DNA of 64,000 nt from Gemmatimonadaceae bacterium (GTDB taxonomy: Bacteria; Gemmatimonadota; Gemmatimonadetes; Gemmatimonadales; Gemmatimonadaceae): the NCBI GenBank assembly GCA_051859245.1, contig JBHYGA010000001.1, forward strand, positions 800,001 through 864,000. The letters run 5' to 3'. The notes beneath the pieces were generated by a model. It had not been told where the DNA came from. It saw only the letters and a list, made by a program, of their open reading frames with translations, and ran no database searches. The position numbers and the translations under genes are program-made. Shown here one piece after another: positions 1-64,000 of the stretch (positions are counted from its first letter, which is position 1; each line of letters starts with the position of its first letter).

Positions 1-621
1 GTGCCTCGTACCCGGTATCTCGGGAATCGGCAACACGGTGGCAACTGGATTCAGATCGAGTGGCCGAGCCTGGTGCGCTCGCGTCTCCCCAGCGCGGCCG
101 CGCAGTTCGCGCTGCACGGTGTCGCACATGCTCGACGCGATTCCAACGATACCGGTGCGTGGCAGCGCTCGGTGCTGGTCAGCGCGGCGCCCAGCAACAG
201 CGCAAATCTCAGTGATGCCGTGGGCGCCGATGCGCGTCGCCTGCGCGGACCGCGCCTGGCTCGCCTGACGGCGCGGACGATCACACGTGTGGCAGCCGTA
301 GAGGCAGTGCGTGACAAACACGGCGAAGCGGCGGGCATGCTGGCCGGAATGTTCGTGTCGGCGATCGAGCGTGCAGATACGCGTGCCTGGCACCTGTTGC
401 CGGGTCGGCTGGTCTTGCAGCGCGTGCGTGTGCCAGCGGGTTCCGTGGAGCCCACACTGGTGGTGGGCGCGCCGGCGAATGCATTCAAACAAAGTATGTC
501 GTCCATAGCCCTGCGCCCCGGATCGGTCCACGTATTTTCATCACGCGTTTGGCGGGATCCGGCGGGTGCTCTGGCGGGTACGTCCGCCGTAGCGATCGAG
601 GACGCGGAAAAGCGGCCCTGA
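1..621 (+). CDS. 3' part of a COG3014-like putative lipoprotein (5'-truncated by the window edge)
   Basis: Open frame from base 1 to TGA at 621. C-terminal motif ERADTRAWHLLP resembles the ADTRxWxxLP motif of COG3014 proteins (recalled, not searched). Confidence 0.55.
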   Translation: MPRTRYLGNRQHGGNWIQIEWPSLVRSRLPSAAAQFALHGVAHARRDSNDTGAWQRSVLVSAAPSNSANLSDAVGADARRLRGPRLARLTARTITRVAAVEAVRDKHGEAAGMLAGMFVSAIERADTRAWHLLPGRLVLQRVRVPAGSVEPTLVVGAPANAFKQSMSSIALRPGSVHVFSSRVWRDPAGALAGTSAVAIEDAEKRP

Positions 622-720
622 TCTCTATCTTTACGGGAGCATTTGACCGCGACGCAGCGTTGTGACTGTGACGCGCCAGCCCGGAGTCCGGCGGCGTCGC
701 CACTTTGACCCTATTGCAAC

Positions 721-2994
721 ATGACCGCACCTCAGTCCATTCGCGCCGCGCAGTTACTTGCGAAGGCGCTTCGTCTGGATATTGACCCTTCGGCGTGGAT
801 TTCATTGGAGCGACGCGTGCCGGCAGGCGCGCAGGCGCAGCAACTGCTGGCCCTAGGACAATCCATCGAGATTGCCTTTCTGTCGCGCGATATCGACAGC
901 GCGAGCGTCGGGCAGGCGGTGAGTCAGCGCGACACACCTGTTGTCCTGATGGCCAGCTCGACTTCCGCCGACGGTGACCTGCTGGTATTGGCGGAAGATG
1001 CGCCCGGTAAAGCGGCGCTTTGGCTCGTGCCGAGCGCTGGCGAAGCGCGAATACTGACGGCGCGTTCACCCGAGGCGGTGGCCGCCGAGGTGACGGCGCG
1101 ATTTGGTCCGCGCTGTCATGCGCTCTCGCCGTTTGGCTTGCGCCCGAGCGTTACGCCTGGCGCCGCGGTTGAGGTGCTCGACGCCGACGAGGACACGCAG
1201 GCCGAAGACGAATCCACCGCGCACGGATCGCAAGCGGTGTCGCGATTGTGGGAACTGTTGTCACGCGATCGTCGCGAAATCCTGGTGGTCTTTTTCTACG
1301 CGGGCCTCGCGGGCTTGTTCTCGCTCACACTGCCGCTCAGCGTCGGCGCGATTGTGCAGCTCATTCAGGGCGGCCTGATTCTGCAGTCGGCGACGATCCT
1401 GATCGCGTATGTGATTGTGGGAACGATCGTGGCCGGTGTGTTGCAGGTGCTGCAGCTGGGCGTTGTTGAGCGCATTCAGCAACGCGTGTTTGCACGCATG
1501 GCGCTTGAGTACTCGTTCCATTTGCCACGCGTCCGGTACGATGTGTTTCTGAAAGAAGACCTTCCGGAAAGCATGAACCGCCTGTTCGAAGCGGCGCTCA
1601 TCCAGAAGAGTCTGGCCAAGTTCCTGCTCGACACATCGCAGGCGTTGCTGACCATCTTTTTTGGACTCATCCTGCTCACGTTCTACCACCCGTACTTCAC
1701 GCTGGTGGGACTGCTGCTCGTGCTCACGCTGGGTCTGCTTTTTTACGTGACGGGGCCGAAGGGCCTGGCCACGTCACTCATGGAGAGCAAGTACAAGTAC
1801 CGCGCGGTGCACTGGTTGGAAGAAGTCGCGCGCGCGTTTCACGCGTTCAAGTTTGCGGGCCGCTCGCAGCTCGCGCTGTCGCGTATGGACGCGATTCTGA
1901 CCAAGTATCTCAAGTATCGCAACAAACACTTCAAGGTGTTGGTGCAACAGGCGGTGGCCATCGTGGTGTTCAAGACGATGATCACCGCTGGACTGTTGAT
2001 CGTTGGCACGGTACTGGTCGTCAATCGTCAGATCACACTCGGTCAGTTTGTTGCCTCCGAGTTGGTCGTGGTCACGGTGCTCGCCGGTGTCGAAAAACTG
2101 GTGCTGTCGCTGAGCGTGGTGTACGACATTCTCACATCTGTCGAAAAGGCCGGCCACGTGACCGACTTGCCGATCGACGAAGTGGGACGCACACCGCTGC
2201 CATTCAGCACGCGTGGCATGACCATGGAATCCCGCGACCTCTCGTATTCGTACGCGAGCACCGGCACCGTGGTGTTGCATGACGTGTCGATCACAATCAC
2301 TCCGGGCCAGCGCGTGGCACTCACCGGCTTCAAGGGAGCAGGGCGAAGTACGCTGCTGCGATTGCTCGGTGGCTTGCTCGACGACTATCAGGGCACGCTG
2401 CTGGTTGACGGAGTCTCCATGCACGATGTCGATCGGGACGCCATGCGCGAACGTGTCGGACAGGTACTGTCACTGACCGATCTGTTCGAAGGCTCGATCG
2501 CCGACAACGTGTCGGTTGGTCGCAGTCACATTGGCGAAGAGCAGGTGTGGGAAGCACTGCGTCTGGTCGGGCTCGATCGCGAAGTGCAAGCCATGCGACA
2601 CGGGCTCGAAACGCGCATCACCAATGGTGGTCGTTCGCTGCCGTCCCATATCGCCACCAAGTTGCTCTTCGCGCAGGGAATCGCTGGCGAGCCACGACTG
2701 GTGCTGTTCGACGATTTGTTCATGAATCTGCTGGCCGAAGATCGTCGGCGACTGCTGGCCATTCTCGCTGATCCGGCCCGGCAGTGGACCGTGATCGCGG
2801 TGTCGCATGATCCCGTGCTGCTCGAATCGTTTGATCGGGTGGTCGTGATTCGTGATGGCACCGTCGCGGCCGACGGCACGTTCTCACAAGTGCGCGAAGA
2901 TCCATACTGCGAAAGCCTGCTCGACACACACGTTCGCACCGGCGAAATGGCGCGCGGCGTGCGTGAGAGCGGCGCGGCCGGAGCGCGTGTATGA
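721..2994 (+). CDS. Type I secretion-type ABC transporter (N-terminal peptidase-like region, TMD, NBD with degenerate motifs)
   Basis: 757 aa with about 6 TM segments (ITLGQFVASEL), Walker A-like GFKGAGRST, Walker B-like VLFDD and H-loop SHD. First gene of an ABC-HlyD-TolC operon. Confidence 0.9.
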   Translation: MTAPQSIRAAQLLAKALRLDIDPSAWISLERRVPAGAQAQQLLALGQSIEIAFLSRDIDSASVGQAVSQRDTPVVLMASSTSADGDLLVLAEDAPGKAALWLVPSAGEARILTARSPEAVAAEVTARFGPRCHALSPFGLRPSVTPGAAVEVLDADEDTQAEDESTAHGSQAVSRLWELLSRDRREILVVFFYAGLAGLFSLTLPLSVGAIVQLIQGGLILQSATILIAYVIVGTIVAGVLQVLQLGVVERIQQRVFARMALEYSFHLPRVRYDVFLKEDLPESMNRLFEAALIQKSLAKFLLDTSQALLTIFFGLILLTFYHPYFTLVGLLLVLTLGLLFYVTGPKGLATSLMESKYKYRAVHWLEEVARAFHAFKFAGRSQLALSRMDAILTKYLKYRNKHFKVLVQQAVAIVVFKTMITAGLLIVGTVLVVNRQITLGQFVASELVVVTVLAGVEKLVLSLSVVYDILTSVEKAGHVTDLPIDEVGRTPLPFSTRGMTMESRDLSYSYASTGTVVLHDVSITITPGQRVALTGFKGAGRSTLLRLLGGLLDDYQGTLLVDGVSMHDVDRDAMRERVGQVLSLTDLFEGSIADNVSVGRSHIGEEQVWEALRLVGLDREVQAMRHGLETRITNGGRSLPSHIATKLLFAQGIAGEPRLVLFDDLFMNLLAEDRRRLLAILADPARQWTVIAVSHDPVLLESFDRVVVIRDGTVAADGTFSQVREDPYCESLLDTHVRTGEMARGVRESGAAGARV

Positions 2995-4370
2995 GCAAGA
3001 CCAACGGAGGTACTCGCAAGGCGTTCGATCTGGAATCGATGCCGCTCAACGCGTCGCGGCTGCTGTACGAATCGCAGTCGTACTCGGCAGTTGCCCGCTG
3101 GCTGCTCGGCATCCTTGTCGCGCTCATACTCGCGGCCTTCCTGCCGTGGCAGCAGAGCGTGCAGGGTGATGGTATGGTCAGCGCGCTGAGTCCATCAGAC
3201 CGTCCACAATCGTTGCCATCGCGCATTGACGGGCGTGTGGAACGCTGGTTTGTAGCCGAAGGTCAGTTCGTAACTCGCGGCACGCCGATCGTACAGATTT
3301 CGGAAATCAAAGACGAATATCTGGATCCGGAAATTGTCGCGCGCACCACGGAGCAGCTCGAAGCCAAGCGCGCGTCGAATGACGACAAACGCGCCAAGGC
3401 TCGAGCACTGGAGGCGCAGATCGCCGCGTTGACGGAATCGCTTGAGTTCAAGCTTGAACAAACACGCAACAAAGTCCGCCAGCTGGAAGCGGCGGTCGCT
3501 CAGTTCACGCTCGAAGACTCAATCGCGTCCGATCAGTTCGCGCGACGCGATTCGCTGTACCGCTCGCCGCTGGGTCTCGTCTCGCTCAACGATTTGCAGT
3601 CGACGCGCATGCGCGCGCAGGCCGCGTCTGCGGCATTGGTGCAGCGTCGGAATGAGCTGCTCAATGCGCAAATCGAGTTGAACTCACTCGACGCCGAGTA
3701 TCGCGAAAAGATTGAAAAGTCGCGCTCGGATCGCGCTGGCACGCTGGCTGAAGTGGCCGATGGCGAAGTGGAAATTTCAAAGCTGCGCAACAAGGTCGCG
3801 TCGCTTGAAGTCCGTCAGTCGTACTACCGCATTGAAGCGCCGCAGGACGGCTACGTGGTTAAGGCCATCGTGCAGGGTGTGGGCGAGCTGGTGAAAGCCG
3901 GCGATCCCATTGTGACGGTGCAACCGGCCACGCCCCGTCAGGCTGTGGAGCTGTATGTGCGCGCCATGGACGTACCGCTCTTGCAGCCTGGCCGAAAAGT
4001 TCGCTTGCAGTTCGACGGCTGGCCCGCCCTGCAGTTCTCCGGCTGGCCGAGTGTTGCCGTGGGTACGTTTGGTGGCGAGGTCGCGGTGATTGACCAGGTG
4101 GCCAGCGTGGACGGGCGGTTCCGCGTGCTGGTGGTCCCGGATCCGAACGACGATCCGTGGCCCGCGCAGTTGCGCGTCGGATCCGGCGTGTACGGTTGGG
4201 CGCTGCTTGATACCGTGCGTGTGTGGTTCGAGATCTGGCGTCAGTTGAACGGTTTCCCGCCGGCGTTGAATGCGAACACCGCAGCCAGTGGATCCGATGC
4301 GCGCAGCGCGCCGCTTCCGTCGGGTAGCAGCACGTCTGGTGGAAGCAAATCGGGCGGAGGCAGCAAGTGA
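2991..4370 (+). CDS. HlyD family membrane fusion protein
   Basis: N-terminal TM, lipoyl half-motifs (GRVERWFVAEGQFV; IEAPQDGYV), long coiled coil. ATGA overlap with the ABC gene. Confidence 0.92.
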   Translation: MSKTNGGTRKAFDLESMPLNASRLLYESQSYSAVARWLLGILVALILAAFLPWQQSVQGDGMVSALSPSDRPQSLPSRIDGRVERWFVAEGQFVTRGTPIVQISEIKDEYLDPEIVARTTEQLEAKRASNDDKRAKARALEAQIAALTESLEFKLEQTRNKVRQLEAAVAQFTLEDSIASDQFARRDSLYRSPLGLVSLNDLQSTRMRAQAASAALVQRRNELLNAQIELNSLDAEYREKIEKSRSDRAGTLAEVADGEVEISKLRNKVASLEVRQSYYRIEAPQDGYVVKAIVQGVGELVKAGDPIVTVQPATPRQAVELYVRAMDVPLLQPGRKVRLQFDGWPALQFSGWPSVAVGTFGGEVAVIDQVASVDGRFRVLVVPDPNDDPWPAQLRVGSGVYGWALLDTVRVWFEIWRQLNGFPPALNANTAASGSDARSAPLPSGSSTSGGSKSGGGSK

Positions 4371-5866
4371 CGCGTCGCTGGGCCGCGATACTGGCTATTG
4401 CGGGCACGGCATTCGTGAGTGCGCACACGCTGCCCGCGCAGACAACCGTGTGGAACGACTCGACTGCGGTGAAAGCGCCGGCGGATACAATTCTGTATCC
4501 GTACGCGGCGTTCATCGCGCAGGTGCTCGCCAACCACCCGGTGTCGCGGCAGGCCGACCTGGTGGCCGAAGATGTGCGCAGTCAACTGCGCTCGGCGTGG
4601 GGTGCGTTTGATCCAACCGTTGCCGCGAGCTGGGATCAGAAGCGGTTCGACGGAACCGGTTACTACTCGTACGCGGATGTCTCGGTAAAAATTCCCACGC
4701 CGATTGGCAGCGACATCAAGATTGGATACGAGCGCGCAGCCGGTACGTACATCAATCCGGATCGTCGTACGCCAGATGTTGGTTTGCTCACTGCGGGGTT
4801 TAGTATCCCGCTCGGTCAGCGGCTGCTCACCGACGAACGGCGCACCGCACTCACGCAGGCACGTGCACTCCGCGACGCGGGTGAAGCTGATCGGGAAGCG
4901 ATCGTAAACAATCTCGTGTTGAACGCCGCGCGCGCGTACGGTTCGTGGTACGAAGCGTGGCGCCGACGTGAGATTGCACGCGAAGGTGTTGGGCTGGCCG
5001 CGTTCCGCCTGGAGGCGGTGCAAGCGGCCGTCGAAAGGGGCGTTAGTCCAGCGGTTGATACGCTCGAAGCCTCAATCGAAGTGCAGCGTCGGGAGGTCAC
5101 GCTGCGAGAGGCTGACGCCTCGTTCTTTACCGCCGAACTCGTGCTGACCGCGTATTTGTGGGATGGCGCCGGCCGACCGATTTCGCTGGCCGAAGGCGTG
5201 CGACCATCACTCACTGGACTGGACGCGACCTCGCTGCCCGCCGTGGATTCGTTGGCGGTGGCGCGCTGGCTGGAGGAAGCGCGCACGCGTAGTCCGCAGC
5301 TGCGGAAACTCGACGCCGATGTGCGCTCCGCCGAGGCGCAACGCTTGCTCGCGGGACAGCAGTTTATTCCGTTTGCTGAAGCAACCGTGTACGCGATCTC
5401 TGAACGCGGAACCACGCCGCCGGTGTTCAACCGATCGGAGAACGAATCGAACTACAAAGGCGCACTCGATATCAAATCCCCATTGCTCTTTTTGAAGGAG
5501 CGCGGAAAGTTTGGCAGTGCCAGTGCGAAACTCGATATTCGGCGACTTGAGCGGGACCGCGTAGCGCGCGACGTAGAGAACGCCGTGCGGATCGCCGCCA
5601 ACGAACTGACCGTACTCGCGGGCTTGCTGGAGTTGCAGCAGCGAAACGTGGAACGAACGCGACTGCTCCGCGATGCCGAGCAGGAGAGATTCGCCACGGG
5701 CGAGAGCACGCTGTTGGTTGTGAACCTGCGTGAACGCGCCGTGCTCGACGAGTCGGTTCGGCAGGCGCAGTACGAAGCACGCATCGCCGCCGCGCGGGCA
5801 ACGCTCGCCGTTGCAATAGGTAATCTGACCACACTTCCGGAAACGGCCGGTGCTCGACCGAACTGA
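4367..5866 (+). CDS. TolC family outer membrane efflux protein
   Basis: Signal peptide, helical OEP repeats (ERFATGESTLLVVNLRE), GTGA overlap with hlyD. Confidence 0.9.
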   Translation: MTRRWAAILAIAGTAFVSAHTLPAQTTVWNDSTAVKAPADTILYPYAAFIAQVLANHPVSRQADLVAEDVRSQLRSAWGAFDPTVAASWDQKRFDGTGYYSYADVSVKIPTPIGSDIKIGYERAAGTYINPDRRTPDVGLLTAGFSIPLGQRLLTDERRTALTQARALRDAGEADREAIVNNLVLNAARAYGSWYEAWRRREIAREGVGLAAFRLEAVQAAVERGVSPAVDTLEASIEVQRREVTLREADASFFTAELVLTAYLWDGAGRPISLAEGVRPSLTGLDATSLPAVDSLAVARWLEEARTRSPQLRKLDADVRSAEAQRLLAGQQFIPFAEATVYAISERGTTPPVFNRSENESNYKGALDIKSPLLFLKERGKFGSASAKLDIRRLERDRVARDVENAVRIAANELTVLAGLLELQQRNVERTRLLRDAEQERFATGESTLLVVNLRERAVLDESVRQAQYEARIAAARATLAVAIGNLTTLPETAGARPN

Positions 5867-5962
5867 TTGCGACGAGACATGTGAATTCGGCGACGGTGCC
5901 TGCAACCTTGGAGCACGGAATACGTAGGGCAGGGATCACCTTCACCGAATCGAAAATCCCCT

Positions 5963-6676
5963 ATGCTGAAGCGCGCACTTACTCGTCTTTCCATCGCCAC
6001 GGCGCTCTCATTCGTGTCGCTCGCTGGCGTTTCCGCTCAAGACAATCCAAACGCACGCGTCTCCGCTGGTGCGAGTGGCAATCTCTCCATTCCACGTGGT
6101 GTGTTTGGCGAGACCACGGAACGCGGTTGGGGACTCAGCGGCAATGTGCTGATCGGCCTCGACGCGAATGCCATCTTCAACGCGCGCGCCGATCTGGCCT
6201 TTCAATCGTACGGACGCGTGCGTCAGCGTGTGCCGCTGAGCTCAACCACCGGCAACCTCATCCGCGTCGACCTGAACACCACCAACAACATTGCCACCTT
6301 TGTCACGGGGCCTCAGCTGCTCGGCCCAACAGGTGTGTTCACACCGTACGCGTCGGCGCTGGGCGGATTCTCCGCGTTCTGGACAAGCAGCACGGTCGAG
6401 GGCACGAACGATACCGAACCGTTTGCGTCCACTACCAACTCGAGTGATTTCGCGTGGGCCTACGGCGGCGCGGCTGGCGCCTACATTCGCGTGAGCAACG
6501 GCGCACGACCGGTACGCCTCGATCTCGGCATGCGGTATTTGCGGCACGACGACGTTACGTACCTCACGGCCGACGAAGTTCGCGCGGCAGTTCAGCAGCG
6601 GCGTGATCCGCAGCCGATTCGCTCGCGAGTGGACTTCTACACCTACTACATCGGCGTGCAGGCCGTCGTGTTCTAA
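5963..6676 (+). CDS. Outer membrane beta-barrel protein
   Basis: Signal peptide (VSA|Q), alternating beta-strand pattern, C-terminal Phe (YIGVQAVVF). Confidence 0.75.
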   Translation: MLKRALTRLSIATALSFVSLAGVSAQDNPNARVSAGASGNLSIPRGVFGETTERGWGLSGNVLIGLDANAIFNARADLAFQSYGRVRQRVPLSSTTGNLIRVDLNTTNNIATFVTGPQLLGPTGVFTPYASALGGFSAFWTSSTVEGTNDTEPFASTTNSSDFAWAYGGAAGAYIRVSNGARPVRLDLGMRYLRHDDVTYLTADEVRAAVQQRRDPQPIRSRVDFYTYYIGVQAVVF

Positions 6677-6717
6677 ACGCAGGATGTCGTGGCTGTGGCC
6701 ACAATTGTGAACCGGGT

Positions 6718-7194
6718 TCAGCCGTCGTGATCGCGACGGCCGCGTTCCCGCTTCACACTCGACCGTCGCTTCTTCTCGTCAAGTCGACGTTCAATCGCGC
6801 CGCGTGTTGGCTTGGTCGCCTTTCGAGGCACCGGATCCGGCAACGCGGCACGAACAATTGCGGCGAGACGTTCCATGGCGGCGTCGCGATTGCGACGCTG
6901 GCTACGATGTTCAGCCGACACGAGCCGCATCGCGCCGCTCGCGTCGAGTCGTCCTGACAAGCGCTGCAGCACACGCTCATGGTGCGCATCGCCGAGCGCG
7001 GCGCGCAACGAAGCCGATTGCGCGGGTTGCCATCGCAACTCAATGCGCGTGGCACTGCGATTTACGTGTTGACCGCCCGGGCCACCACCCGTGGTCGCGC
7101 GTACCTCAAATTCCTCGTGCGGAATTGCGAGGTGCGCCGAGATGAACAGGAGCTCCGCGTCGGTGGTCAATCGCGACCGCCCGGCGGAACGCAC
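6718..7194 (-). CDS. arfB: Alternative ribosome rescue factor ArfB (peptidyl-tRNA hydrolase)
   Basis: GPGGQHVN (GGQ) motif, RSQxRNR, basic tail RKATKPTRGAIERRLDEKKRRS. True start may be slightly downstream. Confidence 0.93.
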   Translation of the reverse strand: MRSAGRSRLTTDAELLFISAHLAIPHEEFEVRATTGGGPGGQHVNRSATRIELRWQPAQSASLRAALGDAHHERVLQRLSGRLDASGAMRLVSAEHRSQRRNRDAAMERLAAIVRAALPDPVPRKATKPTRGAIERRLDEKKRRSSVKRERGRRDHDG

Positions 7195-7988
7195 GGCTTT
7201 TGAGAGAGTGCCGTGGAGATTTCGGCCGGTGTGGGGCGCTCCTCAAGCTTGGGCGCCACAAACACCGCCACATACTCACCGGGCACTTCACGATCCACGC
7301 GCGACTCTCGATAGCCAACCGCCGAAAGCTCACAGCGTAGCAACGCCAGCGGTGTTCCGTGGCCGGATGTAGGGCGATCGAGATCCAGGATCACGACACG
7401 ACCGCCCGGCTTCATGGCCGAGGCGAGATTCCACATCAGTCCGAACGGCTGCGAAATTTCGTGATACATGTGAATGAGAATCGCGGCGTCGAGCGTGGCG
7501 TCGGGTAAACGCGGATCATGCGGTTCACCGCGTACAACCTCCACGTTGCTCCATCCGGACTGTCGTGCGCGCGACGCCAGCAGTTCGAGATAGCGCGGCA
7601 CAATGTCTTCGCCGTAGACGCGGCCGGTCGCACCAACGCGCGGCACCAGTCGCGCCACGTAGTAGCCGTCACCGGCACCAATGTCGGCAATGTGCATGCC
7701 TTCTTTCGCACCGAGAATGCGCATCACGCGTTCCGCTTCACCGGCGTCGTCGCGGTCGTCTTCGTTGCTCCAACGCGGTGCGACAATATCGGCCACGGCG
7801 CGGGCCGGCATCGGGAACGCATTTTCCGGAGCGCCCTGTGGCGCCATGACGCGCCCCGTATCGCCGGGCAGAACGGCGGAGCTCGTGCGCAGCGAGTCAA
7901 CCACATCTGCTGTAGGTCGGCACGCGGTGCTCACTGCGGCGACCAATGCGAACGCCGTGAGCGCACGCGCGAGCGTTGGCGAGTTCAT
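7167..7988 (-). CDS. Class I SAM-dependent methyltransferase with lipoprotein-type signal peptide
   Basis: Motif I IADIGAGDGYY, MKPGGRVVILD. N-terminus ends in a lipobox-like VSTAC. Confidence 0.85.
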   Translation of the reverse strand: MNSPTLARALTAFALVAAVSTACRPTADVVDSLRTSSAVLPGDTGRVMAPQGAPENAFPMPARAVADIVAPRWSNEDDRDDAGEAERVMRILGAKEGMHIADIGAGDGYYVARLVPRVGATGRVYGEDIVPRYLELLASRARQSGWSNVEVVRGEPHDPRLPDATLDAAILIHMYHEISQPFGLMWNLASAMKPGGRVVILDLDRPTSGHGTPLALLRCELSAVGYRESRVDREVPGEYVAVFVAPKLEERPTPAEISTALSQKPCVPPGGRD

Positions 7989-9331
7989 CGCGTTGCCTCA
8001 ACCCGCGCGTGTACACGGAGCGCCGCAACACGACGACCGTCCATGGCTACGACTTCGAGTTCACCACCGGGAAAGCCCACACGATCTCCAAGCTGCGGCA
8101 AGCGGCCAAGGGCCGAGAAAGCGTAACCACCGAGCGTGGTCCAGTCGCCTTCCGGAATGGCCAAAGAATAATCCGAACGAACATCCACGAGTGACAGCGC
8201 GCCGGCAAGCTCCAGCACCCCGTTCGTTACCATCGCCTCGCGCGCGACCTGATCGTATTCGTCGGCAATGTCGCCCACGACTTCCTCCACCAGATCTTCG
8301 AGCGTCACGATTCCAGCCGTGCCGCCGTACTCATCGAGCACGACAGCGAGATGCGCACGCGTGCGACGCAAGTCTTCGAGCACACGTTCCGCGGCGCGCG
8401 TGGCCGGGACAAACAACGGCTCCCGAAGATGCTCGCGCAATTCAAACGGGGCGTCCTTGTCGTAGAGCCAGAAATCCTTGGCGAGCAACACGCCGACCAC
8501 ATCGTCGAGTGTCTCCCGATATACCGGATATCTCGAATACCGTTCCGTGCGCAGAATCTTTCGCAGCTCGTCCTCATCAACATCGTCCGCGATCGCTGCC
8601 ACATCAGTTCGCGGACGCATCACGTCCCACGCCTTCTTGTTGTGAAAGTCGAACACGCCGGCCAGCATGGCGGAGTCGCTTTCGTCCAGCGTGCCGTGCG
8701 CGCGCGCCTGCATGACCAGCAACCGCAGCTCCTCGGGCGAATGCACATGCGCACCCTCGGCGGCCGGTTCCACGCCGACCAAACGCAGCAGGCGATTCGC
8801 CGTTCCCTGCAGCAACGCAATGAACGGTGACATGAGGTTGGAGAACACGATCAACGGCCGTGTCACCCACAGGCTCACACGCTCCGGACGAATCAGCGCC
8901 ACGGATTTCGGCATGAGTTCGCCGAAGACGATGTGCAGGAACGTGACCACGGTGAAGGCCACGATGATGCCAGCCGTGCTGTGCACCGCGCCCGGGGGCA
9001 GCGGAATGCCAACCGCGTTCAGCGCGGCGTCAACGAGCACCGCGATGGCCGGCTCACCGATCCAGCCGAGCGCCAGCGACGCGAGCGTGATGCCCAGCTG
9101 CGTTCCGGAGATGTAGCGATCGAGCTGGCCGAGGGCCCGCTGCACCACGAGGGCGCTGCGACTGCCTTCCGCGACCAGTTGGTCGATGCGGCTTCGGCGC
9201 ACCGCCACGAGGGCGAACTCGGCGGCCACAAAAAACGCGTTGGCCGCGACAAGCAGAAGCACCATCGCCAAACGGAAGGTGATGGTGCCGGTGGTCAGTG
9301 CGGCTTCGGTACTGGCAGGGTCAGAAATCAT
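7985..9331 (-). CDS. HlyC/CorC (CNNM-CBS-CorC) family transporter
   Basis: ANAFFVAAEFALV, TQLGITLASL, FGELMPKS, CBS pair (YSRYPV, DEYGGTAGIVTLEDLVEEVVG), CorC tail. Confidence 0.93.
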   Translation of the reverse strand: MISDPASTEAALTTGTITFRLAMVLLLVAANAFFVAAEFALVAVRRSRIDQLVAEGSRSALVVQRALGQLDRYISGTQLGITLASLALGWIGEPAIAVLVDAALNAVGIPLPPGAVHSTAGIIVAFTVVTFLHIVFGELMPKSVALIRPERVSLWVTRPLIVFSNLMSPFIALLQGTANRLLRLVGVEPAAEGAHVHSPEELRLLVMQARAHGTLDESDSAMLAGVFDFHNKKAWDVMRPRTDVAAIADDVDEDELRKILRTERYSRYPVYRETLDDVVGVLLAKDFWLYDKDAPFELREHLREPLFVPATRAAERVLEDLRRTRAHLAVVLDEYGGTAGIVTLEDLVEEVVGDIADEYDQVAREAMVTNGVLELAGALSLVDVRSDYSLAIPEGDWTTLGGYAFSALGRLPQLGDRVGFPGGELEVVAMDGRRVAALRVHARVEATR

Positions 9332-9541
9332 GCGTGGTGGAAACGGGCGCGCTCATGGGTCGTCATCAGGGTGCAGCTGTCGATCGTGCATTCTGCAAGA
9401 CTCGCGGGCGATCCGCGGCGCTCGCATTCTGCGATCCCAACAACCCGCGCCGGTTGCTGGCTCGCACATCCTCTCATTGAACGGTTTCGCTGATCGGTCG
9501 TGCGGTACACTCCAAGTTACCCCGAACTGGCTGTCCAACGA

Positions 9542-11266
9542 ATGCTCGACCCACATCGTGTCCTGCGGTGGGTCTGGATTGGGCGTGTCGTGATCGGATT
9601 CGCGATTCTAGTGGCCGCGGTGTTCGTGTGGGAGCGCGCCGAACCGTTCGATACCCTGGTGGCGACGCTGGCGTTCGCTGTCGCGATTCTGGCGACAGTC
9701 GCTTCGGCGATGTACCGCGAAATATACCGCCAGCCCACCGGCAGGCTCTTCTATTTGATACAATGTGCCGTGGACCTGCTGCTGGTCACGGCCGTGGTTC
9801 ACGTGACGGGCGGCTGGAGCTCCCAGTTCGCCGCCCTTTATATCCTGGTGATCGCGGTGGCCGCGCTGCTGCTGCCCTTCAAGGACGGCGTGATGCTGGC
9901 CGTGGCCGCGAGTGCCCTGTATGCGGCCGACGTGCTCTGGTTCGGTCTCGAGCAGCCCGCGCTCGCCATCTGGGTGCAGGTGGGCGTGTTTGTCGTGGTG
10001 TCCATAGGCAGCGGCGTGATTGCCGCGCGGCTGCGGCAGGCCGGTGATGGCCGCGACGCACTGGCCGCGCAGCTGGTCAAAGTGCAGCTCGAAGCCGCCG
10101 ACATTCTGCGCAGCATTCAGAGTGGTATTGTCACAGTAGACGCCACCGGACATCTGCTCTACGCCAATCCCGTGGCCAGCGATCTGCTCGGCGTGAGTTT
10201 GCGCGGCCTGATGGGCCGCCCTGTCCTTGGGACCCTCGCCCCCGTCGCGCCGGAGTTGGCCGATGTGTTGCAGCGATCGGCCGTTGACGGCGAACGTCGC
10301 CGACGGGTGGAAGGCGTCATTCATCGCGAAGGTCAGACCGTGTTGGTCGGACTGACCACCACGGTCGCGGAACGCGCCGGTTCGTCGGGCGGACGCACGG
10401 TCACGGCAATTTTTCAGGACATCTCGGATTCCAAACGATTGCAAGCGCTCCACGTGCGGACGGAGCGTTTGCAGGCGGTGGCCGAACTGAGCGCATCACT
10501 CGCGCATGAAATCAAGAATCCGCTGGCGTCTATTCGCAGTGCAACGGAACAGTTGGCGCGCCGTCAACTCAAGCGTGGTGATGCCGACGAAGACGAGCAG
10601 GCGTTGTTCGCGCTCACCGTGCGAGAAGCCGACCGTTTGAGTCGTTTGTTGAGCGAGTTCCTGGATTTTGCGCGCACGCGTGCGGCGCAACTCACGCCGG
10701 TAGACGTCGCCTCGGTGGCACGCGCCGCAGTGGCGCTGGCCCGACAGCATCCGGCGTGCGGCGATGGTGTGGTGATTTCAATCGACGCGCCAGACAATAA
10801 TGCCGAGTGCCTGGTGGCCGGCGACGATGATCTGTTGCATCGCGCCGTATTCAATCTGGTACTCAACGCCGTGCAGGCAGTGAGTCCGTCGGGACGCGTG
10901 CACGTACATGTGACCACCGCAACAGATCGTGCAATTGATGGCGAAGCGGTGGCGGTACACGTGAACGATGACGGACCAGGTGTCCCGCAGGAAATGCGCG
11001 ATCGTGTGTTCGAACCGTTTGTCACGAGCAAACAAGGTGGCACCGGACTCGGCTTGCCCATCGTGCATCGCGCCGCTGAAGCGCATAAAGGCGCGGTGTT
11101 TGTCGAGCACTTGTCGCCGGGCACACGGTTCACTTTGCTCGTGCCTCGTGTTCAGCCGGTAGATGCAGCGGTGCCGACGCGAAGCGCGGCGAATAGCACG
11201 GCTAATAGCACCGCGAACACCGCGGATCAAACTGCGGCCAACGAACTCAAATCAGTAGCGGCCTAG
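9542..11266 (+). CDS. pilS: PilS-like PAS sensor histidine kinase
   Basis: About 6 TM, PAS, H-box AHEIKNPL, N/G boxes (NLVLNA, DDGPG, GTGLGL). Lies upstream of pilR and pilA. Start set at ATG 9542. Confidence 0.85.
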   Translation: MLDPHRVLRWVWIGRVVIGFAILVAAVFVWERAEPFDTLVATLAFAVAILATVASAMYREIYRQPTGRLFYLIQCAVDLLLVTAVVHVTGGWSSQFAALYILVIAVAALLLPFKDGVMLAVAASALYAADVLWFGLEQPALAIWVQVGVFVVVSIGSGVIAARLRQAGDGRDALAAQLVKVQLEAADILRSIQSGIVTVDATGHLLYANPVASDLLGVSLRGLMGRPVLGTLAPVAPELADVLQRSAVDGERRRRVEGVIHREGQTVLVGLTTTVAERAGSSGGRTVTAIFQDISDSKRLQALHVRTERLQAVAELSASLAHEIKNPLASIRSATEQLARRQLKRGDADEDEQALFALTVREADRLSRLLSEFLDFARTRAAQLTPVDVASVARAAVALARQHPACGDGVVISIDAPDNNAECLVAGDDDLLHRAVFNLVLNAVQAVSPSGRVHVHVTTATDRAIDGEAVAVHVNDDGPGVPQEMRDRVFEPFVTSKQGGTGLGLPIVHRAAEAHKGAVFVEHLSPGTRFTLLVPRVQPVDAAVPTRSAANSTANSTANTADQTAANELKSVAA

Positions 11267-11307
11267 TATATGACACATTCTCCCTTGACCACCGCGAGAC
11301 ACTTGTC

Positions 11308-12696
11308 GTGACCATTCCATCTGCCAACGCCCCCGCGCCGCGTGTTCTACTCGTCGACGATGAAATGGGCATTCTGGAATCGCTTCGTATTCTGCTCAAG
11401 GGCGAGGGTTTTCATCCGATCGCCGCGCTTGGTGGACGCGCCGGCCTTGAACGTCTTGACGATGGTGAGCCAGACGTTGTGCTCACGGATATTCGCATGC
11501 CGGATGTCACCGGTGTGCAAGTGCTCGCGGCGGTGCGCGAACGCTACCCTACGTGTCCCGTGATTCTCATGACGGCGCAAGCGACGCTGCAGTCGGCGAT
11601 GCAAGCGGTGAATGAGGGTGCGTTCTACTACATCCAGAAGCCATTCCGCAATGACGAATTGCTCGCGATTCTTCGTCGAGCAGTCGAGCATCGTCAGCTG
11701 CGCGTGGAGAACACGGTGCTCAAGCAGGAAATTCGCAAGCGCGACCGAACGAGCGCTGTTGTCGCGGTGGGCAAGAGTCGTGCGTGGCAGGACGCGTTGC
11801 GCATGGCAGAAATGGTGGCGCCAACGGACAGCACGGTGCTGGTCACCGGGGAATCCGGCACGGGCAAAGAAGTGATCGCGCGGTACGTGCACGATCTCAG
11901 CGGGCGCAACGATTTACCGTTCATGTCAATCAACTGTGGCGCGTTGCCGGAGAGTTTGCTCGAAAGCGAACTGTTCGGTCACGTGAAGGGATCGTTCACC
12001 GGCGCGGTGAAAGACAAAACCGGCTTGTTCGCGGCAGCGCTCGGCGGCACGTTCTTTCTCGACGAAATCGGCGAGACCACGGCGGCGACCCAGGTCAAGT
12101 TGCTGCGTGTGCTACAGCAGCGAGAAGTGATTCCGGTTGGTGGCACGGAATCCATTCCGATCAATGCGCGCGTGATTGCGGCGACAAATCGCGATCTGGA
12201 AGAAGAGATCAAACGTGGTTCGTTTCGCGGCGATCTGTACTATCGATTGAACGTGATCGCCTTGCATCTGCCCCCACTGCGTCATCGTGCCGACGACATC
12301 CCGTTACTCGCTGAGCACTTTTTGTCACGCGTTGCAACCCAGCGCGGCGAAACGCCCAAAGTGATTGCCGAATCAGCGCGCGATGCGATGATGGCGTACC
12401 AATGGCCCGGTAACGTGCGTGAGCTGGAGAATGCGTTGGAGCGCGCCGTGATTCTCTCGCCAGGCGCAACAATAGAAGCGAGTGCCTTGCCTGCCCGCAT
12501 TGTGGAGCGTCGCGCGGAACCGCTGGTGGCCGATCGTACACCGGCCACGCCCACGCTTGAAGCGATTGAGCGCGCGTACATCTCGTGGGTGCTGCAAAAC
12601 GAGAGCGGCAACAAGAGCCGTACCGCGGACGTGCTCGGCATTGATCCGTCCACGTTGTACCGAAAGCTGGCACGGTATGGAGAGGAGGCCGCATAA
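11308..12696 (+). CDS. pilR: PilR-like sigma54-dependent response regulator
   Basis: Receiver (VDDE, TDIRMP, KPF), GESGTGKE, GSFTGA, Fis-type HTH. Adjacent to a sigma54 promoter and the pilin gene. Confidence 0.88.
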   Translation: MTIPSANAPAPRVLLVDDEMGILESLRILLKGEGFHPIAALGGRAGLERLDDGEPDVVLTDIRMPDVTGVQVLAAVRERYPTCPVILMTAQATLQSAMQAVNEGAFYYIQKPFRNDELLAILRRAVEHRQLRVENTVLKQEIRKRDRTSAVVAVGKSRAWQDALRMAEMVAPTDSTVLVTGESGTGKEVIARYVHDLSGRNDLPFMSINCGALPESLLESELFGHVKGSFTGAVKDKTGLFAAALGGTFFLDEIGETTAATQVKLLRVLQQREVIPVGGTESIPINARVIAATNRDLEEEIKRGSFRGDLYYRLNVIALHLPPLRHRADDIPLLAEHFLSRVATQRGETPKVIAESARDAMMAYQWPGNVRELENALERAVILSPGATIEASALPARIVERRAEPLVADRTPATPTLEAIERAYISWVLQNESGNKSRTADVLGIDPSTLYRKLARYGEEAA

Positions 12697-12873
12697 GGCG
12701 GCGTTTCCTGACTGTTTCGTGCGAGGAATGCTCGACATGTCACATACCTAGCGACACCGTTTCACCAGCGGCCCGGCACAACTTCGCGTTGTCGCCGGGC
12801 CGTATTGCACCATGCAAGGGATCTTGCGAAACGCGGGGTGCGTAACGGTGCTCCAAGTTGCGGTCGAATGATG

Positions 12874-12885
12874 TAAGTGATTGCA
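12874..12885 (-). promoter_or_regulatory. Possible IHF site upstream of the pilA sigma54 promoter
   Basis: Minus strand TGCAATCACTTA contains the CAA-N4-TTR core of WATCAAN4TTR, about 30 bp upstream of the -24 element. Confidence 0.45.
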
Positions 12886-12915
12886 GGGCAACGTGTTTGC
12901 GTTGTGCCACTCGTG

Positions 12916-12930
12916 TGGCCCGCACATTGC
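12916..12930 (+). promoter_or_regulatory. Sigma54 -24/-12 promoter of pilA
   Basis: TGGCCC-GCACA-TTGC matches TGGCAC-N5-TTGC with exact spacing, between pilR and pilA. Confidence 0.85.
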
Positions 12931-13004
12931 CCTAAGGGTCAGTGTCGCGCAGGCCTCGAGTGAGACTGCGTCGATCGAACCCTCAATCTCTTGGAGATAC
13001 GGAC

Positions 13005-13376
13005 ATGCCCCGGAACCGCACTCGCAAAGGCTTTACCCTGATCGAACTTCTGATCGTCGTCGTGATTATCGGCATTTTGGCCGCCATCGCGATCCCGAAG
13101 TTTGCCAACACGAAGGAGAAGGCGTACGTCACGGCCATGAAGTCAGACCTGAAGAACATGATCTCGGCCGCCGAAGCGTCGTTCGCTGATGAGAATGACT
13201 ACGATGCGTTTGTTGCGCCGACCGGTTCGTCGGGCGTGTCGCTGACGTTCACGTCGGGTGGTGCGACGGGTTGGGAAGCCCAGGCGACGCATGCATCGAC
13301 CGCGATTGTTTGCAACATCTACGTCGGCAGCTCGACCCCGGTTGGAACCGCCGAAGGCGAGCCGATCTGCTCGTAA
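13005..13376 (+). CDS. pilA: Type IVa major pilin
   Basis: GGAG SD. MPRNRTRKG|FTLIELLIVVVIIGILAAIAIP prepilin motif, C-terminal Cys pair, 114 aa mature. Confidence 0.93.
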   Translation: MPRNRTRKGFTLIELLIVVVIIGILAAIAIPKFANTKEKAYVTAMKSDLKNMISAAEASFADENDYDAFVAPTGSSGVSLTFTSGGATGWEAQATHASTAIVCNIYVGSSTPVGTAEGEPICS

Positions 13377-13428
13377 GCTTCACCGCTGTACCACGAGTAT
13401 CTGCCGGTCCATCGGACCGGGGCGAGAG

Positions 13429-13457
13429 GGGGTCGGGCGAAAGCTCGGCCCCTTTTT
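13429..13457 (+). terminator. Intrinsic terminator after pilA
   Basis: GGGGTCGGGC-GAAA-GCTCGGCCCC followed by TTTTT. Confidence 0.88.
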
Positions 13458-13508
13458 GCTGTGCCGGGGTGGCTTCGCCGCACGACACCACACAGTTTCC
13501 GCGTCGTG

Positions 13509-14570
13509 ATGACATCGTCCCCAGAGATTTCGCCCGCCGAACTGCGCACGCCACTGGCATGGTCCGTAGTGGTGCTGCTCACGGCGGTCGGCGTGTGCGC
13601 GTGGCTGGCCTCGCGCGCTGACGCCGCGCCGTTCTGGATCGTGGCGAGTAGCGCGCTGCCAATGTTTTTCTGGTGGCTCTGGCTGCGACATTTTCTCACG
13701 CGGCAGCTCGAGGCGCCTCTGCTCGCCGCGCGCGACGCAGCGCAGGCGCTTGCTCGGGTGGAAAAACTCGCCACCACCGGGCGACTGGCCGCGGGCATTG
13801 CGCACGAAGTCGGGAATCCGCTGGCCGCGATCGCGACGTACGCCCAACTCGTGCGGCAACGCAGCGACACGGTGCCTGGCACGGCGGAGCCACTCGACGG
13901 CATCGACCGCGAAGTGGAGCGCATTGATCGTATCGTGCGCGGCTTGCTCGACTACGCGCGTCCTCGCCGACGCACACCACGTTCCGTTCGCGTCGACGAT
14001 GTGTTAGCGGACGTGCTGCGTTTGCTCACTGACCAGGGCGTGCTGCGTCGCATGCACGTGACGCGCGACATTCATTCCGGCGACGCGTCGGTGTTCGCCG
14101 AGCGGCATGATCTGGAGCAGGTCTTTGTGAACCTGGTGCTGAATGCGCGCGATGCGATGGGCGGCGTTGGCGAACTGGCCGTTCGCACGCGTACCCTCGA
14201 TGAATCGGAACTGCGTGCGACGGCGCTGCGACGTGAGAACGACGCGCAGACAGAACGTTTTGCGCGTGCACCCAGTCGTCGCGTGCAGAGCTGGCTGTCG
14301 CGTGTTGATCGTCCGCAGCGCGTGTTGCAAGTGGTTGTCGCCGACTCGGGACCCGGTGTGAACGCCGATGACGAAGAACGGATTTTTGAGCCGTTCTTCA
14401 GCACCAAAGCAGAAGAGCGTGGTGCCGGACTCGGACTCGCGATCGTGGCGCAAACGGTGGAAGGTCTTGGCGGCACCGTCTGGGTGCAACGCGCGCGAGA
14501 GGGCGGGGCTGCGTTCGTTGTGCTGCTCCCACTGGTCGGCGCGACAGCAACACAACGCGCGATGGAATGA
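13509..14570 (+). CDS. NtrB-type sensor histidine kinase (2 TM, almost no sensor domain)
   Basis: AHEVGNPL, NLVLNARDAM, DSGPG, FEPFFSTK, GAGLGL. Start uncertain. Confidence 0.85.
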   Translation: MTSSPEISPAELRTPLAWSVVVLLTAVGVCAWLASRADAAPFWIVASSALPMFFWWLWLRHFLTRQLEAPLLAARDAAQALARVEKLATTGRLAAGIAHEVGNPLAAIATYAQLVRQRSDTVPGTAEPLDGIDREVERIDRIVRGLLDYARPRRRTPRSVRVDDVLADVLRLLTDQGVLRRMHVTRDIHSGDASVFAERHDLEQVFVNLVLNARDAMGGVGELAVRTRTLDESELRATALRRENDAQTERFARAPSRRVQSWLSRVDRPQRVLQVVVADSGPGVNADDEERIFEPFFSTKAEERGAGLGLAIVAQTVEGLGGTVWVQRAREGGAAFVVLLPLVGATATQRAME

Positions 14571-14606
14571 TGATGGTGCGGCGCAACGCTGGTGACAGGT
14601 TGTGCC

Positions 14607-14981
14607 ATGACTTCTTCCACACGGATTCCGCGCGCGCGTACGGGCCGCGCCCTCGTTGAACTTCTTGTTGCCTCGCTGATCCTGTGCGTGGCAACCTCTG
14701 CGTCGCTGCGGCTGATGCAGGCCACCGCCACATTCGCCGATCGTGTGGTTCGCACAAGTGTCGCACGCGATCTCACCCGCGACGCGGCGGAGAACGTGCA
14801 GGCCAATGCCTGCGCCGCCTCGAGTGGTCAGGAGGCACGACGCCGCACGCTTGCCGACTGGCAGCGCACTGATCAAGGCGCCGTGGTCACACTCAATGTG
14901 ATCGTTACCCTCGTACCACATCCGTTCGAGCTGCAAGCGCCGAGTGCGCTGCACGCCATGGTTGCCGGATGGTGCACGTGA
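14607..14981 (+). CDS. Minor pilin, PilV-like
   Basis: RTG|RALVELLVASLIL prepilin-like N-terminus (E5 present). First of three minor pilin genes. Confidence 0.6.
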   Translation: MTSSTRIPRARTGRALVELLVASLILCVATSASLRLMQATATFADRVVRTSVARDLTRDAAENVQANACAASSGQEARRRTLADWQRTDQGAVVTLNVIVTLVPHPFELQAPSALHAMVAGWCT

Positions 14982-15853
14982 TGCGGCCGCCAAGAGGTTC
15001 CGCGCTGCTCGAACTGGTGCTGGCGCTGCCACTGTCGGCGCTGCTGGCCACCGCTGCGGTGCACATCATGCTCACACAGCTGCGCGTCACGCGACAGGTA
15101 CAGGCTCGCGTGGCCGGTACCCGCGAGCTCGAACATGCGGTCATGGCGCTCGCCGCTGACATTCGCGCGTCGGCCGCCACTGATCTGGAGGCGTGGACAG
15201 ATACAAGTCTCACGCTGCATACGCAAATGTTTGTGGGTGTCGTGTGCGGCGCGCCGGCCCCGCACGTCGTTGATGTCATTGGCGGATCACCATCCAGTCC
15301 ACTTCGTGCGTCGCTCTCGGCGGTGCCGCGCTCCGGTGATCGGTTGCTGCTTGGTGTGCCTGACAGCGCGCTGCTCGGTGTGTCGGCGCTGGTGCTGGAT
15401 ACGATGAGCGTGGCGGCGAGCATCGCGACCGCGGGGTCAGAACCGTCTGCGTGCGCAACATCGGCCATGAGTGCACGCGCCGGCGGTACGCCATGGCGCA
15501 TCACGCTCACGGCGCCTTCTGCGATCTGGCCGAGGCGCGGCGATGTGGTGGCGATCACGCGTCGAACCGAGTGGCGTGCGTATCGCGCCGGCGATCAGCT
15601 CACCTATCTCGGGCGCCGCGATTGGAATGGCAGCGCGTGGAGCACAATTCAGCCGGTGGTTGGTCCGCTGCGTAGCAACGCGGAGGGCGGCTTCAGGCTT
15701 CGTATTACGCGATCGGGTGGTTCGCAGCTCACGAGCATGCACCCTGACGCAAAGCAGGTGCACGTGCGCCTTGCGAGCGCGCATCGCATCAGCAGCACGG
15801 CGGTCGTGCTCGACTCGCTCGACGCAACGCTTTCGCTGCGTGGGGGGCGGTAA
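14981..15853 (+). CDS. Minor pilin, PilW-like
   Basis: RG|SALLELVLALPL, downstream 'ALAADIR' helix, translationally coupled. Confidence 0.65.
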   Translation: MRPPRGSALLELVLALPLSALLATAAVHIMLTQLRVTRQVQARVAGTRELEHAVMALAADIRASAATDLEAWTDTSLTLHTQMFVGVVCGAPAPHVVDVIGGSPSSPLRASLSAVPRSGDRLLLGVPDSALLGVSALVLDTMSVAASIATAGSEPSACATSAMSARAGGTPWRITLTAPSAIWPRRGDVVAITRRTEWRAYRAGDQLTYLGRRDWNGSAWSTIQPVVGPLRSNAEGGFRLRITRSGGSQLTSMHPDAKQVHVRLASAHRISSTAVVLDSLDATLSLRGGR

Positions 15854-15854
15854 C

Positions 15855-16973
15855 ATGACGCGTGATCGCGCTGGCTTTTCGCTGGTCGTTGTTCTGGTGC
15901 TCATGAGTACGCTGCTGCTTGTTGCGGTGGCGTTCACCGAGTCTGTATTGCAGGGCGCACGCGCGGCTCGTCTTGGGTGGCAAGGTGAACGAGCCGCGCA
16001 CGCGGCGGAAACGGTGTTGTTGCGCGCCGTGTCAGCATGGAACGCTCCGACTGCTGCGGCACTGCGCGTGGGTGAATCCGATACGGTGCTGTCGGGCGCG
16101 GCCGAGTTGGTAGAACGAACACGGTTGCAGGCGAGAGTTTTTTCGCTCGACGCGTGGTCACGCGTGCACGACGGTGCGCTGCGACCTTCGGAACGCCGAC
16201 ACATGCGCGTGGTGCGCCTTGATTGGCCCATCGTTCCGGCGCTCGGCGCACTCACCGTGCTTGGGCGCGTGGAACTGCAAAGCGGCAGCGCCGTATTCGG
16301 TGCGGATGCCGTACCCGCCAGCTGGAGTGATGAATGCGAAACCGAGTCACGTGACTCTCCCGTTGCCGCTGTCTTCGCACGCCAGGCGGTGGTGGATTCG
16401 GCGGCCACTGTTTCAGGGAGCGGCGCGCCGGTGCACCCGGTGTCGGCGGCGACTGCGATCGCGCATGCCGGAAGTTTTGACGCTGCGCATTCCGCACTGA
16501 CTGCAGTTGCGACGTGGTCCATCGCCGACAGCGTGATCAACACCGACGCGCTGGCGGCTGATGCGAGCGGATGTTCGCGCTGGTTCGGAGACGCCGAGCG
16601 AGGCGCGGGCGCGATCGACGCGTGCACGCGACGATGGCCAATTGTATTCGCGACGCACACCGGCACCGTCAGGCTCACCGGGACGCGGGCGGTGCAGGGC
16701 GCGCTCGTCACAAACGGGTCGCTGCGCATTGATCCCGGTGTGTCCTTCGCTGGTGTGCTGCTCGTGCGGGGCGCGCTCCAGGTGCAGGTGCCGGTGGGTC
16801 TCGAGGCGGTAACGATTGCCGGCGCGGTTGTGGTGCGCGATGTGCTCGAGCAGGGCAGTCGATTGCAGGGTGCGGTGCGGATTCAGAGCGCGCAGTGTCC
16901 TGCGCGGCTCGCGCTTGCTTTGGCGGGTCGACCAGAGCCTGTGCGTCAGCATGGTTGGAGCGAACGGCCCTGA
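15855..16973 (+). CDS. Minor pilin, PilX-like
   Basis: RAG|FSLVVVLVLMSTLL lacking E5 (PilX/GspK trait), 'ERAAHAAE', beta-helix-like C-terminus (GALVTNGSL, GVLLVRGAL). Confidence 0.7.
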   Translation: MTRDRAGFSLVVVLVLMSTLLLVAVAFTESVLQGARAARLGWQGERAAHAAETVLLRAVSAWNAPTAAALRVGESDTVLSGAAELVERTRLQARVFSLDAWSRVHDGALRPSERRHMRVVRLDWPIVPALGALTVLGRVELQSGSAVFGADAVPASWSDECETESRDSPVAAVFARQAVVDSAATVSGSGAPVHPVSAATAIAHAGSFDAAHSALTAVATWSIADSVINTDALAADASGCSRWFGDAERGAGAIDACTRRWPIVFATHTGTVRLTGTRAVQGALVTNGSLRIDPGVSFAGVLLVRGALQVQVPVGLEAVTIAGAVVVRDVLEQGSRLQGAVRIQSAQCPARLALALAGRPEPVRQHGWSERP

Positions 16974-17279
16974 ACGCCACGCGGTGCACGGGCCCGGCAA
17001 CGCAAAACTGCGCCTTTGGCCTCGCCCTGCCGAGACTCGTTTGATGTGACGCCGTTGGGTCGCACGACCTGCCCAACCGCACGCGGGGAGCCAAGGGTGT
17101 CACAGAAACCGCACGAACAGGGGGGGGACCCCCTCTCAGGGACGTTACCTCACTCGCTGCCGGTCGTATGGAGGGTGAATCGCCCGACCTCTCAGGTCAA
17201 AGTGTCCAGTTCCGATTGCGTGACGTTCCGTCAACAATCGCCCCGGTCTTACGACCACCACCGCGCAACCCCCTGCCGT

Positions 17280-18323
17280 ATGCAGCTCTTCGGCCGAAAG
17301 AAGACGACCATTGGACTCGATATCGGGTCAGGCCTCGTAAAGGCCGCGGTCATCGATCATGCCGGTGCGACACCGGAACTCACGAAAGTGGTCATCACGC
17401 CACTCAACGAGAACGCCATCGTTGAAGGCGAAGTGATGGATCACGCCATGGTGGCGGACGCAATCCGCCAGACCATGGAAGCCATTGGCGTGAAGAAACA
17501 GGACATTGTGGCGGCAGTTGGTGGTCGCGATGTAATCGTGAAGAAAATCCAGGTCGAGCGCGTCAAAGATGCGCAGGCTCAGGAGCTGATTCGCTGGGAA
17601 GCGGAGCAGCACGTGCCCTTCGATATGGATTCCGTCGAACTGGACCACCAGATCCTCGATCCGGATGGTGACAGTCTCGAAATGAACGTGCTGCTCGTGG
17701 CGGCCAAGCGTGAACTGGTCGAGAACAAGCGCACGTTGCTTACCGACGCTGGCGTGTCGCCCACAATCATGGATGTCGACGCCTTTGCGTTGCACAACGC
17801 GTTTGCGATGAACTATCCCGACGCGATGCAGGGCGTGGTGGCGTTGCTCAACATTGGCAACGAAGTCACGTCGCTCAACATTCTCGACGAAGGCGTCCCC
17901 ATTCTCACGCGCGATCTCACGGTGGGCACGCGTCGCCTGCGTGAAGATCTGCAGCGCGATCATGGCTTGTCTGCCGAAGACGCTGAGCAGTTGGTGCGCG
18001 GGTTTGACCGCACGCCGTCGCTCAACAGCGTGATTGCCACGCGTGGCGAAGAACTCGCGATTGGCCTTGAGCGCGCGATGTCATTCCTCGCGTCGTCGTC
18101 GCGTCACTACGGCTCTGTGCGCGCGGTGTTCGCGTGCGGCGGTGGCGCGCGCACACCGGGGCTGCTGCCGTGGCTTGGTGAGCGTCTGCGCATGCCGGTG
18201 CAGCCGGCCAATCCGTTGGCGCGACTCACGGTGCGTGAGGGTGCGCTGGAGTTCATGGCGACCGATGAAGTCGCGCCGTTGCTCATGTTGCCGGTGGGGC
18301 TCGCCCTCCGGACCGTCGCCTGA
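17280..18323 (+). CDS. pilM: Type IV pilus assembly protein PilM
   Basis: IGLDIGSGLVK actin-like motif, EAEQHVPF, LNIG, GGGA, GLALR. Confidence 0.95.
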   Translation: MQLFGRKKTTIGLDIGSGLVKAAVIDHAGATPELTKVVITPLNENAIVEGEVMDHAMVADAIRQTMEAIGVKKQDIVAAVGGRDVIVKKIQVERVKDAQAQELIRWEAEQHVPFDMDSVELDHQILDPDGDSLEMNVLLVAAKRELVENKRTLLTDAGVSPTIMDVDAFALHNAFAMNYPDAMQGVVALLNIGNEVTSLNILDEGVPILTRDLTVGTRRLREDLQRDHGLSAEDAEQLVRGFDRTPSLNSVIATRGEELAIGLERAMSFLASSSRHYGSVRAVFACGGGARTPGLLPWLGERLRMPVQPANPLARLTVREGALEFMATDEVAPLLMLPVGLALRTVA

Positions 18324-18340
18324 GGCGAGGACATCACACT

Positions 18341-19147
18341 ATGCAAATCCAGGTCAATCTCCTCCCCGGCGCGAAAAAGAAGCACAAGGGCTCCAAGGGC
18401 TCTTCGCGCAACATCGGCGCTGCGTTGTCCGGTCTCTCGGATCAGATCAAGGATCCGTGGATGATCGGTTCGGCGGGCGCGGTGATTCTCTCCGTTGTCG
18501 CCGTCGGCGTGCTCTTTACCACGCAGCAGGCGAGCGCCGGCGAACTCGGTGTGCGCCTCGAAAAGGCGGTGCGTGATTCCACGCGCTACGCGACGGTGCT
18601 CGAAGCGCGTCGCAAGGTGTCCGTGGAGCGCGACTCCGTGCGTCGTCAGGTGCAGATCATTCGCACCATCGACGATAACCGCTACATCTGGGCGCACCTG
18701 CTGGAAGAAATCAGCACCGCGCTGCCGTCGTACACCTGGCTGACCAGCGTTGAGCAGACCAGCAAGCCGGTGCTCCCGCCAGGTGCCGAACCCGCGGCGC
18801 CGGTGGATCCGAAAGACAAGCCCAAGGCGCTTTCGAACGACGAGCCCGGCACGCCGGCGGCGAAAGCCGCTGCCGCCAAGGCGCGTGCTGCCGCCGCTGC
18901 CGACACGGTGATCGTGCACCAGCCGGTCGCGTTCAAGGTGGTTGGACAGACGGTGGATATGCAGGCACTCACCTCGTTCATGAAAGATCTCGAAGCCTCG
19001 GCCTTCGTGAAGAACGTCATGCTCATCAAGTCCGAAATCGTAGTGGTCGACGGCAAGGATGTGACCGAGTTCCAGCTTGACGCCGAGTATGAAGTGCCGC
19101 CGCAAGCCGTGCTGCGCACTGAGCCGCTTGTTGTTCCCGTTCGCTGA
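18341..19147 (+). CDS. pilN: Type IV pilus assembly protein PilN
   Basis: MQIQVNLLP N-terminal motif, TM, LPSYTWLTS. Confidence 0.92.
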   Translation: MQIQVNLLPGAKKKHKGSKGSSRNIGAALSGLSDQIKDPWMIGSAGAVILSVVAVGVLFTTQQASAGELGVRLEKAVRDSTRYATVLEARRKVSVERDSVRRQVQIIRTIDDNRYIWAHLLEEISTALPSYTWLTSVEQTSKPVLPPGAEPAAPVDPKDKPKALSNDEPGTPAAKAAAAKARAAAAADTVIVHQPVAFKVVGQTVDMQALTSFMKDLEASAFVKNVMLIKSEIVVVDGKDVTEFQLDAEYEVPPQAVLRTEPLVVPVR

Positions 19148-19162
19148 TCGAGGTCACATCCC

Positions 19163-19810
19163 ATGATTCAGTTTCCGCAATCGCAGCGCGACCAGATCAA
19201 GATCGTCATCGGTTTCATCGCCGTGGCACTCTCGGTCGTGTACTACATGTATCCGTATTCTTCCGCTCAAGAACAGCTGGCGCTCGATAGCAGCCGCGTC
19301 GAGTCGCTTGAGCAGGCCAACCGCGTCGCGCAGAAAGAGTTTGCGGCGGGCAGTGTGGAAGAGCTGAAAACGCAGGCCGCCGAACAGCGCGCTGCGCTGG
19401 TGGCCATGCGTCGCCTGGTGCCAACCAACAACGAAGTGCCGGCGCTGCTCGAAGAAGTCTCAACGGCGGCCCGTCGCGCCGGTCTTGATGTCGGCACGTT
19501 CACGCCCGAGCCGGTGATTCGCGGCGAGAAGTTCGACACCCATCGCTACAAGGTGTCGATCATCGGTGGCTACCACGACGTTGGTGGCTTCCTCGCGAAC
19601 GTTGGCTCGCTGCCGCGGATCGTGGCGCCGGTGGAGTTCGCACTGGTTGCGTCGAACGGTCGTGCCGCTGGTGGACGTCGCCAGACCTCAGTCGCGCGGA
19701 ACTCGGAGCGCACCGGACTCGAGGCCACGGTCACCCTGCAAACGTACGTCGAGCGCACCAGCCCGGCTGCGTCGCCCACGCGCGTCGCCACCGCCTCGGA
19801 GATCAAATAA
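19163..19810 (+). CDS. pilO: Type IV pilus assembly protein PilO
   Basis: TM, VPTNNEVPALL, GGYHDVGGFLANVGSLPRIV. Confidence 0.92.
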   Translation: MIQFPQSQRDQIKIVIGFIAVALSVVYYMYPYSSAQEQLALDSSRVESLEQANRVAQKEFAAGSVEELKTQAAEQRAALVAMRRLVPTNNEVPALLEEVSTAARRAGLDVGTFTPEPVIRGEKFDTHRYKVSIIGGYHDVGGFLANVGSLPRIVAPVEFALVASNGRAAGGRRQTSVARNSERTGLEATVTLQTYVERTSPAASPTRVATASEIK

Positions 19811-20319
19811 TGACTCGTCAGCAGTTCTTCTCATTCGTGCAGCGTAGCGCTCTGGTGCTCGTCATCAGCGCGATCGCCACACCAGTGCTCGGCGCGCAAG
19901 TGACACGTACACTGCCAGTCTCGCGCACAGCGGCCGCAGTTGATAGCGCGAAGCCCACCACGCGCGGCAACGAAGCAGCCCCAACGCTCAGTATTGCTCG
20001 CGAAGTGTTCTCGTATTCCGGCAGTGGTCGTCGCGACCCCTACGCCTCACTCATGGCCAGCGGCGAACTGCGCCCGCTTGTGAGTGATCTGCGGTTGACT
20101 GCCGTGGCTTTTGATCCAAACGGCAAGAACTCCGTTGCAATTCTGCGCAACGTGACTTCAGCCGAGCAGTATCGCGTGCGTGTTGGACAGACGCTTGGAC
20201 GCCTTCGTGTGTCCGGTATCCGCCAGAAGGCCGTGATTTTTTCAATCGATGAGTTCGGATTCAGCCGGCAGGAAACGCTGCCACTGACCAGCGATTCCAC
20301 CACAGCGAGGACGCGATGA
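19810..20319 (+). CDS. pilP: PilP-like pilus assembly protein
   Basis: YSGSGRRDPY motif, YRVRVGQTLG, position between pilO and pilQ. Confidence 0.75.
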   Translation: MTRQQFFSFVQRSALVLVISAIATPVLGAQVTRTLPVSRTAAAVDSAKPTTRGNEAAPTLSIAREVFSYSGSGRRDPYASLMASGELRPLVSDLRLTAVAFDPNGKNSVAILRNVTSAEQYRVRVGQTLGRLRVSGIRQKAVIFSIDEFGFSRQETLPLTSDSTTARTR

Positions 20320-22679
20320 TCGTTCAGTCGACGGCCGCGGTGCTTACCGTGGTCTTGGCCCATGCAGTGTCGGCAAATGCCGCGCTTCCGCCCAAGCCAC
20401 ACACCGCTATTCACGCCGCGTCTGCGGCCATCTGGACTCCCAAGACGCTCGCTGGTCCGCGCGTTACGGGTGTGTCACTCGTGCCTGGTGCAAACGGCGC
20501 CGAGTTGGTGATTGCCGTGGATGCCGCGGCGAAAGTCACCGACTTCACGCTGTCCAATCCAAATCGCATCGTGCTCGATGTGATCGGTGCCAAACTTGCG
20601 GTCAAGCCACGTGCCTATGATCGCACGGCGCGTGGTGCGATCAAGGATGTGCGCGTCGCGCAGTTCGCGACGGATACGGTTCGTGTGGTGCTCGAACTCA
20701 CGGGCAAGCCCGCGTACGTCGTGCGTCATGAAGGTGGAGAAATTCGCGTCAGCATTAATGGCGCATCGCAGTTCGCACGTTGGGACATGACACCGGGTGC
20801 GCTCGCACCAACGACGATGCTCGCCGCCGCTGCTGAAGAGCCGGCCGAGATTGTACAGCCGGTGGCGCCAACGATGTTGACCGCACCAACCGCTACGCTC
20901 GCGTCGCAGACCTCAGGCTTGTCGAGCGTCCCGCTCGCGGCGTTGTCGCAGCCCGCGATCTCGCAGCCCGCGCCGTTGCAGCCCGCGATCTCCCAGCCCG
21001 CGCAGTCGCAGCCCGAGCCGTCGCGCGTTGCGACGCCGGTTGTTCGCGACGAACGCGAAGGCAAGCTCGACGCGTCGAACAGCTCGTTCTCCACCTCCGA
21101 TGCGCCGGCCGCCATCAAGATCCCGTTGGCCATCCCGCCCGCGCCGGATGCGATGTACTCCACCAAAGCGCAGCCGTCACAGCAGCCGCGCATCACGATC
21201 AGCCTCGACGGCACGAACATTCGCGACGTGATCGCAACGTTCGCCAGCTTCTCGGGTCGCACGATCGTCGTCGGCAAGAATGTGGAAGGCACGGTCACCG
21301 CCGACATCACGGACAAGCCGTGGGACGTAGCGCTGCAGGCGCTGCTGCAGTCGCAGGGACTCGCCGCGACGGAAGATCCCAGCGGCATCATCACCGTCGA
21401 CAGCTATCAGGCGCTGGCACAGAATCAGGCGCTTGAGCCGCTCGTCACGCAGATCGTGAACGTCAACTACGCGAAAGCGGCGAGCCTCGTGAACACGGTG
21501 CGTGCACTGCTCGCTCGTGACTGCTCGAACCTCACCACCACGCAGACCGCGGCCGGCATGGGTGCCGGTGGTCAGCAAGGCATGATGGGTGGCGCGCAGG
21601 GCGGCCGCGGCGGCCAGGGCGGCATGCAGGGCGGCGAAGGCTGCGTACTGCGCGGTTCCGTTTCGGCCGACAGCGCCACGAACAAGCTGATCATCAGCGA
21701 AGTGCCCACGCGTTTGCCGGAACTGATCAAGCGTCTGCAGGAACTCGACGTGCGCACGCCGCAGGTTGCGATCAAGGCCAAGATCATCTTCATCAATCGC
21801 ACGGGCATCCAGGATATCGGACTCGCGTACGATCTCGGCACTGGCAACAAACAGTTCTTCCAGCAGCTCGTACCGCGCACCGATCCGAACACGCTCGTGC
21901 CGGTGGACACCGATGGTGATGGTGTGCCCGATGCGCGTGGTGGTGGTACGCCGTTCCAGGGCCCGGCGCGCATTGCGCTCGGTGGCAACGCGATCTCCGG
22001 CATTGCCAACGCGAACAACGCGATCAAGCCGAACGCGCTCAACCTGATCTACTCAACGGCGATCGGAAAGTATCAGCTGACGGCGTTCCTGAACGCACTG
22101 CAGACGTCGTCGCTCGCCGATGTGCAGAGCGAGCCGAGCGTCACGATCCTGAATAATCGCACGGCGGAAATCTTTGTTGGACAGGAAATCCCGATCCGTG
22201 TGATCGACGCAAGCGCCGGCGGCGGTGGCGGCGGTGGCGGTGGTGGTGGCGGTGGGGCCGGCGGCGCCGGTCAGGATCCGAGCGCGCAGACCTTCTTCCC
22301 GCGTGCCTCAGTGCAGATCAAGGAAGCGGGTATCCGCTTGAGCGTGACGCCGCAGGTGACGAACAACCGCATGGTCATGCTCAGCATCAAGGCCGAAAAC
22401 TCCAACGCGGAAGTTGGACCGTCTGATGTCGGCATCATCTTCAATCAGCAGCGCGCCGAGAGCCAGGTGCTCGTGGCCGACGGAGAAGCCGCAGTGATCG
22501 GTGGTCTGACCGTGACGGAAGTGTCGCGCTTCCGCTCAGGCATTCCGTTCCTCATGGACCTGCCGTTCATGGGTCGCCTCTTCTCGCAGAACACCACGAA
22601 CGAAACGAAGCGTGACCTGCTGATCCTGGTCACACCGCACATCCTCGAGGACGGCACGACGCCGCCTCCGGGCCGCTGA
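20316..22679 (+). CDS. pilQ: Type IV pilus secretin PilQ (AMIN + N0/N3 + secretin)
   Basis: AMIN (FTLSNPNRIVLD), PWDVAL, PQVAIKAKI, GIPFLMDLPFMGRLF, LLILVTPHIL. Confidence 0.95.
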   Translation: MIVQSTAAVLTVVLAHAVSANAALPPKPHTAIHAASAAIWTPKTLAGPRVTGVSLVPGANGAELVIAVDAAAKVTDFTLSNPNRIVLDVIGAKLAVKPRAYDRTARGAIKDVRVAQFATDTVRVVLELTGKPAYVVRHEGGEIRVSINGASQFARWDMTPGALAPTTMLAAAAEEPAEIVQPVAPTMLTAPTATLASQTSGLSSVPLAALSQPAISQPAPLQPAISQPAQSQPEPSRVATPVVRDEREGKLDASNSSFSTSDAPAAIKIPLAIPPAPDAMYSTKAQPSQQPRITISLDGTNIRDVIATFASFSGRTIVVGKNVEGTVTADITDKPWDVALQALLQSQGLAATEDPSGIITVDSYQALAQNQALEPLVTQIVNVNYAKAASLVNTVRALLARDCSNLTTTQTAAGMGAGGQQGMMGGAQGGRGGQGGMQGGEGCVLRGSVSADSATNKLIISEVPTRLPELIKRLQELDVRTPQVAIKAKIIFINRTGIQDIGLAYDLGTGNKQFFQQLVPRTDPNTLVPVDTDGDGVPDARGGGTPFQGPARIALGGNAISGIANANNAIKPNALNLIYSTAIGKYQLTAFLNALQTSSLADVQSEPSVTILNNRTAEIFVGQEIPIRVIDASAGGGGGGGGGGGGGAGGAGQDPSAQTFFPRASVQIKEAGIRLSVTPQVTNNRMVMLSIKAENSNAEVGPSDVGIIFNQQRAESQVLVADGEAAVIGGLTVTEVSRFRSGIPFLMDLPFMGRLFSQNTTNETKRDLLILVTPHILEDGTTPPPGR

Positions 22680-22702
22680 AGCCACGAGGAGCCACACACA
22701 CC

Positions 22703-25117
22703 ATGCGTGCATTCACCATGACTCAGGTTCGTCACGTCCGCCGATCAGGCGCGCTCGCATTGCGAGCGCTCGTGCTCGGCGCGGCGGTGGCCGGCCTGGC
22801 AGCCTGCGACGGAGATGAGGTGGTTGATCCTCCCTTCGCAGACATCGCCAAGCCGCGTGTCACCATGACGAAGGGGACCAATCCCCCGGATTCGCTGCTC
22901 ATTTTCGCCGTCACGGCCAAGGATGACATCGGATTGAAAAACATTCGCATTCAGTTGTCCGGCGGATTTAACGCGAGCATCGACACGACGTTCAACAGCG
23001 CCGTGCAGGAGTTCACGTTCAACGTGACCGCGCAGGTTCCGCGCAGCGCGCCGCTCGGTAGCACCGTAATCGTGCAGTCCATGGCACAAGACGGCGCTGG
23101 CAACATGTCCGACACCGCGTCGTTGGTGCTCACGGTTGGCAATCTCGCACCGCCAACCGCTGTCATCACCACGCCGGTCGCAGGCAGTCCGGTAGTCACG
23201 GGCAAGTCGCTGGTGCTCTCGCTCAGCGCTCGCGCCGCGTACAAGGTCAAGACGCTCGGCTACGTGACATCGGGTGCGTTCGTTACGAGCGATTCCGCGT
23301 CGTACGCGAATCCGTTGCGCGACAGTGTGGCGGCCATCGACACGCTCGTGGTACCAGACTCCGTGAGCGGGAACAGCCTGACGGTGACGCCGTTCGTGAC
23401 GGACTCGCTCAACCAGCGCGTGCTTGGCTCACCGGTGCAGTACGTTGTGCAGCGCCCCAATGAAGTGACCTCGGTACCGAAAGTGATCACCGGCGTTTCA
23501 CGTCGCCTGGAAATCACCGACACGGTCTTCGTTGAAGCAACCGATGCCGTTGGTATCATCGCGCTCGGCTACGAGATTCGCACACTCGGTGGTGCTCTGC
23601 TCGCCGCTGACTCCGTGCAATCCGATGGCCGGTTCACCACGTTGGTGCGTACGTTCACCACGCGCATTCCGGTCACCACGTTCCCAACGCCTGTCACCGT
23701 GCAGAGCTTTGCTCGCAACACGAACGGCAGCCGTGACTGGGCGCGTTTGTCGAACGGTCAGATCCGCGTAGATACGGCGCAGGTTGTCGCTGGCTACACG
23801 CGTGGACTGCCCGACGGCGGTACCATCGCCGACGCGATCTACTTCCCGCGCAACAATCGTCTGTATCTCACCAACATCGAGCGCAATCAGCTCGAAGTGT
23901 ATAACCTGGCCGACTCAACGTTCCGTCAGCCGATCATCGTTGGCTCACGACCGTGGGGTGTCTCCGCCTGGCCGCGCACACGCGGTGGTGTCATGGCGGA
24001 TACGTTGCTGGTCGCGAACAGCGGCGGTACGAACATCAGCTACGTTGACCTGACGCAGGGCACCACGGGCCGTGAAGTCTATCGCTATCCGCTGCCCAAC
24101 CTGATCGCGTACAGCGTGACGTCGGTGCGTTCGGAAACCACGTCGGAAGTGATCACACAGCGCACTGTGTATGATTTCTCCGATCGCCCGCAGTTCCTCG
24201 CGTCAACCTGCACGGGTGGAACAAGCGAGTCGTCGGCCTGTGAAGATGTGGTGCTCGTGTACTCCACCACGCCAACGCCAGGTCAGCTCGCCCCGTTTGC
24301 CAACAAGGGAACGGTTCGCTGGGAGAACCTCACGCGCAACAGCTCGCATCTGTTCTTTGAACAGTCCATGGGCCAGACCGCGCAGCGCGCCGACACGCTC
24401 GAAGTCGAGCGCTACGCCGCCGGTGGTGTGGGCGCAGACTCCGTGCTCGTGCCGTTCATGCAGCGTGTGCCGCTTCCCGACGGTTCGTTCTACAACTACT
24501 CCATCGTCATCCGCATTGACCAGCTTGCGTTCCGTGACACCACGTACGTTCGCAACTCGGGTAACTTCCGCCGCGCTGTGATCGGCGAAGGTGGACCGGT
24601 ACTCGGCAGTCGCGGCATGATGTACGACGCAACACGCGGTTTCGATCGCACGCCCACGCTGCCGGTGATCGATCGTGGTGTGTCACGCAGCATGGATGTG
24701 TCTGACTATGTGGCGAACACGTTCGCACGAGTACAGGGCGTTGGCATCAACTTCGACGGCGAGCTTGCCGCCATCAAGGGTGACTCCACGTATGTGTTCG
24801 ACGCGACGCTGCGCCTGCAGGGTATCTTCCAGTCACGTGGCAGCACGGGTGGTCTCGATTTCCATCCGGCCAATCGTGGTCTCAACAACAACTCCCTGAA
24901 CACGCGCCTGGCCTTCGTGGCCTCGTCGGAACCAGTGATTGAGATCTACGACAGCTACTGCTTCAAGCGTGTGGGTTCGGTGCCGATCCGTGATCCGATC
25001 ATCGGACCGGTGCGCGCATCACTTCGCTCCGACGGAGCCATTGTACTGGTTGGCGCAACGATCCGCGGTGTGACGCTCGTGCAGCTGCCGGACAACTTCA
25101 CCACCGTCTGTAACTGA
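22703..25117 (+). CDS. Large lipoprotein, Ig-like repeats plus YncE-like beta-propeller
   Basis: Lipobox LAA|C, Ig-like motifs (AKDDIGL, AQDGAGN), propeller-like motifs (LYLTN, VGSRPWGV, LLVANSGG). Start 22703 or 22718. Confidence 0.7.
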   Translation: MRAFTMTQVRHVRRSGALALRALVLGAAVAGLAACDGDEVVDPPFADIAKPRVTMTKGTNPPDSLLIFAVTAKDDIGLKNIRIQLSGGFNASIDTTFNSAVQEFTFNVTAQVPRSAPLGSTVIVQSMAQDGAGNMSDTASLVLTVGNLAPPTAVITTPVAGSPVVTGKSLVLSLSARAAYKVKTLGYVTSGAFVTSDSASYANPLRDSVAAIDTLVVPDSVSGNSLTVTPFVTDSLNQRVLGSPVQYVVQRPNEVTSVPKVITGVSRRLEITDTVFVEATDAVGIIALGYEIRTLGGALLAADSVQSDGRFTTLVRTFTTRIPVTTFPTPVTVQSFARNTNGSRDWARLSNGQIRVDTAQVVAGYTRGLPDGGTIADAIYFPRNNRLYLTNIERNQLEVYNLADSTFRQPIIVGSRPWGVSAWPRTRGGVMADTLLVANSGGTNISYVDLTQGTTGREVYRYPLPNLIAYSVTSVRSETTSEVITQRTVYDFSDRPQFLASTCTGGTSESSACEDVVLVYSTTPTPGQLAPFANKGTVRWENLTRNSSHLFFEQSMGQTAQRADTLEVERYAAGGVGADSVLVPFMQRVPLPDGSFYNYSIVIRIDQLAFRDTTYVRNSGNFRRAVIGEGGPVLGSRGMMYDATRGFDRTPTLPVIDRGVSRSMDVSDYVANTFARVQGVGINFDGELAAIKGDSTYVFDATLRLQGIFQSRGSTGGLDFHPANRGLNNNSLNTRLAFVASSEPVIEIYDSYCFKRVGSVPIRDPIIGPVRASLRSDGAIVLVGATIRGVTLVQLPDNFTTVCN

Positions 25118-25149
25118 TCCAGGATCTGCCCCGGTCCGATGGGTCCACA

Positions 25150-25182
25150 ATACGCCGCGTTCCTTTCCGGAGCGCGGCGTAT
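25150..25182 (+). terminator. Strong hairpin closing the pil operon
   Basis: ATACGCCGCGTTCC-TTTCC-GGAGCGCGGCGTAT, with only a weak U-tract. Confidence 0.65.
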
Positions 25183-25335
25183 CGTGTATTCAGTGGCGGC
25201 ACGGCCGCAGGAAACGCAACACCTTGCCGAGTCCGCAGTCGAACGCACGTCGTCTCACGCGTGTCGTTTGGTTACGTTATCGCCAGACGTCTGCGCGAAC
25301 GGTGCGGGCGCCCGATCCTTTTCACTGGTTGCACG

Positions 25336-26541
25336 ATGCTGCGTTTCACAACTGCCGGCGAGTCCCACGGCCCGTCGTTAATTGCGATTCTTGAGGGAAT
25401 GCCGGCCGGCGTGCCGCTCCTGGCCGAAGACGTCAACACACAGCTGGCCCGGCGTCAGCAGGGCTACGGTCGCGGACGTCGCATGCAGATCGAAACCGAT
25501 CGCGTGGAGTTTCAGTCCGGCGTGCGAGCGGGCGAAACAATCGGCTCGCCGATCGCGATGCTCGTGCAGAATAAAGACTGGAAGAACTGGATCGAGATCA
25601 TGGATCCGGCGCCGCGTGAGTCCGACGACACCACCCCTCGAAAGCGCGTCGTCACGCGCGTGCGACCGGGACACGCCGACCTCACCGGCGTACTCAAATA
25701 CGATCGTGAGGACGCACGCGACATTCTGGAACGCGCGTCCGCACGCGAGACCACCGTGCGTGTAGCCGCCGGTGCGGTGTGTCGCCGCTTCCTCGAAGCG
25801 CTCGGTGTGCGCATCGGATCGCATGTGGTGCACCTCGGCGGGATTGATGCACGCGTACCCGACACGCTGCCTGACGACCTCAATGCGGCTTCTGACGAGT
25901 CGGCCGTGCGTATGCTCGACCCCGACGCCGAAGCTCGCGTGATTGCGCACATCGACGAGATCAAGCGCGCCGGCAATACACTTGGCGGCATCTGCGAAGT
26001 GGTCGTGACCGGATTGCCGGTGGGACTGGGCTCGCACGTGTCATGGGATCGCAAGCTCGATGGTCGACTCGGACAGGCGATGTTGTCGATTCAGGCCGTC
26101 AAAGGCGTGGAGATCGGACTCGGCTTCGAAACCGCGCGGCGCACGGGTGCGGAGGTGCACGACGAAATCGAGCCGGCGCCGGGTCGCACGATTGCAGGGC
26201 ACGTGCGTCGCCGCAGCAATCGCGCGGGCGGCCTTGAAGGCGGCATGACCACCGGTGAGCCGCTCGTCATCCGCGTGGCCATGAAGCCAATCGCGACGCT
26301 CATGAAGCCACTGGCCACCGTAGACGTCGCAACAGGCGCGGTGGCGTCGGCTGCGGCCGAGCGGAGCGATGTCACCGCCGTGCCGGCAATGGGTGTGATC
26401 GCGGAGGCGATGACGGCGTTTGTGTGCGCCCAGGCCATGCTCGAAAAGTTTGGCGGCGACTCCCTGGTAGAAGTGCAGCGGAATCTGGCCGCGTATCTGG
26501 CTCGACTCGACGAGCGGGTTGTCGGACGCGCTGAAAGCTGA
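25336..26541 (+). CDS. aroC: Chorismate synthase
   Basis: MLRFTTAGESHG, RPGHAD, ERASARET, RSNRAGGLEGG. Confidence 0.97.
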   Translation: MLRFTTAGESHGPSLIAILEGMPAGVPLLAEDVNTQLARRQQGYGRGRRMQIETDRVEFQSGVRAGETIGSPIAMLVQNKDWKNWIEIMDPAPRESDDTTPRKRVVTRVRPGHADLTGVLKYDREDARDILERASARETTVRVAAGAVCRRFLEALGVRIGSHVVHLGGIDARVPDTLPDDLNAASDESAVRMLDPDAEARVIAHIDEIKRAGNTLGGICEVVVTGLPVGLGSHVSWDRKLDGRLGQAMLSIQAVKGVEIGLGFETARRTGAEVHDEIEPAPGRTIAGHVRRRSNRAGGLEGGMTTGEPLVIRVAMKPIATLMKPLATVDVATGAVASAAAERSDVTAVPAMGVIAEAMTAFVCAQAMLEKFGGDSLVEVQRNLAAYLARLDERVVGRAES

Positions 26542-27074
26542 TGCTGCGGCGTCATCTGATTCTGGTCGGTCTTCCGGGAGCTGGAAAGAGTTCTGTGGGA
26601 CGCGCAGCGGCCGAACAACTCGGCGTGGCGTTTGCGGATCTGGACCTGCTGATCGAGGCAAGAACCGGGCAGTCGATTCCGCAACTCTTTGCAGGGCAAG
26701 GGGAAACGTATTTCCGGAAACAGGAATACGAGGTCACCCAAGAGCTGTTGAGCTCGCCGCCGAGGGTGTGGGCACCGGGTGGTGGTTGGGTCACGGTGCC
26801 GGGTGTTCTGGCGCTGGTTGGAGCTCGCGCCTGTATCATCCATCTCAGGGTTTCGCCGACCGAAGCCTTGGCGAGGCTGCGCGCAGATGCCACTATTCGC
26901 CCCCTGCTCGGTACAAGCGAGCCGGAACGCGTATTGGATCGTCTGTGGCGTGAACGGTCGGCGGCGTACGCCACGGCTCACGCGGTGGTCGACACAGATG
27001 ATGCGGATTTTCAAACGGTGGTGGACCGGGTGTGCGCGCTGGCCCTGGCCGACTCCCCGACAACGGATACCTGA
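26541..27074 (+). CDS. aroK: Shikimate kinase
   Basis: GLPGAGKS, DLD, GETYFR, GGG, RPLL. Confidence 0.93.
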   Translation: MLRRHLILVGLPGAGKSSVGRAAAEQLGVAFADLDLLIEARTGQSIPQLFAGQGETYFRKQEYEVTQELLSSPPRVWAPGGGWVTVPGVLALVGARACIIHLRVSPTEALARLRADATIRPLLGTSEPERVLDRLWRERSAAYATAHAVVDTDDADFQTVVDRVCALALADSPTTDT

Positions 27075-27518
27075 ATGACTGAACGCTGGGTTCAGATGCT
27101 GGCGACGCTCCGGGAGCGATTCTCGAGCGACGTAGATATAGTAGAAATGGAATCGTTTCTCGCGGCCAAGGGATTGGACCGGCAAGAAATTGGTGAGGTG
27201 CTGTCGTTGTACTTCGCCGATGGTATTGCCATGGATCAACCCGCGGTTCCGGTCACGGAGATCCCGGGTGGTGCACCGCGCACGTCACTTCGTGTGCAGG
27301 GGCCCCATGAACGCGGACGGTTCACCCCGGAAGCCTGGGGGTATTTAGTGATGCTGCACGAATCAGGACTTGTTGCGCCGTTCGATTTTGAACAGCTGAT
27401 TGAGCGCGCGCTTTTTCATATTGATGGCCGGATCGGGTTGTCCGACATCCGTTCGCTCGCCGACGATGTGGGATTTGATTCCCTGTCGCCGGACACCGAT
27501 CGCACTCTGCTGCACTGA
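27075..27518 (+). CDS. smg: Smg / DUF494 family protein
   Basis: SLRVQGPHERGRFTPEAWGYL...FEQLIERA, directly upstream of topA. Confidence 0.75.
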   Translation: MTERWVQMLATLRERFSSDVDIVEMESFLAAKGLDRQEIGEVLSLYFADGIAMDQPAVPVTEIPGGAPRTSLRVQGPHERGRFTPEAWGYLVMLHESGLVAPFDFEQLIERALFHIDGRIGLSDIRSLADDVGFDSLSPDTDRTLLH

Positions 27519-27523
27519 GCCAC

Positions 27524-30010
27524 ATGGCAATCAAGAAGGTCGCAAAAAAAGCGGTCAAGAAGGCCGCGAAGAAAGCGCCAGCAAAAAAAGCGGTGGCCAA
27601 AAAAGCCGCCGCTAAAAAACCGGCTGCCGTGAAGAAAACGGCTGCCAAAACCAGCCGGCGTAGCGCGGCGGCCACACCGTACGAAGACGATGTGCTCCCA
27701 TCGCCAGGCAAGTCGCTGGTGATCGTGGAGTCACCGGCCAAAGCCAAAACGATCGGCAAGTATCTCGGCACTGGCTACACGGTCAAGGCCACGGTTGGCC
27801 ATGTGCGTGACCTGCCTGCCAAGAAACTCGGCATCGATATCGAGAACGGCTTTGCGCCCGACTATGTCACGATTGAAGGCAAGGAAGACATCCTTGGCGA
27901 TCTGAAAAAGCATGCCCGTGTGGCGAAGGAAGTGTTCATCGCAACCGACCCTGATCGCGAAGGAGAAGCGATCGGTTGGCACGTGGCGAGTTTCTTTACG
28001 CAAGGACCGGCGCGTACCCGTGTGGAAGCGCCCATTCGTCGCGTGCTCTTTCATGAAATCACGAAGGACGCCGTCAAAGCGTCCATGGATCGTCCGCTGG
28101 ACATCGACACCGATCGTGTTGACGCTCAGCAGGCGCGCCGCGTGCTGGATCGACTCGTCGGCTACAAGGCGAGTCCGGTGCTCTGGAAAACCGTCAAGAA
28201 AGGATTGTCCGCTGGTCGCGTGCAAACGGTCGCGCTGCGCATCATTGTAGAACGCGAACGTGAAATTCGTGCGTTCACTCCGGTGGAATACTGGAGCATT
28301 GCCGCCGATGTGTCGCACGAGCAGCAGCCGTTCTCAGCCAAGCTGCATCAGGTAGATCGACAGAAGCCCGAGATTGGGAATCAGCAGCAGGCCGAAGCGA
28401 TTCTGCGTGATCTCGACGGCGTCAAATCGTTCACCGTGACGGAGCTGAAGAAACGCGAAGGACGCAAGAACACCGCGAAGCCGTTCAAGACGAGTACGCT
28501 GCAGCAGGAAGCGGCCAAGAAACTCGGCTACGGATCCAAGCGAACCATGCGTCTGGCGCAGGATCTGTACGAAGGCATCGAGCTCGGCGCCGAAGGCGCA
28601 GTCGGTCTCATTACGTACATGCGTACGGACTCCGAGCGTGTCTCTGAAGTTGCTGCGCTCGCCGCGCGTGACTTGCTGCGCGCGCAGTTCGGTGACGAGT
28701 ATCTCACCGCGCAGCCGCAGCTGTATCCGAGCACCAAAGCGAACGCGCAAGACGCACATGAAGGTGTGCGTCCCGCCGATCCGTCACGTCGCCCGGAAGA
28801 TGTGCAGCGGTATCTCACGGCCGATCAGTTCAAACTGTATCAGCTCATCTGGCAGCGTTTCATGGCGTCGCAGATGGCACCGGCCGTGTTCGATACCACC
28901 ACGGTGGATTTCGCCGTGCCGCGCGCCGGCAAAGAATATCTGTTCCGTGCGACCGGTTCTGTGCTCAAGTTTCCCGGCTTCCTCGCGCTGTATCGCGAAG
29001 CGCGTGAAGAAGGCGATGCCAAGGCCATTGAAGACGAGCAGGCGTTGCCGGTGCTCAGCGAAGGCATGGTGGTGCCAGTAAGCGCCATCACACCCACGCA
29101 GCACTTCACCAAACCGCCCGCGCGTTTTTCTGAAGCGTCACTGGTCAAGGAACTCGAGCGTCTCGGCATTGGTCGTCCGTCAACGTACGCGTCGATCATT
29201 TCGGTGCTCGCCGAGCGTCGTTATGTGATGCTGGAGCAACGCCGATTCTTCCCCACGCCGCTTGGCGAAACGGTGGAGAAGGTGATGGTGAAAAAATTCC
29301 CCGCGATCTTTAACGTGGGGTTCACCGCACAAATGGAAGGCGAGCTCGATCGCATTGAGGAAGGTGCGCTCGACTGGCACAAGGCGCTCGACGAGTTCTG
29401 GGAGCCGTTCCACAAAACGTTGAACGACGACGATCTCGACATATTGATCGCCGCCGCGCACGATTTGTCGGCGCTCGAAACGGAGCGATGCCCAGAATGT
29501 GGCGGCAAACTTGTGGCCAAGGGCGGATTTTTCGGGCCGTTTGTTGCCTGCGAAAATCATCCCAAGGTGTGCAAGTATACGCGACCGATCAAAGGCGAGA
29601 AAAAGCCGGCGGAACTCACGGCCTACAAGTGTCAGGAGTGCGAAGCGCCAATGGTCATTCGCCATGGCCGTTCGGGTGACTTCCTCGGCTGCTCGCGATT
29701 CCCCAAGTGTCGCGGCACGCGTTCCATGCCAACGGGCGTGTTCTGCCCGAAGGATGGCGGTGAGATTGCCGAGCGTCGCTCCAAAAAGCGTGGCAAGGCG
29801 TTTTACGGCTGCGAGAACTATCCCACCTGCGACTTTGTGGTGTGGGATAAACCGGTCAAGGAAACGTGTCCGGAGTGCGGCTACGTGGGCGCCGAGTCCA
29901 AGTTCAAGGCGTCGCGCGGTCACTTCCGGAAGTGCCTGAGCTGTGCCAACGAGTGGGACGTGCCGTCGCCTGACGACGCCAACGCCGAACTGGTGGCTGA
30001 GGTCGCATAA
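27524..30010 (+). CDS. topA: DNA topoisomerase I
   Basis: TOPRIM IVESPAKAKTI, DPDREGE, SAGRVQ, catalytic ITYMRTD, C-terminal C4 zinc ribbons. Confidence 0.98.
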   Translation: MAIKKVAKKAVKKAAKKAPAKKAVAKKAAAKKPAAVKKTAAKTSRRSAAATPYEDDVLPSPGKSLVIVESPAKAKTIGKYLGTGYTVKATVGHVRDLPAKKLGIDIENGFAPDYVTIEGKEDILGDLKKHARVAKEVFIATDPDREGEAIGWHVASFFTQGPARTRVEAPIRRVLFHEITKDAVKASMDRPLDIDTDRVDAQQARRVLDRLVGYKASPVLWKTVKKGLSAGRVQTVALRIIVEREREIRAFTPVEYWSIAADVSHEQQPFSAKLHQVDRQKPEIGNQQQAEAILRDLDGVKSFTVTELKKREGRKNTAKPFKTSTLQQEAAKKLGYGSKRTMRLAQDLYEGIELGAEGAVGLITYMRTDSERVSEVAALAARDLLRAQFGDEYLTAQPQLYPSTKANAQDAHEGVRPADPSRRPEDVQRYLTADQFKLYQLIWQRFMASQMAPAVFDTTTVDFAVPRAGKEYLFRATGSVLKFPGFLALYREAREEGDAKAIEDEQALPVLSEGMVVPVSAITPTQHFTKPPARFSEASLVKELERLGIGRPSTYASIISVLAERRYVMLEQRRFFPTPLGETVEKVMVKKFPAIFNVGFTAQMEGELDRIEEGALDWHKALDEFWEPFHKTLNDDDLDILIAAAHDLSALETERCPECGGKLVAKGGFFGPFVACENHPKVCKYTRPIKGEKKPAELTAYKCQECEAPMVIRHGRSGDFLGCSRFPKCRGTRSMPTGVFCPKDGGEIAERRSKKRGKAFYGCENYPTCDFVVWDKPVKETCPECGYVGAESKFKASRGHFRKCLSCANEWDVPSPDDANAELVAEVA

Positions 30011-30079
30011 GCAAACGCTGCCGTCGCGACGGCGGCGCAACTGATCGTTGGCCGGGTGGCATCGCGGTATATTGCAGCT

Positions 30080-31453
30080 ATGACGTTGCTTACTCCTGTG
30101 CATATCGTTGGTGGTGGCCTCGCGGGCAGCGAGGCCGCCTGGCAGCTCGCGGAACGCGGGCATGAGGTGGTGCTGCATGAAATGCGGCCCGTGCGTGGAA
30201 CCGAAGCGCACAAAACAGATCGGCTGGCCGAGCTGGTGTGCTCCAACACGTTCAAGAGCACCGAAACCACCAACGCGCATGGCCTGCTCAAGGCCGAGAT
30301 GCGCGCTCTCGGCTCCATGGTGTTGACGTGCGCCGACGCGGCACGCGTACCGGGCGGCAGTGCCCTCACGGTGGATCGTGATGTGTTCGCCGCCGGTGTG
30401 CACGATCGCATTCACGCGCACCCGCGCATCACCGTGGTGCGAGACGAAGTAAGCGCGCTTCCGTCGCCGGGCATTATTGCAACGGGTCCGCTCACCGCTG
30501 ACACGCTGGCCGAGACCATTCGCGCGCGTCTTGGCGTGGAGTCGCTGGCGTTCTACGATGCGATCGCGCCGATCATTGCTGCTGAGTCCATTGATACATC
30601 GATCGCGTTTCGTGCGTCGCGTTGGGACAAGGAAACCATGGAGGGTGCCGACGCCGCTGGTGCGTACTTGAATTGTGCGTTCACACGCGACGAGTACGAA
30701 GCGTTTATCGACGCGCTGATCGCCGGTGATCAGTTCACGGCCAAAGAGTTCGACGCCGTTCCGTACTTTGAAGGGTGCATGCCGGCCGAAGAGATGGCGC
30801 GTCGCGGTCGTGACACACTGCGCTTTGGCCCCATGAAGCCCATCGGACTGCGAGATCCGCGCACTGGCAAGCGGCCGTGGGCGGTCGTGCAGCTGCGTCA
30901 GGAAGATCGCGGCGGGCGCATGTGGAATCTCGTGGGGTTCCAGACACGTCTTCGCATTCCCGAACAGCAGCGAGTTTTTCGCATGATCCCCGGTCTTGAG
31001 AACGCGGAGTTCCTGCGCTTCGGTTCGATTCATCGCAACACGTATCTCAATGCGCCGGGTGCACTCACGCCGCACCTGTCGCTGCGCGATGACGCGACCA
31101 CGCTGTTCGCTGGCCAGCTCACGGGTGTAGAGGGCTACACCGAGAGCACGGCGACGGGACTGCTGGCTGGCATCAACTTGTCGCGCATGTTGCACGGCAA
31201 CGCGCCCATCGTGCCGCCGGCGCACAGCATGATTGGTGCGCTATATCGGTATATGCGCGAGGCGGAGCCAAAGCACTTCCAGCCAATGAACGCAAACTTC
31301 GGACTGCTCGACGAGCTCGACACGCCAACGCGAGACAAGCAAGTCAAGCGTGAGCGTTACGCGGAGCGCGCACTGAACGCGATTCGCGAGTGGATGACGG
31401 CGGAAGCGATTACGCCCGTGTTCGAACACGCCAGCGAGACCACATCGGTATGA
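30080..31453 (+). CDS. trmFO: tRNA (uracil-5-)-methyltransferase TrmFO
   Basis: GGGLAGSEAAWQ, AELVCSN, FGPMKP, GVEGYTES, FQPMNANFG. Confidence 0.97.
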   Translation: MTLLTPVHIVGGGLAGSEAAWQLAERGHEVVLHEMRPVRGTEAHKTDRLAELVCSNTFKSTETTNAHGLLKAEMRALGSMVLTCADAARVPGGSALTVDRDVFAAGVHDRIHAHPRITVVRDEVSALPSPGIIATGPLTADTLAETIRARLGVESLAFYDAIAPIIAAESIDTSIAFRASRWDKETMEGADAAGAYLNCAFTRDEYEAFIDALIAGDQFTAKEFDAVPYFEGCMPAEEMARRGRDTLRFGPMKPIGLRDPRTGKRPWAVVQLRQEDRGGRMWNLVGFQTRLRIPEQQRVFRMIPGLENAEFLRFGSIHRNTYLNAPGALTPHLSLRDDATTLFAGQLTGVEGYTESTATGLLAGINLSRMLHGNAPIVPPAHSMIGALYRYMREAEPKHFQPMNANFGLLDELDTPTRDKQVKRERYAERALNAIREWMTAEAITPVFEHASETTSV

Positions 31454-32409
31454 GTGAACCATCGGCGTCGCCGGTCGTGTTGCCGAACGATGTCGAAGAG
31501 TTTCTCGAGCATCTCGAGAAGGAACGTGATCTGTCGCCCAACACGCTCATTGCGTATCGACGGGATCTGGCGGCGCTGTGCGCATGGTTGGGGCAAACGC
31601 GTGGCATCGCGGGATGGCAGTGGGACACGCTGACCCGTCAGGATCTGCGTGGCTGGCTGGCGCATCAACAGCGTGCGGGGCTGGCCAAGCGTTCGCTCGC
31701 GCGTGGGTTGTCATCGGTGCGGTCGTTCTATCGGTGGATGCATCGCGACGAGCGTGTTGACGTGAACCCGGCGCGCGCCGTTGGCTCGCCGAGACTGCCT
31801 CGCACGTTGCCGGCGTATCTCGACAAGGCGCAGGCAGAAACGCTCATGACGCACGCGTCAACACGCGCGCAGTCCGGCCGATTCACCGACGTTCGCAACT
31901 CGGCCATGGTCGAGCTGTTCTACTCCAGCGGGCTGCGACTCTCGGAACTGCGCGGCATTGATTTGCCGGATATTGATCTGCTGTCGTTGCAGGTGAAGGT
32001 GCGAGGTAAAGGGCGTAAGGAACGCATTGTGCCCGTTGGCGAGCATGCGCAGCGCGCGATTCGCAATTATCTGTCGGTGCGTGACAATCTGATTGCACAC
32101 CTGGGCGGTGCGCGCGGTGGCAAAGTGGATCGACACGCGCTCTTCCTCAGCGAGCGAGGTCGCCGGCTGAGTGCGCGCGCGGTGCATCACGCCGTGACTG
32201 CGCTGTTGGCCGCGGTGGATGAAGGCGCCGATCTGAGCACGCATTCACTCCGGCACAGCTTCGCCACGCATCTCGTGGATGCCGGTGCGGATCTGCGCGC
32301 GGTGCAGGAGTTGTTGGGCCACGCGAGCATCAGCACCACGCAGATCTACACGCATACAAGCGTGGATCGACTCAAAAAAGTGTACCGTCAGGCGCATCCA
32401 CGCGCGTAG
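31450..32409 (+). CDS. xerC: Tyrosine recombinase XerC
   Basis: GLRLSE, GKGRKER, HSLRHSFATH, LGH, TQIYTH. topA-trmFO-xerC-hslVU synteny. Confidence 0.9.
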   Translation: MSEPSASPVVLPNDVEEFLEHLEKERDLSPNTLIAYRRDLAALCAWLGQTRGIAGWQWDTLTRQDLRGWLAHQQRAGLAKRSLARGLSSVRSFYRWMHRDERVDVNPARAVGSPRLPRTLPAYLDKAQAETLMTHASTRAQSGRFTDVRNSAMVELFYSSGLRLSELRGIDLPDIDLLSLQVKVRGKGRKERIVPVGEHAQRAIRNYLSVRDNLIAHLGGARGGKVDRHALFLSERGRRLSARAVHHAVTALLAAVDEGADLSTHSLRHSFATHLVDAGADLRAVQELLGHASISTTQIYTHTSVDRLKKVYRQAHPRA

Positions 32410-32471
32410 TGCGACGTGCCTAGTGCGACGCGCGCAGCGAGTTGCGCGACCACGCGTGATGGTGTGCTGCG

Positions 32472-33386
32472 CTACGGTATCACAAACACCGGCCGCTGCG
32501 CGTGACGCATCAGCCAACGCGCGGTGCTGCTTAGATCACCGGGCCGACTGTGATCACCGTGCGCCGCAACGGCAATGATCGATGCGCCGCTGCGCGCTGC
32601 GCGAAGCTCCAGCCCTTCGCCGGGCGTGATCGCTGGTCCTTCGAACTCAACCGCGAGCTCCGTGTTCACATCGGCGATCAGGGCTTCGTCGGCGAGCGGC
32701 TGCATCGCCGCCTCCGCGTCTTCACGGAGCGCGCGCATCTCGTCTTCGTGCTGACGTCGTGACGCGGCGCCCTGAAGAAAGACGGGCAGCTCCTGGGCCA
32801 CAACCTGATGTTCCACGCGCACACTCGCCTTGAGTCCGCTGGCGAGCTGCAGCACAAATCCAAAGGCCTTCGAACACGTAGTCCCAAGGTCCGTGCCAAA
32901 CACAATTCGGGAGACGTTTTTGGGTAGTGCGGCGCCTGGGTTGAGCACGAGCATCGGACGACGTGACGCCTCAAGAAATCGCTCGGAGAAACTCCCCAGC
33001 AACAAGCGGTCCATGGTGCTCTGCGCGCGCGTGTGCAGCAGGCTGAACAGCACGCCCGCGTTGTCCACCGCCGTGGCCATCGCTTGCGCCTGCTGCTGGC
33101 CCGTGGGGTCGTCGCCGGCCGAAAGCACGACGGGTTCGCCCGCGCGGAGCTCGTTGGCCTCAAGCAACGCAATCAGCCGATCACGTGTGTACGAGACACG
33201 CTCCTTCGGGGCCACACTGCGGACGGCGTCGGCGTGGCTGTCCAGGCAGTACACCGGAACGATGGCCGCGCCCAGCGGTTCCGCAAACTGGCGGAGCAAT
33301 GCGGCGGCCTGTGTGTGCTGCGACTTGGGGTCGCCGTAGAGATTCACGAGCCACGCGATGCGTGGACGGCTTTGGGCTGCGGACAT
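32472..33386 (-). CDS. Tandem-domain universal stress protein
   Basis: LLLGSFSERFLEASRRPMLVL, IVFGTDL, SSTARWLMRHAQRPVFVIP. Start set at ATG 33386. Confidence 0.85.
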   Translation of the reverse strand: MSAAQSRPRIAWLVNLYGDPKSQHTQAAALLRQFAEPLGAAIVPVYCLDSHADAVRSVAPKERVSYTRDRLIALLEANELRAGEPVVLSAGDDPTGQQQAQAMATAVDNAGVLFSLLHTRAQSTMDRLLLGSFSERFLEASRRPMLVLNPGAALPKNVSRIVFGTDLGTTCSKAFGFVLQLASGLKASVRVEHQVVAQELPVFLQGAASRRQHEDEMRALREDAEAAMQPLADEALIADVNTELAVEFEGPAITPGEGLELRAARSGASIIAVAAHGDHSRPGDLSSTARWLMRHAQRPVFVIP

Positions 33387-33541
33387 AGAGGGTCTCAGGG
33401 CCGGATGTCTGCGGTGCCAGGCGGAAAGTGCCTCGCGCAACGGAGGCGGACTCGTGCAATCTATGCCCCGGCATCGTCGCGGCACACCGCATACGTCACA
33501 TTCCACCCTTCGCCGTCGCTCGCGCATCGATATCTTACAGC

Positions 33542-34090
33542 ATGAGCATTCTGCCGCGAATCCGTGCTACCACAATTCTCGCCGTCCGTCGTGACGGGAA
33601 ACTCGCGCTCGGCGGCGACGGTCAGGTGTCCGTCGGCGATACGGTGATGAAATCACACGCCGTGAAGGTGCGTGCCCTGAAGGGCGGACGCGTGCTGGCC
33701 GGCTTTGCCGGATCGGTCGCCGACGCCCTCACGCTCTTCGAGAAGTTCGAAGAAAAGCTGGATCGTTTTCCAGGAAACCTCCCGCGTGCTGCGGTTGAGT
33801 TGGCGAAGGACTGGCGAAGCGATCGTGTGCTGCGTCGACTGGAAGCGCTCCTGATTGTCGCCGACACGCAGCACGGATTCATGCTCTCCGGCACGGGCGA
33901 AATCATTGAGCCCGACGATGGCTTGCTGGCGATCGGCTCCGGTGGTTCGTACGCGCTGTCGGCAGCGCGCGCGCTGGTTGCTGAAACGTCGTTGTCGCCG
34001 CGTGAGATTGTTGAACGCTCGCTGCGAATCGCCGGCGAGATTTGTGTGTATACCAATACGAACATCACCGTCCTCGAGCCGTCAGCCTGA
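33542..34090 (+). CDS. hslV: ATP-dependent protease subunit HslV
   Basis: Short propeptide then [32 protein letters not shown]. Confidence 0.97.
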
Positions 34091-34159
34091 CGCCCGTGGA
34101 TTCCACGCTGCGCCGTTTGCCGCGATGGTGGCAAACGGCGCGTTTCGCTTTGATGCCGC

Positions 34160-35647
34160 ATGCCGTCCGCACGCACTGAACAAGCGGTTGCCCGCCTCGC
34201 TGATCTGACACCGCGTCAGATCGTGTCCGAATTGGATCGTTACATCGTTGGGCAGGATGACGCGAAGAAGGCCGTCGCGATTGCCTTGCGCAATCGGTGG
34301 CGCCGTCAGCGTGCGCCTGATGCGATCCGCGAAGAAATCTCGCCCAACAATATCATTCTCATCGGTCCAACAGGCGTTGGCAAAACGGAAATCGCACGTC
34401 GACTTGCCAAGCTGGCCGCCGCGCCGTTTGTCAAAGTTGAGGCGAGCAAGTTCACCGAAGTTGGCTACGTGGGGCGCGACGTGGAATCCATGGTGCGCGA
34501 TCTCGTGGAGAGCGCGATCGACATGGTGCGCTCGGAACGCGAGAGCGAGGTGGAGGACTTGGCCAATGAGCGTGTGGACGAGCGCCTGCTCGATCTGTTG
34601 CTGCCGCCTCCGCCCGACATCAAGGCGCGTCAGTCTGCTGAAGACGCCACCCCGGCCGCCAAGGAACCGGAGAGCGCGCCGCCCGTGGTCGACGGTGGTG
34701 TGTTTACCGTGTCGGCCACTGGTGCTGTCACGCACGCCGCTGAAGACGATGCCGCGCATGATCGCTACAAGCGCACGCGCGACAAGTTGCGCGCGCTGCT
34801 GATTGACGGTCAGCTCGACGCGCGGGAAGTGGAGATCGAAGTGTTGCAGCCCGGTCCTGCCATGCCGGGCCAGATGGCGGGAGGCGCACCAGACGGGATG
34901 GAAGGCATCTCTGACTGGCTGCGTGAAATGATGCCCAAGCGCAAGAAGAAGCGCTCGGTCAAACTGATCGAAGCGCGTCGCATTCTGCTCGATGAAGAGA
35001 TCGACAAACTCATTGATCATGACGATGTTACGAGCGACGCTCTCGAGCGCGTGGAAAAACTCGGCATCATTTTCCTCGATGAGATCGACAAGATCGCGGG
35101 CGAACGTGGGCCCGGCGGTGGCCCCGATGTGTCGCGCGAAGGCGTGCAGCGCGATCTGCTGCCAATCGTTGAAGGTTCGAATGTGAGCACTCGCTATGGC
35201 ATGGTGAAAACTGATCACGTGCTGTTCATCGCAGCGGGTGCGTTTCACGTGTCAAAGCCGAGCGATCTCATTCCCGAATTGCAGGGCCGCTTTCCCATTC
35301 GTGTGGAGCTCAAGCCGCTCACCGAAGCGGACTTCGTGCGCATTCTCACCGATCCCGAGCACGCGCTCACCAAGCAGTACGCGGCGCTTGTGGAAGCAGA
35401 AGGCGTGGGACTGGATTTCACCGAAGACGGAATCCGCGAAATCGCGCGCATCGCAACGCTGGTCAACGAGCGTATGGAAAACATTGGTGCGCGCCGCCTG
35501 CACACCGTGATGACCACGCTGCTGGAAGATGTCCTCTACGAGCTGCCGGATCGTGGGAAAGAGCGCATCACGGTGAACGCCGATTTGGTTGTGTCGCGCC
35601 TCAAGGCCATTGTAGAAGACGAAGACCTGCGCAAGTACATTCTCTGA
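34160..35647 (+). CDS. hslU: ATP-dependent protease ATPase subunit HslU
   Basis: [17 protein letters not shown] pore motif, [13 protein letters not shown]-terminal KYIL. Confidence 0.98.
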
Positions 35648-35693
35648 TTCCGATCGCTGTCCGTTTCGCTGGTTTCACGCACCGCACCCCGAG

Positions 35694-36617
35694 ATGACTG
35701 CTCCGCATCGTGACTTCCTGAACATTCGCGACTTCTCGCGCGACGAACTGCCGCTGCTTTTCTCGCTTGCTGAACGCATGCGGTCGGGCGAGTACACGGC
35801 GCGTCCGCTCACGGGAAAGGCACTGGCCATGATTTTCATGAAGGCCAGCACACGAACGCGTGTGTCCTTCGAGGTGGGCGCCGCGCAGTTGGGTGGCACC
35901 GCGCACTTTCTGTCGCCGCGCGACGTGCAGCTGGGCCGAGGTGAACCGGTGCCAGATACCGCGCGGGTGCTCGCGCGGTACGTGCAAGGCATCATGATCC
36001 GTACCTTCGCACACGCCGATATCGAGCTGCTCGCGGCTACGGGTGACGTTCCGGTGATTAACGGCCTCACGGATCTTTCGCATCCGTGTCAGGTGCTCGC
36101 CGACGTGCTCACCGTACGTCAGCATCTTGGCAGCTACGAGAATGCGCCAGTGGCGTGGATTGGCGACGGTAACAACATGGCCAACTCCTGGATCGAAGCC
36201 GCGGCATTGCTCGGCTTTCCGTTGCGTCTCGCGTGCCCGGAAGGCTACGATCCCGACGCCGGTTTTCTCGCCTACGCCAAAGACGCTGGTGCAGATGTGC
36301 AACTCCTGCGTGATCCGCGCGAAGCGGTTGTTGGCGCGCGTGTGATCACCACCGATGTGTGGGCCAGCATGGGGCAGGAAGTGGAACAAGCCGAACGCGT
36401 CGTGGCGTTTTCTGATTATCAGGTGAATGCCGATCTCATGTCACGTGCCGAACGCGACGCGATCTTTCTGCATTGTCTGCCCGCGCATCGTGGCGAGGAA
36501 GTGTCGGCCGACGTGATCGACGGCCCACAGAGTCGTGTCTGGGATGAAGCCGAGAACCGGCTGCACATTCAGAAGGCGATCATGGCGGTGCTGATGGGCG
36601 GCGAGACGCTTCGCTGA
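35694..36617 (+). CDS. argF: Ornithine carbamoyltransferase
   Basis: STRTR, HPCQ, SMG, HCLP, AENR. Confidence 0.96.
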   Translation: MTAPHRDFLNIRDFSRDELPLLFSLAERMRSGEYTARPLTGKALAMIFMKASTRTRVSFEVGAAQLGGTAHFLSPRDVQLGRGEPVPDTARVLARYVQGIMIRTFAHADIELLAATGDVPVINGLTDLSHPCQVLADVLTVRQHLGSYENAPVAWIGDGNNMANSWIEAAALLGFPLRLACPEGYDPDAGFLAYAKDAGADVQLLRDPREAVVGARVITTDVWASMGQEVEQAERVVAFSDYQVNADLMSRAERDAIFLHCLPAHRGEEVSADVIDGPQSRVWDEAENRLHIQKAIMAVLMGGETLR

Positions 36618-36656
36618 TTCTGCGTCACTACGCGCTCGCGTTTCTCTTTCCCGTTC

Positions 36657-37124
36657 ATGAACATGCCGACAACAGGAACACTCGCTCCCGATTTTACGCT
36701 GCCGACTGACACCGGCGAACTGCTCACGCTCTCATCGCTGCGTGGTCAGCCCGTGGTGCTGTACTTCTATCCGAAAGACGATACGTCGGGCTGCACCGCG
36801 GAGGCGTGTGAGTTTCGCGACCTGATGCCGCGCTTCGACGGCGTGAATGCCGTTGTGCTCGGCGTGTCACCCGATTCCGTCAAATCGCACCAGAAGTTCA
36901 AGGCAAAATACGAACTGCCGTTCACGCTGATCTCCGACACGGAGAAAGTGGCGTGTGAGGCGTACGGTGTGTGGAAGGAGAAATCCATGTACGGTCGTAA
37001 GTACACGGGCGTAGAACGCACCACGTTCATCATCGATGCCAAGGGGCGGATCGCGCAGGTGTTTGAGAAGGTGAAGACCACCGGGCACGCCGCAATTGTG
37101 ATGGAGGCGGTGGCCGCACTCTAA
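36657..37124 (+). CDS. bcp: Peroxiredoxin Bcp
   Basis: YFYPKDDTSGCTAEAC, ERTTFIID. Confidence 0.95.
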   Translation: MNMPTTGTLAPDFTLPTDTGELLTLSSLRGQPVVLYFYPKDDTSGCTAEACEFRDLMPRFDGVNAVVLGVSPDSVKSHQKFKAKYELPFTLISDTEKVACEAYGVWKEKSMYGRKYTGVERTTFIIDAKGRIAQVFEKVKTTGHAAIVMEAVAAL

Positions 37125-37395
37125 CGAGTGCCTGGCACTCGAGTGCGATCCACCGCCTCCGGCCGGTAGCAGGTTGCGTACCGGTCATCGGGCACCTCAC
37201 ATGGGGTGTCCTGCGGGACCGCGAATCAGTCCATCGCGACCCTGACGCATTATTCACCCAGTCGTTGGCGCGCGCAGTAGGGGCGAAGACTACGTACGCC
37301 CCGCTTTTGCGCGTGAATCCCCACAGCAGCGCTCGCCGTAGGAATCACAGCCCCTGCCACGCTGGCACTCGTCTGCCGTAATGGGCATTTTACGG
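37124..37395. ncRNA. Candidate structured non-coding element between bcp and gcvT
   Basis: At least four internal hairpins inside a 9-bp closing stem ACGAGTGCC/GGCACTCGT. No credible ORF and no RNA family recognised. Confidence 0.4.
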
Positions 37396-37427
37396 AAGTT
37401 CATTTCTCTGACTTCCTCTCTGCGACC

Positions 37428-38531
37428 ATGACCGATACGCTGACGCTCCGCCGCACTTCGCTTTTCGACGCCCACGTCTCACTTGGCGCGCGCATCGTGC
37501 CGTTTGCTGGATGGGAGATGCCCGTGCAGTACCCGGCCGGTATTTCTGCCGAGCACAAAGCCGTGCGTGAAGCGTGCGGATTGTTTGATGTGAGTCATAT
37601 GGGTGAGGTGATTGTGAGTGGTCCCGACGCGATGGCGTTCGTGAATCACGTCACCAGCAACGATGTGGCGGCGCTCGCTGTGGGCCAGATCCAGTACAGC
37701 ACCTTGCTGACCGAGCGCGGCACGATCGTTGATGATCTGCTCGTGTATCGATATCCCGATCATCTGTTTCTGGTGATCAACGCCGGCAATCGCGATGCGG
37801 ATATCGCGCATTTGCGCGCGCACATTGGCGCGTTCGATTGCACCATGGAAGACGTGTCGGATTCGTACGCACTGCTGGCGGTGCAGGGGCCCAATGCGCC
37901 GGCGATCGTGCAGCGTTTCACGAGCACACCACTCGGTGAGATGAAGTACTACCGGTTTGCCGACGGCGAAGTGGCCGGCGTGCCGGCGATTATTTCGCGC
38001 ACGGGTTACACCGGTGAGTTGGGTTTTGAACTCTACGTGCCGTGGGAGCAGGCGCGCACTGTGTGGGATGCGCTGATGGCCACGGGCGAGGTCACGCCGT
38101 GCGGACTTGGCGCGCGCGATACGCTGCGTCTTGAAGCCGGCATGGCGTTGTACGGCCATGAACTCAACATTGACACCACACCACTCGAAGCCGGACTCGC
38201 GTGGCTGGTGAAGCTCGGCAAGACCGATTTTCTCGGCAAGGATGTGCTCGTGCATCAGCACACCGATGGGTTGGATCGCAAGCTTGTTGGCTTCACGTTT
38301 GACGAGCGCGCGATTCCGCGCAGCGGGATGCCGGTGTGGTACGGCGACCTCCCGTCAGGCACTGTGTGCAGTGGCACCATGAGTCCCACGCTTGGGATGC
38401 CGATTGGCACCTGTTATTTGCCGGCCGCCGCTGCGGTTGAAGGAACCGTGTTTGCGGTGGACATTCGCGGCAAGCATGTACCGGCGCGCGTGGTGCCACT
38501 GCCATTCTACAAGCGGGCGGGCAAGGCGTGA
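37428..38531 (+). CDS. gcvT: Glycine cleavage system aminomethyltransferase T
   Basis: [37 protein letters not shown]. Confidence 0.97.
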
Positions 38532-40174
38532 GTCGAAGTACCTCGCGTGCGTCGCGCGTAACAGGCGACGGCGTTCCCCTGGGCAGTGTGGCCATTCTGC
38601 TCACCGACGTGGAACCGGCGGTGCGTTTGAACGCCGTGCTCGAAGCACGCGGTGTGCAGGTCACGCTCATCTCGCCACTCGATGATGTGCGCGGCACGCT
38701 GCGTCGCGCGCGTCCCTCGGTGCTGGTGCTCACCGGTGCATTGCTTGACGGTGCGAACGTGGCCCTGGTGCAGGAACAGCTGTGGCACGACGTGAGTGTC
38801 ATGGGACTCACCGATGCGGTCAACGACGAGTTGCTCGACAAGTTGCGCGCGGTGGGCTACGCCGAGCTTGTGTCGAAGCCCGTGGTGGTGGAGGAGCTGG
38901 CCGACAGTGTGCAGCGCCGCCTGGAGCGTCGTGCACTGGCCGATGTCACCGGTCTGGTGGGAGAATCGGAAGCGATTCGCGAAGTGCTCGTGAAAATCGA
39001 ACAGATCGCGCCGGTCACGAGCACCGTGCTCATTGAAGGTGAGAGCGGCACGGGCAAGGAACTCGTGGCGCGTGCGATCCACCGGTTGGGTTCACGTCGC
39101 AGCAAGCCGTTCATTGCGGTGAATGTTGGTGCGTTGCCGGAAACGCTGCTGGAGAGTGAACTCTTTGGCCACGAGAAGGGCTCGTTCACAGGTGCGGCCG
39201 AACGTCGGCTGGGTCGTTTTGAGCTGGCTGACACCGGCACGTTGTTTCTTGATGAGATCGGCGAAGTGCCGAGCAGCACGCAGGTGAAGTTGTTGCGCGT
39301 GCTCGAAGAGCGAGAGGTCACGCGTGTTGGAGGTGGACAGCCGATTGCGGTAGACGTGCGTGTAGTAGCGGCTACGAATCGTCCGCTGCGTGAGCACGTG
39401 GAGGAAGGCGCGTTTCGCGCGGACCTGTACTATCGCTTGAACGTGCTGCGCATTTATCTGCCGCCGCTGCGCGAGCGTCGTGAGGACATTCCGGTGCTGG
39501 TGCGCCGGTTCGTGCGCGAGTTCAGCGCGCTGCACGATCGTCCGTTTCACGGCATCTCGGGCGACGCGCTGGCGCTGCTGGTTTCGTATCCGTGGCCGGG
39601 CAATGTGCGTGAGCTGCGCAACCTTGTGGAGAGCATGGTCGTGCTGGCGCCGGGGCACGAAATCGGCGCGGATGACATTCCGCGGGCGATTCGTGACGCG
39701 GGTGGTCGGCGACTGTTACCGGTGCCCGTTGGCCCTGTGGTGCGCGAGGGTGAACGTGCGCAGGGGCGCGAGCTGGAGTTCATTGTGCGCTCGCTTGTGG
39801 AGCTGAAGTTACAGGTCGAGGAACTTCGTCGTCGAATGGATGTCGAGGTGCGCTCTCCCAGTGTGGGTTGGATGGGCGAAGTGCATCCGGTCGCAGGGCT
39901 GGCTGCGTCTCCGGTAGGTGACGTGTGGGTGGGAAGTGGGGTGATGGGCGGAATTCCGCCGCGTGACCAGGCAACGCCACCGAGCAGCATTTCGGTTGGT
40001 CCGGAAACCACGATGGCGGAAATCGAGCGTCAGGCGATCGAGGCCATGTTGCGTCAAACGGGTGGAAACCGCCGAAAGGCGGCAGATTTGCTCGGGATTG
40101 GGGAGCGGACGCTGTATCGAAAACTCCGGGAATATCAGGGAGACGGCATTCCGCCGGATCTCGACGTCACGTGA
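38528..40174 (+). CDS. Sigma54-dependent enhancer-binding protein with degenerate receiver
   Basis: GESGTGKE, GSFTGA, WPGNVREL, Fis HTH. Receiver-like N-terminus has no phospho-acceptor Asp. Confidence 0.92.
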   Translation: MSRSTSRASRVTGDGVPLGSVAILLTDVEPAVRLNAVLEARGVQVTLISPLDDVRGTLRRARPSVLVLTGALLDGANVALVQEQLWHDVSVMGLTDAVNDELLDKLRAVGYAELVSKPVVVEELADSVQRRLERRALADVTGLVGESEAIREVLVKIEQIAPVTSTVLIEGESGTGKELVARAIHRLGSRRSKPFIAVNVGALPETLLESELFGHEKGSFTGAAERRLGRFELADTGTLFLDEIGEVPSSTQVKLLRVLEEREVTRVGGGQPIAVDVRVVAATNRPLREHVEEGAFRADLYYRLNVLRIYLPPLRERREDIPVLVRRFVREFSALHDRPFHGISGDALALLVSYPWPGNVRELRNLVESMVVLAPGHEIGADDIPRAIRDAGGRRLLPVPVGPVVREGERAQGRELEFIVRSLVELKLQVEELRRRMDVEVRSPSVGWMGEVHPVAGLAASPVGDVWVGSGVMGGIPPRDQATPPSSISVGPETTMAEIERQAIEAMLRQTGGNRRKAADLLGIGERTLYRKLREYQGDGIPPDLDVT

Positions 40175-40350
40175 GGTTTGGGGGGATACGTCCATGTGTT
40201 ACAAGATCTTGGACGATTCCCACTATTGCTCAAACGTGACTTTCCCCACATATTGGCCCCGTCGTCAAGCGACCCCTGCTGTTTCGCAGATGGTCGTGCC
40301 GGCGGGATTCTTCCTTCGTTCGATATTCGGGGAGCAGACCGCAGGCTTAT

Positions 40351-41352
40351 GTGGACCGCACTCCGGAGACCGATCTGTCCATTCCAGCGAATCTGGGCCT
40401 TCCCTTGACGTCGAGCGGCAATCCCAGCCTTGGGCAGTCGGGCACGATCGCGGGCAGTGTATTGCCGCTTCGTCGGGCAGAGGAGTTGATCGTCACGTTA
40501 CCGGGGGTCCTGAGTGTACGGATCGTGCCGAACGAGACGGGAGCGATCGACGAAGTCCACGTGCTGACCACAGATGCGGTTCCCCCAAAGAACACCGTTC
40601 GCAATATCGAAAGCGCGCTGATGGCGCAGCTCGGGTTGCGGGTGAATCATCGAAAGATTTCGGTCGCGACCACGCTGGACGCGCCTCGGGCGTCGGATCA
40701 GGCGTCGGAGCGGGTGGTCGAACGTTCGGCCGACCGAGTGGCCTCGCGTCAGCCCGAGACCACGTATATGCCGCCTGGCAGCGCGCCGCTGGCGGGAGCG
40801 CCGCTGGCAGGGGCGCCGCTGGCGAGTGCGCCGGTTGGCAGCTCGCCGATGGGCGATGCGCCTCTGCGAGAAGCCCCGGCCATGCGCAACGCACCGATGC
40901 GCGCCGGTTCTCGGCTGTCGGAAGCGACGCAGGCGTTAGCTGCCGCCGAAGGGCGCCGGGTGCTGATCTTCGAGGATGTGGAAGTTCGCCGGTCGCGTTC
41001 CAAGGGTGTGCTGTGCCGCGTGACGCTGAGCCGCGAGCAGTCGCACTACGTGGGCGAGTCGGAAGGACAGGAATCAGAGCGCAGCCGGGTGGAGTTGGCG
41101 GCGCGTGCGGCATTGTCAGCGATTTCACAGGCGGCCTCGGCCTCCGCGGGCGGGGAGCGCTCGGTGGCGCTCGAGGGGGCCAAGCTGATGGACGCGTTCG
41201 ACCGCGAGTTTGTGTTTGTGAGTGTGACCGCTCGCATCGGTCGCGAAATGGTGGTGCTGACCGGGAGCTGCGAGGTACGCGAGAGCGCCGAAACATCGGC
41301 GGTGCTGGCCGTACTGGACGCGACGAATCGTTGGCTGCATTTGGAGCGCTGA
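40351..41352 (+). CDS. Two-domain hypothetical protein with low-complexity linker
   Basis: 333-aa ORF with host-like codons. N-domain IDEVHVL...PKNTVRNIESAL...ISVA, APLAG-repeat linker, alpha/beta C-domain ending AVLDATNRW. Start uncertain. Confidence 0.8.
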   Translation: MDRTPETDLSIPANLGLPLTSSGNPSLGQSGTIAGSVLPLRRAEELIVTLPGVLSVRIVPNETGAIDEVHVLTTDAVPPKNTVRNIESALMAQLGLRVNHRKISVATTLDAPRASDQASERVVERSADRVASRQPETTYMPPGSAPLAGAPLAGAPLASAPVGSSPMGDAPLREAPAMRNAPMRAGSRLSEATQALAAAEGRRVLIFEDVEVRRSRSKGVLCRVTLSREQSHYVGESEGQESERSRVELAARAALSAISQAASASAGGERSVALEGAKLMDAFDREFVFVSVTARIGREMVVLTGSCEVRESAETSAVLAVLDATNRWLHLER

Positions 41353-41381
41353 TCAGGGACTCGTCTCGTGATCAGCTTTTT
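41348..41381 (+). terminator. Intrinsic terminator
   Basis: GCTGATCA...TGATCAGC stem followed by TTTTT, overlapping the stop codon of 40351..41352. Confidence 0.75.
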
Positions 41382-41550
41382 ATTCCTTCCTTCCCATTTG
41401 TCTAACGACAACCTCAAAAACGTCCCCCGTCGCCCAGTAGAGCGGAGCTGAGCGGGCAGGCCATCAGGTAGTTGAGCGGAGCCAACCTAGCACCAGCATG
41501 CGGAGACCATCGGTCCTGCGTGACTACGCATACAGGGAGGTGACGTTGCA

Positions 41551-41622
41551 ATGGAATTCATGGCCCAGCTCGTGAGTGCTATGTGGTCGTTCGTTTTGGC
41601 CGACGCGAAGACCTGGTCTTGA
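41551..41622 (+). CDS. 23-aa small peptide MEFMAQLVSAMWSFVLADAKTWS (not in the ORF track)
   Basis: SD GGAGGTGA at 41536-41543, 7 nt before ATG. Hydrophobic core followed by ADAKTWS and TGA. Ends 44 nt before the HD-GYP gene. Confidence 0.75.
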   Translation: MEFMAQLVSAMWSFVLADAKTWS

Positions 41623-41666
41623 TCCTGATCTGACGCGGTGGGGGACTCCTTTTCTTAATCATCGAA

Positions 41667-42989
41667 ATGCCGCCGAGAGTACTTGCGTACGTCTACGTAG
41701 TCGCTGCGACAGCCATTATGGCTGCCGCGGCGCTTTGGCGTCGCGATCCCTCGTTGAACTTCGATTATTTGCTTGGCTCTTTGGGGCTTGTCGTCCTTGG
41801 AGCGTACACCGCAGTCGCCAAGTACAAGACTAGCCGGAGTGCAGATGGTGAGGTGTCGTTCATTCCTTACCTAACGGCGATCATGATCTATCCGAATTGG
41901 TCCACAATCGGGTTGATTGGAGTCGCAGTCGGTGCAACCGAGCTGTCGAAGAAGAAACACTTTGTTAAGCGCCTCTTTAACACTTCACAGTTTCTTCTAG
42001 CGTCCTCTACGGCGATGTTTGTCTACCTCGGTTTGGGAGGTGTTCCGCTCGCCGAGGATAGTAGCTTCAAAATGTTCGCGCATACGGGAGGCGTGGTTTC
42101 ATTCCTCCTTGTCAACTCCTTCGCGGTTGCTGCGGTAATCGCGATCGCTGAGAAGAAGAATGTGTTTCGTCTCTTCTTCGACGCGAACCGCTCGTCATTT
42201 CTGTACGATCTGTTTGCTATTCCTGGTGTTTACGGAGTCGCGCGCGCGTTCACCGACTGGAGCTGGTGGGGGTTGCTCGTCACGGTGGCTTTGCTTTATG
42301 GCGTTCGGCTGATGTATCAGGCAAAGTTGCAGCTAGAGAATACCAACAGGGAGCTTCTTGAGCTCTTCGTGCACACCGTTGAATTCCGAGATCCTTACAC
42401 TTCAGGCCACTCGCAGCGAGTGGCTCGGATATCGAAGATCATCGCGCGCGCAATAGGCCTGCCAAATCGAGAAGTGGAACGCATCGGGAAAGCTGCACTG
42501 CTTCACGACGTTGGGAAGATCCACGAGATTTTTGCACCGATTCTTAGCAAACCCGGTAAGCTTACGCCGGAAGAGCGCGCGATCATGGAGTTGCATCCAG
42601 TGAAGTCGGCCGAACTCGTTTCAAAGCTGAGCGACTTCAACAACATCATTGACGACGTTCGGCATCATCACGAGAACTTCGACGGAACTGGGTACCCAGA
42701 CCGGCTCGTTGGGAAGTCCATTCCGCTCGGATCGCGGATCATCATGTTCGCAGATACGATCGATGCGATGACCACCGATCGACCGTACAGAAAGGCACTC
42801 GGCCCTGAGGCGGTTAAGGCCGAGTTGGTTCGGTGCCGGGGGCAGCAGTTTGACCCGGACATTTGTGATGCCCTCCTTGCGAGCAACGACTACCATCTGC
42901 TTTTCGGTGGCGTCGAGGGAGTTTCCGTTCCGTCGCTGACGCAGATCCTTGATCGCGTCCGAAAGTCGCGAACGCCAGCCACAGTGTAG
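41667..42989 (+). CDS. Membrane-integral HD-GYP cyclic-dinucleotide phosphodiesterase
   Basis: About 7 TM N-terminal region. HSQRVA, HDVGK, HHENFDGTGYP, ADTIDAMTTDRPYRKAL, QFDP are all intact. Confidence 0.93.
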   Translation: MPPRVLAYVYVVAATAIMAAAALWRRDPSLNFDYLLGSLGLVVLGAYTAVAKYKTSRSADGEVSFIPYLTAIMIYPNWSTIGLIGVAVGATELSKKKHFVKRLFNTSQFLLASSTAMFVYLGLGGVPLAEDSSFKMFAHTGGVVSFLLVNSFAVAAVIAIAEKKNVFRLFFDANRSSFLYDLFAIPGVYGVARAFTDWSWWGLLVTVALLYGVRLMYQAKLQLENTNRELLELFVHTVEFRDPYTSGHSQRVARISKIIARAIGLPNREVERIGKAALLHDVGKIHEIFAPILSKPGKLTPEERAIMELHPVKSAELVSKLSDFNNIIDDVRHHHENFDGTGYPDRLVGKSIPLGSRIIMFADTIDAMTTDRPYRKALGPEAVKAELVRCRGQQFDPDICDALLASNDYHLLFGGVEGVSVPSLTQILDRVRKSRTPATV

Positions 42990-43010
42990 CAACGTTGGTT
43001 CCTCTGAGCA

Positions 43011-46000
43011 CTACTTCTGCGGTCTAGTGCGCAACGATACGGTCGCTGCGTTCGCGATTTCGAGGAGCTCGTGTTGAAGTACATCGAATACGAAGCCGGG
43101 TTGCGAAAGCTCCCTGCGGTCCACTCCGAAGTAGCGGGCGCAAAGCTCACGAGCGAGCTCCAACTTGCCCGACTCGTGAAGCTTCTGCATCACCGAGGCC
43201 GCTAGGAAGTCCTGTCCTGAATACCTACCGTAGGACGTCAGGTAGTGCGTCGCCCGCTCCAACAGAGCCTGGAATGTGGTCGCGTCTGCCACCACGTCTT
43301 CAGCATGAAGACAGAGAGCTGTACAGTATAGGGTCAGCCTCGTTGGCTTCGTCAACCCAGCGGTTGCGAATGCCAGAGCCTCCTGTGACGAAACTAGCTT
43401 CCCGAATGACAGATGTTCGAGTCGAAGGTTAAACAGTCGAACCCAAGTCTCGCCCTCATGCTCCGGAAGCTGTCCGTGCAGAGCAAATGATCTGCCTAAG
43501 TCGATTGCTCGTCCTCGATCGGCTCCTTCGAAGGCTATGACGGTTTTGCGCCACAAAATGTCTAGTAGCCTCGATGAGCTTTCCTGCACTTGTTGAGATT
43601 TCTCCGCTGTGTTTAGGCAGTCCATCGCGCTGACAACGTCACCGCAGACTCGATGCACAAGCGAGGCGTTGTTGAGTAGTCGAAGCCCCGAAAGGGTCTG
43701 CGCATGTAACTCGCGATCCTTGTGAACCGCAACCGCGAGTTTATTGGCTGACTGCAAATCTCCGAAAATTGTGTTGAACTGCATCATTGGCTCGATGACG
43801 TCTTCTTCCTTCACAACACCCGTACGATGCGTCTCGGCCAACATTGAATACGCCCGAAGTCCAATATCTGCCTCGAAGAGATCCGAGGCAGCTGTCAATG
43901 CGACGCGAATGGCACGGATTTGAGTGACGCCATCTCCTTCCGCTCCGGCAGCGATGTCTAATGCTGCGAGTGCGCTCTCCCGACCTGTGCGCTGTAAGTC
44001 TGTGTGTACTGAGGCTTCGATCTGTGACAGTTTCTGCGCAATCGACAGTTGCGTAGCGCCTTCACCATTGCCCAGAAGTTTGTCAGTCGCTCGAGCGACG
44101 AGCCGCCAACTGAAAGCACGTTCTGCAGAAACGACCATTGCATTTAGTATGCTTGTTCGCGCTGAAGCTTCGGAACAGAGATTCAACGCTGACTCCAAAA
44201 ATCTTAGGATGCCGTCGCCCATTCCCGAGTTTGAGAGCCGGTCTGAGTGTTCTAGGCACATGCTCACGAACAAGCTTGCGTCCCCGGATTCCAAAGCAAG
44301 CGATAAGGATCGAAAGGCGTCCTCTACTGAAAATATCGTTCGCAGTCTATTGCTCAGCTGAGTGGCGAGGTCGCGACGGAGCATCTGTAGCTCTGTACTG
44401 GTGAGCTCTGAATGGACAACTCGACGCACTTCGTCGTGACAGGAAATTTCCCCGGCCGCTCCCTCGTGAAGAAGTCCAGCGTTCATCAAGGCTCGAATCG
44501 CCTTGAGGCGATTGGCCAAACCAAACCCAAATGAATCGTCTAGGTCCATTGAGGTGGCTTTTCCGCCGAGGACCGCGGCGACCGCGACCATGAACCTTTC
44601 TTCAGGCTGCAGTCGGCGAATCTGACGAGCAAGAGTCGCCGCGAGAGAGGCGCTCGACCCGCCAGTGAGGCCCGTAACCAGATGTTCGCGGGCTAGTGCG
44701 ATTACGCTCAGCGGAGTGCTGTCGCTGGATACGGCGATGAGAGTGGCCGATTTCGAATCGAGGCGCCGACCTGTCGGCGTAGAAACAAGTGATGCGATCT
44801 CAACACATGCCTTGTGCGACAATTTTTGCAGAAGCACTGTGGTCTGATGACCGTCTTGCGAATCCCCCTCACGTTCTCCAGCCTGATCTTCTCGTTTCGT
44901 AAATACAAAAAGCAGTCGCTCGTGTTGAAATAGATCGAGCATCTCCAGAATGACTTCCGAGGAGTGCACATCCGCTCGCTGCAGATCGTCGATAAGCACT
45001 ATTAGCGGCGTTTCCTCGGCGATCGCAGCTATGAGCTCATACAAGCATTCGTGAAGGGGAGTCTTCGAGTTGGCAAGCCAAGGCGATTCACCTGGGGGAA
45101 GTTCGACTTCTGAGCCTGCGCACTTGCGAAGGACAGTTAACGCCTCTGGAGTGCATCCGAGGGCGCCTGGGAGTCGGAGAAGGCTGCGCACCAAATGCGC
45201 AAGAGTTCCGAACTTCACCGTACTGTCAAAATGAGACACCCTCACCAAACACCGCGCGAACCCAAGTATCATCGCACGACGCGTCACCTCGTACGCCAAC
45301 TCGGTCTTGCCAATGCCCGCCGGGCCGAGCAATCGCACGATGCGCGGTTCGCCTTGCATGGCGGATAGTGTGAGTGCGTCGAGCTTCTGCAATTCGGCAT
45401 CGCGACCAACAAGTCGCGGCGTGGCGGCTTCGTCGTGCGATAAGCGCACGGCGCGTTCGATGCGCTGCTGCGCCTTCTCGACACGACGGCCAAGATCCGT
45501 GCCGCCCACGCCCGTCTCGCGCACGTATGACTCCAGCAACGACGATGCGTTGACTCGACTCCCAAGCATGGCCACCGCTTCGGCCACGATCAACGTGGCG
45601 TCTTCGTTGAAGGGGTCAAACTCCAGCACGGTACGCGCCCAGCGCTCAGCTTCCTCCCACTCACCGCGATCGCGAAGGCGGCGCAACTCCGGCACAAGAA
45701 TGCGACGCACGTCAGCGTGATAGAGCTCGCGCTGCTGCTCCACCCAACGGCGCAGCGCAGAATAGCTCGGCAGCCAACCGGCGAACAGATGACCAAAGGG
45801 CTCCTGACCTTTGAGCACATCACGGTCGAACAACAGTGCCGTTCGATCCAGCGCAAAGCACGGCAGAAACGTGGTGCGCAGCATTCGCACCGACGCGCGG
45901 CTGCTTTCAATCTCCACGCCGAGTTGACGCAGCTTGTACACGTGCTGACGCAGCGAGTGACGCGCCGATGCATCGTCCATGCCTGGCCACACGAGTTCCA

Positions 46001-46268
46001 TCAGGCTCTCGCGGGCGATCACGTGCTCATGCGACATGCCCACCACCACGAGCAGCGAAAACATGCGCTCGGCGCCCGGCGCGATGACGCCACCACCGCC
46101 AATGTGAATCTCCGCCGTGCCGAGCGTGCGAAAGAGCACCTGCCCGCGTTCAAGCGCGGGCAGCGGCAGCGGTTCAGGCGCGTAGAAGGATTCCAGAGGC
46201 ATCTCATCCAGGGCGAGCGCCGAAGCGGTCGAAATCATTGGCTTCTCCAGGTGGCGGGTAGACGTCAT
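43011..46268 (-). CDS. SARP/BTAD + STAND-type AAA ATPase transcriptional regulator
   Basis: RESLMELVWP..ARHSLRQ wHTH, BTAD (LEFDPFNE), LVGRDAEL, Walker A GPAGIGKT, Walker B IVLIDDLQ, helical C-terminus. Confidence 0.85.
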   Translation of the reverse strand: MTSTRHLEKPMISTASALALDEMPLESFYAPEPLPLPALERGQVLFRTLGTAEIHIGGGGVIAPGAERMFSLLVVVGMSHEHVIARESLMELVWPGMDDASARHSLRQHVYKLRQLGVEIESSRASVRMLRTTFLPCFALDRTALLFDRDVLKGQEPFGHLFAGWLPSYSALRRWVEQQRELYHADVRRILVPELRRLRDRGEWEEAERWARTVLEFDPFNEDATLIVAEAVAMLGSRVNASSLLESYVRETGVGGTDLGRRVEKAQQRIERAVRLSHDEAATPRLVGRDAELQKLDALTLSAMQGEPRIVRLLGPAGIGKTELAYEVTRRAMILGFARCLVRVSHFDSTVKFGTLAHLVRSLLRLPGALGCTPEALTVLRKCAGSEVELPPGESPWLANSKTPLHECLYELIAAIAEETPLIVLIDDLQRADVHSSEVILEMLDLFQHERLLFVFTKREDQAGEREGDSQDGHQTTVLLQKLSHKACVEIASLVSTPTGRRLDSKSATLIAVSSDSTPLSVIALAREHLVTGLTGGSSASLAATLARQIRRLQPEERFMVAVAAVLGGKATSMDLDDSFGFGLANRLKAIRALMNAGLLHEGAAGEISCHDEVRRVVHSELTSTELQMLRRDLATQLSNRLRTIFSVEDAFRSLSLALESGDASLFVSMCLEHSDRLSNSGMGDGILRFLESALNLCSEASARTSILNAMVVSAERAFSWRLVARATDKLLGNGEGATQLSIAQKLSQIEASVHTDLQRTGRESALAALDIAAGAEGDGVTQIRAIRVALTAASDLFEADIGLRAYSMLAETHRTGVVKEEDVIEPMMQFNTIFGDLQSANKLAVAVHKDRELHAQTLSGLRLLNNASLVHRVCGDVVSAMDCLNTAEKSQQVQESSSRLLDILWRKTVIAFEGADRGRAIDLGRSFALHGQLPEHEGETWVRLFNLRLEHLSFGKLVSSQEALAFATAGLTKPTRLTLYCTALCLHAEDVVADATTFQALLERATHYLTSYGRYSGQDFLAASVMQKLHESGKLELARELCARYFGVDRRELSQPGFVFDVLQHELLEIANAATVSLRTRPQK

Positions 46269-46365
46269 CCGGCCAATCTGGAAGCCCCCGTCACCGGAGC
46301 GTCATCTCATGGTGACGATAGCGCGCACACGCCACCCCCACGATGCCGCTCCGGGGCGAGACGCG

Positions 46366-47373
46366 CTACTTCACCGCATCCGGCAACCGCACAATGTCGT
46401 GGAACGCCGCATTGTCGGCTTCCGCCTGGAAGTTCAGCACCAACCGGTGCCGCAGCACGGCCGGCGCCACCGCGCGCACGTCTTCAAAATCCGGCGCCGC
46501 CCGGCCGTCCATTGCCGCCCGCGCCTTCGCGCCCAACACCAGGTACTGCGACGCGCGAGGACCCGCGCCCCACGACACGTATTTTTTCACGCCCGGGCCC
46601 GCCATTGGATCATCCGGACGCGTACTGCGCGCCACCATTACCGCGTACTGCACCACACTCGGCGGCGCCGGCAATCGGCGTACGAGATGCTGCAACGCCA
46701 GCAACTCTTCGGCACCGAGCACCGGCGTGATTTCCGGCGCTCGATCACCCGTTGTTGCGTGCACAATCTGTTCTTCTTCTTCGCGCGACGGATACCCGAG
46801 TCGCAGTTCAAACATGAAACGATCCAGCTGCGCTTCAGGCAGCGGATACGTGCCTTCCTGTTCAATCGGGTTCTGTGTGGCCAATACAAAAAACGGTGAC
46901 GGCAACGAATACGTGTGACCAGCAACCGTCACCGTGCGTTCCTGCATGGCTTGCAACAACGCGGCCTGCGTTTTGGGTGGGGCTCGATTGATTTCGTCGG
47001 CCAGCACAACCTGTCCGAAAATCGGTCCTTTCACAAAACGAAACGTGCGATGTCCGGTGGCCGCATCTTCTTCCATCAACTCGGTGCCGGTGATGTCACT
47101 CGGCATGAGATCCGGTGTGAACTGCACGCGCGAAAATGACAATGCGAGTGCTTGCGACACGGTCTGCACTAACAACGTTTTGGCGAGACCCGGCACACCC
47201 ACCAACACCGCGTGTCCACCCGCCAACAATGCCGCGACGAGATCGTCAACAATCTGCGCCTGTCCAACAATGCGTCGCGCGATTTGTGCACGCAGTTGTG
47301 TGCGCGCTTCGGCGAGACGGCCGAGCAACGCAATGTCGTCATTCACGAGCGGCGGAGAACTCTGAGAGGGCAT
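46366..47373 (-). CDS. MoxR family AAA+ ATPase
   Basis: [51 protein letters not shown]. Confidence 0.95.
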
Positions 47374-47500
47374 AAGCGGTCAGCGGGGCGGGGCGTGTGC
47401 TGAAGCAAGAACTCGGGTGGGCGCGCAGTGGACGACGGTGTGCTCGCTACACAACGCGTAAAGCTACGTGTGTGTTGTAGCTTCGCGCCATGAAACACGA

Positions 47501-47522
47501 CGACCCGCCGGAGAGCGGGTCG
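47501..47522 (-). terminator. Possible terminator hairpin after the BsuPI-like gene
   Basis: CGACCCGC-N6-GCGGGTCG with a weak U-tract on the minus strand. Confidence 0.45.
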
Positions 47523-47558
47523 GATGTCGAATGCGCGGGATGAACGGCCGCAGAACGT

Positions 47559-48017
47559 TTACTGAATCGCGAAGTCAACGCGCTTTTCTACCGGATGTGA
47601 ATCGCTGTGCAACACGGCCACAAGCGTGTAGCGTCCAGCGCTCGGTGGTGCAGGCCAGCGCTCATCATACGTCACGATGTCACGCGCTTCGAGCATGCGG
47701 TTTTTCATGAGCTGCGTGAACATGCGTCCATCGCTCCAGCGCCACACTTCACGACCGGTTGCATCGAGCACGACAAAATCGTGTGTGCGTCCGCTGGGGA
47801 AGTTGAGCTCCACACGTTTGCTCGTGCCGTTGGTCACACTCAGCGCAAACCGGACGGTGCGTGAGCCAGGTGCCGCATCGACACGAACCGCCGCGGTGAC
47901 CGCGCTGTCCGGTGCCACCGCTGGACGCGCTGCAACGGCGCTCGTGTGGCTGCGTGGTCCGCAGGCAAACACAAGCACGGCAGTGGCCAAAAGTGGTACG
48001 GTGATGCGCGCGAGCAT
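47559..48017 (-). CDS. BsuPI-like (proteinase inhibitor domain) lipoprotein
   Basis: Lipobox VFA|C, LNFPSGRTHDF...GREVWRWSDGRMFTQ motif. Confidence 0.8.
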   Translation of the reverse strand: MLARITVPLLATAVLVFACGPRSHTSAVAARPAVAPDSAVTAAVRVDAAPGSRTVRFALSVTNGTSKRVELNFPSGRTHDFVVLDATGREVWRWSDGRMFTQLMKNRMLEARDIVTYDERWPAPPSAGRYTLVAVLHSDSHPVEKRVDFAIQ

Positions 48018-48239
48018 CAGAAAGTGCGGTGGAGGGTGGGCACGGGGCGCAGGATGAACCCCTTCAATAACTTGGACGTGCGAATGTCACATTTCGCAAC
48101 ACCGCGATGTTATCAACGGCGGGGTGATGTGTCAAGGCAACAGTCGTGGGCTAAGTATTGCACTGGAGCCAACTTCGCACAATGGCGAGTGTTCAATTCG
48201 GGGACTTTCGGTTGGTCTTCGGAAGAGCTTGTGGTTTGC

Positions 48240-48257
48240 TTGCGAAAAATTTCACAA
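48240..48257. promoter_or_regulatory. Rex-type operator upstream of the atp operon
   Basis: TTGCGAA-AAAT-TTCACAA, one mismatch to TTGTGAA-N4-TTCACAA, 20 nt before the first atp gene. Confidence 0.7.
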
Positions 48258-48277
48258 GCGCCTAGTTTCCCGATTCT

Positions 48278-48553
48278 ATGGTGGACATTGAGCGGCCGTC
48301 GTCCCCGAAGTCGGACCCGGAAATCAGTCCCTGGTCGCTGGCGGGTTTGGGGATTCAGTTCGCGGTCGCGCTGGTGTTCTTCGGCTACGCCGGGCAGTGG
48401 CTCGACCAGCGGCTCAACTCCGCGCCGGCATTTCTTTTGATCGGTGTGATGCTGGGCGCGGGCGGCACGTTCTACCTGAGCTATCGGAACCTTACGGCCC
48501 CGAAGCGGAGAGAGCAGCCGCCCGATGATCCGCCGGACGGAGCAGGATCGTGA
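48278..48553 (+). CDS. AtpZ/AtpI family protein
   Basis: GLGIQFA...GYAGQWLD...P.FLLIGVMLG two-TM pattern, first gene of the atp operon. Confidence 0.85.
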   Translation: MVDIERPSSPKSDPEISPWSLAGLGIQFAVALVFFGYAGQWLDQRLNSAPAFLLIGVMLGAGGTFYLSYRNLTAPKRREQPPDDPPDGAGS

Positions 48554-48951
48554 GTGCAAGCAGTTCGGCGAACAATGCGGCAGGTAGATCGGGCGCGGGG
48601 CTGGTGCGCGCCATTGCACTCTTCGCGGCCGCGCAGTTGGTGGTGCTCGGACTGGTTGGTGCGGCGCTCGGTTGGTTCTTCAGAGTGCCTGGTGATCGAA
48701 CGGCCATTATCACGGCCGCGTGGGTCGCGCTGGGTGTGCAGTTGCTCACCCTCGCGATTGTGAAGCTGGCAGGACGTGATCAGGTGATCGCGGCGTGGGG
48801 CCTTGGTGTGCTGGTGCGATTCGCTGTGGTGGCGCTGTGGGGCTTTCTGGTGGTACCCGCGCTTGGTTTGGCGGCGACGCCGGCGTTAATCGCACTGGTT
48901 TCGTTTTTCTTCGTCTCGACCGTGGTCGAGCCGCTATTCCTGAACATTTGA
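48550..48951 (+). CDS. ATP synthase I-like 4-TM membrane protein
   Basis: Four hydrophobic segments, position before atpB. Confidence 0.7.
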   Translation: MSASSSANNAAGRSGAGLVRAIALFAAAQLVVLGLVGAALGWFFRVPGDRTAIITAAWVALGVQLLTLAIVKLAGRDQVIAAWGLGVLVRFAVVALWGFLVVPALGLAATPALIALVSFFFVSTVVEPLFLNI

Positions 48952-48965
48952 CCCCGATCTCCGGG

Positions 48966-49925
48966 ATGCTACGTCGCTTTCTTTGCGCATTGCTGCTGCT
49001 CGCGCCGCTGAGTCTCGCCGCGCAGGAGCCAACTGCCACCGCCCCTGCCGCTGAGCAGGCTGCTGGTGATTCGCATTCGTCGTCGGGGCCGGTGGATTTC
49101 ATCACGCCGCACATCACCGACGCATCGTACCTCGAGCTCCCGTACTGGAAAGCGCCGTTTCACACGTATGTGGAACTGCCCAAGATCCCGCCGGTGCACA
49201 TCGGTCCGCTGACCATCGACTTCTCGCCCACCAAGCACGTCGTCATGATGCTGGTCGCGGCCACGATTCTTTCGCTGGTGCTGATCATTGCGGCCAACGC
49301 GAGCAAGCGTGATCACGCTACCGAAGGTCGAAGCAAGGGCTTTGGCGGCGCGATTGAAGCGCTGGCGCTGTACCTGCGCAACGAAGTAGTGCTGCCCAAT
49401 GTGGGTCATCACGGCGAGAAGTACGTGCCGTTTGCGCTCACGTTGTTCTTCTTCATTCTGTTCATGAACCTGCTCGGGATGATTCCGTTTGGCGCCACCG
49501 CCACCGGCAACATCTCCGTGACGGCCACGCTCGCGATCATCACGTTCATCATGGTGGAAGCGGCCGGCATTCGCGCCAACGGTGCAGGCTATCTGAGCAC
49601 GATGTTCTACTGGAACAATGATCTGCCGGCGGCCATGCGCCCACTCATGTTTCTGATCATGAGCCCGGTGGAAATGCTCGGCAAGCTCACCAAGCCGTTC
49701 GCGCTCGCGATCCGTTTGTTTGCGAACATGACGGCTGGACACATCGTGCTGCTGGCGCTTATCGGCCTGGTGTTCTCCTTCCAGAGCTGGTTGCTCACAC
49801 CACTGCCGTTGTTTATGGCGCTGGCGATTTCCGTACTTGAGTTGTTCGTGGCGTTTTTGCAGGCGTTCATTTTCACGCTGCTCGCCAGCGTGTTCATCGG
49901 ACAGATCCGCGAAGCGCACCATTAA
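48966..49925 (+). CDS. atpB: F0 ATP synthase subunit a
   Basis: NLLGMIP, TATGNI, KPFALAIRLFANMTAGH (essential Arg), LQAFIF. Start set at ATG 48966. Confidence 0.96.
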   Translation: MLRRFLCALLLLAPLSLAAQEPTATAPAAEQAAGDSHSSSGPVDFITPHITDASYLELPYWKAPFHTYVELPKIPPVHIGPLTIDFSPTKHVVMMLVAATILSLVLIIAANASKRDHATEGRSKGFGGAIEALALYLRNEVVLPNVGHHGEKYVPFALTLFFFILFMNLLGMIPFGATATGNISVTATLAIITFIMVEAAGIRANGAGYLSTMFYWNNDLPAAMRPLMFLIMSPVEMLGKLTKPFALAIRLFANMTAGHIVLLALIGLVFSFQSWLLTPLPLFMALAISVLELFVAFLQAFIFTLLASVFIGQIREAHH

Positions 49926-49949
49926 TCCGTGTGTAGTTCAGCTGACTCG

Positions 49950-50052
49950 GTGCTCCCCGATTCAGTGATTCCGTACCCGATCGAGCGATCGGGGAATGTT
50001 CACGGAGCTTCGGCTCACCTGTGAACACCGTGTTTTCGAACACGTGGAGCAC
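49950..50052 (+). ncRNA. Candidate cis-acting multi-stem RNA between atpB and atpE
   Basis: Closing stem GTGCTCC/GGAGCAC around three hairpins, two capped by UUCG tetraloops. Confidence 0.6.
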
Positions 50053-50084
50053 GCATTCTCCAACTTTTCTTTCGAGAGTTTCTC

Positions 50085-50363
50085 ATGATTGAAGTGCTCG
50101 CGCTCCTGCAGGACACGATGGGTGGTTCGGATCCTCGCGGTCTCGTCGCCATTGGCGCCGGCATCGCTGCTGGTGGTGCCGTGATCGGCGCCGGCATGGG
50201 CATCGGCCGCATCGGTGGTTCAGCGGTGGAAGGCATGGCGCGTCAGCCGGAAGCGGCCGGTCGCATCCAGACGGCAGCGCTCATTCTTGCCGCCCTGATC
50301 GAAGGCGCCGCGCTGTTCGGCGTCGTGATCGGCTTCCAGCTCCAGGGCAAGATCACGTTCTAA
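50085..50363 (+). CDS. atpE: F0 ATP synthase subunit c (probably H+-coupled)
   Basis: GAGMGIG, RQPE loop, LIEGA. No Q...ES/T sodium signature. Confidence 0.97.
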   Translation: MIEVLALLQDTMGGSDPRGLVAIGAGIAAGGAVIGAGMGIGRIGGSAVEGMARQPEAAGRIQTAALILAALIEGAALFGVVIGFQLQGKITF

Positions 50364-50435
50364 CGTGATCCGGTGTCGGGGATGCGAATGCGTCCCCGAC
50401 CTGTGCACCCTTTCCTGAACCTACGGATCAGATTC

Positions 50436-51056
50436 ATGCGCCTCGCTTTGTCGCGCACTGCAGTGTTCGCCCGCAGCGCCGCCGTGCTTACGATGGCCAC
50501 ACTCATCCCCACCGCGTCAGCGTTCGCTGCGCCGGAAGGAGAAGGTGGACCCGTCAACCTGTTGGAGCCGAACGCCGGCCTGATGGTGTGGACGCTCGTC
50601 GTGTTCATCGGCCTGATGTGGGTGCTCAAGAAGTTTGCGTTCAAGCCGCTGTTCGCTGCGGTCGAAGAGCGCGAAAAGGCGCTCTCTGATGCCATCGAAG
50701 GCGCAAAGCGTGATCGTGATGCCGCCGCCGCACTGTTGGCCGAGCAGAAGGCGTTGCTCGACTCTGGTCGTGGTCAGGCGCAGCAGATCATTGCCGACGG
50801 TCGCGCGGTCGCTGACAAAATGCGCAACGACATGCTCGAAGAAACGCGCAAGCAGCAGAGCGAAATGCTCGAGCAGGCGCGTCGGGACATCGAAGCCGAA
50901 GCAGCCAAGGCCATTGCCGAACTGCGTCGCGAAGCGGTGGACCTCGCCATTGCCGGTGCCGGCAAGGTGATCGAGCAGAACCTCGACAGCGCGGGCAATC
51001 GCAAGATTGTCGAACAGTTTCTCGCGTCGATTGAAGCGCCCAAGGGTCGCCGCTGA
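50436..51056 (+). CDS. atpF: F0 ATP synthase subunit b
   Basis: WTLVVFIGLMWVLKKFAFKPL..EERE, coiled coil. Start uncertain. Confidence 0.93.
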   Translation: MRLALSRTAVFARSAAVLTMATLIPTASAFAAPEGEGGPVNLLEPNAGLMVWTLVVFIGLMWVLKKFAFKPLFAAVEEREKALSDAIEGAKRDRDAAAALLAEQKALLDSGRGQAQQIIADGRAVADKMRNDMLEETRKQQSEMLEQARRDIEAEAAKAIAELRREAVDLAIAGAGKVIEQNLDSAGNRKIVEQFLASIEAPKGRR

Positions 51057-51610
51057 TGAGTGTGCAAGGTTCGACCGCTGGTCGTAACTACGCCGAAGCG
51101 CTGCTGACGCTGGCGCGGAAAGCTGGTGATGCCGAGGGGTGGGGCAGGTTGGTGCGTCAGATCGGTGATGCGATCGATTCGGACATCAAACTGCGTCATT
51201 TCCTTGAATCACCGCGCATTACGGCCACGGAAAAAATGGGCGTGCTGGAAAAGGCGCTCGGTGATCGTGTTCCGCACGTGATGCTGCGCTGGTTGCAGGC
51301 CGTGGCCCGCAACCGTCGCCTCATGCTGCTGCCCACGATTGCCATTGAGTACGACACGCTGCTCGACGAATCTGCGAACCGTGTGCACGCCAAGCTCACC
51401 TTTGCCAGCGCACCGGCCGAGGGTGATGCGGACAGCATTGCGTCGCGTCTTTCGGCCGTGCTCGGCAAGACGGTGGTACCGCACGTGAACATCGATCCGG
51501 CTGTGATGGGCGGCGTGGTGATTCGCGTGGGTGATACGATCATGGACGGCTCGGTGCGTCGTCGCATGCAGGTGATGCGTCGTCGGATGTCGGGATTGTC
51601 CGGACGGTAA
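51056..51610 (+). CDS. atpH: F1 ATP synthase subunit delta
   Basis: NYAEAL, IDPAVMGGVVIRVGDTIMDGS. Confidence 0.95.
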   Translation: MSVQGSTAGRNYAEALLTLARKAGDAEGWGRLVRQIGDAIDSDIKLRHFLESPRITATEKMGVLEKALGDRVPHVMLRWLQAVARNRRLMLLPTIAIEYDTLLDESANRVHAKLTFASAPAEGDADSIASRLSAVLGKTVVPHVNIDPAVMGGVVIRVGDTIMDGSVRRRMQVMRRRMSGLSGR

Positions 51611-51693
51611 ACACCGGTGGCGCCTCCCGCGCCAATCAGGGGTATGAACGGGCGTGGTCGCATTTTGCGATCGCGCCCTTCATCGTTCCTGAC

Positions 51694-53811
51694 ATGCACA
51701 CATTCACAGTTGTTCGCGTCCAATCCTCCCGCGGTCTTTCGCTCACGCTCCTGATGGCGGCGCTCGTATTGACCGCCTGTGGGCGAACTCCTGGCGCGCG
51801 CACGGCGCCGCCGGTCGCGCCAACAACCGTCTCGGGTGTGCTGCCGGCTGATCCGCCCATTCCGCTCACGCCCGCCACGTCGCCCGCCAACGGCGACACC
51901 ACGGGATACTGGCAGCAGCGCGCCGATTACACCGTCATCGCATCGCTCGATGACGCGCGCGGCGTGGTATCGGCGCAGGGCACGCTGCGCTACACCAACA
52001 ACAGTCCCGATACACTGCGCGAACTGTGGATGCATCAACACCTGAATGCCTTTCGTCCGGGCTCGCGGTGGAGTGCAACCGACGTGCGCGAAGGACGGGT
52101 GCGATTTCAGCAGCTGGCCGAGCCCAACTTGGCGTACGAGCGATTCACGCGCGCGCCACGTGTGAATGGTCAGCCGCTGCGCGTCACGTATCCGTTGAGC
52201 CCGGATAGCACGGTGGTGCACGTGCAGTTGTCGAGACCACTGCCGCCCGGCCAGAACGTGAGCGTTGAGCTCGCGTGGGAAGCGCGCGCGAGCACACTGC
52301 CGCGTCGCCAGGGACGACGCGGTCGCAGCGTCGACATGGCGCAGTGGTATCCGAAAGTTGCCGTGTACGATCGGCACGGATGGAAGCCGAATGCACTCGT
52401 GCCAGCGGGCGAGTTTTACGGTGAGTTTGGCACGTTCGATGTCTCCCTGATTGTGGCCGACGATCAGGTGATCGGTTCGACCGGTGTGCCGGTCGGTGGT
52501 GATCCTGGATGGGCGCGTGTTGCCGCACCGGGGCAGACCCCCATGCTGCACGCCAACGCATACAGCAATGTGCCGGAAGGGCCGATGATCAAACTGTCGG
52601 CCGGACAGCGCATGGTGCGCTTTTACGCGCGTGATGTACACCACTTTGCGTGGAGTGCGTCACCTGGATTCCGGTATGAGGGCGGGACGTATGTACGCGC
52701 GGTCGCGCCGGGTACCTATGCGTTTCGCATCTGGGATACCGTGCCGGTTCACGTACTGTATCGAGGGGACGCTGACGCGGACTGCGCGCAGGCGAACGAA
52801 AGCGTTGCCGCCGCAGGGCGTGCACAAGCCGTGGCGAACTGCATCAACAGTTCACGCACGCAGTGGGAGAACGGTCGGGCCCTCGCATTTGGGCTCGAAA
52901 CGCTGCGCTGGCTTGAGCAGGTGTTCGGTGCGTACGCGTATCCACAGCTCACGATTCTCAAGCGTCTCGATGGTGGTGGTACCGAGTTCCCCATGATGAT
53001 GCAGAACGGATCCGCGTCGCAGGGACTCACCACGCACGAGGGTGGGCATATCTACGCGTACGGCATGCTCGGCAGTAACGAATGGCAGTCGGGTTGGATG
53101 GACGAAGGCCTCACTTCGTATCAGACCAGCATGCAAACAGGCACTACGCGCGCGGCCGTGAGTGCAGCACTCGAAGCGAGTAATCCGGCGCATCCCGATT
53201 CCATTCGCGATGCCGCGCTCGCGTCGCGCGCCCTCTCACTCCGCAATGCCGCTCGCACGCGCAACACTGCCGTGCAGTCGAACAATGCGGAACCCATCGG
53301 TACGCGCGCTGATCTGTTTCGCAACTTTACGATGTACAACGGCATGGTGTACGGGCGCGCTGCTGCCATGTATGAAGCGTTGCACGACGCGATGGGCGAC
53401 GCGGCCTTTCGGGCGTTCTTGCGCGACTACTACGCGCGCTGGGCGTTTCGTCACGTCGACAAATGGGCCATGCAGGCAAGCGCCGAACGGGCGGCGGGTT
53501 CGTCGCTTGACTGGTTCTTCTCGCAGTGGATCAACACCACCGGCGTTGTGGATTACGTGCTGCGAGACGCACGCACGGAACGCGCATCGGGCGGATGGCG
53601 AACAACGGTGGTGCTTGAGCGAGTGGGCGCGTACCGACATCCCATGCCGGTGTCGGTGCGAACACCGAGCGGTTGGACCACCGTGCGTGGAGACGCAACA
53701 CGCGATGCACAAACGCTGACGTTCGTGACGAGCGAACAACCCACGCACGTGTGGTTGGATGCGTTCGGCGCCACCGACGTGTTGAGTCGCAGGGCCATCG
53801 CTTTGCCGTAG
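51694..53811 (+). CDS. M1 family metallopeptidase, lipoprotein
   Basis: Lipobox LTA|C, YWQQRADY, GGTEFP, HEGGH-X18-E (WMDEG). Confidence 0.9.
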   Translation: MHTFTVVRVQSSRGLSLTLLMAALVLTACGRTPGARTAPPVAPTTVSGVLPADPPIPLTPATSPANGDTTGYWQQRADYTVIASLDDARGVVSAQGTLRYTNNSPDTLRELWMHQHLNAFRPGSRWSATDVREGRVRFQQLAEPNLAYERFTRAPRVNGQPLRVTYPLSPDSTVVHVQLSRPLPPGQNVSVELAWEARASTLPRRQGRRGRSVDMAQWYPKVAVYDRHGWKPNALVPAGEFYGEFGTFDVSLIVADDQVIGSTGVPVGGDPGWARVAAPGQTPMLHANAYSNVPEGPMIKLSAGQRMVRFYARDVHHFAWSASPGFRYEGGTYVRAVAPGTYAFRIWDTVPVHVLYRGDADADCAQANESVAAAGRAQAVANCINSSRTQWENGRALAFGLETLRWLEQVFGAYAYPQLTILKRLDGGGTEFPMMMQNGSASQGLTTHEGGHIYAYGMLGSNEWQSGWMDEGLTSYQTSMQTGTTRAAVSAALEASNPAHPDSIRDAALASRALSLRNAARTRNTAVQSNNAEPIGTRADLFRNFTMYNGMVYGRAAAMYEALHDAMGDAAFRAFLRDYYARWAFRHVDKWAMQASAERAAGSSLDWFFSQWINTTGVVDYVLRDARTERASGGWRTTVVLERVGAYRHPMPVSVRTPSGWTTVRGDATRDAQTLTFVTSEQPTHVWLDAFGATDVLSRRAIALP

Positions 53812-54055
53812 GCTACGTAGCGGCATTCACGTTCAAAGCTAGCTCAAACATTGCCAAACGTGATTAAGCGCACGCGCGTGATGTGCGCTGCGTCGTCGAC
53901 TACATGCATCGCGCATGTCGCGGCGAGCACACACCCGCAGCGCTCCCGCAGTGAACACTCGTTGCGCACGCTCGCCGCGAACGCGTTGTGTGCGCGCAGG
54001 ATACAGCGACCTCTGCTGGAAGATCACATTGTGATCCCGGATCACATGCGCCGTT

Positions 54056-54070
54056 CGGCACAGAGTATGC
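54056..54070 (+). promoter_or_regulatory. Sigma54-like promoter upstream of the PEP-CTERM gene
   Basis: CGGCAC-AGAGT-ATGC has GG and GC at correct -24/-12 spacing, about 55 nt before ATG. Confidence 0.55.
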
Positions 54071-54123
54071 GCATCACGTTCACACTCCTGCAGGACATTC
54101 GTTCCCTTCACGCCGAGTGTGAA

Positions 54124-54861
54124 ATGAGACGAAGGTACTTTCTGGCAGTGCTCGCCACGGGCGTTGTGCTGGCCGCGCCACCAGCCATGCACGCGCAAAC
54201 CAACACCTACTCCAATGGCGTTGAGTACATCACGCCGGAACTCACGGGGTTCGCCACCACCGGTGCGCTGATGGAGGACATGCTGGTCACGTGGACCTTT
54301 GCCGGCGGCGGAACCAGCTTTGCCTCGTGGGGAGACCTTGGTGGCGGCGTCTGGGGTGTCAGCGTCGACGGCTTCGAAATCACGCTCGGTGAAGACGACG
54401 ACACGTATACGTCCGTCTGGTCACTGGCCAATAACACGAACAATCGCCTGAGCTCGGTTCGCTTCAATGGCGCACCGGGACGCACGTTGTTCGATTGTGG
54501 CTGGACGGGCACGGAGTGCACTACACTCGGTGACGAAATCGGAACGGAAGGGTCGGCGCTTGGCTTCTCGCTGTTCACTTCGGGCGATTACGCGGGATCC
54601 GTGAGTGGGTTCTATACCAATCGCGTGCGACTCGCGGGCGAATCGGCGGTCGGTGATCTGTTCGAACAGCTCACCATCCAGTTCGATGACATTCTGGGTG
54701 CGCAGGGCACGTACCAATGGTTCGCCGACACGGACAACTCCGGGCTTGACCAGCCGCCGCCACGAGTAGTGCCTGAACCATCCACGGGCCTGTTGACCGT
54801 CGCAGGCGTGATCAGCCTGCTGCTGCTGTCGCGGGGACGAGCTCGGCGCGAGTGGCGATAG
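54124..54861 (+). CDS. PEP-CTERM sorting domain protein
   Basis: Signal peptide (AMHA|Q), C-terminal VPEPST + TM + Arg-rich tail. Confidence 0.92.
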   Translation: MRRRYFLAVLATGVVLAAPPAMHAQTNTYSNGVEYITPELTGFATTGALMEDMLVTWTFAGGGTSFASWGDLGGGVWGVSVDGFEITLGEDDDTYTSVWSLANNTNNRLSSVRFNGAPGRTLFDCGWTGTECTTLGDEIGTEGSALGFSLFTSGDYAGSVSGFYTNRVRLAGESAVGDLFEQLTIQFDDILGAQGTYQWFADTDNSGLDQPPPRVVPEPSTGLLTVAGVISLLLLSRGRARREWR

Positions 54862-55020
54862 CCTCGCTGGTAACAGCCGCTTGCACATGTGGGCCCGGTC
54901 ACCTGATCGGGCCCTCATTGTTTTGACGCCAGCGAACGGTGCGTTAACCTGAGCCATGTTGAATCGTCGTGCTGGGGGCGACTTGTCTGCCTCCTGCCTT
55001 GTTCTCCAATCCCATCCGCT

Positions 55021-55398
55021 ATGAGTGGTCGCGTTCCTGTAACCCGCGTTGAAAAGCCGTGGGGTCACGAGCTCATCTGGGCTCACACTGATCGCTACGT
55101 GGGCAAAGTGCTGCACGTCAAAGCTGGCCACGCGCTCAGTGTGCAGTATCACGAGCGCAAGGACGAGACGGTGCACCTGCTGTCCGGCGAGATGATCTAC
55201 TGGGTCCAGCTCCCCGGCGATACGGAGCTGCGCGATCAGCAGCTGCGCACGGGCGACTCGTTCCGCATTACACCCGGCACGATTCACTACATGGAAGCCA
55301 TCACCGACTGTGACGTGCTTGAGGCGTCCACACCCGAGCTCGACGATGTGGTCCGACTCAAGGATCGGTACGGGCGCGAGGGGACAAGCGCGGCGTAA
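55021..55398 (+). CDS. Cupin domain protein (mannose-6-phosphate isomerase C-terminal-like)
   Basis: VEKPWGHE, LSVQYHERKDET, PGTIH, DDVVRLKDRYGR. Confidence 0.88.
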   Translation: MSGRVPVTRVEKPWGHELIWAHTDRYVGKVLHVKAGHALSVQYHERKDETVHLLSGEMIYWVQLPGDTELRDQQLRTGDSFRITPGTIHYMEAITDCDVLEASTPELDDVVRLKDRYGREGTSAA

Positions 55399-55528
55399 AA
55401 ATTCAGGGGGCAAGAGGGGCGGCGTCGGTTGCTTCGACTGGTTCCCGGCGTGAGATTGCGGCAGTTCGCTCCCCCTCTGCAGGCGCGTTCGCGCGCCTCT
55501 CTCCCGCCGCACCAGAGCCCCGATCGCG

Positions 55529-56524
55529 ATGAAGGTCATTATCCCCCTCGCAGGAAAGGGGACGCGCTTGCGTCCGCACACACACATCACGCCCAAGCCC
55601 ATGCTGAAAGTCGCGGGGCGACCCGTGATGGATTACGTCATGGACGACGTCAAAGCCCTCGGCAACGTCGAGCAGGTGGTCTACATCACGGGCCATCTGA
55701 AAGACAAGGTGGAGGCCTATGCATCACAGGCCTACGGATTGCCGAGCGTGTACATCGAGCAGGCCGTCCAGGACGGTACCGCGGGTGCGGTGGCACTCGC
55801 CAAGCCGTACGTCGATCAGCCGGTCCTGATCATCTTCGTTGACACCATCTTCGACGCCGATCTCTCCATCGTGAACACCACCGATGCCGACGGGATCATC
55901 TGGACCAAGGAGGTCGAAGACTACCAGCGCTTTGGCGTGGTGGTGACCAACGAGGAGGGGCACATGACGCGGATCGTCGAGAAGCCCAAAGATCCGATCT
56001 CAAAACGCGCCAACATCGGGTTGTACTACATCCGCAACTGGAAGCTGCTGTACGAAGGCATTGCCCATGTGTTGAAGTCAGCGCCCAACAAAGGCGAGTG
56101 GTATCTGACCGATGCCTTTCAGTACATGATCGACCACGGCGCGAAAATCAAAGTGGTGGACGTGGACGGCTGGTATGATGCCGGACAGGTGGAGACGTAT
56201 CTCGATACCAATCGCGTGATGCTGGAGAAGGGACGTGCACGCAAACCCGCCATTCTCGGTGAAGGCGCCACGATTGTTGAGCCCGTGTACATCGAAGACG
56301 GCGTCACGATTGCGCATGCAACGGTCGGACCGAACGTCTCTGTGCTGGCGGGCAGTTCGATTACGCACGCCACCGTCTCCGACTGCATTATTGGCGGCAA
56401 TACGAACATCACGCACGCCACGCTCAAACACTCGCTTATTGGCGATCGCGTACACATTGAACATGTGCACGGCACGGCGTCGGTTGGTGATGACGGTGTC
56501 GTGCGGGGCAGTGTGGCGCTGTGA
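55529..56524 (+). CDS. Sugar-phosphate nucleotidyltransferase with LbH C-terminus
   Basis: LAGKGTRLRPHT..PKP, VEKP, GEWYLTDA, hexapeptide repeats. Confidence 0.92.
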   Translation: MKVIIPLAGKGTRLRPHTHITPKPMLKVAGRPVMDYVMDDVKALGNVEQVVYITGHLKDKVEAYASQAYGLPSVYIEQAVQDGTAGAVALAKPYVDQPVLIIFVDTIFDADLSIVNTTDADGIIWTKEVEDYQRFGVVVTNEEGHMTRIVEKPKDPISKRANIGLYYIRNWKLLYEGIAHVLKSAPNKGEWYLTDAFQYMIDHGAKIKVVDVDGWYDAGQVETYLDTNRVMLEKGRARKPAILGEGATIVEPVYIEDGVTIAHATVGPNVSVLAGSSITHATVSDCIIGGNTNITHATLKHSLIGDRVHIEHVHGTASVGDDGVVRGSVAL

Positions 56525-57936
56525 GCGCTGAACAGGAGGGAGCGCATCACGACGCATCGCGCGGCCTTTCGCGTCGTGAGGCGATTGCAGGGTTAGGGGC
56601 GGTAGCCGCGGCCGCGAGTGGTGTGTTCCGCCCGGTTCCGGTCCTTGCGTCAACACCGGCGTGGCGCGCCGATCTGCTCGCACCACCGGTTCCGTCACTG
56701 ACGCAGTCACGCATGCTGGGCGTTCCGTTCAGCAAACACGAAACGGTGCGCCTCGCGGTGATTGGTACGGGACTACGCGGCGCTTCCGTGCTGGGCGAGT
56801 TTCTTGCGGTGGAAGGTGTACGTGTCACCGCGCTGGCCGACATTGTGCCTGAGAAAGCGGCGCGCGCTGCCAAGATGGTGACGGACAAAGGACAGAAGGC
56901 GCCGGCGCTGTTTACCAATGGCGAACGCGATTTTGAGCGACTCTTGCAGCGCGATGATATCGACTTTGTGTACATCGCCACGCCGTGGGAGTGGCATGTG
57001 CCGCAGGCGGTGGCCGCGATGCGTGCGGGTAAACATGTCGGTGTTGAAGTGCCGGCTGCGTTCAGCATCGAAGAGTGCTGGCAACTGGTTGACACATCAG
57101 AGGCCACGCGGCGTCACTGCCTCATGATGGAAAACTGTTGTTATGGCTACAACGAGTTGCTTGTTCTGAACATGGTGCGCGCCGGTGCATTCGGTCAGCT
57201 CAAGCACGCGGAAGCGGCGTACATTCACGATCTGCGTCGCTTACTCTTCGAAGACAAGGATGAAGGCATCTGGCGCCGAGCGCCACACCTTTCGCGTGAC
57301 GGCAACTTGTATCCCACGCACGGACTCGGTCCGGTATCGCAGTATCTCGGTATCAATCGCGGTGATCGATTTGACTACGTGGTCTCCATGAGCACACCGG
57401 AGTTCGGACTCAGCGAGTATCGCGCCGCGAATATCCCGGCCGGCAGTCCCAAATACAACGAGCGGTATCAGTGTGGTGATCTGAATACCTCGCTCATCAA
57501 GACGCAGCAGGGACGCACGATCATGTTGCAACATGACGTGGTGAGTCCGCGGCCGTACGATCGCATCAATATGGTGTCGGGCACAAAAGGCGCGTTTCGC
57601 GACTATCCCGCGCGCGTGTATCTGGAAGGCATGACGGGTGGTGAGCGCTGGAATCCGATCGACGCCGTCAAAGCGCAGTATGAGCACCCGCTGTGGACCA
57701 ACGTTGGCGAACTGGCGCGCAAACTGGGTGGCCATGGTGGCATGGACTTCATCATGTGTTATCGCACCATTCAGTGTATGCGCGAGGGACTGGCTCCCGA
57801 TTTCGATGTGTATGACGCGGCCTCGTGGAGTGCTCCCGGCCCGTTGAGTGAGGCGTCCGTTTCGCAGGGCAGCGCACCGATGCGCTTTCCCGATTTCACG
57901 CGTGGTGCCTGGGCTGGCACCACCAGCACCGGCTGA
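56521..57936 (+). CDS. GH109-like NAD+-dependent alpha-N-acetylgalactosaminidase (Gfo/Idh/MocA fold), Tat-exported
   Basis: SRREAI Tat signal, IGTGLRG, ENCCYG, YPTHGLGP, GGHGGMDF. Confidence 0.85.
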   Translation: MSAEQEGAHHDASRGLSRREAIAGLGAVAAAASGVFRPVPVLASTPAWRADLLAPPVPSLTQSRMLGVPFSKHETVRLAVIGTGLRGASVLGEFLAVEGVRVTALADIVPEKAARAAKMVTDKGQKAPALFTNGERDFERLLQRDDIDFVYIATPWEWHVPQAVAAMRAGKHVGVEVPAAFSIEECWQLVDTSEATRRHCLMMENCCYGYNELLVLNMVRAGAFGQLKHAEAAYIHDLRRLLFEDKDEGIWRRAPHLSRDGNLYPTHGLGPVSQYLGINRGDRFDYVVSMSTPEFGLSEYRAANIPAGSPKYNERYQCGDLNTSLIKTQQGRTIMLQHDVVSPRPYDRINMVSGTKGAFRDYPARVYLEGMTGGERWNPIDAVKAQYEHPLWTNVGELARKLGGHGGMDFIMCYRTIQCMREGLAPDFDVYDAASWSAPGPLSEASVSQGSAPMRFPDFTRGAWAGTTSTG

Positions 57937-57938
57937 CC

Positions 57939-59711
57939 GTGCAACTCACGTCACTCGACTGGATCATCGTTGTATTGTCGCTGGTGGTCTCGTTCATCCC
58001 GGCACTACTGCTCGCAAAGCGCGCCGGAAAGAGCAGCTCAGAATTCTTCAGCTCGGGTCAGTCGGCACCGTGGTGGCTGATTGGCGTGTCGATGGTCGCG
58101 ACAACGTTCAGCACTGATACGCCCAATCTCGTCACGGATCTCGTGCGCGGTGGGGGCATTGCCGCGAACTGGGCGTGGTGGAGTTTCCTGCTCACGGGTA
58201 TGGCCACGGTGTTTTTCTACGCACGGCTGTGGCGCCGCTCCGGTGTTCTCACCGACCTTGAGTTTTACGAAGTGCGCTATTCCGGCAAACCGGCGCGCGC
58301 GGTGCGTGCGTTTCGCGCGGTGTATCTCGGGCTGTTCTTCAACTGCGTGATCATGGCCACGGTGAATCTGGCAGCCGTGAAAATCGCCAACGTGTTGCTG
58401 GGTTGGCCCATGGGACAAACGCTGCTCGTGTGCGCGCTGCTCAATGTGGCGTTTGCCGCCACCAGTGGTTTGTGGGGTGTCATGGTCACCGACTTCATTC
58501 AGTTCGGCATCGCCATGGGCGGCTCGGTTGCTGCCGCAGTGTACGCGCTGCGCCGACCGGAAGTGGGCGGACTCGATGGACTCGTGCAAAAGCTCGATCC
58601 ATCGGTGTTGTCACTTGTGCCTGATTTCAATGACTGGAACCTTGCGCTCACGGTGATGATCATACCGCTCACCGTGCAGTGGTGGTCAGTGTGGTATCCG
58701 GGCGCAGAGCCAGGTGGTGGCAGCTACATCGCGCAGCGCATGCTCGCGGCCCGCTCCGAGCGTGATGCGCTTGGTGGTACGCTGCTTTTCAATGTGGCGC
58801 ACTACGCGCTCCGCACGTGGCCGTGGATCATTGTCGCGTTGGCGTCAATGCTCGTGTATCCAACCGTGGCCGACATCGGCGTCGCGCTGCCACACGTCGA
58901 TCCGAAGCTCATTGGCAACGACATGGCGTACCCCGCCATGTTGCGATTCTTGCCAGCCGGAATGCTCGGCTTGATGGTGGCTGGATTGCTGAGCGCATAC
59001 GTGTCCACCATTTCGACGCATCTCAACTGGGGCACGTCGTACCTGGTGCACGATGTGTACCGGCGCTTCCTCCGCCCCACCGAGAGTGAATCGCACTACG
59101 TACAGATGGGTCGCATCTGCACGGCGCTGCTCATGGTGGTGGCCGCGCTGCTCACGTACGTGCTCGACACGGCCAAGCAGAGTTTCGATTTGCTGCTGGC
59201 GATCGGCGCAGGAACGGGACTGCTGTATCTGCTGCGATGGTTCTGGTGGCGCATTACCGCGTGGAGCGAAATTGCGGCCATGGGCAGTTCATTTGTGATT
59301 GCCGTGGCCCTCGCCGTCGCGCAAAAGAACGGCGCGAATATTCCGTCGTCCATCGCATTGATTGCGTCTGTCGCTTTCACATCAATTGTGTGGATTGCGG
59401 TGGCGTATCTTGGTCCGCGAACGGATCGCGCCACCTTGTTGAGTTTTTATCGGCTGGTGCGCCCAGCCGGACCAGGCTGGCGTGACATTCGCGCCGAGGC
59501 TGGCGTGGCGGCCGCGCCAGACTCCCTGCCGCAGGCGATGCTGGCATGGATGCTCGGTTTGGCGTTCGTGTACAGTGCGATGTTCGGCGTTGGCTCGTTC
59601 CTGTTCGGCAACAATACCAATGCGATGCTGTTTGGCGTCGTCGCGGTGTGCTCCTGTGCGGCGTTGGTGCGCGTGATTCCGCGACTCTGGCCCGGCGCGA
59701 AGGCCGCGTAG
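57939..59711 (+). CDS. Sodium:solute symporter
   Basis: About 14 TM, SMVATTFSTDTP, GLWGVMVTD, YIAQRMLAA. Confidence 0.93.
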   Translation: MQLTSLDWIIVVLSLVVSFIPALLLAKRAGKSSSEFFSSGQSAPWWLIGVSMVATTFSTDTPNLVTDLVRGGGIAANWAWWSFLLTGMATVFFYARLWRRSGVLTDLEFYEVRYSGKPARAVRAFRAVYLGLFFNCVIMATVNLAAVKIANVLLGWPMGQTLLVCALLNVAFAATSGLWGVMVTDFIQFGIAMGGSVAAAVYALRRPEVGGLDGLVQKLDPSVLSLVPDFNDWNLALTVMIIPLTVQWWSVWYPGAEPGGGSYIAQRMLAARSERDALGGTLLFNVAHYALRTWPWIIVALASMLVYPTVADIGVALPHVDPKLIGNDMAYPAMLRFLPAGMLGLMVAGLLSAYVSTISTHLNWGTSYLVHDVYRRFLRPTESESHYVQMGRICTALLMVVAALLTYVLDTAKQSFDLLLAIGAGTGLLYLLRWFWWRITAWSEIAAMGSSFVIAVALAVAQKNGANIPSSIALIASVAFTSIVWIAVAYLGPRTDRATLLSFYRLVRPAGPGWRDIRAEAGVAAAPDSLPQAMLAWMLGLAFVYSAMFGVGSFLFGNNTNAMLFGVVAVCSCAALVRVIPRLWPGAKAA

Positions 59712-59712
59712 T

Positions 59713-60522
59713 GTGATTACCACCGCGGCGATTCTGGCACGCGGCCTTGGCTCGCGTATGAAGCGCGCAAGCGAGGCCGCGGTGCTGGACGCCGTGCAGC
59801 GTGAACGCGCCGATGCTGGGATCAAGGGCATGATCCCGATCGATCGGCCGTTTCTCGACTACGTGATCACGTCGTTGGCAGACGCGGGCATGACCGATGT
59901 GGTGTTGGTCATCGCACCCGGCCCCAACGTTATTCGCGACTACTTCGAACACGACGCACCACCCAGGCGTGTGCGCGTGCGGTTCGCAGTACAAGCGGAA
60001 CCACTGGGAACAGCCGATGCCGTGGTCGCGGCCGCGCGTGAAATTGGAACGCGACCGTTTCTGGTGTTGAATGCAGACAACCATTATCCCACATCGGCAA
60101 TCCGTGCATTGGCATTCGCTGACACGGCCGGTGTGGTGGCGTTTGACCGTGATGCGCTGCTTGCGGATGGCGCGATCGATGCTGAACGCATCAGGCAGTT
60201 TGCCGTGCTGCGTGTGGCCCCGGATCACACCCTGCTCGATGTGGTGGAAAAGCCGGGTGACACACTCGATGTTCGCGGCGAGGCCGCACGTTGGGTTGGC
60301 ATGAACTTGTGGGCGATCACCCCTGCGTTAGTTGATGCCTGCGCGCGCGTACCGCGTTCGTCGCGCGGAGAGTACGAGCTGCCGCAGGCCATCCGACTGT
60401 CGCTCAGCGAAGGTGTGGTGGTGCGAGTGGTGGAGAGCACGGCAGCCGTGCTTGATCTGTCGCACCGGCATGACATAGCGAACGTGACGGCACGGCTGCG
60501 CGGCCTGTTGGTGCACACTTGA
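59713..60522 (+). CDS. Sugar nucleotidyltransferase family protein
   Basis: ILARGLGSRMK, PLGTADAV, VEKP, RGEYEL. Confidence 0.88.
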   Translation: MITTAAILARGLGSRMKRASEAAVLDAVQRERADAGIKGMIPIDRPFLDYVITSLADAGMTDVVLVIAPGPNVIRDYFEHDAPPRRVRVRFAVQAEPLGTADAVVAAAREIGTRPFLVLNADNHYPTSAIRALAFADTAGVVAFDRDALLADGAIDAERIRQFAVLRVAPDHTLLDVVEKPGDTLDVRGEAARWVGMNLWAITPALVDACARVPRSSRGEYELPQAIRLSLSEGVVVRVVESTAAVLDLSHRHDIANVTARLRGLLVHT

Positions 60523-60550
60523 CGATACGGGACCTTCCGGTGCGCGCGCA

Positions 60551-61909
60551 GTGAGTGCCGAGCCGCAGGATTTCAGCGCTGCACTTGAGCGTGAAGGCAT
60601 GCCGCCGGACGCGATCGCGCGCTACACCACACAGCACGACGCCGCGCACCGCGCCCTCGACGCGGAAGGTGTGCCGCGCGGGCTCCGTCGACGTTGGGTT
60701 GTTCCTGGTCGCATTGAAGTGCTTGGCAAGCACACGGACTATTCCGGTGGTCGTTCCATGTTGTGCACGGTGGAGCGTGGACTGGTGTTGGTGGCCGCGC
60801 CACGCAGCGATCGCACGCTGCATGTGCTGGATGCCGTGCGTCAGGGCCGCGTGCAGATCGACCTCACGACCGCCGCTGGATTGCGCAGCGCGCGCGGTTG
60901 GCCGTTGTATCCAACGACCGTGGCGCGTCGATTAGTTCGCAATTTCGGCGAAGCGGTGGGCGGTGCACACATCGCGATGGCCAGCGGGCTTCCTTCGGCG
61001 GCGGGCATGTCGAGCTCCAGCGCCCTCACCGTTGGTCTCGCCATGGCACTCGCGGAATGTGGCGGCCTCGCGGCGTCCGATGCGTGGAACAGCGCGCTGC
61101 CCACGCGCCTCGAGCTCGCCGGATATCTCGGTGCACTCGAGAATGGTTTGCGATACAAGTCGCTGGACGGCGACACCGGTGTGGGTACCATGGGCGGCGC
61201 GCAGGATCACACCGCGATTCTGTGCAGCGCACGCGAGAAGCTCGGTGTGTTTGCGTGGGCACCACCACGGTTTGAGCGATGGGTGGATTGGAATCACGCG
61301 CATGTGTTTGCCATCGCGGTGAGTGGCGTGGTCGCCTCAAAGGCGGGCGCCGTGCGCGGACAATACAATCGTACGGCGCGTACCGTCGCTCACCTGTTGC
61401 GTACCTGGAATCTGCGCACGCATCGGCGTGACGCCACACTCGGTGAAGCCATGCGCAGCAGCGAGCAGGCCTACGATCGGCTGCATGAACTTGTCGGCCC
61501 TGATGCGACTGCAGAGTTTAGCGCCGATCATCTGCGTTCACGGCTCACCCAGTTTCGCGAAGAGACGGATGATTATGTGCCGCAAGCCGCAGCTGCATTG
61601 GCGTCTGGTGATCTCAACGCCTTCGGACAGTGTGTCATGCGTTCACAAGCCGCGGCTGAGCGAGCGCTGGAAAATCAGGTGCCGGAAACGCGGATGCTCG
61701 CGCGCTCAGCGGTGGAGCAGGGTGCGATTGCCTCGTCTGCATTCGGCGCGGGATTTGGTGGCAGCGTTTGGGCCATGATTCCGGCTGTTGATGCCGACGC
61801 GTTTATCGCACGGTGGCGCGCGGAATACAATGCGGCGTCTCCGGCGATCGCGGCGCGGGCGTCGTGGTTCACCACGCGCCCTGCTGCGCCCGCCATGGAG
61901 ATTGTATAA
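60551..61909 (+). CDS. Galactokinase-like GHMP sugar kinase
   Basis: PGRIEVLGKHTDY, PSAAGMSSSSA, GAGFGG. Confidence 0.88.
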   Translation: MSAEPQDFSAALEREGMPPDAIARYTTQHDAAHRALDAEGVPRGLRRRWVVPGRIEVLGKHTDYSGGRSMLCTVERGLVLVAAPRSDRTLHVLDAVRQGRVQIDLTTAAGLRSARGWPLYPTTVARRLVRNFGEAVGGAHIAMASGLPSAAGMSSSSALTVGLAMALAECGGLAASDAWNSALPTRLELAGYLGALENGLRYKSLDGDTGVGTMGGAQDHTAILCSAREKLGVFAWAPPRFERWVDWNHAHVFAIAVSGVVASKAGAVRGQYNRTARTVAHLLRTWNLRTHRRDATLGEAMRSSEQAYDRLHELVGPDATAEFSADHLRSRLTQFREETDDYVPQAAAALASGDLNAFGQCVMRSQAAAERALENQVPETRMLARSAVEQGAIASSAFGAGFGGSVWAMIPAVDADAFIARWRAEYNAASPAIAARASWFTTRPAAPAMEIV

Positions 61910-61913
61910 CGCG

Positions 61914-63155
61914 TTAGGCGGAAAGTGCGAGCACGATCGAAAGTGCTCGGCTCAGTCCGCGTGCGCCGCGCTGATTCTCGTACCACTCGTCGGGTGTGTG
62001 CGCACCGCCACCTCGGCCACCGGCGCCGATGGTCACGGCGGGAATACCGCGTGAGAGCGGAATATTCGCATCGGTGCTCGCGATCGCTCCGAGTGGCTCA
62101 CTTCCACTGGAACGTGTTGCCGCCATGGCCAGCGCGACCACCGGATGATCGGCGTCAAGATGTCCAGCGGGACGTTCACCCAGCAACTCAATGTCCGCAG
62201 TTAACGGATCACACCCGGCCAGATGATTCTCTTCGACGAGTGCCTGTCGCACGAGCGCGCGGAGTTGTCGATCCGCGTTGCTGAGCGATGACGCATCGGC
62301 CGCACGCACATCGACCTCCATCCACGCGTGCGCGGCGATGGACGTGAGTGACTCACCGCCGCCAATGCGTCCGACGGAGACTGCAACCTGCCCCCGATAC
62401 TCTCTTGGAAGTTTGGATAACCAGTGCGCCACGTGACCGGCGGCGTGCACCGCGTTTGGGCGACCAAAGTCAGCCCACGAATGACCGCCCGCACCGCTGA
62501 ACGTGATACGGAACCGTTTGGAACCGAGCGCGTGATGCACCACACGTTCGTCGCCCGGTCCGTCGAGTGCGAGCACCGCGTGCGGTATCACGCCGTTCTG
62601 CGCGAGGTCGTCAAAATACCGGCGCGCGCCACGGAGATTGCCGAGTCCTTCTTCTCCTACTGACGCCACAAACTCAATGGGCCGGGAGAGCTCGATCGCA
62701 TCACCATCGAGCCCCGGAACACCAAGCACGTCGGCCAGTGCCAGCATGCCGGCCAATCCACGTGCGTTGTCGCCGATCCCCGGGCAGATAATGCGCGTGC
62801 CCTCATGCCGCGGAATGAGCGACGTGTCGGCGGCGAATACCGTATCCATGTGTGCCATGCACACCACCGGTGCCGCGTTGGGTGATTGACATGGTCGACG
62901 CGCGATCACGTTGCCAACGTCGTCGGTATGCACCGAGGTGAACCCACGCAGGCGAAACGCGTCGAGTACCAGAGCGGCACGACGCGCTTCGCCACCGGTA
63001 GGAGCGGCCAGCTGCGCAAAGCGGAGCTGCGTGTGCACGGTCGCCGCGTCCCGCGCGCGGAGTGCGTTGGCGAGCGGGACAAGTATCGGTTCCAGCTGCT
63101 TCAGCTGGCGATCCGCTTTGGCCGCGACCGATGGGATTGAGCGAAGGAACGGCAT
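61914..63155 (-). CDS. M20/M25/M40 family metallo-hydrolase
   Basis: AHMDTV, GIGDNARG, GEEG, GGHSW, HTPDE. Start 63155 (ATG) or 63200. Confidence 0.9.
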   Translation of the reverse strand: MPFLRSIPSVAAKADRQLKQLEPILVPLANALRARDAATVHTQLRFAQLAAPTGGEARRAALVLDAFRLRGFTSVHTDDVGNVIARRPCQSPNAAPVVCMAHMDTVFAADTSLIPRHEGTRIICPGIGDNARGLAGMLALADVLGVPGLDGDAIELSRPIEFVASVGEEGLGNLRGARRYFDDLAQNGVIPHAVLALDGPGDERVVHHALGSKRFRITFSGAGGHSWADFGRPNAVHAAGHVAHWLSKLPREYRGQVAVSVGRIGGGESLTSIAAHAWMEVDVRAADASSLSNADRQLRALVRQALVEENHLAGCDPLTADIELLGERPAGHLDADHPVVALAMAATRSSGSEPLGAIASTDANIPLSRGIPAVTIGAGGRGGGAHTPDEWYENQRGARGLSRALSIVLALSA

Positions 63156-63225
63156 GGTGACACGCTGTGCCCGAACACGCCCGGACGCAAGTTGGGACAA
63201 GCCGCTGGACGAACGGCTTCCAGTG

Positions 63226-63240
63226 TGGCACTCTCCCTGC
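63226..63240 (+). promoter_or_regulatory. Sigma54-like promoter
   Basis: TGGCAC-TCTCC-CTGC at exact spacing, about 65 nt upstream of ATG 63307. Confidence 0.55.
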
Positions 63241-63306
63241 GTGCGGCCGCGCTCGCCTCGATCCGTCCGGACCCGAGGCAGTGCCGTGGTGCGCCAGACC
63301 CAACTT

Positions 63307-64000
63307 ATGTCGAGTCTTCGCGTTCGATTGCTGCTGCTCGTAGCCGTGGTGCTGGTTCCGTCGTTTGTGCTGCTCGTGGTGTTTCTGTCGCGCGAGCGCC
63401 AGACGCGCGTCGAGGCCGCGCAGGCGACCGCCGTGCAGCTCGTGGATATTGCCGTTCGACAGCACCAAGAAGCGATTGAAGACGGTCAGCGCATCCTGAC
63501 CGGAATCAGTCTGCTGCCGCAGATTCGCACGGGTGACAGCGAAGCGTGTCAGCGCACGCTGCTTTCCATCGGACGTATGGTGGAGGAGGGCTGGTCCATT
63601 ACACGCACTCGTGCAGATGGCGTGCAGGACTGCGCTACGCGCGACGTGGGGAACCTTCCGAGAGACGTCGCCGACAGTCCTCGATATTTGCAGCTGCGCG
63701 AGCTGCAGGCACCGACGATTGGTGGATTTATGCGGGCCACCGGCACCAACGAGCTGTTGTTGCCCGTGAATGTGCCCATGATCTCCGAGACCGGCGCGTT
63801 TGACGGGGCTCTGTCTGCAGGTCTGCGCGTGCGCTGGTTTGACAAGCTTGTCACCACCATGTCGGAGACGCCAGGTGCGGTGCTCTCGATCACGGATGCA
63901 ACGGGCGAGATGTTTTTTCGTGCGCCCGCGGCGCCGCCGAATGCAAACACGGAAAGCATGGTCGGCATCGCCGCCACGATGCGAGCGCAGGGCAAAGGTG
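63307..64000 (+). CDS. Membrane sensor with Cache-like periplasmic domain (3'-truncated; not in the ORF track)
   Basis: Translated by hand: MSSLRVRLLLLVAVVLVPSFVLL TM, then ...DSEACQ...DGVQDC...LLPVNVPM..GAFDGAL... No stop codon before the window end. Output domain not visible. Confidence 0.8.
   Translation, partial: MSSLRVRLLLLVAVVLVPSFVLLVVFLSRERQTRVEAAQATAVQLVDIAVRQHQEAIEDGQRILTGISLLPQIRTGDSEACQRTLLSIGRMVEEGWSITRTRADGVQDCATRDVGNLPRDVADSPRYLQLRELQAPTIGGFMRATGTNELLLPVNVPMISETGAFDGALSAGLRVRWFDKLVTTMSETPGAVLSITDATGEMFFRAPAAPPNANTESMVGIAATMRAQGKG

Follow-up and report, generated by a model that had tools for sequence, protein, structure and literature searches.

In phage MS2, the coat and replicase genes are linked by the 'Min Jou' interaction, a case of translational coupling in which a long-range RNA helix is unmasked, and mgtL, tnaC and pyrL are known as leader ORFs in bacteria. 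Small membrane proteins such as MgrB and SafA (with PhoQ), KdpF, CydX and AcrZ modulate larger membrane sensors or complexes or become part of them, and AgrD/AgrC and ComX/ComP are peptide pheromone systems. Phosphodiesterase genes are textbook targets for riboswitches that sense cyclic dinucleotides.

According to the parts of one report that treat Clostridioides difficile (PMC13724677), its c-di-GMP signalling includes riboswitch-regulated small membrane-associated proteins that control sporulation, whose genes are stand-alone paralogues behind class I c-di-GMP riboswitches acting by premature termination. The passages on MASE9 in the preprint by Galperin and Chou (10.1101/2021.11.05.467447) describe a domain with eight predicted TM segments, two of them short, and with short, poorly conserved periplasmic loops; it has no known ligand, and its describers propose that a ligand is bound within the membrane.

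Could a phosphodiesterase with such a domain have a micro-gene of its own? Here, we describe, in a 64,000-nt window of a Gemmatimonadaceae contig, an unannotated micro-gene in a folded RNA ahead of a c-di-GMP-degrading membrane enzyme. The arrangement is phylum-wide, and the micro-gene probably controls the enzyme and perhaps also partners with it.

A conserved small ORF ahead of the MASE9-HD-GYP gene

The features of the locus are collected in Table 1. The first-pass annotation had pointed to a 23-aa ORF with a strong Shine-Dalgarno (SD) motif 44 nt before the enzyme gene, and we found it so. The small ORF (sORF) encodes MEFMAQLVSAMWSFVLADAKTWS, its SD motif GGGAGGTGA (41535-41543) lies 7 nt ahead of the ATG, and 44 nt separate its stop codon from the enzyme's ATG.

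Table 1. Features of the locus, in window coordinates
Feature	Position	Strand	Evidence and remarks
Sigma-54-dependent activator, AAA+ plus Fis-type HTH	38528..40174	+	Pfam Sigma54_activat E 7.5e-71, HTH_8
Hypothetical protein	40351..41352	+	no match in a Pfam search; ferredoxin-like N-domain, disordered linker, C-domain of two beta-beta-beta-alpha units
Intrinsic-terminator-like hairpin plus U-tract, 3' of the hypothetical gene	41348..41384	+	dG -15.8 kcal/mol, z -3.39
P1 5' strand, C-rich	41422..41434	+	pairs with 41634-41646; ensemble pair probabilities 0.3-0.87
5' domain block, near-invariant positions	41439..41462	+	may pair with sORF codons 4-8; alignments A2 and A5, minimum-free-energy fold, weak pair count
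Helix A 5' strand, anti-SD, nearly invariant	41476..41488	+	ensemble pair probability about 0.8; 93.9% of cells paired
Hairpin B, variable covarying stem with tetraloop-like cap, apex of helix A	41495..41525	+	94.5% of cells paired
Helix A 3' strand, SD region of the sORF (GGGAGGTGACG)	41534..41546	+	pairs with 41476-41488
sORF, 23 codons, hydrophobic peptide, Trp second-last, unannotated	41551..41622	+	ORF list, relatives, pN/pS
P1 3' strand (G-run 41634-41646), then pyrimidine/U-rich tract to the phosphodiesterase start codon	41634..41666	+	
MASE9-HD-GYP phosphodiesterase, 440 aa	41667..42989	+	Pfam HD_5 E 1.5e-34; MASE9 27.0 bits against a cut-off of 24.3
STAND-type regulator, AAA_16 plus weak winged helix	43011..46268	-	Pfam AAA_16 E 9.6e-17
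MoxR-type AAA+ ATPase, upstream of and co-oriented with the STAND gene	46366..47373	-	Pfam AAA_3 E 3.1e-62

The relatives compared were the best 80 of 521 confirmed stretches, the more distant ones lying outside the sample, and all 80 loci have the Gemmatimonadota-type arrangement. Ten contigs carry other labels (Nitrospiraceae, Pyrinomonadaceae, Propylenella, Gammaproteobacteria, Acidobacteriota, two Acidobacteriaceae, two Chthoniobacterales and one 'unidentified'); these are MAG contigs of short length that share the synteny, their peptide types match Gemmatimonadota loci, and they look mis-binned. This sample contains no clear case of the similar arrangements in other phyla that the first-pass annotation had raised.

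An equivalent ORF of 16-35 codons precedes the orthologous enzyme gene in all 77 loci with enough upstream DNA; three further loci, with too little, were left out of this count. With the window included, all 78 examinable sources have the ORF in this position together with its ribosome-binding motif, a recurrence beyond chance, and the SD is strong in every one. Trp occupies the second-last position in 71 of the 77 distinct peptides and the final one in 3. The first-pass annotation had proposed to look ahead of homologous TM-HD-GYP genes for conserved ORFs of 20-30 aa that have an SD and a Trp near the end, and the outcome is clearly positive (Trp in 74/77). Furthermore, the 23-aa peptide alone, as a tblastn query, retrieved 21 loci at E <= 1e-3, all of them 30-53 nt before the enzyme gene. 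These comparisons show that, across Gemmatimonadota, the predicted sORF directly precedes the orthologous MASE9-HD-GYP gene.

The frame itself carries coding signatures. Mean hydropathy of the peptide is 0.91, compared with 0.02 and 0.05 for the other two forward frames, and a comparison of 24 close relatives gave a pN/pS of 0.51 for the coding frame and of 0.70-1.52 for the other five frames, which suggests purifying selection on the peptide at moderate strength only. In these relatives, Ala10, Ser13, Ala17, Asp18 and Gly23 are retained despite synonymous codon changes. Codons 5-8 are nearly unchanging even synonymously (CTC in 24/24), and part of the peptide conservation is therefore RNA-level. 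None of 10 such peptides was present in a 15-billion-protein collection. On this comparative evidence, the 23-codon ORF is shown to be a genuine, conserved, unannotated coding gene.

Across the family, the peptide has the features of a short hydrophobic helix with small residues at a spacing of four, an acidic residue (within positions -8 to -3 in 66 of the 77 distinct peptides) and a Trp-x C-terminus. The Trp position is set by the distance to the stop codon and not to the N-terminus, whose length varies among peptides of 16 to 35 aa, and this is as compatible with an effect at the ribosome as with a binding epitope. With a median of 9 residues for the longest apolar stretch, and with some peptides only 16-17 aa long and carrying a central Pro, the peptide is, as judged from its sequence, a poor transmembrane candidate, and many are too short for a membrane span.

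The enzyme was rightly read as a multi-TM protein with an intact HD-GYP domain: the HD, HHE and GYP motifs are invariant across a 16-sequence alignment and intact in the window protein, and a hydropathy scan gave about six clear hydrophobic spans plus a weaker region. Upstream, the sigma-54-dependent activator gene is a kept neighbour (51/80 loci by tblastn). The hypothetical gene was likewise found by tblastn in 59 of the 80 loci, all 21 misses having at most 411 nt of upstream DNA, and it too is conserved. Its AF2 model has pLDDT >85 for residues 40-110 and 200-330, two confident domains as the first-pass annotation had proposed, and the top Foldseek matches are regulatory domains of LeuA and citramalate synthase. 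Its relatives are all unnamed hypotheticals, restricted to Gemmatimonadota among those found, and because the homologues begin MTS..., the TTG at 40405 is probably the true start. The terminator placed between this gene and the sORF is also present. None of 200 shuffles folded as well as its hairpin (41348-41376), which is followed by CUUUUUAUU; a simple terminator scan overlooked it, and it was found by folding against shuffles.

Because not only the sORF but also the hypothetical gene is conserved upstream of the TM-HD-GYP homologs, the comparative data argue that the specific peptide-enzyme link is real. Downstream, a STAND-type gene does converge on the phosphodiesterase gene, 97 nt downstream of the MoxR-type gene on the same strand, but the BTAD domain once assigned to it is not confirmed: no BTAD is among its Pfam matches at E <= 0.01, and an OmpR-type winged helix is sub-threshold (22.3 bits against a cut-off of 26.2). 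The STAND gene is a looser neighbour, found in 64/80 loci by tblastn and missing in at least three (L040, L042 and L071) despite 6 kb of downstream DNA there. The MoxR-type gene was found in 34/80.

The RNA structure around the small ORF

Folding and covariation show that the sORF is embedded in a conserved predicted RNA structure of ~230 nt with three elements, P1, helix A and hairpin B. In P1, a long-range helix, the C-rich strand at the 5' end of the leader pairs with a G-rich one located past the ORF stop and ahead of the enzyme gene. Among 59 aligned sequences, 7 of its 11 pairs are compensatory, changing on both sides. Cognate P1 duplexes have a mean energy of -28.3 kcal/mol compared with -22.5 kcal/mol for non-cognate ones (5.8 kcal/mol better), and the cognate duplex is better than its own row mean in 55 of 60 cases. 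The G-run of P1 begins a median of 10 nt past the sORF stop; in the window's clade, it lies about 17 nt past the stop and 24-28 nt before the enzyme start. The tract that follows holds 5.6 T per 12 nt (2.3 expected).

Helix A is an almost invariant, irregular 12-nt helix that, in predicted folds, sequesters the sORF SD, with a median anti-SD duplex energy of -11.7 kcal/mol. In the same 59 sequences, just 3 of its 9 pairs change on both sides; for hairpin B, 6 of 8 pairs are compensatory, with AU<->GC exchange in 24 sequences. For the whole model, 90.4% of cells are paired compared with 38-51% when the partners are slid, and 170 cells have both sides changed compared with 18-48 when slid; none of 500 shuffles attains these figures. 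The first-pass annotation contained nothing of this structure.

In the window, the enzyme gene lacks a separate SD in the 20 nt ahead of its start. A median of 29 nt lies between sORF stop and enzyme start, and in 47 of 78 sources the only SD-like element of the enzyme gene is the P1 G-run itself. Since the predicted structure sequesters the sORF SD and clamps the region ahead of the enzyme, the RNA context points to translational control and coupling.

Readings of the locus

What would such a structure do? We give about even chances to a reading in which, by default, both initiation regions are masked. A cue (a ligand, a protein, a small RNA or temperature) would act on the invariant 5' domain or on helix A and free the sORF ribosome-binding site. 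Ribosomes translating the sORF to its stop would unzip P1 and expose the phosphodiesterase start region, which is otherwise SD-poor or dependent on the G-run, so that peptide and enzyme would be made together through translational coupling by unmasking. A terminating ribosome may melt less than the whole of P1, because of the distance between stop and G-run in the window's clade. The last step is the least certain: the peptide would probably stay in the producing cell, at the membrane or with MASE9 as a small subunit or modulator, and would not be exported as a pheromone. Action of the peptide in trans and action solely in cis both stand as readings.

Could the act of translation be all that matters? 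The sORF would then be a purely cis-acting leader ORF with a functionless released peptide, and a pause at the end of the sORF, dependent on the nascent chain or on the Trp codon, might hold P1 open. We regard this as possible, though doubtful. Enclosure by P1 with the SD locked in helix A, the RNA-level constraint on codons 5-8 and the many peptides too short for a membrane span speak for it, as does a most conserved residue that keeps its distance to the stop codon while N-terminal length varies, which is the typical pattern of arrest or pausing peptides. However, the hydrophobic character holds in all clades, whereas the other frames have a mean hydropathy near 0, and simple coupling does not require Ala and Ser positions that survive synonymous changes. 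A single Trp codon is also a weak amino-acid sensor, and stop codon use among the 78 sORFs is even (TGA 30, TAG 25, TAA 23), so there is no sign of release-factor-specific stalling.

The T-rich tract directly after the GC-rich P1, together with an A-tract that comes before P1 and lengthens the pairing in many loci, raises another reading, in which P1 and the U-tract form a transcription terminator or attenuator. The element would then serve as a riboswitch sensing a ligand or as a stand-alone small RNA with a dual function, most transcripts would end before the phosphodiesterase gene, and read-through would be the regulated step. We consider this unlikely: the ~200-nt insert is atypical for a terminator stem, and a T-tract (>=6 of 12 nt) occurs in just 39 of 76 sources. 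Both the 5' domain and the internal loops of helix A contain invariant positions, as aptamers or protein-binding sites do, the RNA closes its 5' end onto its 3' end, and phosphodiesterase genes would be familiar riboswitch targets; yet an Rfam search gave no family at E <= 1, no covarying helices were found inside the 5' domain, and the element is single copy, always at this locus, in the 831,654 bases searched. The first-pass annotation had instead taken the peptide for a signal or ligand in the manner of AgrD/AgrC or ComX/ComP, which our results do not support. Export of the peptide, or of a processed Trp-containing fragment, and its sensing from outside by MASE9 would suit a gene strictly adjoining that of a membrane sensor (78/78 sources), the conserved near-terminal Trp and a sensor domain that, in the passages on MASE9, has no known ligand (10.1101/2021.11.05.467447), but the same passages give it short, poorly conserved periplasmic loops. 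The 16-35-aa peptides have no signal or leader sequence, Pfam revealed no export, processing or modification gene (none of AgrB, ComQ, ABC/C39 or radical-SAM type) among 19 neighbouring proteins between 30 and 54 kb, and the conserved upstream hypothetical has a predicted regulatory-domain-like fold, not that of an enzyme or transporter. With no signal sequence in the peptide and no export or processing gene among the neighbours scanned, a secreted pheromone is unsupported and, in our view, highly improbable.

Comparison with described systems

As in AgrD/AgrC and ComX/ComP, a small peptide gene adjoins a membrane sensor gene. Unlike in those systems, there is no precursor leader and no processing or export gene among the 19 neighbours searched with Pfam, the output of the sensor is a phosphodiesterase and not a kinase, and the peptide gene sits inside an RNA regulatory structure. 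The likeness to MgrB-PhoQ, SafA-PhoQ, KdpF, CydX and AcrZ lies in a very short hydrophobic peptide that annotation misses and whose gene adjoins, or shares an operon with, that of a multi-pass membrane protein. On the other hand, the putative partner here is the sensor domain (MASE9) of a c-di-GMP phosphodiesterase, not a kinase or transporter, and many of the peptides fall short of a complete membrane span.

With the MS2 coat-replicase interaction and the leader ORFs mgtL, tnaC and pyrL, the locus shares nested SD sequestration and a short ORF inside a structured leader, and translation of the upstream ORF would melt a helix masking the next start. It differs in that the ORF is a 16-35-codon micro-gene with conserved amino-acid properties, and in that the helix forms between the far 5' end of the leader and the spacer that separates the two cistrons.

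The enzyme has the domain architecture and intact HD-GYP motifs of the MASE9-HD-GYP proteins of Galperin and Chou (10.1101/2021.11.05.467447); the searched passages of that preprint mention no small ORF, RNA leader or Gemmatimonadota. As in the parts of the C. difficile report that describe them (PMC13724677), a structured 5' RNA and a small membrane-associated protein, here a predicted one, would belong to a c-di-GMP network. In contrast to the RNAs described there, the present RNA has no Rfam match, and the micro-gene is co-cistronic with the phosphodiesterase.

The micro-gene and the enzyme gene behind it

The enzyme matched HD_5 (E 1.5e-34) and MASE9 in Pfam, and its residues H280-D281, H333-H335/E336 and G342-Y343-P344 were invariant in the 16-sequence alignment A1. 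With this domain and the HD, HHE and GYP motifs, it can be classed as a putative HD-GYP phosphodiesterase. The MASE9 (PF20972) match scored 27.0 bits against a cut-off of 24.3 and covered profile positions 47–162 of 203; PF20972 was also found on many relatives, and hydrophobic spans are present in the window protein. The N-terminal domain is thereby predicted to be a multi-pass membrane sensor of the MASE9 type. The authors who described the MASE9-HD-GYP architecture suggested an intramembrane ligand, and by their account only one member, poorly expressed, had been studied (10.1101/2021.11.05.467447).

In front of this gene, across a 44-nt spacer, lies a small ORF whose ATG is preceded, 7 nt upstream, by the end of GGGAGGTGA. 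The first-pass annotation had described this ORF with its Shine–Dalgarno sequence (SD), the spacer and a membrane HD-GYP protein with intact motifs, and all of them are present at the positions listed in the table.

Coordinates of the locus, its leader helices and neighbouring features in the window
Feature	Position	Strand	Remarks
Hypothetical gene	40351..41352	+	
P1	41422-41434 with 41634-41646	+	long-range; ~210 nt enclosed, ORF included
Helix A	41476-41488 with 41534-41546	+	ORF's SD paired with an invariant upstream block
Hairpin B	41495-41502 with 41517-41525	+	variable; caps helix A
Small ORF	41551..41622	+	23 codons
Enzyme gene	41667..42989	+	440 aa; MASE9 and HD_5/HD-GYP
STAND gene	43011..46268	-	converging
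MoxR-STAND pair	43011-47373	-	
gcvT/sigma-54 activator overlap	38528-38531		4 nt; gcvT stop with GTG start
ATP synthase F0 operon	48278-51610		beyond the locus

Is the small ORF conserved? Relatives were sampled by scanning the enzyme alignment against one genome per species, and the best 80 of 521 confirmed relatives were taken as loci (L numbers). Three of these (L056, L073 and L074) were left out of the ORF survey because they carry too little upstream DNA. G[GA]GGTGA followed by an ORF of 16–35 codons was found in the window and in all 77 examinable loci among these best 80, and the ORF ended a median of 29 nt before the enzyme start (78 sources, i.e., the window and 77 loci). Furthermore, when the 23-aa peptide was the sole tblastn query, matches at E <= 1e-3 were obtained in 21 loci, always directly before the enzyme gene.

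Among the 77 distinct peptides, Trp was the second-last residue in 71 and the last in 3. The earlier expectation of a small ORF with an SD and a near-terminal Trp upstream of homologous enzymes was thus borne out in 77 of 77 examinable loci and 74 of 77 peptides. The terminal Trp was absent from L046, L052 and L078. At L052:5900-5962, Leu (TTG) occupies the site of the Trp (TGG) of other loci, and at L078:5890-5958, the Trp lies six residues from the peptide end. The ORF at L046:5743-5814 looks unrelated and its spacer is unusually long, so this copy may be decayed or the result of an assembly error. An acidic residue at positions -8 to -3 was shared by 66 of the 77 peptides, whose mean hydropathy was 0.91 in the ORF frame compared with 0.02 and 0.05 when the two other forward frames were read. 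When 10 such peptides were looked up by exact match in a collection of 15 billion proteins, none was retrieved, and the small ORF is therefore unannotated.

In 24 close relatives, each with an ORF of 23 codons, pN/pS was 0.51 in the ORF frame and 0.70–1.52 in the five other frames. Ala10, Ser13, Ala17, Asp18 and Gly23 were kept despite synonymous codon changes, and Trp22 was found in all 24. These values point to moderate purifying selection on the peptide sequence. Codons 5–8 (GCC CAG CTC GTG) showed almost zero synonymous change, with CTC in 24 of 24 relatives; part of the small ORF is therefore under constraint at the RNA level as well. By its start, SD, frame, stop and pN/pS, the small ORF has the marks of a protein-coding gene.

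What kind of peptide might it encode? In these peptides, the longest stretch free of charged and strongly polar residues measured 9 residues at the median and 17 at most, and some peptides are only 16–17 aa long. They thus fall short of the uninterrupted hydrophobic stretch of ~18–20 residues expected of a single-pass small membrane protein. The peptide carries a stripe of small residues (Ala5, Ser/Asn9, Ser13 and Ala17 in the window's clade), and its C-terminus reads acidic-xxx-Trp-x. Together with the consistent hydrophobicity, these features suggest a helix that packs on another helix.

A conserved RNA leader around the small ORF

In alignments of the related loci, conservation extended over the entire stretch from the hypothetical gene to the enzyme gene. 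Each sequence was folded as an ensemble and the result placed on the alignment, which yielded three recurrent helices, P1, helix A and hairpin B; helix A is irregular, 12 nt long and interrupted by two purine-rich 2x2 internal loops. Pairs were counted in 59 of the 78 sources; the other 19 were omitted because they had <160 nt of upstream DNA or because the C-run/G-run patterns failed (L013 and L079). In the structure, 90.4% of cells were paired, compared with 38–51% when the partners were slid, and 170 cells were changed on both sides, compared with 18–48; none of 500 shuffles attained these values. Compensatory change was seen at 7 of 11 pairs in P1 and 6 of 8 in hairpin B. Cognate P1 strands had a pairing advantage of 5.8 kcal/mol over non-cognate ones, and in 55 of 60 cases the cognate duplex was better than the mean of its row. 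Helix A hardly varies (3 of its 9 pairs change) and is grounded in thermodynamics and conservation, not covariation. With compensatory changes in its helices, the leader qualifies as a structured, putatively cis-regulatory RNA.

No match to Rfam 15 was obtained at E <= 1 on either strand across 40000–47000. Neither in the window nor in the 831,654 bases of window and loci was a second leader found; there is one copy, always at this locus. As to a possible riboswitch, the 5' domain contains invariant blocks, and covariation-type support for an internal helix was not found there in the related-locus alignments. Extensive pairing of the 5' arm with the small ORF was rejected, as the duplex energies were no better than those of shuffles (mean z -0.21, with 2 of 59 below -2). 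An 8-pair "helix C" between an invariant 5' block and codons 4–8 of the small ORF was 78% paired compared with 23–49% when slid, with 17 double-change cells compared with 3–16, and is retained tentatively. CsrA-type sites were also rejected, because in the alignment neither of the repeats conserves GGA, nor do the SD variants.

The sigma-54 consensus matched the window 38 times against a chance expectation of 39, with none of the matches in the intergenic regions flanking the hypothetical gene, and a sigma-70 scan found nothing ahead of the leader. In each clade, a small inverted repeat and then an A-rich run stand immediately before the 5' strand of P1 (e.g., L007:5727-5760 and L038:5761-5800); the repeat is a 6–7-bp stem with a 4-nt loop in Gemmatimonas-type loci and a 12-nt palindrome in others. 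This element may serve as an operator or belong to the promoter or the transcript.

The G-run that forms the 3' strand of P1 starts a median of 10 nt past the ORF stop (range 7–40). The tract behind it is T-rich (5.6 T per 12 nt compared with 2.3 expected, and 9.1 pyrimidines per 12 nt); T made up at least 6 of 12 nt in 39 of 76 sources, and the "loop" of the P1 stem is ~200 nt, compared with the short loop of an intrinsic terminator. Every small ORF has a strong SD, with a median anti-SD duplex energy of -11.7 kcal/mol. The enzyme gene, on the other hand, has no SD within 20 nt of its start in the window, and in 47 of the 78 sources, its sole SD-like element is the P1 G-run. With the ORF's SD paired in helix A and the enzyme start region tied to P1, both initiation regions would be sequestered in the folded state, one helix nested in the other.

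The neighbouring genes

The window is a segment of a Gemmatimonadota chromosome, and its proteins have their best relatives in Gemmatimonas and Gemmatimonadaceae. The gene order is gcvT, sigma-54 activator, hypothetical, small ORF and phosphodiesterase, followed by STAND and MoxR on the opposite strand. This neighbourhood was encountered repeatedly among the best 80 of 521 relatives, over enzyme identities of 72% down to 41%. In these 80 loci, tblastn matched the hypothetical gene in 59 (each of the other 21 has no more than 411 nt of DNA upstream), STAND in 64, the sigma-54 activator in 51 and MoxR in 34. STAND was truly missing by tblastn from L040, L042 and L071, each with 6 kb of downstream DNA. 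The adjacency of gcvT (in 40 of the 80) and the activator is also conserved.

The other genes within ~10 kb are housekeeping ones, namely TrmFO/GidA-like, Usp, an AAA_2 ATPase, ornithine carbamoyltransferase, AhpC/Bcp, GcvT, a BsuPI inhibitor, ATP synthase F0 and delta subunits and an M1 peptidase. An ATP synthase F0 operon, made up of an AtpI-like "gene 1" and genes for subunits a, c, b and delta, comes after the locus; the region belongs to the core chromosome and is not a mobile element. Nine short MAG contigs (L028, L033, L043, L063, L064, L069, L070, L074 and L077) are labeled Nitrospiraceae, Pyrinomonadaceae, Propylenella, Acidobacteriaceae, Chthoniobacterales, Gammaproteobacteria or Acidobacteriota; they are probably mis-binned, since their locus and peptide types are Gemmatimonadota-type. 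Two MAGs each have two different contigs bearing the locus, with related, non-identical peptides (L064 and L069; L063 and L070), so that either the bins mix strains or each genome has two paralogous copies.

In agreement with the first-pass annotation, which noted a terminator before the ORF, the upstream gene ends in a hairpin of good terminator type (dG -15.8 kcal/mol, z -3.4) with a U-tract behind it. Its description there as a two-domain hypothetical was likewise sound, for no Pfam family was found and the predicted fold has two confident domains joined by a disordered linker. The N-domain is predicted as alpha-beta-beta-alpha-beta and the C-domain as two beta-beta-beta-alpha units. The top Foldseek PDB matches of the C-domain were the leucine-/isoleucine-binding regulatory domains of LeuA and citramalate synthase (E 8e-5 to 3e-3; target-normalised TM-score 0.59 for 3f6g_B). 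An RNA-binding role was not supported, because the domains are not basic (pI 5.8–6.7) and the LeuA regulatory domain is the better match, the dsRBD-like Foldseek matches being weak (TM 0.13–0.15). Pfam, the predicted fold and Foldseek gave no marks of a peptide-processing enzyme or exporter. As far as seen, the protein is confined to Gemmatimonadota. Its gene is annotated with a GTG start (40351-40410), whereas most homologues in alignment A4 begin "MTS...", corresponding to a TTG at ~40405; the annotated start probably lies too far upstream. The C-domain resembles an amino-acid-binding regulatory domain, and codons for Leu, Val, Ile, Met, Phe and Ala abound in the adjoining micro-ORF. A link between the two, for example through branched-chain amino-acid sensing, is conceivable.

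Of the "BTAD-STAND" name given to the converging gene, the STAND part held (AAA_16, E 9.6e-17), whereas BTAD had no Pfam match at E <= 0.01; an OmpR-type winged helix was sub-threshold (Trans_reg_C, 22.3 bits against a cut-off of 26.2). The gene lies 97 nt downstream of the MoxR ATPase gene on the same strand, and the pair, also present in related loci, looks like a MoxR-STAND operon, unlike the usual MoxR-VWA pairing.

Proposed coupling, possible peptide function and known systems

The comparisons across loci show the small ORF, at the level of sequence, to be a conserved coding micro-gene within a covariation-supported leader. How would such a leader work? Most probably, a cue would open helix A, and the small ORF would then be translated; the ribosomes translating it would unzip P1, since a ribosome completing the ORF would have to invade this helix, and the enzyme gene would be translated in step with the small ORF.

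For the peptide itself, we favor, weakly, a role inside the cell as a partner to the MASE9 domain. The proposal is a weak one because many of the peptides are too short to span the membrane and because the Trp keeps a fixed distance from the stop codon, a placement that a ribosome-level pause explains equally well. Stops are evenly used (TGA 30, TAG 25 and TAA 23), which argues against a release-factor-specific form of such an arrest. A secreted pheromone of the Agr/ComX type, the comparison drawn in the first-pass annotation, has the least support of all the readings: the peptide lacks a leader, and no Pfam family for processing, modification or export occurred among the 19 proteins scanned at 30–54 kb. 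The observation behind that annotation is confirmed, and its interpretation is partly supported. Conservation of the feature has good support; in mechanism, it would join a coupling device built on a leader ORF to a candidate micro-protein partner, a proposal directly open to testing.

A bolder version, which we regard as rather unlikely, is that a new ligand- or protein-responsive RNA switch gates a micro-protein acting as an intramembrane co-sensor or first known ligand of MASE9, giving a phylum-wide relay from RNA switch through micro-protein to c-di-GMP phosphodiesterase. On an equal footing, the nascent peptide may sense a small molecule in the ribosome tunnel, by analogy with TnaC and SpeFL, and so set the phosphodiesterase output.

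MASE domains are common membrane sensor modules for which we know of no ligands, and a strictly co-inherited micro-protein would be a concrete, testable candidate partner for one. The leader offers a clean new case in which SD sequestration is nested and a micro-gene is embedded; it is conserved throughout Gemmatimonadota, a phylum in which, to our knowledge, almost no regulation has been studied experimentally; standard annotation pipelines miss gene and RNA alike. There is also a caution here: a conserved peptide beside a receptor can owe its conservation partly to RNA structure and translational coupling, and adjacency by itself does not establish a signaling ligand.

In mechanism, we take the system to resemble MS2 coat-replicase, where translational coupling works through unmasking, and also the control exerted by leader ORFs (mgtL and tnaC), and the peptide presumably has a likeness to small membrane-protein partners of sensors such as MgrB, KdpF and CydX. 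In what was available of the literature on MASE9, HD-GYP, c-di-GMP small proteins, uORF coupling and structured RNA in Gemmatimonadetes, no description of this ORF or leader was found. The nearest published c-di-GMP parallel is a family of riboswitch-controlled small membrane-associated proteins in the c-di-GMP biology of C. difficile, which differs from the present system in its RNA, gene arrangement and output (PMC13724677).

Follow-up and report, generated by a model that had tools for sequence, protein, structure and literature searches.

A conserved micro-ORF within a structured RNA leader as a candidate translational control element of a membrane-bound HD-GYP phosphodiesterase gene in Gemmatimonadota

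The window, i.e. the whole stretch of 64,000 nucleotides of Gemmatimonadaceae DNA analyzed here, harbors at 41667..42989 on the plus strand a gene encoding a polytopic membrane N-terminal domain and an HD-GYP phosphodiesterase domain. Pfam matches comprise HD_5 (1.5e-34), HD (1e-18) and, as a partial match, MASE9 (5e-6), and the protein carries the motifs HDVGK and HHHENFDGTGYP. A conserved structured 5' leader of ~270 nt (roughly 41398-41666) lies in front of this gene and surrounds a micro-ORF at 41551..41622 (plus strand, 23 codons). Further upstream, at 40351..41352 on the same strand, a two-domain hypothetical protein specific to Gemmatimonadota is encoded, probably on a separate transcript. 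This gene precedes the leader in 58 loci and is without Pfam or NCBIfam match; its nearest Atlas clusters are Gemmatimonadota hypotheticals, and the C-terminal part of its AF2 model (pLDDT 75), a twofold beta-beta-beta-alpha arrangement, resembles the regulatory domain of LeuA/citramalate synthase. Terminator-like hairpins were noted by eye after this gene in several relatives. Downstream of the HD-GYP gene, a convergent, regulator-like gene of 1085 aa with Trans_reg_C and AAA_16 domains (Pfam) occupies 43011..46268 on the minus strand. Its relatives are found at the corresponding place, on the opposite strand, in 62 loci, and synteny alone links them to the leader.

The micro-ORF reads from an ATG at 41551 to a TGA at 41620-41622 and encodes the 23-aa peptide MEFMAQLVSAMWSFVLADAKTWS. 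Its Shine-Dalgarno (SD) sequence GGAGGTGA at 41536-41543 is separated from the ATG by a 7-nt spacer (CGTTGCA), confirming the sequence reading of an earlier note, which had also called this SD the strongest of the window and the HD-GYP gene devoid of a clear one. Both statements hold: the duplex energy of -12.2 kcal/mol against a CCUCC-type anti-SD surpasses that of the upstream regions of all 39 long window ORFs tested (best -9.5 kcal/mol), among which the HD-GYP gene scores weakest (+2.4 kcal/mol), with start codons in this comparison being crudely assigned by the longest ORF. By the same measure, an SD is absent from most of these 39 ORFs. ORFs of at least 20 aa are frequent in this region, with 91 of them overlapping 39000-45000, and 15 of the 56 GGAGG sites in the window are followed at 3-12 nt by a start codon opening at least 20 codons. 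ORF and SD taken alone are within chance expectation; we judge the micro-ORF to be real because it is conserved in relatives. In an exact look-up, none of seven family peptides, the one of the window included, was present in a collection of 15 billion proteins (a 17-aa peptide was left out owing to the 20-aa minimum). This absence fits the view of the earlier note that standard annotation would miss the micro-ORF.

Conservation was analyzed in the 80 best matches among at least 545 related stretches, all from Gemmatimonadota, in which HD-GYP orthologues share 42-72% identity. Micro-ORF positions were picked from a pattern scan that made no use of the tryptophan motif described below. An SD-led ORF of 16-35 codons, ending 20-52 nt before the HD-GYP orthologue, is present in 76 of the 80 loci; upstream DNA is missing in three others, and the remaining one (L047) has a divergent ORF found by eye. 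Conservation in relatives, the check that the earlier note had proposed, hence favors the ORF. Tryptophan is the penultimate or last residue in 76 of 78 micro-ORFs (penultimate in 72 and last in four when 77 are counted), and 61 of 75 distinct peptides carry Asp or Glu four residues before it, yielding a C-terminal [D/E]-x3-W-x end typical of the family. The final residue varies (G 21, T 19, A 7, W 5 and others) and is absent after the tryptophan in four cases, and all three stop codons are in use (TAG 28, TGA 25, TAA 24). Length varies towards the N-terminus, with only 16-17 codons in 9 of 77 micro-ORFs, and conservation is anchored to the C-terminus.

Codon usage among 24 close relatives points at selection on the peptide. 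Ala10 is encoded by GCG (9), GCT (7), GCA (6) and GCC (1), four codons serve Ala17, and Asp18 (GAC 14, GAT 6) and Gly23 (GGT 10, GGC 6) likewise exchange synonymous codons. Residue 2 is Glu in 14 of the 24 and residue 19 differs from relative to relative (L 8, A 5, T 5, M 2 and others); the second tryptophan of the window peptide, W12, which is not adjacent to W22, is Trp in 14 of the 24. Codons 4-8 are nearly free of synonymous change (CTC 24/24, CAG 20/20). Pooled pN/pS amounts to 0.59 in frame and to 0.99 in the +2 frame, only a moderate signal. Together with SD, start codon and the W-x-stop ending, these codon-like substitutions mark the 23-codon ORF as a genuine small gene, conserved among relatives, whose peptide is selected at the amino-acid level and therefore has a role beyond occupying a ribosome. 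Parts of the ORF appear to be doubly constrained, as RNA and as protein.

The folded mRNA leader around the micro-ORF, overlooked by the earlier note, is previously undescribed. Rfam 15 yielded no match in the whole window at gathering thresholds, c-di-GMP-I, c-di-GMP-II and cGAMP riboswitches included, and none in 41000-42000 at E <= 10. Literature on HD-GYP leaders, MASE9 and Gemmatimonadota structured RNAs or uORFs yielded no description of the element, and the terms "HD-GYP" and "Gemmatimon" are absent from the main text of two Breaker-lab surveys. The leader starts with a tentative hairpin P0 (TTGTC-TAAC-GACAA, 41398..41411, assigned by eye), followed by an A-rich linker. Close relatives carry TCGTC...GACGA in the same place, a compensatory change also noted by eye, and the site could instead be promoter DNA. 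A scan of 41000-43200 found no promoter-like site on the plus strand and no terminator. Helix P1 is formed over a long range by GTCCCCCGTCGC (41422..41433) and GCGGTGGGGGAC (41635..41646), the latter starting 12 nt past the ORF stop and ending 20 nt before the HD-GYP ATG. It comprises 12 bp in the window (-23.6 kcal/mol), and an equivalent duplex of 11-18 bp (-20.5 to -35.7 kcal/mol) is found in all 60 distinct leaders. Both sides have changed in 7 of the 12 P1 pairs across these leaders, and the distal, variable parts of P1 form more stable pairings with their own partner (-10.7 kcal/mol) than with the partners of other loci (-7.5 kcal/mol). The 5' strand of P1 is followed by a purine-rich 5' domain (AGAGCGGAGCTGAGCGGGCAGGCC..., 41438..41473) with blocks nearly invariant in the 60 leaders. 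In the subfamily of the window, its GAGC..GCC segments can pair with ORF codons 4-8 (GGCCCAGCTC); an all-versus-all column covariation analysis of alignment A3, which was noisy, allowed no P2 helix to be defined in this domain.

The SD is contained in the next structural element. In the minimum-energy fold, the anti-SD strand of P3 (AGCGGAGCCAACCT, 41475..41488) pairs with 41534..41547, the strand that holds the SD and reads GG(G/A)GGTGACG in 60 of 60 leaders. P3 is paired in 98.5% of cells (60 sequences) and its pairs are invariant; covariation, detected in none of eight pairs, accordingly neither supports nor refutes it. The tip of the stem, hairpin P4 (41495..41525), is present in the window fold and does covary, with both-side changes in 4 of 6 counted pairs and two pairs alternating between AU and GC (AU 32/GC 26 and GC 25/AU 24). 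The SD-sequestering hairpin was recovered independently in all five representatives folded, at -29.5 to -34.8 kcal/mol and with z-scores of -2.4 to -5.6 (-2.4 for P3/P4 of the window); the whole window leader is no more stable than shuffled sequences (z = +1.9 and +1.0). Overall, 91.6% of 1542 cells are paired compared with 83.7 +/- 0.5 in shuffles (reached in 0 of 500), pairing drops to 41-51% when helix partners are slid, and the covariation score is 0.271 compared with 0.141 in shuffles (0 of 500). The core motif occurs once in the window and in none of 100 shuffles; in 52 loci it likewise occurs once each, always at the leader site. Regulation via CsrA-type GGA sites was considered and dropped, the first GGA repeat and the GGA of the SD not being kept in all subfamilies. 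As expected for a riboswitch in general, a conserved, covarying multi-helix RNA (P1, P4) precedes a consistent gene, the MASE9/HD-GYP orthologue, and a predicted hairpin occludes an SD in 5 of 5 representatives, similar to an expression platform.

The arrangement of ORF, P1 and HD-GYP start is compact in most relatives. Across 60 leaders, the median distance is 3 nt from the stop codon to the first P1-paired base (-2 to 19) and 10 nt from the last P1-paired base to the ATG (-3 to 23). No more than 6 nt separate stop codon and P1 in 42 leaders, and no more than 12 nt separate the end of P1 and the ATG in 46, near enough for translation up to the ORF end to melt a start-masking helix. The window is the loosest case, with 12 nt and 20 nt, respectively, and an unpaired ATG region; here, a terminating ribosome may reach only the edge of P1. 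P1 and the HD-GYP start are connected by a U/A-rich spacer without an SD (41647..41666). As most window genes do without an SD, the G-run of P1 need not be one, and HD-GYP could initiate without it.

Comparison of relatives thus indicates a nested architecture, in which P1 closes the whole leader and the SD of the micro-ORF is predicted to be locked in an irregular P3/P4 hairpin of about -30 kcal/mol (41475-41547). The micro-ORF starts just 3' of this hairpin, and its stop codon either meets the 3' strand of P1 or precedes it by a few nucleotides. We infer that the micro-ORF is translated and coupled to HD-GYP, and that, via its own translation, it most likely controls production of the membrane-bound cyclic-di-GMP phosphodiesterase. 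A gated translational-coupling device, composed of leader RNA and micro-ORF, is in our view the probable mode of action. As long as P1 is closed, the ribosome-binding region of HD-GYP would be masked. A signal, for which a ligand, a protein or temperature are candidates, would loosen the SD hairpin and let ribosomes load on the micro-ORF. On reaching its stop codon they would unzip P1, whereupon the same or a new ribosome could start on HD-GYP. The overall result would be translational coupling gated by an RNA switch.

What the peptide itself contributes can be read in different ways. Our preferred role, to which we assign nearly even chances, is that of a trans-acting, hydrophobic or amphipathic microprotein that modulates the activity of HD-GYP by binding to the enzyme, at its MASE9 membrane domain or elsewhere. 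The peptide would then be made in fixed proportion with the enzyme, with the leader RNA merely co-regulating the two, which is compatible with the coupling model. Amino-acid-level selection seems to extend along the whole peptide, and the tryptophan, penultimate in some peptides and last in others, is not in strict register with the stop codon. Family peptides are hydrophobic in every subfamily (mean GRAVY 0.86, range -0.14 to 1.55), and for 40% of them the helical moment ranks within the top 10% of the values obtained after shuffling the same peptide. A charge- and proline-free run of at least 18 residues is, however, found in only 8 of 75 distinct peptides, the window peptide has a run of 15, and the ORFs of 16-17 codons leave little room for one; peptide sequences, moreover, differ greatly from subfamily to subfamily. 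Complex prediction for a 35-aa peptide (L032) with its own full-length HD-GYP protein gave 0.57 (median of three runs), against 0.00 for the best of three controls, a value graded as weak support by the tool, which warns that most passes at this level are wrong unless there is a high prior. In its calibration, 5 of 78 solved complexes passed at <=0.60 and all four passing mismatches scored <=0.60. The three runs agree in at least 95% of contacts at a partner pLDDT of ~60; the L032 peptide, the sole family member tested, is a length outlier folded without alignments and with no interface reported. The membrane microprotein proposed by the earlier note is still a candidate but is weakened by the short uncharged runs. 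MASE9 has been proposed to bind its ligand within the membrane (10.1101/2021.11.05.467447). If the released peptide were to serve as ligand of such a sensor domain, a conceivable if unlikely reading, it would be the first peptide known to do so.

Second to the microprotein role, and with a lower though still appreciable probability, we place action in cis by the nascent chain. The [D/E]-x3-W-x end, residing in the upper exit tunnel, would delay peptide release at the stop codon, perhaps when a small molecule is sensed, and the paused ribosome would hold P1 open, as TnaC, PepNL and SpeFL act at stop codons. Anchoring of conservation to the C-terminus, with N-terminal length free between 16 and 35 codons, would suit such a function, and with the stop codon so close to P1 in 42 of 60 leaders the dwell time at this codon would matter. 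Known arrest peptides are similar in size, uORF-encoded and stall at stop codons (PMC11890864). However, the last residue is variable or absent, leaving the distance from the tryptophan to the peptidyl-transferase center unfixed, and the use of all three stop codons implies that neither release factor is specifically targeted. Moreover, the hydrophobic, amphipathic body is not needed for stalling, and an NCBIfam search with the peptide gave no sequence-family match.

RNA and nascent chain might also be combined into a two-layer sensor, which we regard as unlikely. The riboswitch-like RNA (41438-41547) would sense a metabolite, with a nucleotide second messenger or a product of its breakdown as plausible candidates, and unmask the SD of the micro-ORF, and a termination-pausing [D/E]-x3-W peptide, a nascent arrest peptide of a new class, would keep P1 open so that HD-GYP is made, providing feedback on cyclic-dinucleotide turnover.

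Transcription attenuation is improbable at this locus. In an attenuator of the pyrBI type, a ribosome close behind RNA polymerase prevents the terminator from forming; here, P1 and a U-rich tract would constitute the intrinsic terminator and the ribosome translating the micro-ORF would block P1. Many distant members indeed carry CGGGGG and then a T run directly after P1 (e.g. GGGGGTTTTTCTCTT), along with an A-run before its 5' strand. Yet the P1 strands are ~200 nt apart, several subfamilies, among them the close relatives of the window, have no usable U-tract after the helix (e.g. GGCGGGGCATCC, GGGGGTTCCCAAT), and the terminator scan of 41000-43200 was negative. Even lower is the probability of a tryptophan-starvation sensor, in which scarce charged tRNA-Trp would stall the ribosome at the conserved Trp codon and thereby open P1. 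In 76 of 78 ORFs this codon is the last, or the last but one, before the stop, and stalling there would in most loci place the ribosome over the beginning of P1, but conservation also extends to Asp/Glu at W-4 and to further residues. The two hallmarks of trpL-type attenuators are also not found, as there is one conserved Trp codon instead of a run of at least two sensed codons, and the downstream gene encodes an HD-GYP phosphodiesterase without link to tryptophan metabolism. We give practically no credence to the Sec-type precursor of the earlier note, cleaved at a signal-peptidase site after A-D-A to release a KTWS pheromone: it is favored by no more than the ADA tripeptide of the window peptide and the near-terminal tryptophan conserved in the family, whereas the A-x-A is lost to the variable residue 19, a basic n-region is replaced by an acidic N-terminus (Glu at residue 2 in 14 of 24 close relatives; net charge -1 or 0 in 56 of 75 distinct peptides), so that the basic n-region, h-region and conserved A-x-A of a Sec signal peptide are not found together, peptides of 16-23 aa are shorter than a signal peptide plus cargo, and no transporter, protease or receptor gene, nor any other export or processing gene, is adjacent. 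Of the earlier note there remain a genuine, unannotated coding ORF, which the relatives show to be conserved, its exceptionally strong SD, and its place upstream of an HD-GYP gene lacking an SD at the usual distance from the start.

The leader would provide a well-defined, testable regulatory unit in Gemmatimonadota, a phylum with almost no post-transcriptional regulation described. Over 75 variants of it occur naturally, its covariation is clear, and the peptide it encodes carries a conserved motif. It bears on the workings of undiscovered structured leaders and riboswitch candidates, on the roles of conserved bacterial micro-ORFs in cis or trans, and on control of the orphan membrane sensor domains of c-di-GMP enzymes, here MASE9. 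Its architecture is unusual, with a long-range helix placed around both an SD-sequestering hairpin and a peptide-coding ORF. Together with the double constraint, this makes it a clean system to separate RNA-level from peptide-level functions of uORFs. It also illustrates that ORFs below gene-caller cut-offs can be strongly conserved.

Several known systems share part of this organization. KdpF, CydX, MgrB and AcrZ serve membrane complexes as small hydrophobic subunits or regulators and are encoded beside them. Common to them and to the unit described here is a hydrophobic peptide of very small size, encoded directly next to, and co-expressed with, a polytopic membrane protein, but most peptides of the present family are too short or too polar for a transmembrane helix: the ~18 or more uncharged residues of the KdpF/MgrB type compare with 15 in the window, and 8 of 75 peptides qualify. 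The arrest peptides TnaC, PepNL, NanCL and SpeFL act at stop codons (PMC11890864) and likewise derive from a short uORF preceding the gene under control, with conservation of residues counted from the stop. For these, regulation is exerted by the ribosome at the stop codon, whereas stalling is only a candidate property here; last residue and stop codon are not fixed, and a family search revealed no similarity. The odc1 motif (uORF-25-1) of alpha-proteobacteria is a conserved structured RNA, most of which precedes a short uORF encoding a conserved peptide; the ribosome-binding site is part of a stem, and the authors could not assign function to RNA, peptide or both (PMC8632094). Conserved RNA before a short uORF, conserved peptide and ribosome-binding site in a stem thus recur here, but sequence, fold, phylum and regulated gene all differ from those described for odc1, and a fixed length of 11 aa contrasts with 16-35 aa and a C-terminal W motif. 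Riboswitch-controlled uORFs coupled to the main gene have been described for atypical B12 riboswitches of Mycobacterium tuberculosis (PMC11260477) and for the "translation at a distance" of SAM-II (PMC9373788). In these systems, as proposed for HD-GYP, a structured leader gates the start of the uORF, and translation of the uORF sets downstream expression. Unlike them, the leader described here is without a known aptamer (no Rfam match), is enclosed as a unit by a long-range helix of 11-18 bp, and encodes a peptide that is itself conserved.

The micro-ORF upstream of the HD-GYP gene opens with the SD GGAGGTGA at 41536-41543, followed by a 7-nt spacer, an ATG at 41551 and a TGA at 41620-41622 (+ strand), and encodes the peptide MEFMAQLVSAMWSFVLADAKTWS; a sequence check confirmed the coordinates, SD and spacing reported in the earlier note. 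SD strength was compared as duplex energy against a CCUCC-type anti-SD for this site and the upstream regions of 39 long ORFs in the window, whose start codons were crudely assigned. At -12.2 kcal/mol the micro-ORF exceeds all of them (best -9.5 kcal/mol) and the HD-GYP upstream region has the weakest value tested (+2.4), bearing out the earlier claims that this is the strongest SD noticed in the window and that the HD-GYP gene lacks a clear one. The window has 62% G+C, most of its genes show little or no SD complementarity before crudely assigned starts, and only 1 of 56 GGAGG sites stands at a long-ORF start (4356, before GTG 4367). By itself the micro-ORF is unremarkable, because 91 ORFs of 20 aa or more overlap 39000-45000 and 15 of the 56 GGAGG sites have a start codon 3-12 nt downstream that opens at least 20 codons. 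Initiation in this organism seems mostly SD-independent, which would make the 8-nt SD of the micro-ORF more conspicuous.

Relatives were collected by scanning the HD-GYP protein against one genome per species, retaining the best 80 of at least 545 related stretches; these loci, which do not include the window's own genome, derive almost entirely from Gemmatimonadota MAGs, with HD-GYP protein identities from 72% to 42%. The tblastn comparison proposed earlier, with the 23-aa peptide as query, found 22-23-codon counterparts in some 30 loci, each directly before the HD-GYP orthologue, the peptide often being more identical than the enzyme (87% versus 72% in L001, 83% versus 60% in L003). A pattern scan identified an SD-led short ORF at the equivalent place in 76/80 loci; the other four comprise three with less than 80 nt of upstream DNA and L047, whose divergent ORF was spotted by eye. 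Peptide subfamilies differ strongly, ranging from 16 to 35 residues, yet share an ending: Trp is penultimate in 72 of 77 ORFs and last in four, L057 and L047 being exceptions, and 61 of 75 distinct peptides have Asp or Glu four positions ahead of the near-terminal Trp. UGG thus stays three nt from any of the stop codons in use (TAG 28, TGA 25, TAA 24), a constancy with no RNA-level explanation, which implies, on comparative grounds, translation in this frame. The L047 ORF (3743-3814, MFLANPSKSFMSRIFGFFSMMLV) lacks Trp and stops 38 nt before P1, the long-range helix closing the leader, and the L057 ORF (3900-3962) ends in QILH, breaking the W-x-stop rule; both are possibly decaying or re-wired copies, usable as natural controls. 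A full leader with ORF is also present in seven loci from MAGs labelled Nitrospiraceae, Pyrinomonadaceae, Propylenella, Acidobacteriaceae or Chthoniobacterales (L029, L031, L044, L070, L071, L076 and L078; most contigs short, 3-7.5 kb), which could reflect binning errors or genuine spread beyond the phylum.

Among 24 close relatives, synonymous codons vary freely at conserved peptide residues, including Ala10 (GCG 9, GCT 7, GCA 6, GCC 1), Ala17 (four codons in use), Asp18 (GAC 14, GAT 6) and Gly23 (GGT 10, GGC 6). The dN/dS-type check suggested in the earlier note likewise came out moderately in its favor, with a pooled pN/pS of 0.59 in frame versus 0.99 in the +2 frame. Codons 5-8 and 13-16 show nearly no synonymous change in these relatives and are therefore additionally constrained at the RNA level; Leu7 is CTC in 24/24 and Leu16 is TTG in 15 of 16 Leu-bearing sequences, the commonest Leu codon of the window being CTG. 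Exact look-up found none of seven family peptides in a 15-billion-protein collection, and NCBIfam holds no matching peptide model.

Approximately 130 nt 5' of the micro-ORF are conserved as strongly as the ORF itself (alignments of 21, 60 and 60 sequences), and the leader (roughly 41398-41666) matches no Rfam family. In the window, P1 forms between 41422-41433 (GTCCCCCGTCGC) and 41635-41646 (GCGGTGGGGGAC). All 60 of 60 distinct leaders have an equivalent duplex, 11-18 bp long with energies of -20.5 to -35.7 kcal/mol; its CCCCCG/CGGGGG core is invariant, while distal parts vary by subfamily with complementarity kept and 7 of 12 pairs carry changes on both sides. Cognate distal strands pair at -10.7 versus -7.5 kcal/mol for non-cognate ones, and for 24/60 loci the cognate pairing is equalled by under 10% of foreign partners. 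Enclosed by P1, the P4 hairpin (41495-41525) covaries in textbook fashion, one of its pairs being AU 32 / GC 26. P3, the predicted SD-sequestering stem, joins AGCGGAGCCAACCT (41475-41488) to the SD region (41534-41547) in a series of short helices interrupted by purine-purine internal loops; as its pairs are invariant, covariation is silent (0/8 pairs), yet 98.5% of cells over 60 sequences are paired. The P3/P4 hairpin refolds independently in five representatives of different subfamilies (-29.5 to -34.8 kcal/mol, z -2.4 to -5.6). For P1, P3 and P4 combined, 91.6% of 1542 cells are paired compared with 83.7 +/- 0.5% in shuffles (0/500 reach this value), falling to 41-51% when partners are slid, and the covariation score is 0.271 versus 0.141 (0/500 shuffles). 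The window contains a single copy of the conserved core pattern (0 in 100 shuffles), and 52 loci likewise have one each, always at the same site. Almost no variation is seen in the purine-rich 5' domain (41438-41473), for which the analyses gave no defined fold; in the window's subfamily it is predicted to be able to pair with ORF codons 4-8, consistent with the missing synonymous variation there.

The spacing, like the helices and their conservation, comes directly from comparison of loci. Pairing in the P1 3' strand begins a median of 3 nt after the stop codon (range -2 to 19; at most 6 nt in 42/60), and the last P1 paired base precedes the HD-GYP ATG by a median of 10 nt (range -3 to 23; at most 12 nt in 46/60). 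Since a ribosome shields some 12-15 nt of mRNA 3' of its A site, one standing at the micro-ORF stop must melt P1 in most loci. Closed P1 would cover the 30S binding region for HD-GYP, the hairpin-locked strong SD would decide micro-ORF translation, and this translation would in turn decide the HD-GYP start. We infer both the direction of this regulation and the existence of a signal that would open P3. Such translational coupling is the most economical reading and, in our judgment, a reasonably probable one; we go no higher because the window has the loosest geometry (gaps of 12 and 20 nt) and its leader, taken as a whole, shows no unusual stability. A version in which P1 plus a U-tract terminates transcription suits some subfamilies and not others, and a scan of the window leader region called no terminator and no + strand promoter.

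Since selection acts at the amino-acid level, the peptide product or the nascent chain must matter. The peptide may act in trans as a small partner of the HD-GYP enzyme, to which we assign close to an even chance. With a mean GRAVY of 0.86, family peptides are hydrophobic, and many are amphipathic, 40% having a helical moment that ranks in the highest 10% of their own shuffles, although a conventional membrane span is possible for only 8/75 and 9/77 ORFs have only 16-17 codons. The adjoining HD-GYP protein has a polytopic MASE9-type domain, for which ligand sensing within the membrane has been proposed (10.1101/2021.11.05.467447). Complex prediction for the L032 peptide (35 aa) and the HD-GYP protein of the same locus gave a median score of 0.57 over three runs (best of three controls 0.00), graded weak support, with a partner pLDDT of about 60 and runs agreeing in at least 95% of contacts; only 5/78 solved complexes passed with scores of 0.60 or below, as did all four passing mismatches, and without a high prior a score in this range is likelier to be wrong than right. 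Alternatively, or in addition, as the two are not mutually exclusive, the nascent peptide may act in cis by pausing termination at the stop codon, a tentative proposal worth perhaps one chance in three. Conservation is anchored at the C-terminus beside the stop codon, which abuts P1, and the similar-sized arrest peptides TnaC, PepNL and SpeFL act likewise, at stop codons (PMC11890864); here, however, neither last residue nor stop codon is fixed. A Trp-starvation attenuator is unlikely given a single Trp codon and a regulated gene unrelated to Trp metabolism, and the signal-peptidase or pheromone idea of the earlier note fails because the third position of A-x-A is variable, the N-terminus acidic and export genes absent from the vicinity.

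The HD-GYP gene (41667-42989) encodes a protein with HD_5/HD domains that matches MASE9 in part and has intact HDVGK and HHHENFDGTGYP motifs. The upstream gene (40351-41352, +), whose synteny with the leader is kept in 58 loci, encodes a Gemmatimonadota-specific two-domain protein without Pfam or NCBIfam match, whose conserved N- and C-terminal domains flank a Pro/Ala-rich low-complexity linker. For the C-terminal beta-beta-beta-alpha x2 domain of its AF2 model (mean pLDDT 75), Foldseek shows similarity to the LeuA/citramalate synthase regulatory domain that binds amino acids (E 1e-5 to 3e-3) and, more weakly, to dsRNA-binding domains; the protein might serve the leader system by binding a ligand or RNA. 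Downstream, 21 nt from the HD-GYP end, lies a convergent gene (43011-46268, -; 1085 aa, OmpR-type Trans_reg_C and AAA_16 ATPase), and its relatives occupy the opposite strand in 62 loci, so the three-gene neighborhood is conserved. Several relatives, including L004, L009 and L011, carry a clear GC-rich, terminator-like hairpin with T-run after the upstream gene, which suggests that the leader may have its own promoter. Window positions 41353-41397 hold only a weak TGATCA...TGATCA hairpin, then GCTTTTTATT. Further upstream, the end of the glycine-cleavage T-protein gene (37428-38531), with its stop, shares 4 nt (38528-38531) with a sigma-54 activator gene (38528-40174), suggestive of ordinary translational coupling at that junction.

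Literature searches yielded no description of this leader, and term look-up in the main text of two large motif surveys did not return it. As presented in the corresponding reports, its closest known systems include uORFs that are gated by a riboswitch and coupled to the main gene (PMC11260477, PMC9373788), which work similarly, and the odc1 motif, in which a structured RNA accompanies a conserved uORF of 11 aa (PMC8632094); the leader may also work similarly to arrest peptides at stop codons (PMC11890864). It is a member of none of these, as it matches neither an Rfam family nor a peptide family and is built differently: unlike in those systems, a long-range helix here encloses SD hairpin and ORF together.
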